Shown here in pieces: positions 1 through 64,000 of a stretch of 64,000 bases of DNA. This DNA comes from Mobula hypostoma (Eukaryota), in NCBI RefSeq assembly GCF_963921235.1, contig NC_086097.1, positions 163,308,001 through 163,372,000 of the forward strand, given 5' to 3'. A model generated the notes under the pieces. The model saw only the letters and a list, made by a program, of their open reading frames with translations. It did not search any database and had not been told where the DNA came from. Within the stretch, counting starts at the first letter, position 1. Each line of letters starts with the position of its first letter. The position numbers and the translations under genes are program-made.

Positions 1-1099
1 TCATACGAGACAGGCAGATGTAATTTAAAAGCTAGGGTCTTATTGCAAAGAAGCATACGGACCAGCAGAACAGTTTATTGTTTTGGTTCAAGGACTGTAG
101 GCCCAGCCACTCCACCCTGCACTTCCTCTTGAATAAACCCTGTCAGATATAGTAACTTAAAATACATCACTGTTGTTCCTTGCTTTGTATTTTCATTATG
201 TCCCTAGTTTGACTTCCTTTCACAGTACAATGTCAATATGTGTTGGTCAGGGCCTTACATTGTTTTACAGGGCACAATGTTTGAGTCAGCGCTTAGTGCT
301 TTCCTGTTTTCTGGCACAGTACTATGTGTTTCGATTCCCTTGACAGTTCAAACCCTTTGAGTACCAAAAAAAAACTCTTCCAGTCTTTGAGAACACCTGC
401 AATCTGACAAACTTTCAAATGAATTTATCATAGATTCATTGCACTATAGAGGCCATCTGGCCCCTCACATTTGTGCTGGCTCTTTGTAGAGCAATCCCAG
501 ATTTATTTAGCTTGATCTGCTCCCTTCTTCTGTACTCCACACACAATTCCAGCAACAGCTGCACTACAAGAAAGTTTTTACTTCATTTGTTTCAGAAATG
601 TTGATGGAAGTAACACTGCTGCTGTTAGATTCACAGGCAACATGGTATCTGCCAGAATCTCTCTACAAGCTCTTTTGCCAGTATTGTAAGCGATAATACG
701 TAGCCACAGAAATTATGTCTGTGAACTGCTAGTAATTATTCCTTTTAAAATAGATCATACCAAGTTTGGTTGGATATTAGAATGGAAATAGTTTCCTCTG
801 ACTCAACTGGAAGGCACACTGTCCATTGAGGACCATAGACAGTGTTAACTATGAGTATACGTGGCTGAGTTGCTGGGTTTGTATTGAGCCAAGTCGGGTA
901 CTACAGTAGAGTCCAAGTTTCTGGGGTAATGACAGAGGGAAATGGCAAACCCACAGGTCTTTCTTTGATTGGTATTCAGTAATTAATGCCAGAAAATGCT
1001 CAACTATTGGCACTCAGGTTAGGATCTAGGTCAAAGGAGTGCTTTAAAGTTCCACTGTGAAGAATACCTTGGATTGTAGGAGAAATGGGCATACCTTTA

Positions 1100-4000
1100 A
1101 GCTGAGATGAAGAGGGTTTTTTTCAGCCCTGTGAAATTTGTTGCCACAGAGGGCTTTGGAGGCCAAGTCATTAGGGTGTATTAAGTCAGAGGTGTTTTTT
1201 AAATATATTTTAGAGATGTACAGTAGCACAGTGACAGGCCCTTCCAGCCTTTCACACCAGCCAGTTACACCCAAGTGACCAGTTAACGTGCTAACCTGTA
1301 ACTTTTCCTCCCTGCTAAACTTAAGAGGTTCTGAAGAGGCATTTATACACATAGGTAGGCAGGGACCTAAGGGATATAGACCAGGCGTAGGTAGATGTGC
1401 AGTTTAAATTGACGTTATAGTCGGCACAGACAATGTGGCCAAAGGATCTTTTCCTATGCTGTAATTTTCCTATATTCAAAATCATAGTTCTCAATGGAGA
1501 CCATGTCTGGCAATTCCTAACTTAAACTTCTTTCACCAATGATTAACTAGAAGACCCCAGATATCATGCAATAATCTCTTCCATCCACCTTCACAGCCTT
1601 TTCTGCATAGATCAGAATACTTAGTTCAATCCTGAAGTGCTTTGCTCAGATTATTTTCAGTCGTCTGTTATTTATCCTGATGTATCTCGTGAGAACATAA
1701 AATTTAGAGTCATAGAGTACTACAGCACAGGAACTGGGCCAAAGGTTTCTTTGGAATCCTCTAGGCAGGAATCTTCTGCCTACTCTTACTTACCTGCACC
1801 CTGGACCATATCCCTCCAAACCCCTCTCATCCATTTGCCTATCTGTACTGTTCTCTCTTCTATGACACTCAAACTCTATCACCTTAATCTTAGACATACT
1901 AATTTACTGGCAGTCCATGAATAAGTTAAGAATAAAAAAAGTCAGTTAGATTATATTCTTCCTCCACTGAATACGACATTTGGAAAAAGCAAATTGCTAT
2001 GAATGTTCAGAGTTTGAAATCCAAAGGGAGAAAGGGAGGGAGAAAATAACCAATTCTATGTGAAGATATCTTGCCTGAATGCTGTGCTGTAGTCTTGCTT
2101 TTGTCCTGGAAAGTGATGTTACAGGGAGCTGTGAATAATTGCAGGATGAGCTCCTCAGGCATTATATTTCTAGTGAAATCACCAATGCCTGCATTTGGAG
2201 ATATTTGGGATTTCAATAGAACTGATGACAAAAGGAAGTATTCTTTTACCTGTTGGCAGTATTGGTCTTCCAGCCTTGAAATTGTTTTGTTTTTGACTGT
2301 ACAAATGATTCTGAGATTTTTTTTACCTGATTGAGGCTGCCAAGGGCACGTGTGGAAGGAGAATGAACCATTACAGTTTGTTGCCCGCTCTTAACTTAAT
2401 TGATGAACTTACAAGTTGATTAGACAGAGATGAGAAGATGATGAACATGTCCAGTAGCTGGGGAGATGCACACAGCTACTTCCCCTTTCTATGAATTGAA
2501 ATCACATACCACTGAGCTGCTCAGAAGTGTGATTGTTGGTCTGAAGCTGTGTAACAAGTAGCTAATTAGTCTGCATCCAATGTTCAGTGTGCAGTCTATC
2601 TCTAGCAGTCAGTGCACCGCCACTGATCTTCTTAAACACAGATATTCCTGTTGCTTACAGCCAGTGTTTTAGGTCAAGTATGAGGGCTCATTCCAAAGGC
2701 AATGTCAGACCCTCCACCTGCTTCTGTACTTTGTCCCATGCTGGCTCTGAATTTAGAGTGAGCGAGCTTTTTGAAGCCCTAGCCTTTGAACTTTGAGTTT
2801 AATTTCTTCTCTCACCAGAGGATATATTTAAACATTTCATGATAAAAAATAGGTGGCAAGGGAGTGAATATAAGGGCATAATCTAATTTGTTTCAGCCAA
2901 TGTGATTAAATGTGAACTAGGGCATAGCACATGTGATCTGCAAATATCATCTAAATATCAAAACTGAAATTCAATCTTGTATATAATCTGTATAAATTTT
3001 AACATTTATTTGTCTTTTGACCACCTTTAGAGTGATTGAGTTGTATGGTAAAGAAGCATGTCCTTTGGCCCTCCTCACTCCTGCCGACCTTTTTGCTCAT
3101 TGACACTAATCCCAATTGCCTGTGATGGGTCTATATCCTTCTAGGCCTTGCCTAAATGAGTACTTGTCTATATGCCGCTAAAATGTAGGAATTGTATGTG
3201 ATCCCACCTCCTCTGACAACACATTCCAGATAACAACCACACTCTATGTAAAAAGAGTTAACCCATGAGATCCTCTTTGGATCTCCCACCCTTCACGTCA
3301 AACTCTGTCCTCCTGTTTTTGATAACCCTAGCATGAGAAAATATTTTAACTATCTGTCCCATATATGCCTCTCATAATCTTATAGACTTTGGCTAATAAT
3401 GTTGGTTTACTCTGACAGAATGGTGTACGGGACTGTGAGTTTTATTCATTACTGAGGCATTTGGCTTGTGGGATAAATCCCACAAGCCAGTTATTGTAGA
3501 ATGTGAGTATTCGGCTACAGCTGTTTGGCAGCTGTGTGGTCAATGGCTTGTAGACCAGAATGCGTACGTTTATAGCCTAAGTGTGCCTAATAATACAAGC
3601 AGCAGATCTTCCTGTATTTAAAGCATATAAGCAACGTGTTCAGTCAGACCTTAATAAAACTGTGGGTTTAAGGATTATATGCGATTTTATTACTAATATT
3701 TGCATTACTGTTTAAATAGTGTGGACATACAGGGAAAATAGTAGAAAACAGGGAGAGCTAAGGACTGAAGGTGCAAGTAAAGTAAATAAAATGTTTCACA
3801 GTAAAATATTGTACCCTATATATCAGGACATTAAGCAACAGAGCAATAACAACTGTACGTAAAGCAAAGCCATGGTAAAAGGAACAGTGTTCAGCCTTGG
3901 GTGGCCCATTAGAGAAAGTATTAATACCATGGGAAATGCTTGGCTAAGATCACCAGGTCGAAAGGAGAGATTAAGAGACTGCAGTCACAAGGAAAGACCT

Positions 4001-6170
4001 GATATACGGATGTAGTTTCCACTGGAGCAAAGAAGATTAAGGAGAGATTTAATAAAGATTTTTAAAATTATGCAGAATTTTTACAGGATTAACTGGAGAA
4101 AGGTATTTTGTGTGCTTAAGAAATTTGAAAGATTATCATTTTAAAAGTTGTGTTGGAGCTTTGAGTGCTTTGTTCTAGTTGAGGCAGGCATGTTGGATCT
4201 TTTAAGGGAAAGGCAGATTACAAAGAAAAACAAGTAAATATTCAAGACTACAGAGAGTCCACTTGTTTAGTTATGGCTTCTGCAAAGAGCAAACAAAGGC
4301 TCATTAGGCTGAATGGCCCCCGTGCTATAAGCTTCTGTGTTGTAATCATGGATTTTTGTTTTTATACTGTACTTAGGCAAAGTTTCCTGACCAGTATCAG
4401 GAGGATTGGTGTAAGTTGCAATGTGATTTTGATCAGTATTTTCTGGTCGATTGGGGGAACATAGATGTTGGCATGAATAACCTTGGTTCCTGAGGTGAAA
4501 GCACTTCCATGATGTTGCTGGATAGCGAGGTTCAAGATAGTGGAATGATGTATAAAGCAGGGTAGTGTGCAGTTTGCAGGGCAATCTGTGACAATCCCAT
4601 ATGACTGCTGTTCTGTTCTTATCAAGTAGTAGAGCTTATCGGTATGGAGACTGTTGATAAAGAAGCTTTTTTTGCTATTGCGAGTTGGTGTAGAAAGTTT
4701 AGAGTTGGTACAATTAGCAACCCATCACAAATAATACTTACAGTTTGCACCAAGAGAAAACCAGACTTCTACTCTTTCATTGTGAGACCAGTTCTTTATC
4801 TAACAGTATATCCTGCAACAGAGAGCTCCCTCTTACAGCTACTAATACACCAACACAGCCCTTTACAATTGCCTGAATTATTGGCTACTTTTTTCTTGGA
4901 AGCATTGTCTTTTTTTTCTAATTCTGAGTTGTGAAGTAAAGACACTGGCACGCATCAAAGTCATTTGCTCCAAGTTTTCTGTGCAGTTGGCTGATTCTGA
5001 AAAATTGTGATTTCATATGGAATTATCAAAGTTTTTATGACTTGGCTTCCACACAGAGTTTCTGATCGGCATATTGTTTTCTACAGTGCTTTAGTTTCTA
5101 TCCCTTGAAGTTTGGGTAGCAGAATGGCGCAGTGGTTCATGGTGCTGTCTCACAGCTCCAGGAGTCTGGGTTCAATCCTGACCTTGTTTGGATGCTATAC
5201 TTTTCCCTTTGGATTTTCCCTGAATCCTCAGGTTTCCTTCCACATCCTAAAGGATGTGCTGCTACAGTTACATCTTACTGTGGGTGACTAGCAAAAAGAC
5301 TTGAAGCTGAGTTGATGGTTATGCGTGAGAGAGAATCGGTTGCAGAGGTACAGGGAAATAAGGAGATAGTGTGTGGGACTTCTGTGGTCGCTGCTTCTGG
5401 GAGCTGGCGTGGAATCGTATAATCTTCTTCTGCATGCTATCAGATTCTGCCTGTTTCAAGGCACTGACATCTACCATAGATCAGTCATGACACAATTGAG
5501 AGATGCCAACTAGTAAGAAAATATTGATCAGACTGGGAATTGCTTCTCTGGAGGAGTGAAGATTCAGAGGTGACTGGATGAGATTCCTTGTAATTCCAAT
5601 TGGGTTGGTAGACTAGACCTGTGATGTGATCAGCTGTGACCTGGAGTGTTTTTTTTAAACAGTCAGTGTACTTAGTTTGCTCATTGAAAATGCACTTGAC
5701 AGAGAGCTATGTTCCAGAATATAGATTCACATTGCCTCACTGTCAGATGACAGACATAGAACAGTTTTTACATGAGAGTGGGAAGTCAGTTGTGTATGTG
5801 TTGCCATGTAGTTTGTCCAGAGCTGCAAGTGAAGCCCTCTGTGGTCTCTGCTGCCTTGTGATATACAGGTAGGGACGGAGGATAGAGAGACTGTAAGTGT
5901 CAATTAATACAATGTGGTCAATAATAAAAATGGAGAGGAAATCACGAGGAACTTCTTTTCCCAGAGAATGGTTAGAATGTGGCTCACCATCCATGGAATC
6001 ACTGATACAAATACATTTAATGGGAAGCTGAATAAGTACATGAGGATGAAAGGAATGGAAAATAGTATGGATAGGAAGAGAAAAAATTAGTAGAAGAGGA
6101 GGAAGCGTTTGTGGAATCCAACACCTGTTTAGACTGCTGGCTCAATGCCTTGGTTCTGTTATAAATTATG
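1100..6170. repeat. Scattered old CR1 3' fragments (e.g. 1100-1480, 3030-3390 minus, 3940-4350, 5480-6170); similar fragments at 33350-33760, 58080-58680, 61210-62040 and 63790-64000
   Basis: Diverged matches to the 3' end of the CR1 at 32300-32800 (e.g. GTGAAATTTGTTGCCACAGAGGGC...GGCCAAGTCATT). Confidence 0.6.
5115..5430 (+). mobile_element. tRNA-derived SINE (HE1-like)
   Basis: A box TGGCGCAGTGG at ~5124, B box GGTTCAATCC at ~5169, followed by GGTTTCCTTCCACATCCTAAAG. Related copies at ~25770-26070, 42340-42490 (minus) and 48305-48450. Confidence 0.7.
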
Positions 6171-6724
6171 TGTGAGAGGCATGGATTATACAAGGCATTG
6201 GGCCAAATTGGTAATTTGTAAATCAGCATGATAAATACTGGTGGGTTGTTCAACTATGGGAGCATCATCATTCACACTGTCCTTCTTAACCAACAAGGAA
6301 AGTAACCAACCATGACTCCAGCTTAGATTTGTTAACTTGAGATTGACCGAGCCTGGGACATTGCTTGGTACTAAGGTAGCAGGTGCCCTGAACTAATAAG
6401 GGAGAAAGGCAAAAGCGACTTTGCTAGCAAGTGTTGTAAGCCAGTAAATGCTCAGCTCATAAACTGAACATCCCATTCAATGAGATTGGTGATTTTGGCA
6501 GGGCACCAAGCATGGGGCTGGAGATCTGTTTCCCAATGTACAGTACTCCTCACTCGCTTACCTTTTCATTGGGTTCAATAATTTTCAGCACAGTTGATAT
6601 GTTGTACCCATTTTGTGCTCCTACTGGATCTCAATTTTACTTCCATGTTATTAAATCAAAGCTCCTTTTATTTTTACAGTATTTTTATTAGATAAGATTT
6701 GATTACTCACTGTTGCCATCAACT

Positions 6725-7047
6725 GGGAGCTACAGAAGCCTGAAGGCACACACTCAGCGATTCAGGAACAGCTTCTTCCCCTCTGCCATCCGATTCCTAA
6801 ATGGACATTGAAGCTTTGGACACTACCTCACTTCTTTTAATATATAGTATTTCTGTTTTTGCACATTTTAAAAAATCTATTCAAAATTACGTAATTGATT
6901 TACTTGTTTATTTTATTATTATTGCTATTTTTAATTTTATTTATTATTTTTTTTCTCTGCTAGGTTATGTTTGAATTGAACTGCTGCTGCTAAGTTAACA
7001 AATTTCACGTCACATGCTGGTGATAATAAACCTGATTCTGATTCTGA
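6725..7047 (+). mobile_element. Rex1/Babar LINE 3' fragment
   Basis: YRSLKAHTQRFRNSFFPSAIRFLN followed by a 3' UTR and the tail AATAAACCTGATTCTGATTCTGA. Confidence 0.8.
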
Positions 7048-7425
7048 CTTAGGTCAAATTGATTACTTGTCTGCAATGGATACCAAATCTGCCATTGATT
7101 GTTCCATTCATAATTATGCCAATAATTTTATTCTTCATCTAAACAGGAGCAAGTAGAACATACAACACAGGAACAGGCCCGTCAGCCCTTGAGGTTTGGG
7201 CAGACTGTAATTCCAATTCAACTAATCCCATTTACCTGCCAAGCTTCATATCTACTTATTATTGCCCGTTCATGTGTCTGTGTTAGTGCTTCTGATATGT
7301 TTCCATTGTATCTGCTTCTATCATTTCCCTGGAAGTGCATTCCAGGCACCCACTGTGTTAATCACTTGCCTCATAAATATTGTTTAGACTTTCCCCCTCA
7401 TCCTACACCAATGCCCGATAGTATT

Positions 7426-7580
7426 TCATAGTCATAGTCATAGTCATAGTCATAGTCATACTTTATTGATCCCGGGGGAAATTGGTTTTCGTTATAGTTG
7501 CACCATAAATAATAAATAGTAATAGAACCATAAATAGTTAAATAGTAATATGTAAATTATGCCAGTAAATTATGAAATAA
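7426..7580 (-). repeat. (CATAGT)n microsatellite tail of a short LINE 3' fragment inserted in an older CR1 remnant
   Basis: (CATAGT)5-6 followed by ACTTTATT, which is AATAAA on the minus strand. Confidence 0.7.
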
Positions 7581-8034
7581 GCATCACACTTTGGAAAAGA
7601 ACTCTGTCCATCTACCCTATCTACATGTCTCTCGCAGTTTTATATACTGTGCGTCAGTCAACCATAGTGTCCTTCCCTCCAGAGAAAACAACCCAAGACT
7701 GTCCAAATCCTCCTAACAGCTAATACTCTAATCGAGGTAACGTCTTGATGAACTTGTTCTGCACCCTCTCAAAAAGCCTCCATATCCTTCCTGCAATACG
7801 ATGACCAGAACTTCACACAATACTACGAAAGGAACTTTATCCACATTGCGTCTTTCAGTAAAAGCAATCAATCTACCTCAGGAGAGATTTCAGAACAAAA
7901 CCTGCACTGAGCCATGTGGTAGGTGAAGACATCTGATGAAAAATTTGTTCAGAAAGGTAGGTATTAAGGATTGTCTTAGATTGAGAGAGTAAGGGAGAGA
8001 GGCGGATTCTTGACCATGGTGTTGTGTGAAATGA

Positions 8035-11000
8035 AGAGTCGTGGAACACTGCAGCACAGAAACAGGCTCTTCGGCCCATCCAGTCTGTGCCAAACCATTA
8101 ATCTGCCTAGTCCCATCAATTTGCACCTGAATCATAGCCCTCCATACCCCTCTCATCCACGTACCTATCCAATTTCCTCTTAAATTTTAAATTGACCCTC
8201 ATCCGCCACTTGTATTGGCAGATTGTTCCACACTCTCACCAAGCTCTGAGTGAAGAAATTCTCCTTCATATTCTCCTAAACCCATGGCCTCGAGTTGTAG
8301 TGTCACCCAACCTCAGTGGAAAAAGCCTGCTTGCATTTACCTTACCGGCACCCCTCATCATTTTCTGTACCTCTGTCAAATCTCCCCTCAGTCTTTTATA
8401 TTCAAGGGAATGAAGTCATAGCATATTCAATCTTTCCCAATAACTCAAGTCCTCAATTCCGTGCAACATCCTTGTAAATTTTCTCTGACTCTTTTCACCT
8501 TGTTTATATCTTTCCTGTAGGTACGTGGCCAAAACTGCACACAATACTCCAAATTAGGCCTCACCAACATCTTACACAATTTCAACATAACATCCCATCT
8601 CCTGTACTCAGTACATCGATTTATGAAGGCCAACGTGCCAAATGTTTTCTTTAAGACCCTATCTAAACTTTCACAGAACTCTGTATCTGTGTTCCCACAT
8701 TCCTCTGTTCTACCGCACTCCTATAGCTTACTGGGTAAGACCTTCCCTGCTTGGTCCTCCCAAAGTGCAACACCTTGCAGTGGTCTGCATTAAATTCCAT
8801 CTGCCATTTTTCAGCCCATTTTCCCAGCAGGTCCAGAACCCGCTGCAAGTTCTGATAGTTTTCCTCACTATCCACTGTGCCCCAAATCTTGGTGTCATCC
8901 ATAAATTTGCTGATTCAGTTTACCACATTATCATTTAGACCATTGATATATATATTCAAACAGCAATGGTCCAGTCAGAGAGGCAATCATCTACAACCAC
9001 TCTTTGGCTTTTTCTGTGAAGCCAATGTTTAATCCAATTTACTACCTCATTTTGAGTGTCACGTGGCTGAAACTTCTTGACTAATCTCTCATGCAGGACC
9101 TTGTCAAAGACCTTGCTGAATTCCATGTAGACAACATCTACTGCCTTGTCTTCATCGACATTCATGGTAATGTTCTTGAGAAACTCTTAAGATTGGTTAG
9201 ACATGACTTACCATACACAAAGCCAAGTTGATTATCCCTAATCAGCCCCTGTCTATCCAAGTACTCATATAGAATTCCTTCCAATAACTTGCCCACTACT
9301 GATGTCATGCTCACTGGCCTATAATTTCCTGGCTTATGCTTAGAGCCCTTCTTAAACAATGGAACAACATTAGCTATCCTCCGGTCCTCCGGCACCTGAC
9401 CCATAGTTAAGGATGTTTTAAATATCTCTGCTAGGGCTCCTGCAATTTCTACATTAGCTTCCCACAGGGTCTGAGGGAACACCTTGTCAGGCCCTGGAGA
9501 TTTATCCACCCTAATCTGCCTCAAGGCAGCAATACGTCCTCTGTAATCTGTATAGGGTCCATGACCTCGCTGCTGCATTGGCTCACGTCAATAGACTCCG
9601 TATCCATCTCCCAAGTAAATAAAGATGCAAAAAATTGATTTAAGATAGCCCCACACATAGATTATCACTCTGATCTTCCAGAGGACCAATTTTGTCCCTT
9701 GCTATCTTTTTGCTCTTAATGTATCTTTGTAAGCTTCGTCACCTTATCTGCCAGAGCAACCTGCTGTCTTCTTGTCGCCCCCCCCCTCCGATTTCCTCGA
9801 GTGTTCCCTTTCATTTCTTATATTCCTCAGGTGCCTCATTTGTTTCTGTCTGTCTAAACCTGCTATGTCCCTCTTTCTTTTTCTTAACCAGGGCCTCAAT
9901 ATCTCTCAAAAACCAAGGTTCCATAGACCTGTTAACCTTTCCTTTTATTCTTACAGGAACATACAACTCTGGACTCTCAAATTTTCACTTTTGAAGGCCT
10001 TCCACTTAAACGTACACCTTTGCCAGAAAACAACCTGTCTCAATCTACAGTTTCCAGATCCTTTCTGATGCTATCAAAACTGGCCTTTCTCCAGTGTAGA
10101 ACCTCAAGACGAGCACCAAACCTATCCTTTTCCATAATTATCTTGAAACTCATGGTATTATGATCACGTGGTGCTAAGTGTTCCTCTACTCAAACTTCGG
10201 TCACTTGTCTTGTCTCATTCCCAAGTAGGAGAACTAGTATCGTACTATCTCTAGTAGAGTCTTCTATGTACTGATTAAGGAAAGTTTCCTGAACATATTT
10301 GACAAAGTCTTTCCCATCTAGCCCTTTTACAGCATGGGAGTCCCAGTCAATATATAAGAAGTTAAGATCACCTACTATAACAACCTTATGTTTCTTGCAA
10401 CAGTCTGTAATCTCTCTACAAATTTGCTCCTTTCAATACCACAGACTGTTGAGTGGTCTGTAATATAATCCTCTTAATGTGGTCATATCTTTCTCATTCT
10501 TCAGTTTTACCCATAAAGCCTCACTAGATGATGCCACCCTGACAGCTCTGCAGTGACATTTTCCCTGACCACTAATGCCCCCCCTCCCACTTTAATCCCA
10601 CTCTATTGTGTCTAAAACAGTGGAACCCCAGAACATTGAGCTGTCAGTCCTTCTCTCCTGCAACCAGATGTCCCTAATGGCTACAATAATTCTGTGTGCT
10701 GATCCATGCTGTAAGCTCATCTGCCTTTCCTACAATACTCGTTGCATTGAAATATACGTAGCTCAGAACATTAGTCCCACCACGCTCAACTATTTCATTC
10801 CTGATTTGTGTGTAGGCTTAGCAACAGCTTTCTGCACAACCACTCTACTATCTGTTCTGGTGTTCTGGTTCCCATCCCCTGCAACTCTACTTTAAAACCA
10901 CACCCCCTTGCAGCACTAGCAAACCTTTCCACTAGGGTATTAGCCCCCACTCTATTTCAGGTGCAAACTGTCCCTTCTGTACAGGTCCCACCTTCACTGG

Positions 11001-11420
11001 AGGAGAGTCCAATGATTCAAAAATCTGAACCCCTCTCTTCACCAACTCCTTAGCCATGTGTTAACTGTATGATCTTCTTATTTCTGGCCTCACAAGCATG
11101 TGGCACGGGTAGTAATCTTGAGATCAGAACCCTGCTAAGTCTTTTAACTTAGCACCTAACTCCCTGAGCTCACTTTGCAGGATCTGGACACCCATCCTAC
11201 CCATGTCAGTGGAACCAATGGCTTCTCACCTTCCCATTTAGTATTGCTGTGAACTCTGAGGTGTCCCTGCCATGGCACCCGGAAGGCAACAAATCATCCA
11301 GGAATCTTGTTTTTGTCCACAGAACCTCCTTTCTGTTCCCTTAACCGAAGAATCCCCTATTACTACAGCTCGCCTCTTCTCCCCCCTTCCCTTCTGAGCT
11401 ACAGAGGCAGACTCTATGTC
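8035..11420 (-). mobile_element. CR1-clade LINE, degenerate with internal deletions
   Basis: RT fragments KSPGPD, NYRPVS, SCLTNL, FSKVFDKV, WAEKWQMEFN and RPNLEYCVQFW (ORFs 8445-9578). Endonuclease and ORF1-like remnants at 10050-11400. Confidence 0.9.
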
Positions 11421-14209
11421 AGAGACTTGATAGCTGTGAAGTTAAGGTAACCAACACTGAACCGATTACATTTGGAGATGATTAAGAGACAGGGAAAGCA
11501 CCTATAAGAATTAAAAATCTGGAGCAGATCTTCTAAGCAGACAGCAATGCAGTTATTGAGAAATTTGAAAAAAAAAGTGGGATCTGTAAAATCTTAAGTT
11601 ATTTTAATGGGAGCCATTGTAGATCAGTGAGGACTAGCCAGCCAGTTATGTGCACATTTGACATAATGCCTATAAAATTCTTTTTCTGTACATTCAGAGG
11701 CTCCATTACGTTTTTGTTCCAAAGGTCATAGTGCTGACCCTTGATGGCCTTTGACCTGAGTTTCTCTGCCAACTCCATTTGTAGTTCAATCACAAAGTTG
11801 TGTCCAATTTTAACTGATCACATCAGGAGAGAATGGGATGGCCAGTCCATTTGCCACAGATTATTATTCTCTATCCCATTGACTTCAGTGGGAACTTAAG
11901 CATGTTTGTAATGAGCAAGTACTTGAAAAGGCAATCTTTGGGAATTTTTGCAGTTGATCCAGTGTTTTGTTTCATTTCAAACCTCCAGTACAACCTAGTG
12001 GAAGACACCATAAATAAAATTAAACAAGCTGTGTGTTGTCGTTCTATTATGATTGATTTCCTGTTAACTGACATTTGTAAGTCATTTTTTCTATTATTTG
12101 TTATCTAGGATATTTTCCCTTTGATTAGAATAGATTATTGGCAAGTCTGCAAAGTCCCATATATGTCAAAAGAGAATGTTTAACTCTTGGAATGTAACTG
12201 GGAGCTGAAAGACTTTATCTGTGCATCATACTGCCTACTTGGTTCTGTCTTTAAGAAGTCAATTCCTTTCTTCCGTTGGTCATTTGCAGGAACCTGCCAT
12301 TTGTTGCTTCCACCGATTATTCCTGTTGTTTTCTTCCTCAAGGACAAACTTCACTGGGGCAGTGGCACATGCTTGCATTCAGAGATTTCCCCTTCACCAT
12401 GAAACTATGAAGGCCTTAGTAACTATGACATTATTGGTGTAAGAAAATGTCATAAAAGGGAAGCATATTGGATGTACAAGTGATGTACTGTTTCTGCAAC
12501 AAAGAAAGTATACGCTCTAAAATAAATTTAGAATTCTACATTGAAAATTATTTCAGTGCCTATGTTTATACGCATCATTAAAATGTTGTGTCATGACCCT
12601 TCCCTAAGCTTAACATGAACTCTAGCCCCAACAATATCATTCATTTTCCTTTTCCTGGCTCCTGCCTAGAGGAAGTAATTATCTCTCAACAACAGTAACT
12701 CCCTCAGCATTCTAATGCATTATAATGAAACCCAAATTCTTTTCATCAATGACCCTTTTTCAAGAGTTGAGTGTGATTTGTATTGCTGAATTTTTTTTTT
12801 GCTAAGATAGGTTAGAAAGGAGGCCTTGGAGGGTTATCAGCCTAACATGATGACCCTGTATTCTCTAGAAATGAAACATGTAATTTCCTGGACTCTTTCT
12901 GATGTTAATCAGTGAGAAAAGGTCCAACAGAATGCAGAGATAAAAATCACCCTCAATTCCATTTGCAAGGTGTATGATCCACCAATGATTGTGTCTTTTA
13001 CTCCACTTTCAAAATTTGGTTCTATTGAAGTTAAGGGAACCAAACACTGGAAGAGAAACACAATGAGTATTTGTTCATTTATTAATCAGTTAGCACACTC
13101 ATCAAATGCACATTTCTGTTGCATTTTGTTTGAAGAACTTTCTGTAATGATTGCTTTTCTTTAGTTGGAAAAATATAAGATGGGTGCAGAAGGTAACATC
13201 TTTACTGGAGGTAGGATGATGAGATTATGGATGTGAAAATGTATCAGTGGCAGAGGAGAATGAGAATAAGAAAGCAAGGATGTAACCATACGTAAATTCA
13301 GATTTTGACGTTATCTTTTGGTGCAACTTTACATTTGCTACAAGATAATGAGAGTCCACAGCTACATTGCAGTAACCTATCAGCACTTGCACAAAATCAA
13401 CATAGTATTATATCAGACTGTAGGAGAACTGCAACATTAGTAATTAATATAAAGGAGGGTGTGAAATTGTACATTTGCAATGCATGCTCAGGAGCACTGT
13501 TTAATAGTGACACAAGGATTCGATGTGACTCATACCAATGTTATTGTCAGGACAGGTGTTATTCTTCCACATCCTCTTCCACACTGGTAAACAATCACTT
13601 TTAGTCAATATTTAAACATTTAACCTGCAAAAGCAAGAAATGTTTGCATTTCCCACTAAAGCTGGAAATGGAAAGAAAAGAGATCACAGGCAGTATTCAT
13701 AACCACCTGAGTGAAAACAGGATGTTTTCAAACCCAAGTAATATTGGGAATAGATGCACCTTTGTAGGTAGCGGGACGAGGAAGCCAGGTAAAGTGCCTC
13801 ATGAGCCATTTTCAGGGAGGTGTGTAGTGATGTAATTGACATTGTTACTTTTTTGATAAAGAATCTGATGCTGATTCTAAAAGAGTTTTTTTCCCCCCAA
13901 TGACTCCATTTACAAATGCATTGGTTGGTCTAGCACGGAGATTTGTAACTTACTGTGCATCCAGTGTGCTGATCTTGAGCCTGGTCCAGTCAGCGGGATC
14001 GGAGAGGGAAGGGGTTAATCAAAGACATCAGTGTGTTTTACATCAGGGGTGTGAACACCCCAGTAAGTTGGTGGCGAGCTGGGTTGCAGGGGCCTGTCTT
14101 CACCTTTCCACCTTTTTTATGATCACAAGACACTGATGCATATTAAGAATGTCAAGTACTGCAGGTCTACCCTGTCAGCAAGTTTCTTGATAATGGTGGA
14201 GCTGGACTT

Positions 14210-14687
14210 GTTGGAAAGCATCAGAGGTGGTGCGGGGTCCAACAAGTAGTGCAAATGATTGTCTTGGACATTTTTCTTGTGGTCACAAGACCCTGTTGGA
14301 CATTGGTAATGTAGAATACTGCAGGTCCGGTCCACTGGTTCAGTGGCAAGACCGACGGCATGGCCTCGATGTTTACTCGGCGGAAGACAAGCTGGAATGT
14401 GTTTGTCTGCAGCTGCACTAGCGCGTTGAGGACTGCTGCATTCTTGTTCTTCCGGAGTGTTCCATGCACCGTGAACCTACAGGATGTGACACTCTGGAAC
14501 TTGGGCAATAGTTTTTGTTCTTTGTCTGTCTGTATGTTTTGCTGCAATTGGTATTATATGTGCGAAATGTGCCTTCTGCTGTTGGTGATTGTTGGTAATG
14601 TGTTTCGCACCTTGGCCCTGGGTGAGCGCTGTTTCATTTGGCTGCGTTCATGTGTATTGTTGAATGACAATTAAACTTGAACTTGAA
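14210..14687 (+). mobile_element. Non-coding retroposon with tail TGACAATTAAACTTGAACTTGAA; related copy at ~33770-34190 (minus)
   Basis: Shared ~100-bp 3' end (GCACCTT...GGCTG...TTCATG...GAATGACAATTAAA) between the two loci. Confidence 0.6.
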
Positions 14688-15177
14688 TGTCAGTGCTATC
14701 AATCTGGTAATCCTTGAGAAATCTACATGTGTTGTCTATGCAGGAGGGTTATTCGTGCTTCCCAGAATTAAAGATTAGCTCCTGAGACAGTTTTGGGATG
14801 AACCAATGAGGAACTTCAATGGAGGAGGTGAACTTAAATAGAAAATGTGACCTTTATTGCACTTTGTTTAAAACCTTATATTTATCACATTTCATTCACA
14901 TCATAAATAGTAATAAAGATGGTTTGATGGACAGTGAAGAATCTTCCTACCACATCATGAAGATGTGCTGTGTTGTAAAAATAGGCAGCTAATAGAGGTG
15001 CAACTTAGATGGACCAGTATGAAGGTTCTGATCAAGGGATGTAGCATTTGGGAAGACGTACAACATAAGCAGGTTCCCCTGTGTACAAGAACAGGACACC
15101 CTGCCATCTTTTTCCAATGATTCTTCATTCAACCAAACTGAATCAAAATCAGAATCAACTTTATTATCACTGGCCTA

Positions 15178-16916
15178 TTTTTTTCTATTAAGTACAATCG
15201 TGAACAATAGCCAGATCAGAAATGCTGATCAAGTCAACTAGTTCCCAAAGAGAACTCTGATAGGCCAATCAGATGGTTCACTGCTGCTCAGTGATAGAAC
15301 ACAAAAAAATCATATGTACAATTAAAAAACATTAAAAAATAGTAGAAATACTGGAGACATGATGATCATGATGAATTCTGCTGGAGAGAGACATTTATAC
15401 ACATGCTGTCCTCCATAATTCAAAGAGAGTGAAGGATAAGGTTGCAGGTTGACAAAATGTGGCAGGAGCACTTGGAACTAAAAACTAATCCCCACCGGGA
15501 GAAAACAGCACCTGTTCTCTCTGCACTGTTCTCCAGCAGTTTAAGGACTAAGTCCAGCCAGAAAATAACTCACAAGTGCTCTTGAAAGTCAGGTATTAAC
15601 CCTACCTACCAACAACCAAGCATTGCCATCCTGGTCCCCTTCATGATAGCTTATGACAAAGCATGTGACTTCCCTCCCAGAGATGATAGGTGTTAGTGCA
15701 CTCAACTCTTGAAGGCTTGGACCCCATCGTCGCAGATGTTTCCAACCACAGCATCTGGAAGGCTGTTCCAAATTCTGATAGCACAGTGAATGAAGCTTCT
15801 ATCCAGTGTGTAGATCCTCACATCAGGCATGAGCAGGCATGGATAAACTTGATCGTATGGTGCGCCATTTCTCATAAGGTGAAGGTAGCACGGCGCGAAG
15901 GTCTGCAGGGCTGTGGCTGGTGTGCATTTTATATGCACAGTAGCTGCAGCAACCAGTCATCTGCGGTGTAAACTACTGATGGCTAGTTTCTCACGAGCTG
16001 TGGCTTCATCTACACCCATAATCCTGAGAGCCTTTCTTTGAATGGAATCAAGCTGGTTGAGGACACTCTGTGAGGCATTCATCCATGATAAGCAGGCATA
16101 CTCCATGATACTTCGTACCTGGGCTTTGTAAACCATGGCTCTGCCGTCTTTGTCTAGTTTGGATGCTGCTTTCCATAGAGCTCCAAGCCTTTGTCCAGCC
16201 TTGTTTGAAATAGTGGAAAAGTGTTTATCCCACACCAACTTGCTGTCAATATTAACACCAAGGATTACTAGCTTCCTCTTTAAATCCAGCTTGCAGTTCC
16301 CAAAATACAGTTCAGGGTTAGATGGATTCCTCTTCCTAGACATCACCATTGCCTTGCACTGAGTAGGCTCAAAGGAGACATTGCAGTCGTCTGCCCAGGC
16401 TTTCATCCTGTCAAGATCCCCATACAGGCCTGCTGCCACTGTATTACTCTCTCCTGCTCTAATTGGTGCAAACAGTGTGGAGTCGTCAGCGCACAGGTAT
16501 AGCTCGTTACTGCATGCATCAACCAAGTCATCAATAAAGATGGAAAACAGAAGTGGCCCAAGTATTGAACCCTGTGGTACAGATGCATTGATGGTTAACG
16601 AATCAGAAGCCTGACCAGAGATAACAACTTTGATGGTCTGTCGCTCTGCAGCCATCTGAGCAGCTTTCCAGATATTCCTTTGGATCTCAGCTTAACACAG
16701 AGTCCATTATGCCAGACCTTGTCAAATGCTCCTTTGGTATCCAGGGCTATGACACACACTTCTCCACCTTTGTCTAAGAAGGTGTTCCACATTTGAGGTA
16801 AGGTGGTGAGGAGATCGGCTGTACTGTGATCAGGTCTAAATCCATACTGCCTACTTGAAGTTAAGTTGTTACAGAGTAGGTAGTTCTGAACTTGGTTGTG
16901 GACTGCTGCTTCCATT
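15178..16916 (-). mobile_element. 5'-truncated CR1-Zenon/Crack-like LINE (RT C-terminal half plus 3' UTR)
   Basis: QYGFR, ALDTKGAFDKVWH, VPQGSILGPLLF, CADD, YKAQVRSIMEY and IRIWNSLP motifs in ORFs 15702-16915. Clade assignment is tentative. Confidence 0.8.
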
Positions 16917-17052
16917 ATCCTGTGGAATTTGCTGTTTTGTGGCAGCAGTACAGTGCAATACCATAAAAATCACCAGAGGTTACAATAAGAAATATAAGAA
17001 AAATAATTGAATAAATAAGTAGTGCACAAAGAGAATAAAAAGATGAGGTAGT

Positions 17053-20000
17053 CATCATCATCATCATGGCTTGGCTTTGTGAATGAAGATTCAGCAACTG
17101 TCAGCAGGCTGGATGGAGAGCGAGGTGTCTCCCAGTGGAGGTTGGTTGTAGGGGATTCATAGACCGTTCTTTAGTTAGAGCTTTCAGCATTTTGGGCATC
17201 AAGGGAGAGAGGAAGAGGAGAGCCATCCGCAGTACCACCGATGCGGCAGAGAGGGCCTCAAGATGGCTGTGGCTCAAAAGAGGGGAGCCATGGAGTCATA
17301 AGTAGCTAGCCATCTGGACACAAGCTGGGGTCTGATCAGCTCCGGCTGGGTCACCTGGAGGAGGTTGTATGATGTTGAAAGACCCGAAACACCCGATGAT
17401 TCCAGGAACATCACTGAAGATGTGTCCAGAAGCATCAATAGATGTATGTACACAGTAGGAAGGGGCTGCCCACGTCTTCTGCAGGTTCACTGGTGGCTGA
17501 CGAGGCCAATACGGGACAGGTAGGTTCATCCACGGCGGCTGCATGGGAAATTCTCTTCTGGGTTTGGTGCTTCTGTGTCACGGTTCTTCCTCCTTTTCCT
17601 TTTATCCTCAATGCCAGCCCCGCGTGCGTTCTTGAAGGAGGAGACAGACTGGTGAATGGTGTGTCTCCAGGCCTCGCGATCGGAGGCTAGATTAGACCAC
17701 TGGCAATGGTCAATGTGACAGGCACCAAGGGATTTCTTCAGAGTCCTTGTACCTCTTCTTCGGTGCCCCTCTGTCATGGAGGCCAGTGGAGAGTTCACCA
17801 TACAGCACAATCTTGGGCAGCAATGAGCCTCCATCCTGGAGACGTGCCCTGCCCAGCGCAGCTGCATCTTCAACAGCATGGCCTTGATGCTGGTGACCTC
17901 TGCCTGTTCGAGAACTTCGATGTTGGTGACGAAGTCACTCCAGTGGATGTTGAGGATGGTGCGGAGGCAGCGCTGGTGGAAACGCTTAAGGAGTCGTAGG
18001 TGGTGACGGTAGGTGACCCACGACTCGGAGCCGTACAGGAGGGTAGTCAGTACAATGGCTCTGTGCATGTTGATCTTTGTGCCTTTTTTCAAATGCTTGA
18101 TGTTCCAGACTCTTTTGTACAGCCTGCCGAATGCACTGTTTGCCTTTGCCAGTCTGTTGTCAATCTCTTTGTCAATCTTGGCATCTGACGAAATGGTGCA
18201 CCCCAGGTAGCTGAACTGGTGGACTGCCTTCAGCTCTACCTCACCGATGGTGATGCAGGGAGGGTGGTAATCTTCCTGAGGTGCGGGCTGATGGAGAACT
18301 TCTGTCTTCTTCAAGCTGACTTCCAGTCCAAAGAGCTTGGCAGCCTCTGCGAAGCAGGATGTTATACACTGCAGGGCTGTCTGTGTGTGGACAACAAGGG
18401 CAGCATCATCGGCGAAGAGTATGCTCCAATGTCTTGGTATGGGACTGTAGTCGCCTCAGGCTGAACAGGCTGCCTTCAGTGCGGTATCGGATGTAAACAC
18501 CGTCCTCGTCATCAAGGTCTTCTGTGGCCCTTTCGAGCATCATGCTGAAGAAGATGGTGAAGAGAGTTGGTGCGAGGACGCAGCCTTGCTTTACTCCGTT
18601 GCCTATTGGGAAGGGTTCTGAGAGGTCATTGTTGTGTCTGACTTGGCCACTCTGATTTTCCTGTAGCTGGAAGACCATGTTGAGGAATTCTGGGGGGCAT
18701 CCCAGTCGTTCCATGATTTGCCACAGACCTTCCCTGCTCATGGTGTTGAACGCTTTGGTAAGGTCGACAAATGTTATGTACACTCTCTTGTCCTGTTCCC
18801 TACATTTCTCTTGGAGCTGCCTGAGAACAAATGCCATGTCGGTGGTGCTCCTGTTGGCTCTGAAGCCACACTGGCTCTCTGGGAGGAGTTCTTCTGCAAT
18901 GAAGGGCACCAATCTGTTCAGGAGTACTCTTACAAGGATTTTTCCTGCGATAGAGAGAAGAGTTATCTTCCAGTTGTTGGAGCAGTCGGACTTTTCCCGC
19001 TTGTTCTTATACCGGGCAATGATGACTGTGTCACGGAGGTCCTGTGGTAGTTTAGCTTGTTCCCAGCAGCAGACAAAGAACTCCTGGAATTTGTGTAACG
19101 CTGAGCCCTCATGCTTCCAAATCTCAGGTGGGATTCCATCAACTCCTGCTGCCTTGCCACTTTTCAGCTGCTCTATGGCCTTGACTGTCTCTTCTTGGGT
19201 TGGAATCTTGTCCAGTTCTGTTTTCTCTGACTGTTGGGGGAGGCAATGAATTGCTGAGTCTTGGACCATGTGGTTGGCGCTGAAGAGGGTCTGGAAATGT
19301 TCCGACCACCGGTTCAGGATGGATGCCTTGTGTGTGAAGCATGCCTGACCGTCTGCACTGTGCAAGGGACTCTGGACCTGGTGCAAAGGGCCGTACACCG
19401 CTCTCAGGGCTTCATAAAACCCTCTATAGTTACTGGTGTCTGCGCAAAGCTGAGTTCTCTTTGCGAAGTTGGTCCACCACACATTCTGAATCTCTCGAAA
19501 CTTGCACTGGAGGTTGCTGCATACAAGGCGAAAGGCTGCTTTCTTATCAGGACAAGACGGCCGAGCAAGGTGCGCTTGGAGGGCGGATCTCTTTTTCGCC
19601 AGCAATTCTTGGATCTTCTGGTTGTTTTCATCGAACCAGTCCTTGTTCTTCTTTGTGGAAAACCCTAGGACTTCTTCAGAGGTTTGCAGGATGGTGGTTT
19701 TTTGGTGTTCCCAAAACACTTCTAGAGAGGAGTCTGTAAGGAAACTGGGATCCTGAAGCCTCGACTAAAGATTCATCTGAAAGTCAGCTTTCACTTCAGC
19801 TGACTGGAGGTTGCCAACCTGAAACTTCTTCCTTGGAGCGCCACCTCTCTTTGGCTTGGGTTTGAAATGGAGACTGTTTGCAGTGGACAAGATGATGGTC
19901 AGTAAGACGTCTCGAAGGTCTCTCTGGCACACCAAGCTGTAGTCTATGAGGTGCCAATGCTTGGACCAAGAATGCATCCAGGTTGTCTTCAGACTGTCTT

Positions 20001-21018
20001 TCTGCTGGAAAATGGTGTTAGTGATGGTGAGTTGCTGCTCCGTGCAAAACTCTTAACAGAGGGCACCTGTTGTCGTTGCAGTTTCCAACACCATGTTTGC
20101 CAAGTACTCCTTTCCAGGCTTCTGAGCCTTGGCCTACTCTGGCATTGAAGTCGCCAAGAATGAAGACCTTGTTGTCCGCAGGGGCATTCCGTACGAGGTT
20201 GTGTAAAACTTGTCCTTTTCTGCAGGATCCGCCTGAAGAATGGGGGTGTACATGCTGAAGAGTGTGGCATGCTGCTTGGTTTGAAGTGGGAGGAGCATGG
20301 AGATGATGTGGTCAGAGTGATCCATTGGCAATTTTTCAAGTTTGGAGACAATGGAGTTCCTGACCATAAAGCTAACGCCAGAAAGACGTCTGTCAGTCTC
20401 TGGCTTTCCTGACCAGTAGAGGGTGTAGCCGGCGCCATGTTCTTGAAGGTTGCCTTCCTCTGGGAAGCGGACTTCAGTGAGAGCAGTGATGTCGACATTC
20501 AGTCTTGAAAGTTGATACGCAACTAGAGTGCACCGAGTTCCGGGCGACCACTCTCTGCTGTATCGAGCATGGTTCTGATGTTCCAGTATGCGAGCTTTAT
20601 TCATTGCACTCCTTGTGAGGCAGGTGTACTCCTTTTCATTTTTGTTGTTGTTTGACGCATTTGAGGATGCCCATTGACCGCGGCTACCCAACTGCGGGAA
20701 ATGGAAACGGGCTTTGGTTAGGCCACCTTTTCTAGGCCCCTCTCCGTGTGGAGCAAGCGGTGTTGTCCCTAGAGAAGGCTGCTTGGTCGTTCAGGGTGCT
20801 GCCGAATGGTATCGCCGTCTCCAGGGTCAACATCAGACAACCCATACACCTGAACCGCCTGCATGCAGGATCGGTACTGCGGCTTCCAGTGTCATCTTCC
20901 ACCTGCTGTTTTTGCCCCTTTCCCATTGCTGCAGGGCTGGAGGAATGGTCGGGGAGGATGGTCGTAGATGTGGGTGCCCGTTGTCGTTGCAGGTTTGTGA
21001 GTAAGTTTTGTAAGTAAG
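17053..21018 (-). mobile_element. Near full-length RTE-clade LINE (degenerate single ORF, APE + RT)
   Basis: APE (DITALTEVRF, GAGYTLYWSG) at 20134-20691. RT (ESQCGFR, FVDLTKAF, GVKQGCVLAPTLF) at 18406-19719. C-terminus (FSYLG, LLYGSESW, LRWAGHV) at 17526-18314. (ATG)n tail at 17053-17068. ~37-bp flanking direct repeat. Confidence 0.93.
17092..17455 (+). mobile_element. 3' fragment of a HERO (R2-superfamily, restriction-like endonuclease) LINE inserted into the RTE 3' end
   Basis: Translation from 17093: CQQAGWRARCLPVEVGCRGFIDRSLVRAFSILGIKGERKRRAIRSTTDAAERASRWLWLKRGEPWSHK*. RTE sequence resumes at 17456. Confidence 0.82.
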
Positions 21019-23623
21019 TAAGTATTGCACAAGGAGAATAAAAAGGTGAGGTAATATTCATGGGTTTATGGTCTGTTCAGGAATCTGATGGCAGAGGGGA
21101 AGAAGCTGTGCTAAGTCATTGAGTGTGTGCCTTCAGGCTGCTCGGAGGTCCTACGTGATGAATTCCACCTTCTTGTGGCACTGCCTTTTCGATGGTTGGG
21201 AGGCCAGTGTTCATGATAGAGCTGAGTTTTGTTGTGGGAAGTAAACAACCTGTATTACTAGTTGCCTAATGCTATGTGTGTTAAACAGGAGGCAAATTAA
21301 ATAACCAGACATACCCAATACACAGAGGATCTATAAAAAGCTGGAAAAATGTGGAAGCACAGTAACACGTTGAGGCTATATATCAATACTGCACTGTGCA
21401 AACTCTGGCCTAAAGTTAGTTTAGTAATGCAGTATACATTTTTGAGAAGGAGTTTGCAGCTGAGCTCACCAAGTCTTGCTGATAAAGCCACGTGTGCTCA
21501 AAAGTATGAGAAGCTATGTTAAACATTTTGGGCTTTTACCAATTTGTACTTTAAAAAGGAAAGTATTCTGAACTGACATAAGCCTTGTATTCTGGGAACA
21601 ACATATCAAAAGTTTCTTTTTATATTTCTCTGTGGTCATACACTTGGAATGGATATACTTCCAAGGCCACAGGGGAAGAGTGGGGAGAGGGTCTGGAATA
21701 GTACTTCTTAAAGAGCTGACATAGCCTCTGTCTGTGGTATAGGATTGCCTAATTCCTTAACATGGCTTTGACTGTGGAAGACATCACAGTTGTTGATTTT
21801 GTCTGTTTTATCAGCAGGGGCTCGGTGGATAGTGATCAAGAATGTACATCTCTTTGCTTTACCAATGATAGTACGATCACTTCAGCGTGTATTTGGCGAT
21901 TTGCAACCCTTGCATTGATGAGCATCTAGAGACATGCACTTCCTGATTACTAGTATAATAGAGGTGTCTTAATTCATTAATTACAATGCTTATATTTTAG
22001 AGAAATAATTTTTGTGGCTTAAAATGTAACATTATTATTTTGTGAAATCATTTGGAAATTTGTGAAGATTGTCTGTTGGTAATTTAAATGCATAATATAA
22101 TTGCATAATTACTAACAATCATAGTGTAATATTCTTGCACACCTGACTTTGGATTTGACTCACCAATGTATTCCTAACACATAGAATAGTATGCATACCA
22201 TGCTTTTAAGTTGCATGATAAGAAAGCTTCTCGCTCTGGTGAAGATTCCTTCTATAAGTATAAGTGGCTTTACAATTTCTTCCTGATGTTCAGAGTTGAG
22301 GAGTCTGTATTTAGATAAAGAGGCTAGAATGGCTAATGAAATATACCACAAGCCCCTGATTTATACTTAATAGGGGAAAGGAAATAAGATATATTCAGCT
22401 AGCAAGCAGGAACTTGATGAAGAGATTCCTGCTGTGCTACATCCAGCCAGCAGAGATTCTGTTGACATGTACATCAATTCAAATGTATAAAGATTTTTTA
22501 TATGCATTTTTCTCTGTGTGAACTTTGTACTCAGAATCTTAACAGAACATGCCATGCATTGCCACATTAAGAAGTTCTAAGTCAAGGTAAATGCAAAGTA
22601 AAGTTCCTATTGTTGGCAAAACAAAATAAATCTTGGTCTATTCTTGCTTGAGGCACAGTACGCTGTACCAGCCTAATATTATTTCGTTTCCTACACAAGC
22701 ATCAGTAGCCTTCCTGAGCAAATCAGTGTAAATTAGTGCTTTATTGGTGGAAGAATTTGTGCTGTAAAGCTGTCTAGTAGTCGCTGGATTAAGAATGACA
22801 AGACTAATTTTAGTGGGATTCTTACCGTAGCAGATGCAAGAATCAGACATCTCAGCAGCTGGGCTGAATGCATTCCGGAGTTCCCGAGATGAAAGGCTAT
22901 TGTCTCCTTCACCAGCATGATTCTTAAACCTTTACAGATGGAGTGAACGGTTTATAAATGAAACATCTGGCAGGGACAGAGCCATAACATAATCAAGGAG
23001 TGACCTAATGACACTGTTAATTGCTTGAACATTGCTTTAGCAGTTTATGTCTTCATGAGATAGTGTTACAGTCAAGTAACTGCCCTCTCCTCACCAGCTG
23101 TATATTATTCTATATTTATCTTCTTTATAAATAAGTTATTGCATGCAACCCAGTGATTGGGATTGAGTGTCCATTTCATGGAAAATCATTATCAGCGTCT
23201 TAGTGACCTCTGTCGAAAAAAATAGCCTTCTTGGTCACTATTAACAATTTATTAGAAGAGGCAACCATAAAAAGCCATGTCTCCACATCACAATTGGTTC
23301 AGAATGATTGTAGTTCATCCAATTCTCTGCCTGCCTCTGACTGTTACCTATTCTGCTCGGGCACAGTTTTATGACCTCCACTGCCAACGGCCATCTTGTA
23401 CTTGTGAATCAAGACATGGAGTAGTGCCTAGGCTTCAACAACAAATGCTATCACATTCCAACCTAATTCAATACTTCTTCCTAATGTGGAAACTAGAAAG
23501 CATAAATGTTAGAAACTATGCAATGACTATGTAACTACACTACTGTTTCATTGTACTTCTCAGTCCCTATAGTTGAATAGCAATATTTAAAACCACTGCC
23601 CCTGTAACCAAATTGTTATAGAG

Positions 23624-23709
23624 CAGGTGTTCCTAACCTTTTTTATTTCATGGACCCCTACCATTAAATGACCTCTTCCATATGTGGGCCCCAGGTTCAG
23701 AGCTCCTAT
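23624..23709. mobile_element. ~86-bp hAT-Charlie-type MITE (same family as 54606-54692)
   Basis: TSD TTATAGAG on both sides, shared CATGGACCCCT core. Confidence 0.7.
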
Positions 23710-23785
23710 TTATAGAGTGATAAAGTTACATAACGCACCCTTTGGCATAACATGACTTTGTTGATCAGGTTGACTGCTTATCACC

Positions 23786-25500
23786 ATATCATATCATATC
23801 ACAATTACAGCACGGGAACAGGCCATCTTGGCCCTTCTAGTCCATGCTGAACTCTTATCTCACCTTGTTCCACTGACCTGCACTTAGCCCATAACCCTCC
23901 ATTCCTTTCCTGTCCATATAGCTGTCCAATTTAACTTTAAATGACAACATCAAACCTGCCTCAACCACTTCTGCTGGAAGCTCGTTCCACACAGCTACCA
24001 CTCTCTGAGTAAAGAAGTTCCCCCTCATGTTACCCCTAAACTTTTGTCCTTTAACTCTCAACTCATGTCCTTTTTTTTGAATCTCCCCCACTCTCAACGG
24101 AAAAAGCCTATCCACGTCAACTCTATCTATACCCCTCATAATTTTAAATACCTCTATCAAACCATGGCTCTCTCAAACTTTTAACCTTTCCTTTCAACCT
24201 AACAGGTACATAAAGACTCTGTACTCTCAAAATTTCACCTTTAAATGACCTCCATTTCTCTGTTACATTCTTCCCATGAAACAAATTGTCCCAATCCACT
24301 CCTTCTAAATCCTTTCGCATCTCCTCAACGTTAGCCTTTCTCCAATCAAAAATCTCCACCCTGGGTCCGGACCTATCATTCTCCATAATTATATTGATAC
24401 TAATAGCATTGTGATCACTGGACCCGAAGTGCTCCCCAACACAAACCTCCGTCACCTGACCTGTTTCATTCCCTAACAGGAGATCCAACACTGCCCCTTC
24501 TCTCGTTGGTACCTCCATGTATTGCTGCAAAAAACTATCCTGCACACATTTTACAAACTCCAAACCATCCAGCCCTTTTATAGTATGGGCTTCCTAGTCT
24601 ATGTGTGGAAAATTAAAATCTCCCACAATCAAAACCTTGTGCTTACTACAAATATCTGTTATCTCCTTACAAATTTGCTCCTCCAATTCTCGCTCCCCAT
24701 TTGGTGGTCTATAATACACCCCCATAAGAGTTACTACACCTTTCCCATTCCTCAATTCCACCCAAATAGCCTCCCTAGGTGAGCCCTCTAATCTATCCTG
24801 TCAGAGAACCGCTGTAATATTTTCTCTGACAAGCAATGCAACACCTCCCCCTCTTGTCCCTCCGATTCTATCACACCTGAAACAATTAAATCCAGGAATA
24901 TTTAGATCCAATCACACCCTCCTGTAACCATGTTTCACTAATAGCTACCACATCATACTTCCAGGTATCAATCCATGCTTTAAGCTCATCTACCTTTCTT
25001 ATAATGCTCCTAGCATTAAAATAAATGCATTTAAGAAATTTTCCACCTCTTACTCTCTGCTTATCACTAACGGTGCAAACAATTTTACTGTTTTCTTTTT
25101 CTTCCTTCTTCCCTACATCTGTTCCTACACTCTGGTTCCCCTCCCCCCTCGTATCTAGTTTAAATCCACTGGAGCCTCTCTAGCAAACCTACCTGCAAGA
25201 ATATTTGTCCCCCTCCAGTTCAGATGTAGACCGTCTGGCCAGAACAGGTCCCACCTTCCCTGGAAAACTGCCCAATTATCTATAAATCTGAAACCCTCCC
25301 TCCTGCACCATGTCTTCAGCCACATGTTGATCTGCGCTATCTTACTATTTCTAAACCTGCCTGCACGTGGCACTGGTACAATCCTGAGATTGCTATCCTG
25401 GAGGTCCTGTTGTTTAACTTGGCGCCTAACTCCCTAAACTCACCTTTCAGGACCTCCTCACTCTTCCTACCCACATCATTGGTCCCTTCCTGGACAACGA
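23786..25500 (-). mobile_element. CR1-clade LINE with the RT domain deleted (ORF1 end + endonuclease + 3' end)
   Basis: Esterase DGLHL ORF at 25155-25373. APE C-terminal GSSDH at 24144-24563 joined directly to the ORF2 C-terminus (GNFFTQRVVAVWNELP) at ~24160. (ATATC)n tail at ~23786-23800. Confidence 0.9.
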
Positions 25501-28500
25501 CGTGAGTAGTCTCATGAGACTGCTTGAGCTCTTCTCATTTCCCTGCATTTGTCCCATATTCCTCTGAACCTTTCCTATCCATATACCTCTATAGACATCT
25601 TTAAACCTTATAATTGTACCCACTTGAACAACTTCCTCTGGTAGTTCATGCCATAAATCCATCATCCTCTGTGTGAAAAAATTTCCCTTATGATCCCTTT
25701 TAAATCTTACCCCTCTCACCTTAAACCTGTACACTCTATTTTGAGAATCCTCAACCATTGACTTTTTAAAGGTAGCACAGTAAATAATGCTGCTGCCACA
25801 CAACTTCAGTGACTCTATTCCAAGCTTGATCTCACGTTGTTTGTGTGGAATTTGAATGTGCTTCCTGTTATTGTCCCTTTGGGTGCTTTGATTTCTTCCC
25901 ATGTCCCAAAGAGTTGCTGGTAGTTTAATTGGCTCCTGTAGATTATTGCTTTTGAAGGTAGGTGTAGGAGGGGAGCTGATGAGTATCTGAGAGAGAACAG
26001 GCTGCAAGGTGTAAGGGAATGGGACATGGGAAAGCTAGCATTTACTTGATAGGCTGAATGGCATTCTTCTTTGAAATAACGAAACATGAGAAATGCCAAT
26101 CAGTTCAAACTTAGGAACGTGCATCTTGCCTGTTCTCTGCTCATTGTTTTCATCCTGAATATTGCCATGCCAAGAATTTCCATTATTTTCCAGTATTTGT
26201 AGATAAAATGTTAGACTAATGTGATGAAAAGTTTAAACTTGAAGGTTTTGGGCGACAGTTTATATGTAGGAGAAGCAACGCAGAATGTTGTGTGATAGAA
26301 GGAATGACCATGGAGTCACAGAGCCACGCAGAAACCTAACAGGCCCATTAGCCCCCATGTCCAGACTGACCCCCAATCCTTCTGATCCCATGTACCAGCA
26401 CTTGGTCCAAAGATCAAGATCACATTTGAAAAGAGAACCTGACCTGAATGGAATTGGAAGTACAATGTATGTTTTATTTTTCTGGGTATATTCCTTTATA
26501 AAACTAAGAAACATTTGTTTTCTATAACCTTCCAGAACCTTTATGCAATCTTTCTTTACCACTACTATTAAATTCTTGCTTGTAGTTGATCATTCCAGAG
26601 CAAAGGAGCACTCAAGAATGGAGAATTCTGATCTCCAGAAACTGCTGGAGAACTAATGGTGAAGCGTCTGTGCTTTTTATTATGACACTGCTTCCCCCAA
26701 CCTCCAACAGCAGTGTGTGGTGAGGAAGAGATCTGTTGGGTTATTGCTATGTTTGCTTTCACCAAATTAATAGAAGGACTTTATTTTGAACTTCCTCATG
26801 TCTTTTGAAATTGCCAGATTTATACAGTACAATTGATCCCACCACAGCCATTTAGTGCTGGTAAGTCACACCATCAGGATGTTGTTAATACGATGATTTA
26901 TGGTCTCAATATGCCACTCAGCTATGGAAACTGAAGAGAACAATGAAACAGAGTGTAATGGTGAGGAGTAATTATTCCCTCAAGGTTTCTAAATTTATAT
27001 TTTGTTCGCACTTTCCCAATCTGTAGCTCTTATCCTCTTCTTTTCTAAATATACTGTTCCTCTCCCTCTCTGTCCTTCACGTTCTGATTTCATTTGATGA
27101 TGATACACCCTATTTCCTTCTTCAGCATTCGCTCTTTTCATTTTGCATTTTCAGATTCCCTCAGCTAAGAAAATGAACTAGTGGACAATGCTTTTGTGAA
27201 ATCCTAGATATCCCCTGTCATTCTGTGTCTGTTTTGCACTTACAGCAATTTGCAATATGAGAATAAAATGATCAGATAAGTAAGGTCATAAATGTAATTT
27301 GTGGTGTGCTTTGGAAGATATCTTGTTCCAGGAGAAACATGTCCACTGTAACCCCCAGGCTGTGACTCAGGAGAATAACACTAAAGTGATCCTGGGTGAA
27401 TGAGGGTTAATCCTCAGACAGGAATAGTGTGCATTTGTTGATCAGGCCATCAGCAGCCTGGAGGGATACTCTGAAAATCCTAGTGTGTTTCGTCCTGTTA
27501 TGAGATAAAGCCAAAGGTTAGCACAATGACCAATTAAGTGATTTCAGTTGTTCCCTTTCAGAGTATTCAAAATGTAAAGCATCTGAGTTGAAATAAATTG
27601 CACAGGCAGGCAGAGCCCAGCTAGCACCAGCAATATAAAAATGCGTCTCTCAATGTCGATCTGATTTGCAAACAGCATTAATGTTTCCTTGCATTATGGA
27701 GATGCATCTTACCTATCAATGGAAAACAGAAAAACTGCCGGCTGCTAATTAATCTTGTCTGACATCTGAGTACTGAGTTGAAGGCAAGAGGCAGGTGGCT
27801 CTAATTTTTTTCTTTGGTGCATGACCACAGGCAAATCTCTCCATTAATGTCAAACTGCATCTGCCTGCCTTGGTGTCACAGCCAGTTGCCAGTCATTAAT
27901 GCATTAGTATTTGGTCCATTCAATGCCTTTGCATTGATTTTTTTTTGGCTATTAGCTACACTTTAGTATTGGAAACCCTTCAAGTTGACTCCTCCATGTT
28001 GATGGATACTGGATACAAATAATTCCTACTTGTTTATTCTTAGGACATTCTGGTGTTCCTATTTTGTTTTCTATTATGATCTAAATTTTCTATAAGCTAT
28101 TCCCTCCATCTTCGCCATCAACACCTTGGGATCATTGAACTACATGGACAGAACTAAAACTCTTTCATCCATCAGACTGAAACTGAATTGAAATTTTCAG
28201 AGAAATCAAGATCTTAAGAACTGAGCTAGAAAGTGGACCTGAGGGCACAATCAGATCAGCCATGATTTCATTGAGCAGCAGCACATATTTGAGCTGTTTT
28301 GGACTATTTCTTCTCCTATGTCTTATGGAAGTGGAAATAGCTGGAAATTCACAGCAAGCCAGCCAGCATCCATAGAAAGGGAAACAGTGTTAATCTAGTC
28401 AATGACCCTTCACCAGTTCTGATGCTGTGCCATTGACCTAAAACATCGCCTTTTCTCTTTCTATAGATGCTGCCTGGCCTGTCGAGTGTGTCCATCAAAG

Positions 28501-29574
28501 TCGGTTCTTTTTGTTTTAGATTTGCATTTGCAGTTCTTTGATTTTTTTCTTCCCTCTTGTATTCCTTAATTCTTGCTTATTCATACTTCTGCGTTCCATG
28601 ATTGAATAAATCTAGTCTGATTTATATTTTTGGATTTTTCCAGGAGTTTTTACCATTGTTTGGGGATTGCAACCTGTAATTCTACCTGTTTTTCACAAAG
28701 CCCATTAAACACTGCCTTTGCCCATTCTGTTACCACCCTGCACTTGTCTCTATAAAAGGGATAGTTATCTTGTGAATTCTGAGTGGCATCAGAAGGATGA
28801 TAATGAATCTTTTAACATTTTCTGACAGCACTCCAATTGCTCTAATGTCATTGTCTGCTCTGTCAAACGTGAATGCCCCAATGCCACTGAAAGCCATCCT
28901 TAGTGTGTGGCCCACAACTTACAATCAGTACATCCTCTGCCTTCAATGCCTCAGCATGGTTGTATTGTGGCAGAGAATGATGTCACGCTACAAACAAACT
29001 GACGCACAATAGCAGCTCAGCTAGATTACTAAGATGTTTATCAGTAAGGTTTTTAAAGTCTCTTTTCGGAAATTCTTTTCATATATTTCTCTGCCTTACA
29101 TCTGTTGTAGCAGCTTTTTTTCTGAATACCACCCAACTTGAAAGAAGCAAGGGGTTTTATTCAGTTCCAGTATTCCAACAGTTCCAAAGTATAGGGAAGT
29201 TTTGATCGGCAATAGCAAAAAAAAGTTTGGAATCATTTCTACAGATGGAAGTATATAGAAAAATGGAATTTCTTGTGCAAATGGCATTTGATATTCAGGA
29301 TATTAGGAATATGAAATTTGTCATTAACAGCAGGCTAATATTTTTCTAAAAATGATAGGGTGCATTTTGCAAGGAACAGGTCACATCTCCATTGCTGCTT
29401 GTAGGTTGCCACCACAAGCTTTTGGTATGGACTGTGACATCTGTGATAACAGGCAGCTCAGTGTAAGGACTCCAGGTGGATTCAGTAGGAATAGAGGGGG
29501 ATGAAATCTGCAATGGCTTAAGTGCGAAGGGAAGAATCTGAATTTAAGGAATTTTTGGACTGTCAGTCAATGAG

Positions 29575-32500
29575 TTCAAAGTGCAGGGGGCAGGCCTTCA
29601 GATTCTTGGAACATTGGGATCTCTTCTGGGGGAAGTATGACCTTTTCAAAATGGACAGGTTACACCTGAACCAGAAGGGGACCAGTATCCTGGCAGGAAG
29701 GTTTAATAGAGCTGTTAGGGAGGGTTTAAACTAATTTGGCAGGGGGATGGGAACTGGAATGATAGAGGGGAGGGAGGGGAAAACAGAAATAAATCTAAGA
29801 TAGTGAGCAGTAAAGATGTCAGGAAAGGCAGGCAGGTGATGGGGCAAACTTGTAGCCATTGGGATGAGTTGCGGTGCAATAAAGTTGCAGTGCAATCAAA
29901 GCGAAAAGTACCAAATACTGGCCTTAAGGTGTTATACTTAAATGCACGCAGCATATGGAATAAGGTGGATGATCTTGTCGTACAGCTACAGATTGGCAGG
30001 TATGATATTGTGGCCATCACTGAGACGTGGCTAAAGGATGCATGTCTCTGGGAGATGAACGTCCAAGGATACACGGTGTATGAGAAGGATAGGAAGGTAG
30101 GCAGAGGGGGAGGCGTGGCTTTATTGGTAAGAAATGATATCAAATCATTAGAAAGAGGTGACATAGGATCGGGAAGTGCAGAATCTTTATGGGTTGAGCT
30201 AAGAAACCGCAGGGGTAAAAGGACCATGATGGCAGTTATACACAGGCCTCCAAACAGCTGCAGTGATGTGGACTACAAATTACAACAGGAAATAGAAAAG
30301 GCTTGTCAGAAGGGCAGTATTATGATAATTGTGGGGTATTTTAACATGAGAGTGGATTGTGAAAATCAGGTCAGCACTGGATCTCAACAGAGAGAATTTG
30401 TAGAATGTCTGTGAGAAGGCTTTTTAGAACAGCTTGTTGTTAAGCCCACTAGGGAATCAGCTGTACTGGATTGGGTATTGTGTAATGAACCAGAGGTGAT
30501 TAGAGAGATTGAGGTGAAGGAACCCTTAGGAGACAGTGATCATAACATGCTTGAGTTCACTGTGAAATTTGAAAAAGAAAAGCCGAAATCCAATGTGGCG
30601 GATTTCAGTGGAGTAAAGGAAATTACAGTGGCATGAGAGAGGAACTGGCCAAAGTCGACTGGAAAGGGACACTGGCGGGAAGGACAACAGAGCAGCAGTG
30701 GCTGGAGTTTATACGAGAAGTGAGGAAGGTGCAGGACAGGTATATTCCAAATAAGAAGATATTTTCGAATGGAAAAAGGATGTAACCGTGGCTGAGAAGA
30801 GAAGTCAAAGCCAAAGTTAAAGCAAAGGAGAGGGCATACAAGGAAGCAAAAATTAGTGGGAAGTCAGAGGATTGGGAAGTTTTTAAAAGCTTACTCAAGG
30901 AAACTAAGAAGGTCATTAAGAGGGAAAAAATGAACTATGAAAGGAAGCTAACAAATAATATCAAAGAGGATACTAAAAGCCTTTTCAAGTATATAAAGAG
31001 TAAAAGACAGGTGAGAGTAGATATAGGACCGATAGAAAATGATGCTGGAGAAATTGTAATGGGAGATAAGGAGATGGCGGAGGAACTGAACGAGTATTTT
31101 GCATCAGTCTTCACTGAGGAAGACATCAGCAGTATACCGGACACTCAAGGGTGGCAGGGAAGAGAAGTGTGCGCAGTCACAATTATGACAGAGAAAGTAC
31201 TCAGGAAGCTGAATAGTCTAAAGGTAGATAAATCTCCCGGACCAGATGGAATGCACCCTCGTGTTCTGAAGGAAGTAGCTATAGAGTTTGCGGAGGCATT
31301 AGCGATGATCTTTCAAAAGTCAATAGATTCTGGCATGGTTTCGGAGGACTGGAAGATTGCAAATGTCACTCCGCTATTTAAGAAGGGGGCAAGGAAGCAA
31401 AAAGGAAATTATAGACCTGTTGGCTTGACATCGGTGGTTGGGAAGTTGTTGAGTTGATTGTCAAGGATGAGGTTACTGTGTACCTGGAGGCATATGACAA
31501 GATAGGCAGAACTCAGCATGGATTCCTTAAAGGAAAATCCTGCCTGACAAACCTATTACAATCTTTTGAGGAAATTACAAGTAGGCTAGACAAGGGAGAT
31601 GCAGTGGATGTTGTATATTTGGATTTTCAGAAGGCCTTTGACAAGGTGCCACACATGAGGCTACTTAACAAGATAAGAGCCCATGGAATTACGGGAAAGT
31701 TACATACATGGATAGGGTGTTGGCTGATTGGCAGGAAACAGAGTGGGAATAAAGGGATCCTATTCTGGTTGGCTGTCGGTTACCAGTGGTGTTCCACAAG
31801 GGTCCGTGTTGGGGCCGCTTCTTTTTACATTGTACGTCAACGATTTGGATTATGGAATAGATAGCTTTGTGGCTAAGTTTGCTGATGATACAAAGATAGG
31901 TGGAGGGGCCAGTAGTGCTGAGGAAACAGAGTCTGCAGAGAGACTTGGATAGATTGGAAGAATGGGCAAAGAAGTGGCAAATGAAATATAATATTGGAAA
32001 GTGTATGGTTATGCACTTTGGCAGAAGAAATAAACAGGCAGACTACTATTTAAATGGGGAGAGAATTCAAAGTTCTGAGATGCAACGGGACTTGGGAGTC
32101 CTCGTGCAGGATACCCTTAAGGTTAACCTCCAGGTTGAGTTGGTGGTGAAGAAGGCGAATGCAATGTTGGCATTCATTTCTAGAGGAATAGAGTATAGGA
32201 GCAGGGATGTGATGTTGAGGCTCTATAAGGCACTGGTGAGACCTCACTTGGGATACTGTGGGCAGTTTTGGTCTCCTTATTTAAGAAAGGATGTGCTGAC
32301 GTTGGAGAAGGTACAGAGAAGATTCACTAGAATGATTCCAGGAATGAGAGGGTTAACATATGAGGAACATTTGTCCGCTCTTGGACTGTATTCCTTGGAG
32401 TTCAGAAGAATGAGGGGGGACCTCATAGAAACATTTCGAATGTTGAAAGGTATGGATAGAGTGGATGTGGCAAAGTTGTTTCCCATGATGGGGGAGTCTA

Positions 32501-32812
32501 GTACGAGAGGGCATGACTTAAGGATTGAAGGGCGCCCATTCAGAACAGAGATGCAAAGAAATTTTTTTAGCCAGAGGGTGGTGAATCTATGGAATTTGTT
32601 GCCACGGGCGGCAGTGGAGACCAAGTCATTGGGTGTATTTAAGGCAGAGATTGATAGGTATCTGAGTAGCCAGGGCATCAAAGGTTATGGTGAGAAGGCG
32701 GGGGAGTGGGACTAAGTGGGAGAATGAATCAGCTCATGATGAAATGGCAGAGCAGACTCGATGGGCCGAATGGCTGACTTCTCCTTTGTCTTATGGTCTT
32801 ATGGTCTTACGG
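29575..32812 (+). mobile_element. CR1-clade LINE (HER1-like), 5'-truncated within ORF1, near-complete ORF2 with frameshifts and stops
   Basis: ORF1 esterase tail (DRLHLNQKGTSILAGRF). APE motifs YLNARS and AITETW. RT motifs NYRPV, QHGF, LDFQKAFD, VPQGS and FADD. 3' tail (TCTTATGG)n at 32789-32812. Confidence 0.95.
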
Positions 32813-34675
32813 AAAGGTGATGGAATGGGATTGGTGATATTTAGGGTCCTGGTAGCTGGATATTGAATGAACTTTGTTTAAATTGGGAGAAAGATAGTAA
32901 CTAGCAGGAGACCTTCAAATTAATTGAAGAGGGAGTCACAAGGCCCCAAAAGGAAGTTTTAAAGTAATGGGCTGAGTAAGCATGATGTTATGGTGATCTT
33001 TGCAATGATGAAATTGTAAGAGCAGAAGTTCATCCCCAGGTCATACCTGAATTAGACAAAGTTTGGTTTGGTTTACAACAACAAGGTTGAGAATGGACAC
33101 TAGTGAAGACAGGTGAAGAAAAATTATACCTTAAAAAAGAGGGGATAAAATAAAGGAATGGGATAAATAATTGAAACAGAATTTAAGTTTGCAAGGAAGT
33201 AACAGCTAAGTAGCATGGGAACAATTTTCTGATGTACTAAACTTCATAGAACCCCTTTGAGGAACTTTGTGACAGATTAAGAAGTCTGAAGTAGCCCATG
33301 CACTGTGCACCATGGTTCAAGCATTTGTAAAGCATAATGATGTGCTGGAAAGAGAATTACTGCTGAAACATGAAAAGTTGAGATGCTAACACAAGAGCTG
33401 GAAAAGGATCACCACAAGCTGACTGGCTATAAATAAAAAAAATAATAGCATGCTGTATTGAAATTTGACAAGGTATCTGTTCTCAGTCTAGAGTCTCAGG
33501 ACCCTAGTAAAAAGTGATTTTATTGCAACGGGAAAAAAATCTTACTGGCTTATGACAAGATAGATGCAGGGAAAATGTTTCTCCTGGTTGGACGAATAGA
33601 ATGAGGGATGACTGGACAAAAAAGAGATGACATTTCTTCACCTAGAATTTAGTGAATCTTTGGAATTTACTGCCCAAGCTTGGTCATATTCAGGATAGAA
33701 CTAGGTCAAATTTTAGGTATTAGTGGAATCAAGGGAGCTATTCCAAGAACATGGTGCTAAGGTAAAAGTTCAATTTTAATTGTCATTCAACCATACATGA
33801 ATACCCATGAATACAGCCAACCAAAACAGTGTTTATCTGGCACTAAGGTGCAAAACACAGAACCAACAGTCATACACACCACAAGGAACATATAGCACAT
33901 ATAATTACAGTGGCAGTAAACATGAGGTCACACAAACACAAAGGAAATATAGCCCAAGTCCCTGAGTGTCATGTGCTGTAGACAGATGGTGCATGGGATG
34001 TTGTCAGTAAGAACAAGACTGTAGCAATCATCATGTGTAGTGCAGCCGCAGCGAGCGAACACTGGAGAGCAGCACCGATAAGTGGGGCTGTGCTACATTG
34101 CCTCTGGTATCTATTCCCCAGGCAGCTACAACAAGCGACCCTGGGATGTGAGGGCATGGACCATCCTATCAACATGCTCTTTTTGAATAATGACACAGAT
34201 ATGAAGATTTACTCATATTTAGTTCTTTGCATTCTTATGGCCTGGTGTTTATCTTAGGAGCTACAAGTGAAGTTGTAGGTGATATTTCGAAGTCTGTGTA
34301 TTTTAAATTCAAAAATGATACCTTTGTAATGGTATTTTGAACCAGCAGCTTAAATGAAACTTTTTTTCCTTTATAACCAAAGCACATTAAGAGGATTCTT
34401 AAATGAACCATGGGGTAAAACAACCAATATAACATCTCTTACAATGAAAATGAATGAAATGTAAAAATCCAACTGATGCAATATCACAATATTGACACGA
34501 ATTAGAATTAGCCCATTTTCTTGTTCTATTGAACTGACTAGTGATCTCAACTCTTCACCAATAACGTCATTTTAGTTCGCTAATTAATTAGAAAATTAAC
34601 ATAAAGTTGATACATAGATAAAAGGGTATTGTAGCTTTATATGATGATTTGACATTGGATATTATAGCTTGTAGT

Positions 34676-35020
34676 CAATGTTCCCTCTAAGGTGTGCGTA
34701 TGTGTGCACGCACACATATTTTGCTACTAGCGCACAAAGGAATTTAAACTGCGCACGAAAGGTTGCCACTCTCTACCACATTGGCATGTTAAGTACATTT
34801 CACAATCATACATACTCACATTTCCTTTTCCATTTTCTGATCTGGATGGGGTTGACAATGTGGAGTTTGCAATGATTTGTCTGCTGATTTTAGAACTGGC
34901 TTATTTATACTGTTTTGTTGAAGAAATTATTCAGTGTGTACATGTTGTTGTCACTGACAAAAAATTGCACAGCACAAGATTTTTGTGCACACTGGACATT
35001 ACAAATTAGAGGGAACAATG
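34676..35020. mobile_element. hAT-type MITE (345 bp)
   Basis: 15-bp TIRs CAATGTTCCCTCTAA / TTAGAGGGAACAATG. 8-bp TSD CTTGTAGT / CTTGCAGT. Confidence 0.88.
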
Positions 35021-36360
35021 CTTGCAGTAAATCTCCCTCACCATGTTTTGGTGAACTGGTTTTCAATTCTATTTAACACAATAATGCATGCAGCTCTTAC
35101 ACTGCTAGGTATTTCTATTTAGTGCATTCAAACTCTAATATATTAGGAAAATCTCCAGAGTCTTTCAAAGCTTAGGAGGGTGTTTTCTCATCTAAATGAT
35201 TAAATGCAATGTTTATGTTACAAAAAATTCATTTGGGGAGAATGGTGTTTGTGAGGAAACTGAACTGAAAGGCAATATATATAGCAATCTCCACAGCAAA
35301 TACATCTTTCTATTTCAAAGATGTATAAAATCCATCAGCGATTGCATTTAATCCTTGGCTATAATTTTTTGTGTGTGTACAAGATTGGGTATTAGAGATC
35401 ACCAAAGCAAATAATGAAGGCATATGTTTACTTATAATTATTCTCCACCTTGGGAGGTGGATTAAATGGGAACAGTTTGGATGTTGTCAAGTTCCTAACA
35501 GTTGCTTTCATGCCTGAATTTATCTCTAGGCTCTTAGAGGATTATTTAGCTGTTTGAATGGGCAGGTCTTTGCGGCTAATAGAACTGGGGCAGTTCTGTT
35601 AAACTATTGGTTGATTTGTACCGTCTTAAGTCACTTGAGGAGATAAAACATCAAACAGCTAAATCCTTCCAGCCTACATCGCTGCTGAGGGACATGCATA
35701 AAAACTGGGAGATAAATAATTCAGAGCTGTAAGGATGTGACAAGTATCTGACAGTGTAGTCCACAGAGGAATAAATAATAAAATTTGGCCTTTGGTCGGG
35801 GGTAGGGGTGGGGGGAGAGATCACGGTATACATAGAACCATATCCTCCAGGGATTACACTAAAATCATAACAATTTCTTTTACATGAGAGTTATGGCGAC
35901 ATGCAAAGAAAGGTGATAAATTTACTGGATACTGATTCTGATCATATTAATATGTTACCTTCAACATTTGATTTTTTTTGCTAACCTGGCCCCGCCCCCA
36001 TCTTTCCTGTGTGCTTACTGGGCTGGTTTAAATTTGTATCTGGAGGAGTGCGTTAATTCTATGCACATTGTGTATGTACAGTGTAAGAACAACTGATTAT
36101 GACCTTAATGTGCTTATTGAGATGGTGGGCAAGGGTTGGGATAATCCCTTTTTACTCAGCAACCACACTTCAATGCCATAATGTGTTAATTGATTAATAG
36201 TTTATGGCTGGGACCAAATCCCTTTTCAGCTGAAAATCTCCACATCTGACATATCCTTCCACTAACTCCTATTACATTTTCCAGATACTGTCTTGGCTAT
36301 ACTAATGTATATGCTGAGGGTCTGAATACTGAACCCCTCCCTTGTTGCCCTTCCCACTGA

Positions 36361-37412
36361 GGCTACATCCACACTACGCCGGATAATTTCGAAAACGCCG
36401 GTTTTGAGTAAAAACAACAGGTGTCCACACTAAGCGTTTTTCAAAATATCTCTGTCCACATTCGATGGATATTTGGGGGAATCTCCTCTACTGGGCATGC
36501 GCAGGACACACAGAAAACAAGCGAAGAGGAAACGGTATACTTAGTGCGCATTTGTCCAGTTATGGAGTAGAAAAACTGTAAAGGAATTGCTCTTGGCTCT
36601 TGCGCAGGAGGACTTAAAACTAAAAAAAGACAAATACTGGAGCGTATGGAGGCAACTGACAGGGAGTTCACGGACAGTATGACCCGGCTGACGACCAACA
36701 TTGAAAAACTGACTAACTCTGTTGCATCAATAAAGCACCTTGTTAAATGTATAAAACATGTCTGCATCAGTGTTATCTTGTATTTCCATACAATGTTACA
36801 TTAGGCTGTTACACATCTATTGTCAGAGAAGCACTTGCATAAATAGGTAAACCACCTTCATACAAGAAAGGACAGGAAGCAGGGCAAAGTGAGTATACTT
36901 ATTTATTCAGTAAGCTATGGGTCAAAGTATTTGGTGTATACATTTCTAACTCTACTGGCTTCAGTCTTGTTGCCGTCTGTTCTGAAATTGTTAGGTTATG
37001 TGGGGGTTGCGTACAAGAAAACAACGAAATGCCGCGCTGTGGCCATCTGTTCCGGCACGTCATGACAGCATTTTTAAATAGTCAAAAAAGCTCACTTTAC
37101 AATTTAACTCTCACGCCGTTCACACCGACTGTGTGTTATAACAGCCGTACGGCAGTGCTTGCGCTGTACCAAGCAGAAGCAGAAAAAGCATCGTTGTTGT
37201 GGTGTTGTCATGACAGCATTTTTAAATCTCTCCATTTACCCTGTACACACTACAACGGATATTAGGCGTTTTCAGATTTATTCACTCTGGAGACCATTTC
37301 TGAAAATCTCCGTTTTCGGGGGATGAAAACGCTGCTTTAGTGTGGACAGAGGGTCAAAACGAAGAGAAAAAGCTTTGTTTTCAAAATTATCTGGCGTAGT
37401 GTGGACGTAGCC
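36361..37412 (+). mobile_element. Non-autonomous PIF/Harbinger DNA transposon (copy 1)
   Basis: ~36-bp TIRs GGCTACATCCACACTACGCCGGATAATTTCGAAAAC / GTTTTCAAAATTATCTGGCGTAGTGTGGACGTAGCC. 3-bp TSD TGA. Confidence 0.9.
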
Positions 37413-37929
37413 TGAATTGGTTCTTGTAGATCTCTTCTCTAACCTTACACACGAGAAATCCATAACAATGGATCCAGTGATGGAGGAATTCAGCAGGTCA
37501 GGCAGCATCAATTGAAAAGAATAAGCAGTTGATGTTTTGGCCCAACACAATTCCTGATGATGGGTTTTGGCCTAAAATGTCCACTATTTATTTATTTCCA
37601 TAGATGCTGCCTGACGTGCTGAGTTTCTCCACCACTTTGTGTGTATTCTCTTCCCTAACCTTGCCTTCATCATGTGAGAGGGATCAGTCAGTGGACTGAT
37701 TGAGATTGTAGCCATCAATGTGTGTGAAAAGCCAGAACACAGTCTGAACTTGTTTATTAACAAGAAAGATCTGCTCTGTATAAAGTAAAATTGAAGCCTC
37801 TCTAAATTGAACTAATTCTGTGTTGACCACATCACCACAGATTTCAGGTGTATAATTAAATGATGGCATCTCTTCATTTTCACTGTCATTTTTCTTTCTC
37901 CACTGTCAAGAAGGATTCCACATTTTAGC

Positions 37930-38230
37930 TACAGTGGTTAATTTTTTTGGACAATTAATTCAGAGGCTTGGACTAACGGTCTGGAGACCTGAGTTCAGAT
38001 CTCACCAAGCTAGCTGTAGAATTTAAATCTTGTTAATAATTTGAAGGAAACAACAATTAGACCTTAGTAATGATACCCACCTAGTTAACTAATGTTCTTC
38101 AGGGAAGGAAATCTGTCATCCTTGTACAGTATGGTTCACGTGTGATCCCAGACACATTTTGAGCTGATTCAACATCCCTTTGAGGTTACTAGCAGGCAAC
38201 TCTGCTGTGTCATTGCAGATAACGGTAAGA
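37930..38230 (+). mobile_element. Old tRNA-derived SINE (second family)
   Basis: B-box-like GAGTTCAGATC and central CTAATGTTCTTCAGGGAAGGAAATCTG motif typical of chondrichthyan SINEs. Highly diverged. Confidence 0.5.
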
Positions 38231-38345
38231 ATGAAAACAGACAGACCACTGGCCATTGACCTGGCCAACAAACTCAGACATGGCAAAGTTGCGCGCAGGC
38301 CAGTTCACCTTGCAAAGCCCATCAGCAGCAGATGAATGTGCACCA

Positions 38346-39140
38346 CCCCACTCCAATCATGCTGCCAGAGCCTGTCAATCCCCTTCCCCCACCCCAATCA
38401 TGCTGCCAGAGCCTGTCAATCCCCTTCCCCCACCCCAATCAATACTGCCAGAGCCTGTCAATCCCCTTCCCCCACCCCAATCAATGCTGCCAGAGCCTGT
38501 CAATCACCTCCCCCCACCCCAATCAATGCTGCCAGAGCCTGTCAATCCCCTCCCCCCACCCCAATCATGCTGCCAGAGCCTGTCAATCCCCTTCCCCCAC
38601 CCCAATCAATACTGCCAGAGCCTGTCAATCCCCTTCCCCCACCCCAATCAATACTGCCAGAGCCTGTCAATCCCCTTCCCCCACCCCAATCAATATTGCC
38701 AGAGCCTGTCAATCCCCTTCCCCCACCCCAATCAATACTGCCAGAGCCTGTCAATCCCCTTCCCCCACCCCAATCAATACTGCCAGAGCCTGTCAATCCC
38801 CTTCCCCCACCCCAATCAATATTGCCAGAGCCTGTCAATCCCCTTCCCCCACCCCAATCAATACTGCCAGATCCTGTCAATCCCCTTCCCCCACCTCAAT
38901 CAATACTGCCAGAGCCTGTCAATCCCCTTCCCCCACCCCAATCAATGCTGCCAGAGCCTGTCAATCCCCTCCCCCCACCCCAATCAATACTGCCAGAGCC
39001 TGTCAATCCCCTTCCCCCACCCCAATCAATACTGCCAGAGCCTGTCAATCCCCTTCCCCCACCCCAATCAATGCTGCCAGAGCCTGTCAATCCCCTCCCC
39101 CCACCCCAATCAATACTGCCAGAGCCTGTCAATCCCCTTC
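38346..39140. repeat. 41/42-bp C-rich minisatellite, ~19 copies
   Basis: Unit CCCCACCCCAATCAATACTGCCAGAGCCTGTCAATCCCCTTC with minor variants. Confidence 0.97.
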
Positions 39141-40679
39141 TTTACCACAAACATCCACTGTACAGAAAGGCATGCTGGGAACAGCATCAGGTAACAAAGA
39201 TGTCAGATGGCTGTAGCAGTGAGTCTGGATAAGCATGTAGTTGAAGAATTAGAAGAATTTTACTTCCTCTCTTCGGGAACTCTGTAAGACACTTTCCCAC
39301 TGCTTCCCCTCTGTGATCCCTGCTGCTCTCCAACTATTGGTACTCACCCAGAATCGGTTTTACAACTATGTCTCCTTCCTGGGTACTGTCTCTCCCCTCC
39401 CACTTCCCTCCCTTTGTTCCATCTTGCACCCTTATCTCATATTAGACTCCATCATCTTCAGCCCTTTGTCACTTCTACCTGTCCTAGCTTCTGATGCCCT
39501 TTCCCACTCTCCCCTCCCCACTCTGCCCATCACACCCTCACCTCACCTGGATCCACCTGTCACCTGCCGGCTCTTTCAACATCTCCTCCCTCTATATTTT
39601 TATACTGACTACACTCCCTCTATCGGTTAGTCCAGATGAAGGGTCTCAGCCTGGAATACTTCCCTGTACAGATGCTGCCTAATCTGCTGAATTCCTCCAA
39701 CATTTTGTGTGTTGCCACCTGAGAATGGGATCATAGCCTAGTAAAACTATTACATAGCTATTGCACGTTACAGGAACAATATCAGAACTATTGTACAGAT
39801 GCAAGTTCTAGTTGTGAATGGTGTTGGACAATTAATTAGCTCACCAGAAGTGAGAGCTTGGAACAGCTCACTGGCTGTTCTCAGAACATCTCTAACCTCA
39901 CTAATGGGGGAGTCTTGCATGTGAGTCCTCAGGTGGAGGCTGAGATATTTTAACTGAATTCAGCCAGATGGACCAAATACACCATTAGTCTTGACATCTT
40001 CCTGATATTCTCATTACAGAAAACGCAGTCTCTCTCTCTATCCACACACTGTATACACAGTTCAGCCATAGCCCCCTCCCTCCACCCACCAGTCTGTGTG
40101 ATGTATTGCATTTGCTGACCATGAAGTTCTGAACTCATAGGCTTTAAGTCCTATTGGATATAAATTGCCATGAATATTCTTATTAAAGGGAGATTATACT
40201 GTAACTACCCAATCTTCAAAAACTAGTTTTCTTCCCTGTTTATTCTCTCCTGCGAGTTTAGCTGCCAATACCTACTATTTGAGTAGTGGGTCCCCTCTCC
40301 CTACCAAGGAGAAGATAATTCCAGCTAACAAAGTTTAAAACACAATTCATTCACGTTTGAATCCATACATTGTCTTATACTCTACTCTTGAGCGATAATA
40401 AAGCAGGTGCAGCAACTCTTCTTTACAGACAGTGTGTCTCATCTTCAAAATACAGAGCTTCTTTGCAAAGCTGGCCTTTAAACAATACTTGTTTTGACCT
40501 CAGGCTGATTAATGCTTGCCATTTACATTTCAAGAACTGAAGTCTGACTTCTATTTATGACCAGAGTTAAGCAAACTGTTAGTTGGAAGTTTACTTACAA
40601 TGGTTTCATCTTACAAAATGTTCTGTTTAGAAAGCAAGATTAGCAAAAATATAAGGAGTGGACATCAATCACGTCTGCT

Positions 40680-41602
40680 TCTGGTTCCAGCTGCCATTCA
40701 CCTCTGCTCTCTTCCTATTCTCATCTCCTTATCAGATTCCAGATCTGGCAACCCTTTGGGTTACAGATTATCTTCTTCCAGCTGCTGTCTCAAATCTTCA
40801 CATTCCTCCCCCACCCTCCTTGCTCCAGCTGTTTTCTTTCCTTCTTCCTCTCTCCTTTTCTGCCTCCGTTTATCATTCACTTGCCACCATGCCCTGATGC
40901 CACCTCTGCCCTCCCCCCTTCCTGGCACCACCTCCTGTCACCTTCTATCCTTCCTCAATCACCTTGGTCTCCTGCCTCCCCTTCCCTTCTTTATACTGGA
41001 TGTCATGCCTCTCCACTCTCAGTGCTGATGCAGGGTTTTGACTGGTAGTGTTGACAATTCCTCCCCCCCACAGATGCTGCTCATCCTGCAGTAGACGGTT
41101 GTTCTGGATTCTGGATTCCACCCTCTGCAGTCTCTTGTGTCTCCGGTCTCTACCCGAGTGGATTTACTCCACATTTATCAAGAAGTGAATAACACAGACT
41201 GGAAAAGCTGAATCTCTGTTGAGTTGAGATAATTGTGCTCCCCTTCTGCTTCTTCTCTTCTTCTCATCTGCCTATCACCTACCTCTGGTGCCCCTCCCCT
41301 TCCCTTTCTGCCATGGTCTACTCTCCTCTCCTATCAGATTCCTCCTTCTTCAGCTCTCTGTTTTTTCCACCATGGCCAGCTTCTCACTTCATACATCTTC
41401 TCCAGCCACCTACTTTCCTCCTCACCTGGTTTCACCTATCACCTTCTGGCTTGTACTCCTACCCCTTCCCCACCTTCTTATTCTGACTTCTTCCTATTTT
41501 CTTTCCAATCCTGATGAAGGATCTTGGCATGATACGTCAGCTCTTTATTCCTCGCCATCGATGCTGCCTGACCTGCTGAGCTTCTCCAGCATTTTGTGTA
41601 TG
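40680..41602 (+). mobile_element. Two Penelope-type pseudo-LTR / 3' fragments
   Basis: Pyrimidine-rich tracts ending CTGATGAAGG...GATGCTGCCTGACCTGCTGAG, the same motif as at 59170-59250 (minus). Further copies at 39370-39715, 37480-37645, 28340-28520, 49050-49325, 51265-51405 and 58725-58805. Confidence 0.65.
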
Positions 41603-41619
41603 TTTCCAGTTGTATATGT

Positions 41620-42116
41620 GTACATAATAGAGCGGCCACTGAGTGTATGTTCATGGTCTTCTGCTGCTGTAGTCCATCCACTTAAAGGTTTGACGTGTTT
41701 TGCATTCTGAGATGTTCTTCTGCACACCAATGTTACAATGCGTGGTTACTCGAGTTACTATCACCTTCCTGTCATCTTGAACCAATTTGGCCATTCTCCT
41801 CTGACCCCTCTCATTAACTAGGTGCTTTCACTGGAAGTTTTTGATTTTTGCGCCATTCTCTGTAAACTCTAGAGACTATTGTATGTGAAAATTCCCAGGA
41901 GATAGCAGTTTCCGAGATATTCAAACCACACCACCTGGTACCAACGATCATTCTAAGGTCAAAGTCACTTAGATCACATTTCTTCCCTATTCTGATGTTT
42001 GGTCTGAATAACACCTGAATCTCATGATCACGTCTACATGCTTTTATGCAATGAGTTGCTGCCAGGTGATTGGCTGATTAGATCTTTGCATTAATGAGCA
42101 GGTGTACTGAGTGTAT
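41620..42116 (-). mobile_element. Tc1-like non-autonomous element remnant
   Basis: Transposase N-terminal HTH remnant GKKCDLSDFDLRMIVG...ISETA...VSRVYREW (ORF 41814-42014), terminal motif GGCCACTGAGTGTA. Confidence 0.8.
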
Positions 42117-42623
42117 GTGGAAGTTGTTGCAGAGTCCAGTGAATTGAACATTTGAAGAGGCTTGTGGTGCCATTGGCAATAGAATTGGAACTGGAATTTA
42201 TTATTGTCACACATACCAAAGTACAGTGAAAAACTTGTTTTGTATGGCATCCATGCAGAGCACTTCATTACAACGGTCTATTGAGGTTGCACAAGAAAAA
42301 GCTAGTGGGCAACCCAGTAGTGTAACACTTATTTATTTAGAGATACAGGCCCTTCCAGCCCATCGAGCAGTGCCGCCCACAACCCACCGATTAACCTTCG
42401 TCTAATCACAGGACAACTTACAGGAACCAATTCAGCTACTAACCGATATGTTTTTGGACTGTGGGAGGAAACAAGAACACCTGCCAGGAACCTGGACTGT
42501 CATGTGACCGGCAACAATGAATATAGAATTGAGCCAGGTTTTATAAACAAACGAACATTTATTAAACTCTGCTCAATAATAAAAAAAAACAAAAATCTTA
42601 ACCGGAAGTAAACTGCTATGCGG

Positions 42624-43469
42624 TGTTACGTACCCCGTAACTGGGTTGCCAAACCAGCAGAAATGGATCACTCAGTTGGAGTCTGGAGTACTAGAACTAA
42701 GAAAGTTTTATTACAGAAACAAGCAACACAGTAATCGAAAGGATAATAAATGCAACAGTTCAGTGATGATAAACACACATGTGCACAGAATTAAGATAAC
42801 AGCATCAATCAAGCTCTATCGTTGTCTAGGGGTAAATGACCAATTTCAAAATGACTCAAAGTTCAGTCCAGTTTAGTAGTTCAGTTCGCAGTAATCGTTG
42901 CCATGGCGGTGGACAATGTGGGGGAAGAGAGAGATAGAATAGGAACAACTCATCATTCAGAACGGCTTCACTCACAGACCAGCAGGATGGCTCACAGACC
43001 AGCGAGATGGCTCACAAACAGCTTTTTGGGTGGGTCCTTGGTGATGTCACCTGAGGTCACCGACTGTGACCCCTCCTCCAGATGCGGTCGATCCTCTGCA
43101 GTGAACCCGGCACCCAGGCAAGGGCGGACACACACCGGGTTCCCGCTGATCGTACCTTTCCACCCACTCGTGAGAAGCGTACCGCTTCCAGGGTCTCGTT
43201 ACCTCGGGTGGCGTGTGTGTGTCTTAGCGAACCTGTCCCTTTTTATCCCCCTGCTGGGGTATCGCCTGTCCATCACTTCAAACAGTTCAAAGGGGGGAGC
43301 CGCTCCAGACAGCTCTTCCTCCCACATCCCCTCATTACACATCCCCAGACGCTGCTCCATTGTTCCTTATCTCTCCTTCCCCTGAGGGCAGGTGGCAGAC
43401 CAACTGCTGATGCCACTGATGCTAGCCCAGGCCAGCAAACATCTTAATTTTATGTGTATTCTCGTAACA
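42624..43469 (-). repeat. 3' LTR (846 bp) of the Gmr1-like element
   Basis: Adjacent to the PPT. AATAAA on the minus strand at 42707-42712. Matches the 5' LTR except for two C/T differences seen by eye. Confidence 0.95.
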
Positions 43470-43481
43470 CTTCCCCCCTTT
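43470..43481 (-). promoter_or_regulatory. Polypurine tract
   Basis: Minus strand AAAGGGGGGAAG directly before the TG of the 3' LTR. Confidence 0.9.
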
Positions 43482-43641
43482 AAGGATTTTTACCGGGAGG
43501 TAAAAATTACAAACATGACTACATTATCTGATACATACACAATATACATCTTTAACAGTTATTTAGCTAATACAGAGAATTTGAAGCTGTCAATACCTTG
43601 ACAGACAGTCATCACATTTTCTGTTCCTTTTACACGTGTTA

Positions 43642-46629
43642 TTAATAATCCCTTAGACCAGGCTCCAACTCAGCAAACTTCATAGTGGCCAAAAACACTG
43701 ATGAATTGCGACCAATGTAACCTCTCATCTGGTTTTGTCCCGGACCACAACAACAAGGGTCGTCCCATTCCGACTCAATTTTCCCTCGCAAGGGCTTAGT
43801 AGGAGGGGGACGGGTATTGACCGCAGAGTTATTGCAAAACTTCCTGCAGTACCCCACCATCTCCAAAAGCCTTCTGAGGGCCCTCTTGTCTGTCGGGGTT
43901 GGGAGGTCAGCGATAGCCTGCACTGTAGCTTGCATCACTGCCAGCTGCCCCTGTGTCACCACAATTCCCAGGTAAGTGACATTCGCGTGGCCGAATTCAT
44001 TTTTTCCAAGGTTCACTATCAAGCTGGCTTCAGACAGCCGTGTTAAATTGCCAATACACACCTCTGTGTTCATCAGCCCTTTAGTCACTGAATTACTCAA
44101 AAAATATGGGTGTTGTTTACTTGGCCGCCCTATTGTAACCGACATAACCCAACGTCCCAGTTCTTTGCATTTCCTCGGGACAATCAAACACATGGGTGCG
44201 AGTCGTTTAATTACTCCTTTGGGGATTAAGGGAGAGACCTTATCAGTAGACCTGGCCAAAACAATAGCCTTCTCCCATCTGACCGATCCCATCCTAATCT
44301 TTTCAAAATGGTTTTTTCCTCTTATCAAGGGGCCCCTAGCTTCATTGATTTCCACGCTAACACCGACTAGGTTTGTTAGCATATCAAAAGCCGGTGACCG
44401 TCTCAGTTCGCGTCGGTCATGATCAATAACATTTTTCCCCCTGGGCAGCCGGTAACTCTCTTTCATGATTCCACCAACTGTTTCCTCCAGCACCGCAAAA
44501 TGTCCACCGGGGGGTACCTCGTGGGCCATGTTAAAAACCTCATCCCCATAACTCTTTTGCACCACCCCCCACTCCTCATCTGCGGATGCTGTACTTGATT
44601 TCCCTTTCTTCCTTAGCACTTCCTCATCCGCACAATAGCTTGTCAAGGCTGTGTCAGAGAGAGCGGTCTCGGCAAAAACCATCAGCCCCTCGTCTCGCTC
44701 CTGCGTCTGCACAAATTCTTTCCTGGCTACTGCTACGTCCGTCCCAGCTCCCTCACTACCTCTTATCTCACTACACCCTGTCTCATACAAGGTTGGCAGA
44801 AATGTTTCAGCCAAATTCACCATCGCGGGCGGGGCCTCCATGCTGGCAGGCTGACCCGTCAATCTCACGACTGGGAACACGATTCCTCCGGCGATGTCAT
44901 TACCGAGCAAGACTTCCACGTCTTTCATCGGTAATTCGGACCTCACCCCGATCGTGACTAGTCCAGAGACCAGGTTGCTCTGTAAATGTATCTGGTGCAA
45001 AGGGACTGACTCTGTCCCTTCCCCAACACCTTTGACCTCTACCTCCCCAGTCTGGGTCTCTGAGCTAAACTCTAATACACTCTTCAGTATTAGTGACTGA
45101 CACGCTCCCGTGTCTCTCCAGATCCGCACTGGAACTGGTTTTAACCTCTTTTTCACTGACACCAGTCCGGCCGAGATAAACCTCTCGCGCCCTTCCTGGA
45201 CTTTTTCAGACCTGTCCTTCCCTAGCGGTTCGCTTAACAGCTCAATACAGCCATTCAAAATTTCCGCTTTTCCTTTCCCCGTCTCCTTCCTTGGGGCAAA
45301 GCACCTGGACGCAAAGTGTCCGACTTTCCCACAATTATAACAGACAACCCCAGGAGACTTCCTACCAGACTGCTCCCGGTCTACCTTATCCTTTTCACTA
45401 GTCCCCGGCTTACTTTCTGACTTTTCCGGCGGACTCTCCCCGCCGTCCTGACTACCCTTCTGGTAGCCTTTACTCGGGGCAAACTTCATTTTATGCGTCA
45501 ACGCATACTCATCCGCTAACTTAGCAGTTGCGGCTAACGTGGCTGCCTCTTTCTCATCGAGGTAGGGTCTCATACCCTCAGGGACACAACCTTTAAACTG
45601 CTCAATCAGAATCAGCTGCAGCAGTCTGTCATAATCCCCCTCTACCCCTTTCGAGGCGCACCAACGCTCACAATATGTTTGCATCTCACGGGCAAACTCC
45701 AAATACGTGCGGTCCCACCGCTTCCTCGCATTCCGGAACCTCTGCCGGTATGCCTCCGGGACCAACTCATAAATCCTGAGGATGGCCTCTTTCACCACCT
45801 CATACTTCTGGGCATCTTCCGGGGATAAAGCGGAGTAAGCTTGTTGGGCCTTCCCTTTCAGTACACTCTGAAGTAAGACAACCCACTTATCCCTCGGCCA
45901 TTCCTGACTTATGGCCACTTTTTCGAAATGGAGAAAGTACCGATCCACATCGGTATCGTCAAATGGGGGAACCAGCCTAACCTCCTGGGTCGCCCGGAAC
46001 CCTCCACCTTGGTTCGGCACGAGCCCCTGCTCGGCCCTTATCTTTAACTTCTCCAGCTCAAATTCCCTTTCCCTCTGTTTCTCCTCTCTCTCCAACTGTC
46101 TGTCCCTCTCTCTCTCTTCTCTCTCCAACTGTCTGTCCCTCTCTCTCTCTTCTCTCTCCAACTGTCTTTCTCTCTCTTGCCTTTCTACCTCTTTCTCTCT
46201 CTCCCGCCTTTCTAACTCTCTCTCTTTCTCCTGCCTTTCTAACTCTCTCTCTTTCTCCTGCCTTTCTAACTCTCTCTCTTTCTCCTGCCTTTCTAACTCT
46301 CTCTCTTTCTCCTGCCTTTCTAACTCTCTCTCTTTCTCCTGCCTTTCTAACTGCCGTACCCGGAACTCGTGCTCGAGTCTCAGTTTTTCAAGCTGTACCT
46401 GTACCGCGTCTCCAGCAGGTTTTTCAATAGACACCTCCCCCAGCTCACCTTGGGGAAACACACCTTTAGATACATAGTGCTCTACAATAGCTCTGTGTAT
46501 CTCCTCTCTCCTCATTGTCGACTTCACCTTAGCAAGATTCACCCGTTTTGCCACAGCTATCAATTCCGATTTCCTGGCATCCTCTAATGCCTCCAAGGTC
46601 GGCGCCTTTATAAATTCCTCAACCTCCAT
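43642..46629 (-). CDS. 995-aa Gag-protease polyprotein with in-frame remnants of integrase and reverse transcriptase (catalytic cores absent)
   Basis: Coiled-coil repeats aa 95-190. Capsid/SCAN-like region aa ~219-378 (VPPF...YELVPEAYRQRFR...LILIEQF...LADEY). CCHC knuckle CYNCGKVGHFASRC aa 430-443. Aspartic protease RDTGA aa 505-509 plus LLGND aa 574-578. Integrase zinc-finger half AHEVPPGGH aa 702-710. RT start KQHPY aa 838-842. RT thumb LSEASLIVNLGKNEFG...YLG...LRRLLEMVGYCRKFC aa 865-932. No YxDD, DDE or RNase H motifs. Confidence 0.92.
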   Translation of the reverse strand: MEVEEFIKAPTLEALEDARKSELIAVAKRVNLAKVKSTMRREEIHRAIVEHYVSKGVFPQGELGEVSIEKPAGDAVQVQLEKLRLEHEFRVRQLERQEKERELERQEKERELERQEKERELERQEKERELERQEKERELERREREKEVERQERERQLEREERERDRQLEREERERDRQLEREEKQREREFELEKLKIRAEQGLVPNQGGGFRATQEVRLVPPFDDTDVDRYFLHFEKVAISQEWPRDKWVVLLQSVLKGKAQQAYSALSPEDAQKYEVVKEAILRIYELVPEAYRQRFRNARKRWDRTYLEFAREMQTYCERWCASKGVEGDYDRLLQLILIEQFKGCVPEGMRPYLDEKEAATLAATAKLADEYALTHKMKFAPSKGYQKGSQDGGESPPEKSESKPGTSEKDKVDREQSGRKSPGVVCYNCGKVGHFASRCFAPRKETGKGKAEILNGCIELLSEPLGKDRSEKVQEGRERFISAGLVSVKKRLKPVPVRIWRDTGACQSLILKSVLEFSSETQTGEVEVKGVGEGTESVPLHQIHLQSNLVSGLVTIGVRSELPMKDVEVLLGNDIAGGIVFPVVRLTGQPASMEAPPAMVNLAETFLPTLYETGCSEIRGSEGAGTDVAVARKEFVQTQERDEGLMVFAETALSDTALTSYCADEEVLRKKGKSSTASADEEWGVVQKSYGDEVFNMAHEVPPGGHFAVLEETVGGIMKESYRLPRGKNVIDHDRRELRRSPAFDMLTNLVGVSVEINEARGPLIRGKNHFEKIRMGSVRWEKAIVLARSTDKVSPLIPKGVIKRLAPMCLIVPRKCKELGRWVMSVTIGRPSKQHPYFLSNSVTKGLMNTEVCIGNLTRLSEASLIVNLGKNEFGHANVTYLGIVVTQGQLAVMQATVQAIADLPTPTDKRALRRLLEMVGYCRKFCNNSAVNTRPPPTKPLRGKIESEWDDPCCCGPGQNQMRGYIGRNSSVFLATMKFAELEPGLRDY
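46213..46347 (-). repeat. 27-bp coding tandem repeat (ERQEKEREL x5) in the Gag coiled coil
   Basis: Plus-strand unit ctgcctttctaactctctctctttctc repeated. A 33-bp unit (LEREERERDRQ x2) follows in the protein. Confidence 0.9.
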
Positions 46630-46705
46630 TTCTGCTGTTTGTCTTTTCTTTCTTTCGGGAATTTTAACCCAATCAATTTACTCCGTCCCAAATTTAGCGT
46701 TCAAA

Positions 46706-46724
46706 ATCGCGGACGAGAACCCCA
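46706..46724 (-). promoter_or_regulatory. Primer-binding site, tRNA-Pro-like
   Basis: Minus strand reads TGGGGTTCTCGTCCGCGAT, 4 nt inside the 5' LTR end. Canonical tRNA-Pro PBS is TGGGGGCTCGTCCGGGAT. Confidence 0.8.
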
Positions 46725-46728
46725 CTTA

Positions 46729-47574
46729 TGTTACGTACCCCGTAACTGGGTTGCCAAACCAGCAGAAATGGATCACTCAGTTGGAGTCTGGAGTACTAGA
46801 ACTAAGAAAGCTTTATTACAGAAACAAGCAACACAGTAATCGAAAGGATAATAAATGCAACAGTTCAGTGATGATAAACACACATGTGCACAGAATTAAG
46901 ATAACAGCATCAATCAAGCTCTATCGTTGTCTAGGGGTAAATGACCAATTTCAAAATGACTCAAAGTTCAGTCCAGTTTAGTAGTTCAGTTCGCAGTAAT
47001 CGTTGCCATGGCGGTGGACAATGTGGGGGAAGAGAGAGATAGAATAGGAACAACTCATCATTCAGAACGGCTTCACTCACAGACCAGCAGGATGGCTCAC
47101 AGACCAGCGAGATGGCTCACAAACAGCTTTTTGGGCGGGTCCTTGGTGATGTCACCTGAGGTCACCGACTGTGACCCCTCCTCCAGATGCGGTCGATCCT
47201 CTGCAGTGAACCCGGCACCCAGGCAAGGGCGGACACACACCGGGTTCCCGCTGATCGTACCTTTCCACCCACTCGTGAGAAGCGTACCGCTTCCAGGGTC
47301 TCGTTACCTCGGGTGGCGTGTGTGTGTCTTAGCGAACCTGTCCCTTTTTATCCCCCTGCTGGGGTATCGCCTGTCCATCACTTCAAACAGTTCAAAGGGG
47401 GGAGCCGCTCCAGACAGCTCTTCCTCCCACATCCCCTCATTACACATCCCCAGACGCTGCTCCATTGTTCCTTATCTCTCCTTCCCCTGAGGGCAGGTGG
47501 CAGACCAACTGCTGATGCCACTGATGCTAGCCCAGGCCAGCAAACATCTTAATTTTATGTGTATTCTCGTAACA
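46729..47574 (-). repeat. 5' LTR (846 bp) of the Gmr1-like element
   Basis: Adjacent to the PBS, TG...CA ends with a 7-bp inverted repeat, TATA-like GATAAAAA on the minus strand at ~47345-47352. Confidence 0.95.
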
Positions 47575-50500
47575 GCGGCCATTTAACAAACCACCACTCA
47601 GTACTAGTTTTTAAAGCAGTAAATGCGAAAACAGTCTTAAAGTGGTAAATTCAAACACAGTTCTTTGAATGGTAAATTTGAAAGTCCAAGAGATTTATAC
47701 AGTCAATTAGGAGAGACTTTCCTCGAAGACACGACGTTACTGTCAATCCCAGCCAGAACCTGCCTTGTCCACAGGATTCACGACAAGAGAAATAAAATGG
47801 TTTAAAGGCATTGACCTTTTTCTCTGTAGAATAGACTAGATTCTGCACAAACTTTCTGCTGCTTTTAGCAGAGGTTATCTCATCCAGGTCACTCTTACTT
47901 GAATGAATTCAATAATGGTTGACCCTCACCAAAATCGCCAAACGACTCCTTCAGGTTCCCGTCTTCACTCTCCAATATTACTGAAAAGGTACATCAATAA
48001 ATCTGGCAGCTATTGGTGAAACTGCCGGCCCAACATTTCTGTACCTTACAATAGAAAGTAAAACTCCGTTTTAAAACTATACTGCGTCATGAGATTAATA
48101 AGCAGTGTAGCGGAATATCTGACTGACGATCTAACTGAAAGCTAACTGCATCACCAGGGGACTACACTTATATACCTGGTGAGAACAGGTCATCACGTGA
48201 TCTCACATCGGCAGGAAAATTACACCATGTGACCTCCGCAAGACCATTACATCATCCTCATAAGCCAATCACAAGATATCCATGAAGTATGTAACAGGAC
48301 TTACTTCTGTCACTGTCTGTATGTTCTCTCCATGGTCACTTGGGAGCCTCCAGGTGCTGTACATTCCAAAGATGTGCAGGTTAATAGGTTAATTGGTCAG
48401 CACGGGCTCATTGGGGCAGAAGGGCCTGTTACCATGCTGTATCTCTAAATCTAAAGTTCAAAGTAAAGTTTATTTTCAGAGTACATACATGTCACCACAT
48501 ACAACACTGAGATTCTTTTTACCGTGGACATACTCAGCAAATCTAGAGAACGTTAACTCTAAGCAGGATCAATGGATAACAAACTGTGCAAATGGAAATA
48601 TAAATGAGTAACGGCAGTATGAAATAACAAGAAAAACAATCCTTAAAGTGAGATCATTGGTTGTGGGAACACCATGAATAGAATGAGTATAGTTATTCTC
48701 ATTTGCTCAAGGGCCTGATGGTTGAGGGGGTGTCCTGAGGCACCTGATGGCAGCAGTGAGAAAATTCAGTAGCCTTATCGCAGCTGGGTAGAAGTTGCCC
48801 TTGATCCTGGGGCTTTTAGGTTTTTTGTATCTTCTGCTGGAAGAAAGACAGAGAATGTTCGGTGTGGGTGGGGTCTTTGATTATTTTGGCTACTTTACCA
48901 GCGAGGCAGCGAAAAATGTAGACAATGTCCAGGGAAGGGAGGCTGGCTTCCGTGATGGGTTGAGTTGAGTCTACTGGAGTCATTCATTCCAGTTGACGAT
49001 TTGTACATCCCTGTGACAATTTCGGTCAGGTCATTAAATTTCTTTCGAGAAAATGCTGCAAATGCTGGCAGTCTGAAGTAAAAAAGCAAAATGCTGGAAA
49101 TCCACACCAGGTCATTTTTTTTGAAAGAGAAACAGAATTAATGTTTAGGTTGATGGCTTATTCTCAAAATTGGGAAAAGTTAGAATTGAAATAAGGGTTT
49201 TCTCTGATTGATTCATTTCTAACTTTTCCCAATTCTGATGAAAAGCCATTCATTTGAAACATCACCTTTCCTCTCATCACAGATGCTGCACGACCTTATG
49301 CATATTTCCAACATTTTCTGTTTCTGTTTCATTGAACATTTTTGTGTAGTACATCATGGACTATCAGTCCAGGGATTGGAACCAAAATAAGTTTGTTTTT
49401 GGTCTATTTACCTATATCCTTGCTCCTTGCTCTTGTTGCCAACTGAGACCTATCCAGTGGAAAAAAGGTTGTCACTACCCTGAAAACTTTTCCACCAGAA
49501 CTGTGGTGTTTTTCCTTGAAATCAAGCAGTAGGCTTTCTGTAATGTTAACGACTTCTCAACGTGCAGCCAAAATACACCTCTCTCTTAAAGCATGCTGGC
49601 TGCCTTTACTTAACACAGCAAAAGCCACTGGGTCCCTGCTGCTTTGTGCTCCCAGTAATCAGTGGTATCAGGCTGGCAGCATACGGCAATCATTGAAAAC
49701 AGCAGGCAGAATGCAACCTTCTAATTGAGTGGGATCGTTAAATTAAATCACATACAGTTTAATGAAAATGAGGAAATACACATATGAGGATAAAATGGCC
49801 TTCAGACCGACAAAGGAGTGTTAATATGGGTATAAATTTGTCTCTGGTGTCCACAGGACCTCAGGAGCTGTGCAGTTTCAAAAAATTGTTTGGTTTAGTT
49901 TTAAGGTAAGTCCATGTGTTGACTGTAAAGGTTGGGTAGGATTTGTGTGATTACTGAATCAGTACACAGTAAAACAGCTGCACGCTCACTCAAGTTTTAT
50001 CAGCACTTAAAATCACTTTTTAGAGCAAATGAAATTTACCTTCTTTCATTCAAAGTAGCCATTCCCTACTCTGAATAAAATGTCCCAAAGATACATATAA
50101 TTAGATAGAAATGGAATTATGGATATGGACCCAAACAGTGCACGTTGATGTTTATTTTTTTCACTGTCGTGATCTTTAGTTAAATTGCCTTCCTGCCTCA
50201 AGCCCTTTCAACCAACCATCTAAATAGCTGTTGCATGAGTTAGAGGTTACTTCAACAATGAACACAACATGATGGACTCAATGGTATGGGTGGGAGTCAT
50301 GAGGGCTGGTGAAACCCCCGGTCAATGAGGTCAGAAATCTGTGCAATTCCGGAAATTGAGACCCAAAAGTCAAACCTGTGATTAGTGAGCCCTGGGCTTG
50401 TAACCCCAGTGGTTGGCCAAATCTGGAGAGAAATACTTATGGTCAAATTCCAGCACTTGACAAGTTCAGAGGTAGAAGCCTGAAGGTTGAAGACCGAAGT

Positions 50501-52599
50501 TGGCGAGGTTGGGTGTGGAGGCTTGAAGGCTGTGCTTGTCTGGAGGTCCGAGGCCTGATGTCTGTGAGTTCAGACCAGGGAATGGTGGTTGGAGGCCCAT
50601 GCATGTGTGTGAGTGACAGGGTGGCTGGTAGAGTGGGATTTGCTGTTGTTGTTTTGTTGTCGTTGATGTTGTTGCTGCTTGTATGGTTCTGCTGAACCTT
50701 GTGGGCATGCTATGTCAGTGCCAGCATATGTGGCTACACTTGCAAACTGTTCCAGTACATCCTTGAGTGTTTTGATTGTTAACACAGATGACGCATTTCA
50801 CTATATGTTTCAATGTACATGTGAGAAGTAAGCCTGAAACTGAATGTGGCCGTGTCCTGTGCCTCCTCAAGAAAAAAACTGCATGGGGTGTTGGTCTTTC
50901 TTACTGAAATGAGAATGTTGAACTCAACTTACCATTTACATCCGCAAATTACAGTTACAACAAGCTAGTAAGAAGGAAAATGGTATTTGACTTCAGGAGT
51001 TGAGATGTCTAGCTCCAATTATAAAGATCCTTGTTGAGACTGCATCTGAAACATTATGTATGGCTCTGGTTTGCTTAATTGGGGAAACATTTCCCTGTGA
51101 TAGAAGGAGTACAGTGAAGATTCACCAGGTTGATTCTAGGAGTACACAAGGAGAGGTTAAGCAGACTGGATTTGCAGTGTAATCTCTTGAATTCATAATG
51201 ATCTCACTGAAACATACAAATCTCTTTTGGGGGCTTAACAAAGCAATAGATGTTTCCCCTGGAGATACAAAAGACTGAAGATGCTGGAAAGCTGGAATCT
51301 GGAACAAAAACAATCTGATGGAGGAACTCAGCAGGTCAAGTCAAGCAGCATCTGTGAGATGAAAGGAATTGTCAATGTTTCAGGTTGAAAGCTTGCATCA
51401 GGACCAAAAGTGAAGAGGCGAGATGGCTTGAGTGCTTGGAATATTCAAGACAGCAATCAGTGAATTTTAAATATTAATACAAATGAAGGGAAGTAGGGTT
51501 CATGCAGGGAATATGCCTCTGAGGTAGAACATCAGATATGATCTTATTGACTGGTGGAGCAGTCAAGAGGTATTGAATAACCCACTATTTAATGTGTTTG
51601 TGGATGTTTCCATTCATTCTATACGTTGAATATCTCGAGCCTACTTTCAATATTACAAGTTGGCACCTTTCCAGCTGCAATCAATCGCTTTATTCATAAT
51701 TTTCCAGAGACTCACCATCTTCTGTACAAATATGTTCCACCACCACAGAAACAAAATATAGCATAGTTCAAAGATTGGAAGTAAAAATGTAAGGTGCTGG
51801 AGGAGCTCAGCTGTTTGCTGGAATCTGTGAGGAAATGAAAAATGTTAATGCTTTCTCTTGCACTTTCACTGTTTTATTTTGTTGTTTGGCTGTCATTTAT
51901 TACCTATTTTGTCTCTTCAAATCTCTCTCCATACTAACACGGCTTCCCTTTGACTCCACGTAGCACTTTTTAAACATCGAATGTAGCAGCAATTAAATAT
52001 TGTGATAAGTGATATAAATTTCTAACCATCCTCAGTATACTTTTATGGACAATAAAATATCCTAGCAGACCAAGCAAGCTTTATGAACACAAAACTTCTT
52101 CCCCTGACACACATAAACTTCTGCCTCGCTTCCACAAAGTACCTGCCTGGAAATGGCAATAAAAATTATATGTAGGAACATTGGCTGAGAAAATTGAATA
52201 TCTGGCAGAACCAAACGAACTGTTTGCAGCAATGAAGAGAAGGAGGAGACCCACTAAAATTAATTTTCCTTTCAGAGATTCAGTTCATGAGCTCTTCCCA
52301 AAGACAGGTGCTTGGAACAAAATCTTTTTATGGTAACAGAGTTTGTAATAACATTGCATGAAGGAATATACTGTGCAATGAAGTATCTTGCATTTACTTT
52401 TCTGAGTGATTTTTACCATATTGATGTTGACTGATCTAGTGAGTAACTGCACCCATCTGATTCTTCTTTAGTATTCAACATCAAGTAAAGTGTGGATGAT
52501 GTCTTTGTGTGTGATTTTATTCACACTTCCCTCTTAGCCATCCGCTATCCCTCCCATCCCCAGAAACCCCAGTACAGTAGATCTCCTTCAAAGTACCTC

Positions 52600-53142
52600 A
52601 CACTATGCACTTACCAATACTTATCAATGTACCACAGAAAGCATCCTATCTGGAAGCAATGTGGCATGCTATGGCCACTGCTTTGCCCGTGAATGCAAGA
52701 AACTGCAGAGAGTTGTGGACATGGCTCAGCATTTCATGGAAACCAGCCTCCCTTCTATGGACTCAGTGGAGCAGCTGGCACAATCAAATACACTACCAAC
52801 CCCAGACATTCTCCCTTCCTCCTTCTCCCACCAGGCAGAAGGAGCAAAAGCCGGAGGACATGTCCCAGCAAGATAAAGGACAGCCTCTATCCTACTATTG
52901 AGTGGTTCCCAAGTATGATAAGATCTACTCTTGGCCTCACAATGTACATCGTTATGATGTTGTACCTTACTGGCTACCTGTGCTGCACTCTATCTGTGGC
53001 TGTTGCACTTTATTATACATTCTGTTGTTTTACCTTGCAGTAACTCAATGCATTGTATAATGAATCGATCTGTCTGAACAGTATCAAGAGGTTTTTCACT
53101 GTACTTTAGAACATGAGAAAACAATAAACCAATTCCAATACC
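52600..53142 (+). mobile_element. Rex1/Babar LINE 3' fragment
   Basis: TTESILSG...CYGHCFARECKKLQRVVDMAQHFMETSLPSMDS, with tail AATAAACCAATTCCAATACCA. Confidence 0.75.
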
Positions 53143-54605
53143 AGATTCACTCTCCCCTTCGCTTAGAACCCTCTTAGCTCGCTGTCCCTTCTCAATATCT
53201 ACTTAATAGTTTTCTTCAGACAAGTTGAAGTTTAACCTGGTCTTGTCACTCAGACAAAAAAAAGTGTGCATTGGATGGGACAAACACAGTAACAGATGAG
53301 GCATTACTTAAGGAATCAGCCCTTAGACTTAACTTTCATTCTTCCTGCTTATGTATTCTTTTCTTCTTCATTGAGTCAATTCTTTTATTGTGGTACAGTT
53401 CCAAACATACCGGCCGTATCTCATCTGACGTCTGTTCCAGTGATTCATCCGTAGTGGAGATGTTCTGGGTGTATGGATTCCAAATGGATCAGGGTGCATT
53501 TTTACAAATAAATCTATTAGACTCAGTAATCTTAGTCATGTTTTTTATTTGGACACTATTGACTTTTCAGGCAGTTGAACTGTTTACAGGTCATATCAAA
53601 TCTCATTTTGTTCTGGAGTGAGTATTTGGGCCCCACCTCTCATTGCATTGGTGCAAAGTTCATATGGATATACTGCTCACTGGGAGCAAATCAAGGAGTA
53701 CTGGCCATGTCTCCAGCAACCTGTGATCCTTCTTTGTTGAGCACTTCCAAATTTAGCCGTGCACAATATTCATGCACCTTCTGTCACTTTGAAAGCCCCA
53801 CAGATGTTCTACCAGCTTTGTGGAACTGCATCAAATATTCATTTTGTTGCTTTATATATTGAAAATCAGACAGTTGGGAGGTATTTGTACTATAACTTTA
53901 GCACAAGTACGTACAGAAAGGAAGAAATGTTTCAGAAGGAAAGAAATACTTGATCTTATAATATGCCTTATCATACCTCTCAGACATTTACCTGTTAGGG
54001 TCTCCAAACAACCATGAGATAAATATAATTAGGTCATTGTATGCATGATGTTAGTTGATGGATACGTCTTAGCCAAATGTACTAGAATTGCCCTGTTAAG
54101 TTTTAATGTTGATATGACTGCTTTTATGTTAAGCTACCAGAGAATAATTGGCAATAATATGACATAAAATCTGAAAATCAGACTTCTGTCAGTAAATTAC
54201 CCTTCTATATTAATCTGATGTGTTTAAGTCAAATCAAATCAAAAAGGAAATTACCTTGTCTTTGTGATTCTGCCTGCATTCCTTCCTTCCATTTGAAGTT
54301 AATGGATCTGATGAATTGTATGAGTGGGCAGCTTTTCCAGAGTAAGTACTAAACATGTGCAGAGACTTGTGCGCCCCCACTCAATTTCATAAGGAACTCA
54401 GGGATGATTCAATGAACTAAGTTTCGGACCTTTGACCAATGATCGGTAGGGTTCCACTCAACCAACACTGAAATCTTGGTTTGAAAGTGTGAATGAGATC
54501 ATAAAATCATTGAGTAATACAGCACAGAAACAGGCCCTTCATCAACTCATCCATGCTGACCAAAATATCACCTAACTCCCCTTTAACCGCATTTGGTTTC
54601 TAAAC

Positions 54606-54692
54606 AAGGGGCTCCCAACGTTTTTTATGCCATGGACCCCTTTCATTAACCAAGATGGGAACCCCTTTCATTAACCAGGATGGGAACTCCTG
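54606..54692. mobile_element. 87-bp hAT-Charlie-type MITE
   Basis: Exact 8-bp TSD TTCTAAAC on both sides, AGGGGCTCCCAAC...GGGAACTCCTG termini. Confidence 0.8.
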
Positions 54693-55151
54693 TTCTAAAC
54701 CTTTTTTAGCCGTATATGTGTCCAAATATCTTTTAAATGTCATTGTATCCTACTCACCACTTCTTCTGGAAGCTTGTTTCATATACACACCACCCATTGC
54801 ATGAAGAAGTTGCCTCTTTTTGGTTCCATTTAAATCTTTCCCCTCATCCCAAATTTATGCCCTTCAATTTTGTTCCCTTGACTCTGCATTCACCCTTTGT
54901 ATGCCCTTGTGATTTTATATATCTCTATGGGGACTTATAAAATATACTCCATGTTGTGACTGATTGAAGTCATTGGAGAGACACTGAAACTGGTGATGCA
55001 GAAGTCTTTTTCCATTTCAACAAGAAGGCATCTTTCTGGGGACACTCTCAGTAAAGACCCACTAACCCAAAACCACATCACATTTTTATACCCTTGAGAT
55101 CAAAGATAACAGCAGATGATTCAATACAATATAAATAGCTATAATGATATA

Positions 55152-55776
55152 CGAGGGGTAATTGATAAGTTCGTGGCCTCAGGTAGAAGGAGTCAATTTT
55201 AGAAAACCTAGCACATTTATTTTTTAACATAGTCCCCTCCTACATGTACACACTTATTCCAGCGGTCGTGGAGCATACGGATCCTTTCTTTGTAGAAGTG
55301 GTCCCAGCAGGGGTGATTGATAAGTTCGTGGCCTAGGGTAGAAGGAGATGAGTTATTAACTTCAAACTTTCTGCATTATCATTCAAAGAGCTGAGCTGCA
55401 CGTGCATATAATGAGAGCTTCTTGGACCTCCAGGTGGTCCACAGCTGGGGTGATTGATAAGTTTGTGGCCTAAGGTAGAAGGAGATGAGTTATAGAGCTC
55501 TTGTTACATGCACGTGCAGTTCAACTCTGAGTGAAAATGCAGAAAGTTTGAAGTTAATACTGTAACTCATCTCCTTTTACCTTACGCCATGAACCTATCA
55601 ATCACCTCTGCTGTGGACCAGTTCTAGAGGTCCAAGACACTGACTTCTACAAAGAAGGGATCCGTATGCTCTACGATTGCTGGACTAAGTGTGTAAATGT
55701 AGGAAAAATAAATGTGCTAGGTTTTCTAAAATTGACTCCTCCTACCTTAGGCCACAAACTTATCAATCACCCACCA
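55152..55776. mobile_element. Mariner-derived palindromic MITE
   Basis: TA-flanked, CGAGGGGTRATTGATAAGT termini. Both arms carry the transposase C-terminus FYKE(R/G)IRMLHDRWxKCVxVGGDYV. Confidence 0.85.
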
Positions 55777-56339
55777 TAGTTTACTTCAATATTTTGGGGT
55801 GACCATGCATCCTACAATGGAGACACCTCTGAATGTTCAAACACTCAGGCTACATCCACACTAGACCGGATAATTTTGAAAATGCCGGTTTCGAGTAAAA
55901 ACGACAGGCGTCCACACTAGGTGTTTTTCAAAATATCTCTGTCCACACTAAAACAGATATTTGGGCGAATCTCCTCCTACTGGGCATGCACAGACACATC
56001 TACAGAAAACAAGCGAAGAGGAAACGGTATAATATTTACATTTCCACGGCGGCGTTGTGTTATTTCCATTGGTCAAAAACTAGAGTACTTACAACAACAG
56101 CGAAAGAAAGTTTTCAAAAGTGTCTTTGAGGAATACAAAGAAAACCTCCGCTGGAGAAAGCAGACCGGACTTCTTCGTTTAGACAGACAATGAAGTCGAG
56201 CTGTTTCTGCAAGCTACAAACGACTACAAAGTCAGCAAAGCAGTGGAGATGTTTAATTCCAAACAAGCCATTAATGTAGACAATAAAGTAAACAACACAC
56301 GCATGAAGCCGTCCTCTACCCAAGATCAACATTGTCAAC

Positions 56340-56657
56340 AATTACAAAATGTTAAATAGTCAGCTCGACATAGACTACCAATCCCACATCAAACCCAAAC
56401 CTATTAGGAGCAGAAGAGGGCACTCAACTCAATTTGAAATACTAACTACCAAGTCAGATGCGCACAGCAATTCATTTTCCCCCCGCACAATTAAAGCATG
56501 GATTAATCTTAACCCTAACACAGTCACACAACCAAACCCAATTAAATTTAAGACAGCTTTTCTTCTTCAAAAATCTCCTTCTTAAGCCCACCCTCCGCCA
56601 CCTCCAGTTTAAATTCCATGCGGAATATTTTGGAGGATCAAGAACCAAGAACCAAGA
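56340..56657 (+). mobile_element. LINE 3' fragment (CR1/L2-group) nested in Harbinger copy 2
   Basis: YKMLN...RSRRGHS...NSFSPRTIKAWINL and a (CCAAGAA)n tail. Confidence 0.75.
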
Positions 56658-56812
56658 GAGTGGAAGCTACTGCCGCCAGACCTGTGCAGTATTTCTGACA
56701 TGAATATTTTTAAAGTTAGATTCAATCAAATCAATTTAGGGGATCTAGTCAAAAAAGCTCACTTTACAATTTAACTCTCACGCTGTTCACACCAACTGTG
56801 CGTTATAACAGC

Positions 56813-57023
56813 GGTGGTCGATCAGCGACAGTGCTGGCTTGGAGACCCCGGGGTACAGAAGATCGAGGGTGCAACCACCGCAGACTGGGAGACCGGAGGG
56901 TACAGGCAGAAGAGCAGAGGATGCAAACAGAGAAACCGAGGGGACCAGCTTGAAAACCACCTCCAGTTTAAATTCCATGCAGAATATTTTGGAAGATCAA
57001 GAACCAAGAACCCAAGAACCAAG
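56813..57023 (+). mobile_element. 211-bp bipartite retroposon sharing the 3' end of the neighbouring LINE fragment
   Basis: Absent at the homologous site of Harbinger copy 1 (~37140). TSD AACAGC at 56807-56812 and 57024-57029. The last ~65 bp match 56598-56657. Confidence 0.8.
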
Positions 57024-59154
57024 AACAGCCGTCCGGCAGTGCTTGTGCAGTCCCAAGCAGAAGCAGAAAAAGCATTGTTGTTGTGGTGTTGTCATGACAA
57101 CGTTTTTAAATCTCTCCGTTTACCCCGTCCACACTACAACGCGAAACAATCATTTTCAAATTTACACACTCCGGAGGGTGTTTTCGAAAATCTCCATTTT
57201 CCGGAGATGAAAACGCTGTTTCAGTGTGGACGTAAGGTCAAAACGAAGAGAAAAAGCTTCGTTTTCAAAATTATCCGGCGTGGTGTAAACGTAGCCTCAA
57301 AGCTCCTCAAGTCAGACAGCCAGACAGCCAGAATTAATGTTGTCTCTGAGAACACAAAACCTATTGTTTGATGATACTTGTGACAATGTTTGATATGCTA
57401 AGTGACAACAGCAGTCTGGTTTGCCAGTCTGAACAAGTCACAGTGGTGCAAATAACTTAGCCCATGTTGCCTGGTTTGATGCAGGCCAAGTAATACAACC
57501 CCATTGACTTACTGTTTCACTCATGCATATACAAACATTTCCTGTTCACCATTTTGCAAACCATATATCTTAGAGTGTGGACTTTTAACTTAAGTTTACT
57601 GCTTGTAATTTACAATCCATATTAAGAAATGAAGACTTGCTCTTGTTTGAATTAATATCTGCTATATTCACTTAACTGCAGAATACTTCCTAACACACCA
57701 TTCTCCCCTAGATAGCTCTGTTGAATTAAAAAGCACAGATCAGGGAGAATTCCAACTTCATCAAGTATCCAGTGCCATGATGGTGATAATTGATGGCAAA
57801 ACCTCTGGGTAAGGGAGGCATACCAGCTGTCAGTCTTGCCTCTGTATGTTTAACAATATTTGAATTGTGTGTATGGACATCCAGGGACGATAGAACAAGG
57901 CTTCAGTGTAATGGCCCCACAGCTGACTTCAGCATCACAGCAACCAGTATCCATGGAAATGAAAAGGTTGAAACAATGATGTCATGAAAATAATTAAGAA
58001 GAATAAAAAAAATTACATCATCAATGCACACAAACTGGTTAGTCACATTAGTTTGCCATGGAGAGCTGGAGAATATTATGAAACAAAGAAATGAGTGTAT
58101 GATGCATGTCAGGTGAACAATTCAAGTGAGATCTGGGCTGAATATAGGAAGCTGACAGCAGAGGTGAAAAGGAAAAAAAATGACAGGCAAAAAAAAAATG
58201 AGAATAGCATTGCAGTTAACATAAAAAGGAGCTCAAAAGTTTTCTGCAAGCATCTGGATGTGAATACTAACCAGTTGTTAAAGGAGGAATGCATTCAATT
58301 AGTGACCAGTTCTATGAACGGAGGTGGAAAATGGGGCTGAAATAGTTAATGTTCTATCAATCCTGTCAGTATCTTGATAGAGGCATGGGTAATGGAACTC
58401 ATAAAAGAGGTGCAAATTGATAATAAGGTGGAGTTAGAAAGATGGCCACACTTAAAGGTAATTAAGTAAATTGGCTGATCTGGATGGGATGATTCCAAGA
58501 TTGCTGAGGAGAGTCAGGTGGAGATCACAAAAGGATTTACCATGAGCGTGAGCTCCCCAGATAGTGGAGGTGGTGCAAGACTGAAAAATGGGAAGCATAA
58601 TTTTGTTGTTGCCATCAAAGAGGTAAGAAAGTGCCAGGCAACTGCAGGCCTGTTAGTTTTACTCTGTTGTGGTAACTAGGTGTTTAGGTTAATAGTAGAG
58701 TGGGGATTCCAGAATATGGAGCAGCAAAATAAATGCTGGAGGAACTCAACAGGTCAGGCAGCATCTGTGGAGAAGTGGCTGATATTTTGGGTCAAGGCTC
58801 TTCAGTTAAACTGAAAAAGAAGAAATAGATAATTCCTCCACTGTTTTATGTACATTAACAAGTGCTTACAGAAACTTGTATTGATCTGTTAAAGTGATTG
58901 TTCTCAATGTGAGCCTCAGAAGGAATTTGTAGTGGCCTCAAGTAAAGAAAACAAGAAATGGGGGGGCCACAAGAGATTCTGAATGGGCTATTTGTGGTAA
59001 GTTTACTGTTTCAAAGAAGCATTACTAAAATATGTGTAGGTAAAATATATAAATAAAAATGAATATGTAATTTGATTGAAACCCTGAATGAAATGAATGG
59101 GAAAAATATGCTAGATGATGCAAAACAAGGCAGCAAAACAGCTTTGTATGAGGG

Positions 59155-60305
59155 TAACACACATAACTATTGCTGGTGAATGCAGCAGGCTAGGCAGCAT
59201 CTATAGGAAGAGGCACAGTTGATGTTTTGGGCTGAGACCCTTTGTCAGGACTATCTGAAAGAAGAGCTAGAAGAGATTTGAAAGGGGGAGGGGGAGATCT
59301 GAAATGATAGAAGACAGGAGGGGGAGGGATGGAGTTAAGAACTGGAAAGTTGATTGGCAAAAGGGATATGAGAGGATCAGGGGATGGGAGGCCAAGGGAG
59401 AAAGAAAGGGGGAGGGGGAAGCCCAGAGAATGGGCAAGGAGTATAGTGAGAGGGACAGAGGGAGAAATAGGAGGAAGAGAAAAAAAATTAATAATAATAA
59501 ATAAATAACGGATGGTGTACGAAGGGGAGGTGGGGCATTAACGGAAGTTAGAGAAGTCAATGTTCATGCCATCAGGTTGGAGGCTACCCAGACGGAATAT
59601 AAGGTGTTGTTTCTCCAACCTGAGTGTGGCTTAATCTTTACAGTAGAGGAGGCCGTGGATAGACAGATGGGAATGGGACGTGGAATTAAAATGTGTGGCC
59701 ACTGGGAGATCCTGCTTTCTCTGGCGGACAGAGCATAGGTGTTGAGTGAAACGGTCTCCCAGTCTGCGTCAGGTCTTGCCAATTTATAGAAGGCCGCATC
59801 GGGACCACCAGACGCAGTATATCACCCCAGCCAACTCACAGGTGAGGTGTCGCCTCACCTGGAAGGATTGTCTGGGGCCCTGAATGGTGGTGAGGGAGGA
59901 AGCGTAAGGGTATGTGTGGCACTTGTACTGTCTTCCAGGAGAGGTGACACTTCACCTGTGAGTTGGCTGGGGTGATATACTGTTCCTGATGCGGACTTCT
60001 ATATATTGGCAAGACCTGACGCAGGCTGGGAGACCGTTTCGCTGAACACCTGCACTCTGTCTGCCAGAGAAAGCAGGATTTCCCAGTGGCCACACATTTT
60101 AATTCCATGTCCCATTCCCATTCTGATATGTTTGTCCATGGCCTCCTCTACTGTCAAGATGAAGTCACACTCAGGTTGGAAGAACAACGCCTTATATTCC
60201 GTCTGGGTAGCCTCCAACCTGATGGCATGAACATTGACTTCTCTAACTTCTGTTTAGCTCTGGCCTGCTGCGTTCACCAGCAATTTTTATGTGTGTTGCT
60301 TGAAA
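59155..60305. mobile_element. Penelope-like element: two inverted GIY-YIG 3' fragments plus pseudo-LTR
   Basis: Plus strand reads YIGKT*RRLGDRFAEHL...VATHFN...LEEQRLIFRLGSLQPDGMNIDFSNF at ~60000-60250. Reverse-complement copy at 59539-59868. Confidence 0.88.
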
Positions 60306-62527
60306 TGCCAGCATCTGCAGATTTCCTTGTGTTTGTATGATGGTGGTTGCAGTCTGCAGAACAACCCCGCTGCACACTGATCTGGAGATGCATATCCAGC
60401 TTGGGTGGTGGATCCATTTGGGGTGAATGTGAGTGATATTGACACCACATTGCAAGAATGTTTTGCTGAGCTGCAGACTGATAGAACAGCTCAATGAAAT
60501 TTCAAAGGCAGCAAGCAAAATTCTTGGATAACTAGTGACAATCAAAATGAGTTTCCACAGATCTGCGAGAAAGCAAAGCTGTTTTTAATTGGTTTTCCTA
60601 CCTCTTGATAATTGAATCTCATTTTAGTCAAATTCTTCACCTGCTATCAAAAACTTGTAATTGTCTTGATATTGTGAAAAGAGATTATCTTTAACCAAGT
60701 TGCAACCAGATATTCAAAAATTTGCTAGTTTCTATCAGTTGTAAGGATCTCACTAAGTACCAAAAGTAACAACATTAAGAGCTTTATTTTTTGTTGGTTG
60801 GAAGCAAATTTACTTACAATAATATGTATTATTCAGAGCTTTGAAACAGTTCATTTTAATATACACATGTGACGTATTCAACATATAATACCTATAACCC
60901 GTTAAGCCATAAGTTGACTGTGTATTAGAATGGTTGGTATTGTTGACAAAAAACTCTAGTGGGTGGGGCTACAAAGGCAAATGAAAGTCACAAGTGGGCT
61001 ACAAGCAGGAAAAAAGCTGAGAACCATTGTGTTAATGGCCAGTCATGTCTGAACATATTGTTTTTTTTGGTGCGATAATAGAAGTTGATGAAAGTGGATG
61101 ATGTCAGAATCGATTTTTAGAAGATATTTGGCAATATCCTGCATGAAAACTACTTGGGGGGGGGGTGGGGGGAGGAAATAACTTTCAAGGAGAAGTGGCA
61201 GCAAAGTAGTATGACAGTAAGAAAGTTTGAATGAGCTAGGGCTTTCCTCCTTTGGAGCAAAGGAGAATGAGAGAAAACTTGGAGGTAAAAGATTGTAAGA
61301 AGTGGAGATAAGGTGCTGGCTGCCCACTATCGACAGGGCACCAATGGCTAATAGCAGAGAACATCCTTTTGAGGTGAGTGGAGGGAAGTTTAAGGGAGAT
61401 GTCAGAAGTTTTCCTTAATACAGAGTGTTAAGTTACTGGAGTTTGCTGATGGAGGTGGTAGTAGAGGCTGATACTTCAGGGACACTTAAGAAATTCTAGT
61501 ATACGTAAAAGATGAAAGTAAAATGGAGGGTTCTGGGCTATGTAGGAGGGAGGGGTTGTGTCGTTTGTGTGGTAGGTTAAAAGACTGGCACAACATTGTG
61601 GCTGAAAGGCCCATAGAGTTCTGTTCTATCTTCAAGACTGAAGGGCAGAAAGCCATGAATTGTGGAGGATGGATGATAAAGGTTCTCGGGGTTCAGTGCC
61701 AGGACAATTGTATTTGCTTTGATAAATATCATTGAGTTGTATGTGAAAGCATGAGATAATGTCTGAAAGCTTGTGAATGACAGTGTCTGGAGGGATGGTA
61801 GAGCATTAGACTGAACTGGAAGAGGACATAATAGATGGACAAATGGTGTATGAAATGAACAGAAAAGCCAAGTGATACGTAAGGAGAGAGAGTGTAAGCT
61901 AAATGCTACTGTTCTGAAGGGTCTTCATCTTTTAAAGAGGCAAGTCTTATTGAAAGAGGGGTTAGTAGGCAAATGGGATCCTTAGCATCATAAGTAAACA
62001 TGGAAAACAAACAATGGCTATATTGAACCATTAGAAATTACCACCTGGACAGCAACCAACTAGTGTGTTTTTAAAAATAAAAAAATAATAATTCTGGTTA
62101 CCTTGGAAGGATGAGAAGAGCAAGAATGGTTGCTACAACTTTTCTGGGGTTGAAAAAATTTCGCTACAAGTGAAGTCTCTTGCTCAGACAAATATTTGAA
62201 AGAGCGAAACTCTGATCTTGCACCTTCAATATTGGTGGTGTCAGATTGGCAAATTTTCTGGATTATTGCCACTCAATGCTCGCTGTTATTCACTGGAATC
62301 TAGTAATTCATGTAACCATGGCATTAATCAATGAAAATCAAAGCTACTGTTCAAAGTTAAGCTGTCACCTTAAGCTGTCTAGATAAGAATAAGTTCAATG
62401 ACTTCATAAATTTACTGATCCTAGAAACCACATATTAAAAGTGAGGGACAAAGACTTTGAAATTAAGACACATGGTAGGATTAATCAAATCTTTCCACCT
62501 GTTTTGAAATAAAAATTTCTATTAGCT

Positions 62528-63008
62528 ATACTTGGTCACCTTTTTAGGTGTACCTGTACACCTCGTTAATACAAACATCTAAACGTGCATAAAAGCATGC
62601 CAAAATGGTCAGGAGATTCAGTTGTTCAGACTAAACATCAGAAAGGGGAAGAAATGTGATCTAAATGACTTTGACTGTGGAATGATTGTTGGTGCCAGAT
62701 GGTGTGGTTGGAGTATCTCAAGCTGCCGATCTCCCGGGATTTTCAAGCACAACTGTCTAAGGTTTACAGATAATGGTGCAAAAATAACCAGTGAGTGACA
62801 ACTCTGTGGGTGAAAATTCCTTGTTAATAGAGAGATCAGAGGAGAACAGCCAGATTGATTTAAGGTGACAGCAACTCAAATAACAACGTGTTACAACCAT
62901 GGTGGGTAGAATGCACAACATTTCAATCCTTGAAGTGGCTGGGCTACAGCACCAGAAGGTAGCATTGGGTTTTACTCATATACTTAATAAAGTAGCCACT
63001 GAGTGTAT
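62528..63008 (+). mobile_element. Tc1-like non-autonomous element (same family as 41620-42116)
   Basis: GGGAAGAAATGTGATCTAAATGACTTTGACTGTGGAATGATTGTTGGTGCC at ~62645-62697. Ends AATAAAGTAGCCACTGAGTGTATA. Confidence 0.8.
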
Positions 63009-64000
63009 ATACTCAGAAACCCAAAATAGCACCTGATTATCACTCCCTCATGCCAACTTAAATCAACCTGAAAGCTGTTTAACAAGGACACTGCTCTCGG
63101 ATAACCCCACTTTATTCTGTGGGATGAGTTGTGAAAGAAGAGTGTGGCTTCATTGATTCGGCTCTCCAGATACTTTGAGAGTGCTTTCTTTTGCTGAGGA
63201 GTTTTGATTTGATGACATTTTCAATGAGTTGCTTTTGCCTTGGTAAATTGCTTTTCTTTCTCTTGCTTTGATCTCTCCAGTCCCAACAATCTGTAACTAA
63301 TCAGCTTCCAGGTTTCTGCTATCGCTCAGTGTGAATTTTCTTCTGATATTTTGCTGAGAATCTTGCATCCAGTTAACAAGCAGTTGAACCTTAGGACCTT
63401 AATACATTTGGGGAATAGCTTGTAAACTCCACAGATTGCAAAGCTAATGAGTGATACTATGAGGCAAGTATGGCCACCAGTATCAAACATGCCCCGACAA
63501 TGAAGTTTCCCACTTAAGTTGCTCGATTCATTTCATCATGGTACTGAGCAAATTGATTTGTCATTTGGAAATGATACAACTCCAGCCTCAATTACATATC
63601 AAGGTTATTAAATGAAAGGCTTGCATCCAATCCTATGAACTGCTTTGTATTCCAGAGCTGAAGATCGTGGAATTACTCTTGAATGACTGTTGAATTATAG
63701 AGCTACATAAGTGAGTTCTGACTCCCCACCCCAGTGTTACAAACTTATTGATCAATAATTTTCTCTCTGTCAGCTTCCATATTGCTCAGGTCACATCCAG
63801 AGTATTACATTCATTTCTGGTCACCCCATTACAGGAAGGATGTGGAGAGGGTGAGGAAGGGGATGATGCCTGGCTCGGAGAGATTGAGAAGTATAGCATA
63901 TACAACATTATCTTTATCATTAGGTCAAAATGTGAAATATTGGAGGACATACATTTAAGGTGAGAGGAGTTTAGAAAGGAGCTGAGCGGGACAAATTTTT

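What the first reader, a model, noticed from the sequence alone, without database searches (positions are those of the whole stretch)
42624..47574. Recently mobilised 'Gag-protease-only' LTR element whose pol catalytic cores were removed in frame
Seen in sequence: complete cis structure (near-identical LTRs, exact TSD, PBS, PPT) and one stop-free 995-aa ORF. Gag, the CCHC knuckle and the DTG protease look intact. The last ~350 aa is a mosaic: the H-H half of the integrase zinc finger with the C-C lost (aa 702-742), the INT/RT linker up to KQHPY (aa ~785-842), then the RT thumb (aa ~861-960). The DDE core, the YxDD palm and RNase H are all missing. Established knowledge: integrase-before-RT order marks Gmr1-like gypsy elements. 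Inference: about three deletions and strong amino-acid drift without a single stop or frameshift, in a copy that has just retrotransposed, point to a propagating parasitic lineage. It would make and process its own capsid while borrowing RT and IN from a helper, with the vestigial pol tail kept open (for example to avoid NMD, or as a co-assembly or recruitment domain).
Basis: partly seen in the sequence, partly recalled or inferred. Interest (0 to 1): 0.85.

Follow-up and report, generated by a model that had tools for sequence, protein, structure and literature searches.

The report
Pol-deleted Gag-protease retrotransposon in devil ray
This is a young copy of a devil-ray (Mobula) LTR retrotransposon family that still encodes its capsid protein and protease but has lost its reverse-transcriptase and integrase cores, so it must borrow them from another element. 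This lifestyle is already known in wheat and mouse elements, which makes the find neat but not new in kind.

Summary
On the minus strand lies a 4,951-bp element with 846-bp LTRs (2 mismatches), a 4-bp target duplication (GCGG), a tRNA-Pro-like primer site, a G-rich polypurine tract and one 995-aa ORF.

The ORF has an intact Gag (SCAN, CCHC) and a retropepsin-fold protease. After that come only pol vestiges, all in the ORF's frame:
- the H-H half of the integrase zinc finger;
- a probable IN-RT linker ending in KQHPY;
- the end of the RT palm with YxDD decayed to CIGN, followed by the RT thumb;
- a faint RNase H trace.

The nearest autonomous relatives have IN before RT, which is the Gmr1-like order.

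At least 11 annotated Mobula hypostoma proteins from other loci share every junction, and 8 reach the same last residue. The deletions are therefore a family trait and not local decay.

Among young copies, shared amino-acid variants are about 5 times denser after the protease than in Gag-protease. The tail's sequence therefore looks unconstrained.

Selection for an open frame in the tail is suggested but unproven. In its favour are the in-frame deletions and the absence of stops despite drift. Against it, an older subfamily shares a 2-nt frameshift.

No helper element was found. The verdict is a new member of a known kind (semi-autonomous LTR element).

The parts
42620..42623 (.). Target-site duplication, left copy (GCGG)
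   Evidence: Read directly from the sequence. Autonomous relative L005 also has a 4-bp TSD.
42624..43469 (-). 3' LTR (846 bp, TGTTACG...CGTAACA). An AATAAA lies at LTR position 758 (window 42707-42712).
   Evidence: 99.76% identical to the other LTR, with mismatches at 42706 and 43031. AATAAA position.
43470..43481 (-). Polypurine tract AAAGGGGGGAAG, abutting the 3' LTR
   Evidence: Read from the sequence. Relatives have similar G-rich tracts.
43642..46629 (-). Single 995-aa ORF: Gag, protease and a vestigial pol
   Evidence: The ORF starts 99 nt after the 5' LTR and stops 172 nt before the 3' LTR.
46108..46352 (-). 27-bp coding tandem repeat (ERQEKEREL units) in the N-terminal, charged-repeat part of Gag
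   Evidence: Copy number differs between sibling copies.
45490..45759 (-). SCAN-type capsid C-terminal domain (aa 291-380)
   Evidence: Pfam PF02023, E 1.4e-12.
45301..45345 (-). CCHC zinc knuckle of the nucleocapsid (aa 429-443)
   Evidence: Pfam PF00098, E 5e-6. Matches to retroviral NC chains in PDB.
44833..45168 (-). Retropepsin-type aspartic protease (aa 488-599; DTG at aa 506-508; LLGND at aa 574-578)
   Evidence: 42-53% identical to the protease of 28 autonomous elements, with the invariant R-D-T and G-N-D residues kept. AF2 model pLDDT 83. All 50 Foldseek matches listed are retroviral or Ddi1 proteases, probability 0.97-1.0, TM 0.39-0.53.
44560..44832 (-). PR-IN linker (aa 600-690), shortened by small in-frame deletions compared with older subfamilies
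   Evidence: Aligns to autonomous profile positions 574-707 together with the next part. Indels.
44410..44559 (-). Integrase zinc-finger remnant (aa 691-740): the H-H half is kept and the C-C positions are lost
   Evidence: Alignment to P0008 and P0010 integrase H2C2.
44146..44409 (-). Stretch of uncertain origin, probably the poorly conserved IN-RT linker (aa 741-828). The junction where about 340 profile positions (rest of the zinc finger, DDE core, IN C-terminal domain) are missing lies at its upstream edge.
   Evidence: Only weak matches. Sibling P0003 aa 742-828 aligns to profile positions 1061-1145 (E 0.005). Local alignments score 54-64 against a shuffle mean of 35, sd 5.7, max 56.
44101..44145 (-). 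Pre-RT motif (aa 829-843, ...GRPSKQHPY). Directly after it about 130 aa of RT fingers and palm are missing.
   Evidence: Matches the profile motif vdvgdakpikqhpY and P0010 1141-1170.
44047..44058 (-). Dead vestige of the RT YxDD motif (CIGN, aa 858-861), followed by an 18-aa in-frame gap
   Evidence: Aligns to YIDD of P0010. Identical in 11 sibling proteins.
43753..44100 (-). End of the RT palm plus the RT thumb (aa 844-959)
   Evidence: 45% identical to P0010 1300-1432. Profile E 3e-29. Matches Ty3 RT 235-312.
43642..43752 (-). 36-aa tail plus stop codon. Faint trace of the RNase H 'TDH..L' region (YIGRNSSVFL).
   Evidence: Weak alignment to P0010 1522-1544, E 0.18. The same tail and last residue occur in 8 siblings.
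46699..46724 (-). Primer-binding-site-like stretch TGGGGTTCTCGTCCGCGATTTTGAAC, 4 nt after the 5' LTR
   Evidence: Read from the sequence. Resembles the PBS of L001, L004 and L005 (TGGGGGCTC...CCGGGA...). The tRNA-Pro assignment is from memory.
46729..47574 (-). 5' LTR (846 bp)
47575..47578 (.). Target-site duplication, right copy (GCGG)

Best explanation
This is a recently inserted copy of a semi-autonomous Gmr1-like Ty3/gypsy LTR retrotransposon family of Mobula rays.

Shown here:
- It keeps all the cis signals needed for reverse transcription and integration: LTRs, PBS and PPT.
- It encodes its own Gag (capsid with SCAN-type C-terminal domain, CCHC nucleocapsid) and an apparently intact retropepsin.
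- Several in-frame deletions have removed the integrase core, most of the RT fingers and palm, and nearly all of RNase H. The surviving YxDD position is mutated to CIGN.
- The same deleted structure is present at a dozen or more loci.

Inferred:
- Its RNA is packaged into particles built partly from its own Gag. It is copied and integrated by RT/RNase H and IN supplied in trans by a still unidentified autonomous Gmr1-like element.
- The vestigial pol tail has no sequence-dependent function, since its amino-acid sequence drifts about 5 times faster than Gag-protease.
- In the successful lineage the reading frame of the tail has probably been preserved. The likeliest reason is that a stop about 1.2 kb upstream of the normal one would harm the RNA, for example through long-3'-UTR nonsense-mediated decay or loss of a cis effect of translation. 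This last step is the weakest.
For: - Cis structure and youth. CpG o/e is 0.55-0.76 in the element against 0.24 in the flanks.
- Domains present and absent.
- Mapping to autonomous P0010 (SCAN, H2C2, rve, IN-C, RVT_1, RNase H in that order).
- An autonomous-element profile finds pol homology only in the ORF's frame and nothing for the rve core or the RT fingers/palm (positions ~708-1117 and ~1146-1296).
- Family: 17 annotated M. hypostoma loci on at least 13 sequences. Thirteen share junction 1, 11 share junction 2 plus CIGN plus the 18-aa gap, and 8 share the tail.
- Selection pattern: private variants are spread fairly evenly (3.3-11.3 per 1000 residues across the main regions; higher in the repeat and, through P0002's frameshifted end, in the tail). 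Shared variants number 5 per 400 aa in Gag core plus protease against 24 per 395 aa after the protease.
- Thumb identity to autonomous elements is 0.47, against about 0.59 expected for an element with this Gag-protease divergence.
- Frame: P(no stop in 395 codons) is 0.02 at K = 0.10. The small deletions that spread (9+, 7, 4 and 6 aa) are all in frame.
- Precedents: wheat GAG-Pro-only Sabrina_SA and WHAM (PMC9744471); mouse IAP 1-delta-1 (PMC6466679).
Against: - No autonomous partner was found among annotated Mobula proteins. The genome could not be searched, because sibling DNA was not retrievable.
- No synonymous-site data exist, so the Gag-protease versus tail contrast is relative only.
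- The sibling set comes from gene models of at least 547 aa or from cluster members. It is therefore biased towards open frames.
- P0003 and P0004 share a 2-nt deletion that truncates the tail at about aa 893, yet sit on different chromosomes. An open tail is therefore not strictly required for copying.
- The PBS differs at 2-3 positions from the vertebrate tRNA-Pro 3' end as I remember it, and Mobula tRNAs could not be checked.
- Expression and protease activity are untested.
Confidence: 0.8

Rival explanations
1. It is the same non-autonomous element, but the open pol tail is a historical accident. The deletions and the burst are recent enough that no stop or frameshift has yet hit the master copy, and frame has no selective value.
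For: - The older subfamily P0003/P0004 carries a shared 2-nt frameshift in the tail at two loci.
- Several young copies have private frameshifts there: P0002, P0005, P0006.
- The tail's amino-acid sequence looks unconstrained.
- The window was picked because its ORF is open, and the sibling set is ORF-biased.
- P(no stop) is still 0.13 at K = 0.05.
Against: - At least three large and four small propagated deletions are all in frame.
- The thumb has lost about 20% of its expected identity without a stop. If the whole tail drifted alike, that gives P of about 0.02 before indels are counted.
- Eight siblings end at the same residue.
Confidence: 0.35
2. The pol remnant is a functional protein domain, for example a docking or co-assembly module that recruits the helper's Gag-Pol or RT, and it is kept for its sequence.
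For: - The RT thumb segment is still recognisable (E 3e-29).
- The mouse IAP 1-delta-1 gag-pol fusion protein acts in cis to promote retrotransposition (PMC6466679).
Against: - Shared amino-acid variants are about 5 times denser in the tail than in Gag-protease.
- Thumb identity to autonomous elements is lower than for any intact element (0.47 against a minimum of 0.53).
- The tail keeps shrinking through further deletions.
- A subfamily without the last ~100 aa was copied.
Confidence: 0.08
3. The deletions are post-insertion decay or an assembly error at this one locus, in an otherwise autonomous family.
For: None found.
Against: Identical junctions, CIGN and the 18-aa gap appear in 11 other proteins from other loci. 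The LTRs are 99.76% identical, which leaves too little time for four or more large deletions in situ.
Confidence: 0.01
4. It is a domesticated Gag-protease host gene, like PEG10/RTL or SCAN-domain genes, and not a mobile element.
For: The Gag-protease ORF is conserved. NCBI models name some copies as host genes.
Against: The locus has intact LTRs, TSD, PBS and PPT. There are many near-identical copies on different chromosomes. Copy-number variation and private frameshifts are typical of a TE family.
Confidence: 0.02

Closest known systems
Gmr1-like clade of Ty3/gypsy LTR retrotransposons (Gmr1 of Atlantic cod; IN placed before RT; source of the vertebrate SCAN domain). Clade description is from my own knowledge.
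   Same: - The Gag carries a SCAN-type capsid C-terminal domain.
- The nearest full-length homologues have the order PR, IN, RT, RNase H.
- The remnants in the window keep that order.
- It shares TGT..GTAACA LTR termini, a tRNA-Pro-like PBS, a G-rich PPT and a 4-bp TSD with autonomous relatives L004 and L005.
   Different: It lacks the IN core, the RT fingers and palm, and RNase H, so it cannot be placed on an RT tree and cannot move by itself.
Wheat and barley RLG_Sabrina_SA and RLG_WHAM 'semi-autonomous' gypsy elements, with RLG_Wilma as helper (PMC9744471)
   Same: These are LTR elements whose only intact ORF is GAG plus protease. RT and INT are absent, and the families amplify alongside an autonomous partner.
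   Different: They are plant elements of a different gypsy clade with thousands of copies, and a partner is known. No in-frame vestigial pol continuing the ORF is described for them, whereas here the ORF runs on through about 395 codons of pol debris.
Mouse IAP 1-delta-1 elements (PMC6466679)
   Same: A vertebrate LTR element with an internal in-frame deletion that creates a fusion ORF. It is non-autonomous and mobilised in trans, yet is the most active subtype. The fusion protein helps in cis.
   Different: It is a betaretrovirus-like ERV. One 1.9-kb deletion removes part of gag and part of pol, whereas here Gag and protease are complete and several deletions hit IN, RT and RNase H.
ETn/MusD, LARD/TRIM and BARE2/BARE1 pairs of non-autonomous and autonomous LTR elements
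   Same: Trans-mobilisation of a defective LTR element by a coding-competent relative.
   Different: ETn, LARD and TRIM have no coding capacity. BARE2 lacks functional Gag but keeps pol, which is the opposite division of labour.
Other ORF-preserving deleted Gmr1-like elements seen here: L001/P0055, L002/P0074 and P0059, from unidentified marine eukaryotes
   Same: Gag-protease is joined in frame to a pol fragment: RNase H, an RT thumb piece or the rve core respectively. L001 has TGTTATG..CGTAACA LTRs and a tRNA-Pro-like PBS.
   Different: The breakpoints and hosts are different, so these are independent events. They are known only from short metagenome contigs.

Membership tests
Structurally intact LTR retrotransposon insertion | Two near-identical direct LTRs with TG...CA termini | tested here: met
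   846 bp each, 844/846 identical, TGTTACG...CGTAACA
Structurally intact LTR retrotransposon insertion | Target-site duplication flanking the LTRs | tested here: met
   GCGG on both sides. A 4-bp match alone has a chance probability of 1/256.
Structurally intact LTR retrotransposon insertion | PBS next to the 5' LTR and PPT next to the 3' LTR | tested here: met
   PPT AAAGGGGGGAAG. The PBS-like 26-mer resembles the PBS of relatives. An exact match to a Mobula tRNA was not testable.
Gmr1-like clade of Ty3/gypsy | Integrase encoded upstream of reverse transcriptase | tested here: met
   The IN zinc-finger remnant (aa 691-740) precedes the RT remnant (aa 829-959). The closest full-length homologues P0010 and P0032 show H2C2-rve before RVT_1-RNase H.
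Gmr1-like clade of Ty3/gypsy | Gag with SCAN-like capsid C-terminal domain | tested here: met
   PF02023, E 1.4e-12
Gmr1-like clade of Ty3/gypsy | Placement inside the clade on an RT or IN phylogeny | not tested
   The RT palm and IN core are absent, and no tree was built. All significant homologues with pol have the Gmr1-like domain order.
Non-autonomous / semi-autonomous LTR retrotransposon | Lacks catalytic RT and/or IN | tested here: met
   No rve, RVT_1 or RNase H by Pfam. The autonomous-element profile finds nothing for the rve core or the RT fingers/palm (positions ~708-1117 and ~1146-1296) in any frame; only the short kqhpY motif lies between. YxDD reads CIGN.
Non-autonomous / semi-autonomous LTR retrotransposon | The same defective structure is present in several copies at different sites | tested here: met
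   11-13 sibling proteins share the junctions, and their loci lie on different chromosome-scale sequences. Tested at protein level only.
Non-autonomous / semi-autonomous LTR retrotransposon | An autonomous partner with matching LTR ends, PBS and packaging region | not testable with these tools
   Mobula DNA was not retrievable. No annotated Mobula protein with a related IN or RT was seen.
Non-autonomous / semi-autonomous LTR retrotransposon | The retained ORF (Gag-protease) is under purifying selection | tested here: inconclusive
   Shared variants are 5 per 400 aa in Gag-protease against 24 per 395 aa in the tail. This fits constraint on Gag-protease, but no dN/dS was possible.
Domesticated gag-derived host gene | Single-copy, LTR-less, syntenic locus | tested here: not met
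   The locus has LTRs, TSD, PBS and PPT, and the family is multi-copy.

The most novel reading that the evidence does not exclude
In single-ORF (Gmr1-like) retrotransposons, a non-autonomous lineage may be under selection only for an uninterrupted reading frame through its dead pol, not for the sequence of that region. The frame would serve to keep the ribosome running to near the 3' LTR, giving NMD evasion or a cis effect of translation. Such parasites would then shrink only by in-frame deletions. The independent in-frame Gag-protease-to-pol-fragment fusions in other taxa (L001, L002, P0059) would be further cases of the same rule.
Probability: 0.35. Interest if true: 0.6.

Novelty: new member of a known kind. 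Interest (0 to 1): 0.4.

Why it matters
It adds a vertebrate (cartilaginous fish) Gmr1-like example to the small set of 'semi-autonomous' LTR elements that make their own capsid and protease while borrowing RT and IN. The clearest descriptions so far come from wheat.

If the frame-only constraint on the dead pol tail is real, it gives a clean natural system for asking why retroelement RNAs need to be translated to their end. It also shows how parasites of parasites evolve.

Practically, RefSeq models of these copies are named as host genes, for example 'metastasis-associated in colon cancer protein 1 isoform X1'. They should be flagged as transposon ORFs.

Tried and rejected
No dN/dS, LTR comparison or insertion-site check was therefore possible.
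- A metagenome scan for relatives found none.
- There is no second copy or solo LTR in the window and no tRNA gene in the window.
- Global hmmalign misplaced the thumb. The comparison was redone with pairwise alignments.
- Out-of-frame pol remnants were looked for and not found.
- Three searches for a Mobula helper found none: the whole ORF, the tail and the Hypanus IN core. The last list is truncated and length-limited, so this negative result is weak.
- Literature searches found no description of such elements in elasmobranchs or in Gmr1-like elements.
- A structure prediction of the tail was considered and dropped as uninformative.
Full report
**What is there**

The element lies on the minus strand at 42624-47574. 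Its two LTRs (42624-43469 and 46729-47574) are 846 bp each and differ at two positions, 42706 and 43031. The second mismatch is a CpG-to-TpG change. The LTRs begin TGTTACG and end CGTAACA and are flanked by the 4-bp duplication GCGG.

In element orientation the 5' LTR is followed by TAAG and then TGGGGTTCTCGTCCGCGATTTTGAAC. The 3' LTR is preceded by AAAGGGGGGAAG. A single AATAAA sits at LTR position 758. CpG observed/expected is 0.55-0.76 inside the element against 0.24 in the flanks, as expected for a recent arrival in a methylated genome.

At an assumed rate of 1-2.5e-9 per site per year, two differences in 846 bp correspond to roughly 0.5-1.2 million years. The age would be greater if ray mutation rates are slower. 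This estimate is an inference.

There is no other copy or solo LTR in the window.

**The ORF**

One 995-aa ORF (43642-46629, minus strand) starts 99 nt after the 5' LTR and stops 172 nt before the 3' LTR. Pfam sees SCAN (aa 291-380) and a CCHC knuckle (aa 429-443) and nothing else at E<1.

The protease is not recognised by Pfam, nor by a profile search of PDB sequences. The evidence for it is indirect:
- The segment aa 488-599 is 42-53% identical to the same segment of 28 autonomous relatives.
- It keeps the residues that are invariant in the clade, R-D-T of RDTG and G-N-D within LLGND.
- An AlphaFold model built on that alignment (pLDDT 83) matches only retroviral and Ddi1 aspartic proteases in the PDB. 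Foldseek probability is 0.97-1.0 for the 50 matches listed, with modest TM-scores of 0.39-0.53.

**Mapping the pol debris**

The closest full-length homologues are 1,450-1,700 aa (for example P0010 and P0032). Their domain order is SCAN, H2C2 zinc finger, rve, IN C-terminal SH3, RVT_1, RNase H. Integrase comes before RT, which is the Gmr1-like order.

Against P0010 the ORF aligns as follows:
- **aa 3-726** match P0010 1-749. This covers Gag, protease, the linker and the first (H-H) half of the zinc finger.
- **Up to aa 740**, the alignment continues against the Hypanus protein P0008. Where P0008 reads YCKRC the window reads HDRRE, so the Cys pair is gone.
- **aa 741-828** have only weak, position-consistent similarity to the poorly conserved IN-RT linker.
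- **aa 829-843** carry the pre-RT motif ...PSKQHPY.
- **aa 844-959** match P0010 1300-1432 at 45% identity. P0010's YIDD aligns to CIGN (aa 858-861), and an 18-aa gap follows.
- **The last 36 aa** have at best a trace of the RNase H TDH region.

Compared with an autonomous element, the lineage has therefore lost:
- about 340 positions of integrase;
- about 130 aa of RT fingers and palm;
- 18 aa after YxDD;
- most of RNase H.

A profile built from 33 autonomous elements was searched against all three sense frames of the internal region. It finds homology only in the ORF's frame, as does tblastn. Two details need correction: the YxDD site is decayed rather than deleted, and there are more than three deletions.

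**A family, not a local accident**

The database search returned Mobula hypostoma proteins 88-98% identical to the ORF. Cluster look-ups added more. In total there are 17 annotated loci on at least 13 different sequences, plus three shorter, more diverged models in M. birostris.

Of these siblings:
- thirteen contain junction 1 exactly as in the window;
- eleven contain the KQHPY junction, CIGN and the 18-aa gap;
- eight run to the same last residue.

The window's own ORF is not in the collection, so it is a further copy. The 'would refute' condition that the deletions are unique to this locus is therefore not met. The DNA of the siblings could not be fetched, so insertion sites, LTRs and synonymous changes remain unchecked.

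**Selection**

Among 12 young copies, private amino-acid variants are spread fairly evenly. These are mostly post-insertion mutations. They occur at 3.3-11.3 per 1000 residues across the main regions. The rate is higher in the repeat region and in the tail, where P0002's frameshifted end inflates it.

Variants shared by two or more copies reflect changes made in replicating lineages. They number 5 in the 400 aa of Gag core plus protease but 24 in the 395 aa after the protease. This is what purifying selection on Gag-protease and near-neutral drift of the tail would give. It speaks against a sequence-dependent role for the tail.

Consistently, the thumb remnant is 47% identical on average to autonomous thumbs. 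An intact element with the same Gag-protease divergence shows about 59%, and no intact element falls below 53%.

**Is the frame kept open?**

Evidence for:
- All large deletions are in frame.
- Four smaller deletions separate the young lineage from the older subfamilies P0003, P0004 and P0007 (9 or more, 7, 4 and 6 aa). All are in frame as well.
- If the roughly 20% excess amino-acid change of the thumb reflects neutral drift of the whole 395-codon region (K about 0.1), a stop-free outcome has probability about 0.02 from substitutions alone.

Evidence against:
- P0003 and P0004 are 89% identical to each other and lie on different chromosomes. They share a 2-nt deletion at about aa 893. Their common tail, AAGSDASYSAGYR, is exactly the +2 reading of the window's DNA. 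A lineage with a truncated tail was therefore copied at least once.
- Other truncated siblings (P0002, P0005, P0006) are private frameshifts in the tail, as expected for dead copies.

I rate frame selection as plausible, at roughly one in two given the element model, but not shown.

**Mechanism**

The best reading is a semi-autonomous element. It supplies Gag and protease and all cis signals, and depends on an autonomous Gmr1-like element for RT/RNase H and IN. No such helper was seen among annotated Mobula proteins. This is weak negative evidence only.

The cis features are those of the clade. Autonomous relatives L004 and L005 and the small deleted element L001 share the following with it:
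- TGT..GTAACA LTR ends;
- a PBS of the form TGGGGGCT...CCGGGA, which I recognise from memory as the complement of the tRNA-Pro 3' end;
- a G-rich PPT;
- in L005, a 4-bp TSD.

The window's PBS deviates at 2-3 positions from the vertebrate tRNA-Pro sequence as I remember it. This could not be checked against Mobula tRNAs.

**Comparison with known systems**

GAG-Pro-only 'semi-autonomous' gypsy families (RLG_Sabrina_SA, RLG_WHAM) that co-evolve with an autonomous partner are described in wheat (PMC9744471). The mouse IAP 1-delta-1 subtype has an in-frame deletion giving a gag-pol fusion ORF. It is non-autonomous yet the most active subtype, and its fusion protein acts in cis (PMC6466679).

The Mobula family combines features of both, in a different clade and host. 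I found no description of it in literature searches. It is a new member of a known kind.

Independent in-frame Gag-protease-to-pol-fragment fusions in unrelated marine eukaryote contigs (P0055/L001, P0074/L002, P0059) hint that this outcome recurs in the clade. Those too are seen only because they are ORFs.

**Verdict**

The main interpretation, a propagating Gag-protease-only parasite of a Gmr1-like element, is supported. The 'tail kept open' idea is suggestive but unproven, and the co-assembly-domain idea is disfavoured. Interest is moderate.

Noticed in passing
window 46108-46352: A 27-bp tandem repeat inside gag encodes about 8 ERQEKEREL units. The number of units differs between sibling copies: P0001 lacks 29 aa here, and P0125 is 9 aa longer overall with the full repeat stretch aligned.
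   Followed up: partly
window 38346-39140: A 42-bp minisatellite with 19 copies and 96% matches. It creates spurious ~300-aa ORFs on the plus strand.
   Followed up: no
window 15957-20691 (-) and 29803-32715 (+): Remnants of non-LTR (LINE-type) retrotransposons. ORFs hit the RVT_1 and Exo_endo_phos (APE endonuclease) Pfam families.
   Followed up: partly
L001:1-3594; L002:1-3054: Small Gmr1-like elements from marine metagenome contigs have ORFs that join Gag-protease in frame to a pol fragment (RNase H in L001, an RT thumb piece in L002). L001 is a collapsed LTR-plus-internal unit with a 189-bp LTR (TGTTATG..CGTAACA) and the PBS TGGGGGCTCGTGTCCGGGAT.
   Followed up: partly
proteins P0009, P0011, P0014, P0027 (Hemitrygon akajei, Hypanus sabinus): These stingray Gag-protease proteins carry a second partial SCAN-like stretch (profile positions ~270-320) after the protease. 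This suggests a different rearranged derivative in Dasyatidae.
   Followed up: no
ORF aa 844, 863, 870, 875, 883, 949 across sibling proteins: Shared variants among young copies are distributed in combinations that do not fit one tree. Recombination between co-packaged RNAs or gene conversion would produce this pattern.
   Followed up: no
proteins P0001, P0127, P0132, P0133: RefSeq gene models containing this transposon ORF are named as host genes (MACC1 isoform, UBE2G2 isoform, PPM1L isoform, trichohyalin-like). These are probably mis-annotations or chimeric models.
   Followed up: no
window 42903-43385 and 47008-47490 (+): Each LTR contains a 160-aa ATG ORF, plus an overlapping 121-aa ORF, antisense to the element. 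No homology was checked, and they are most likely chance ORFs.
   Followed up: no
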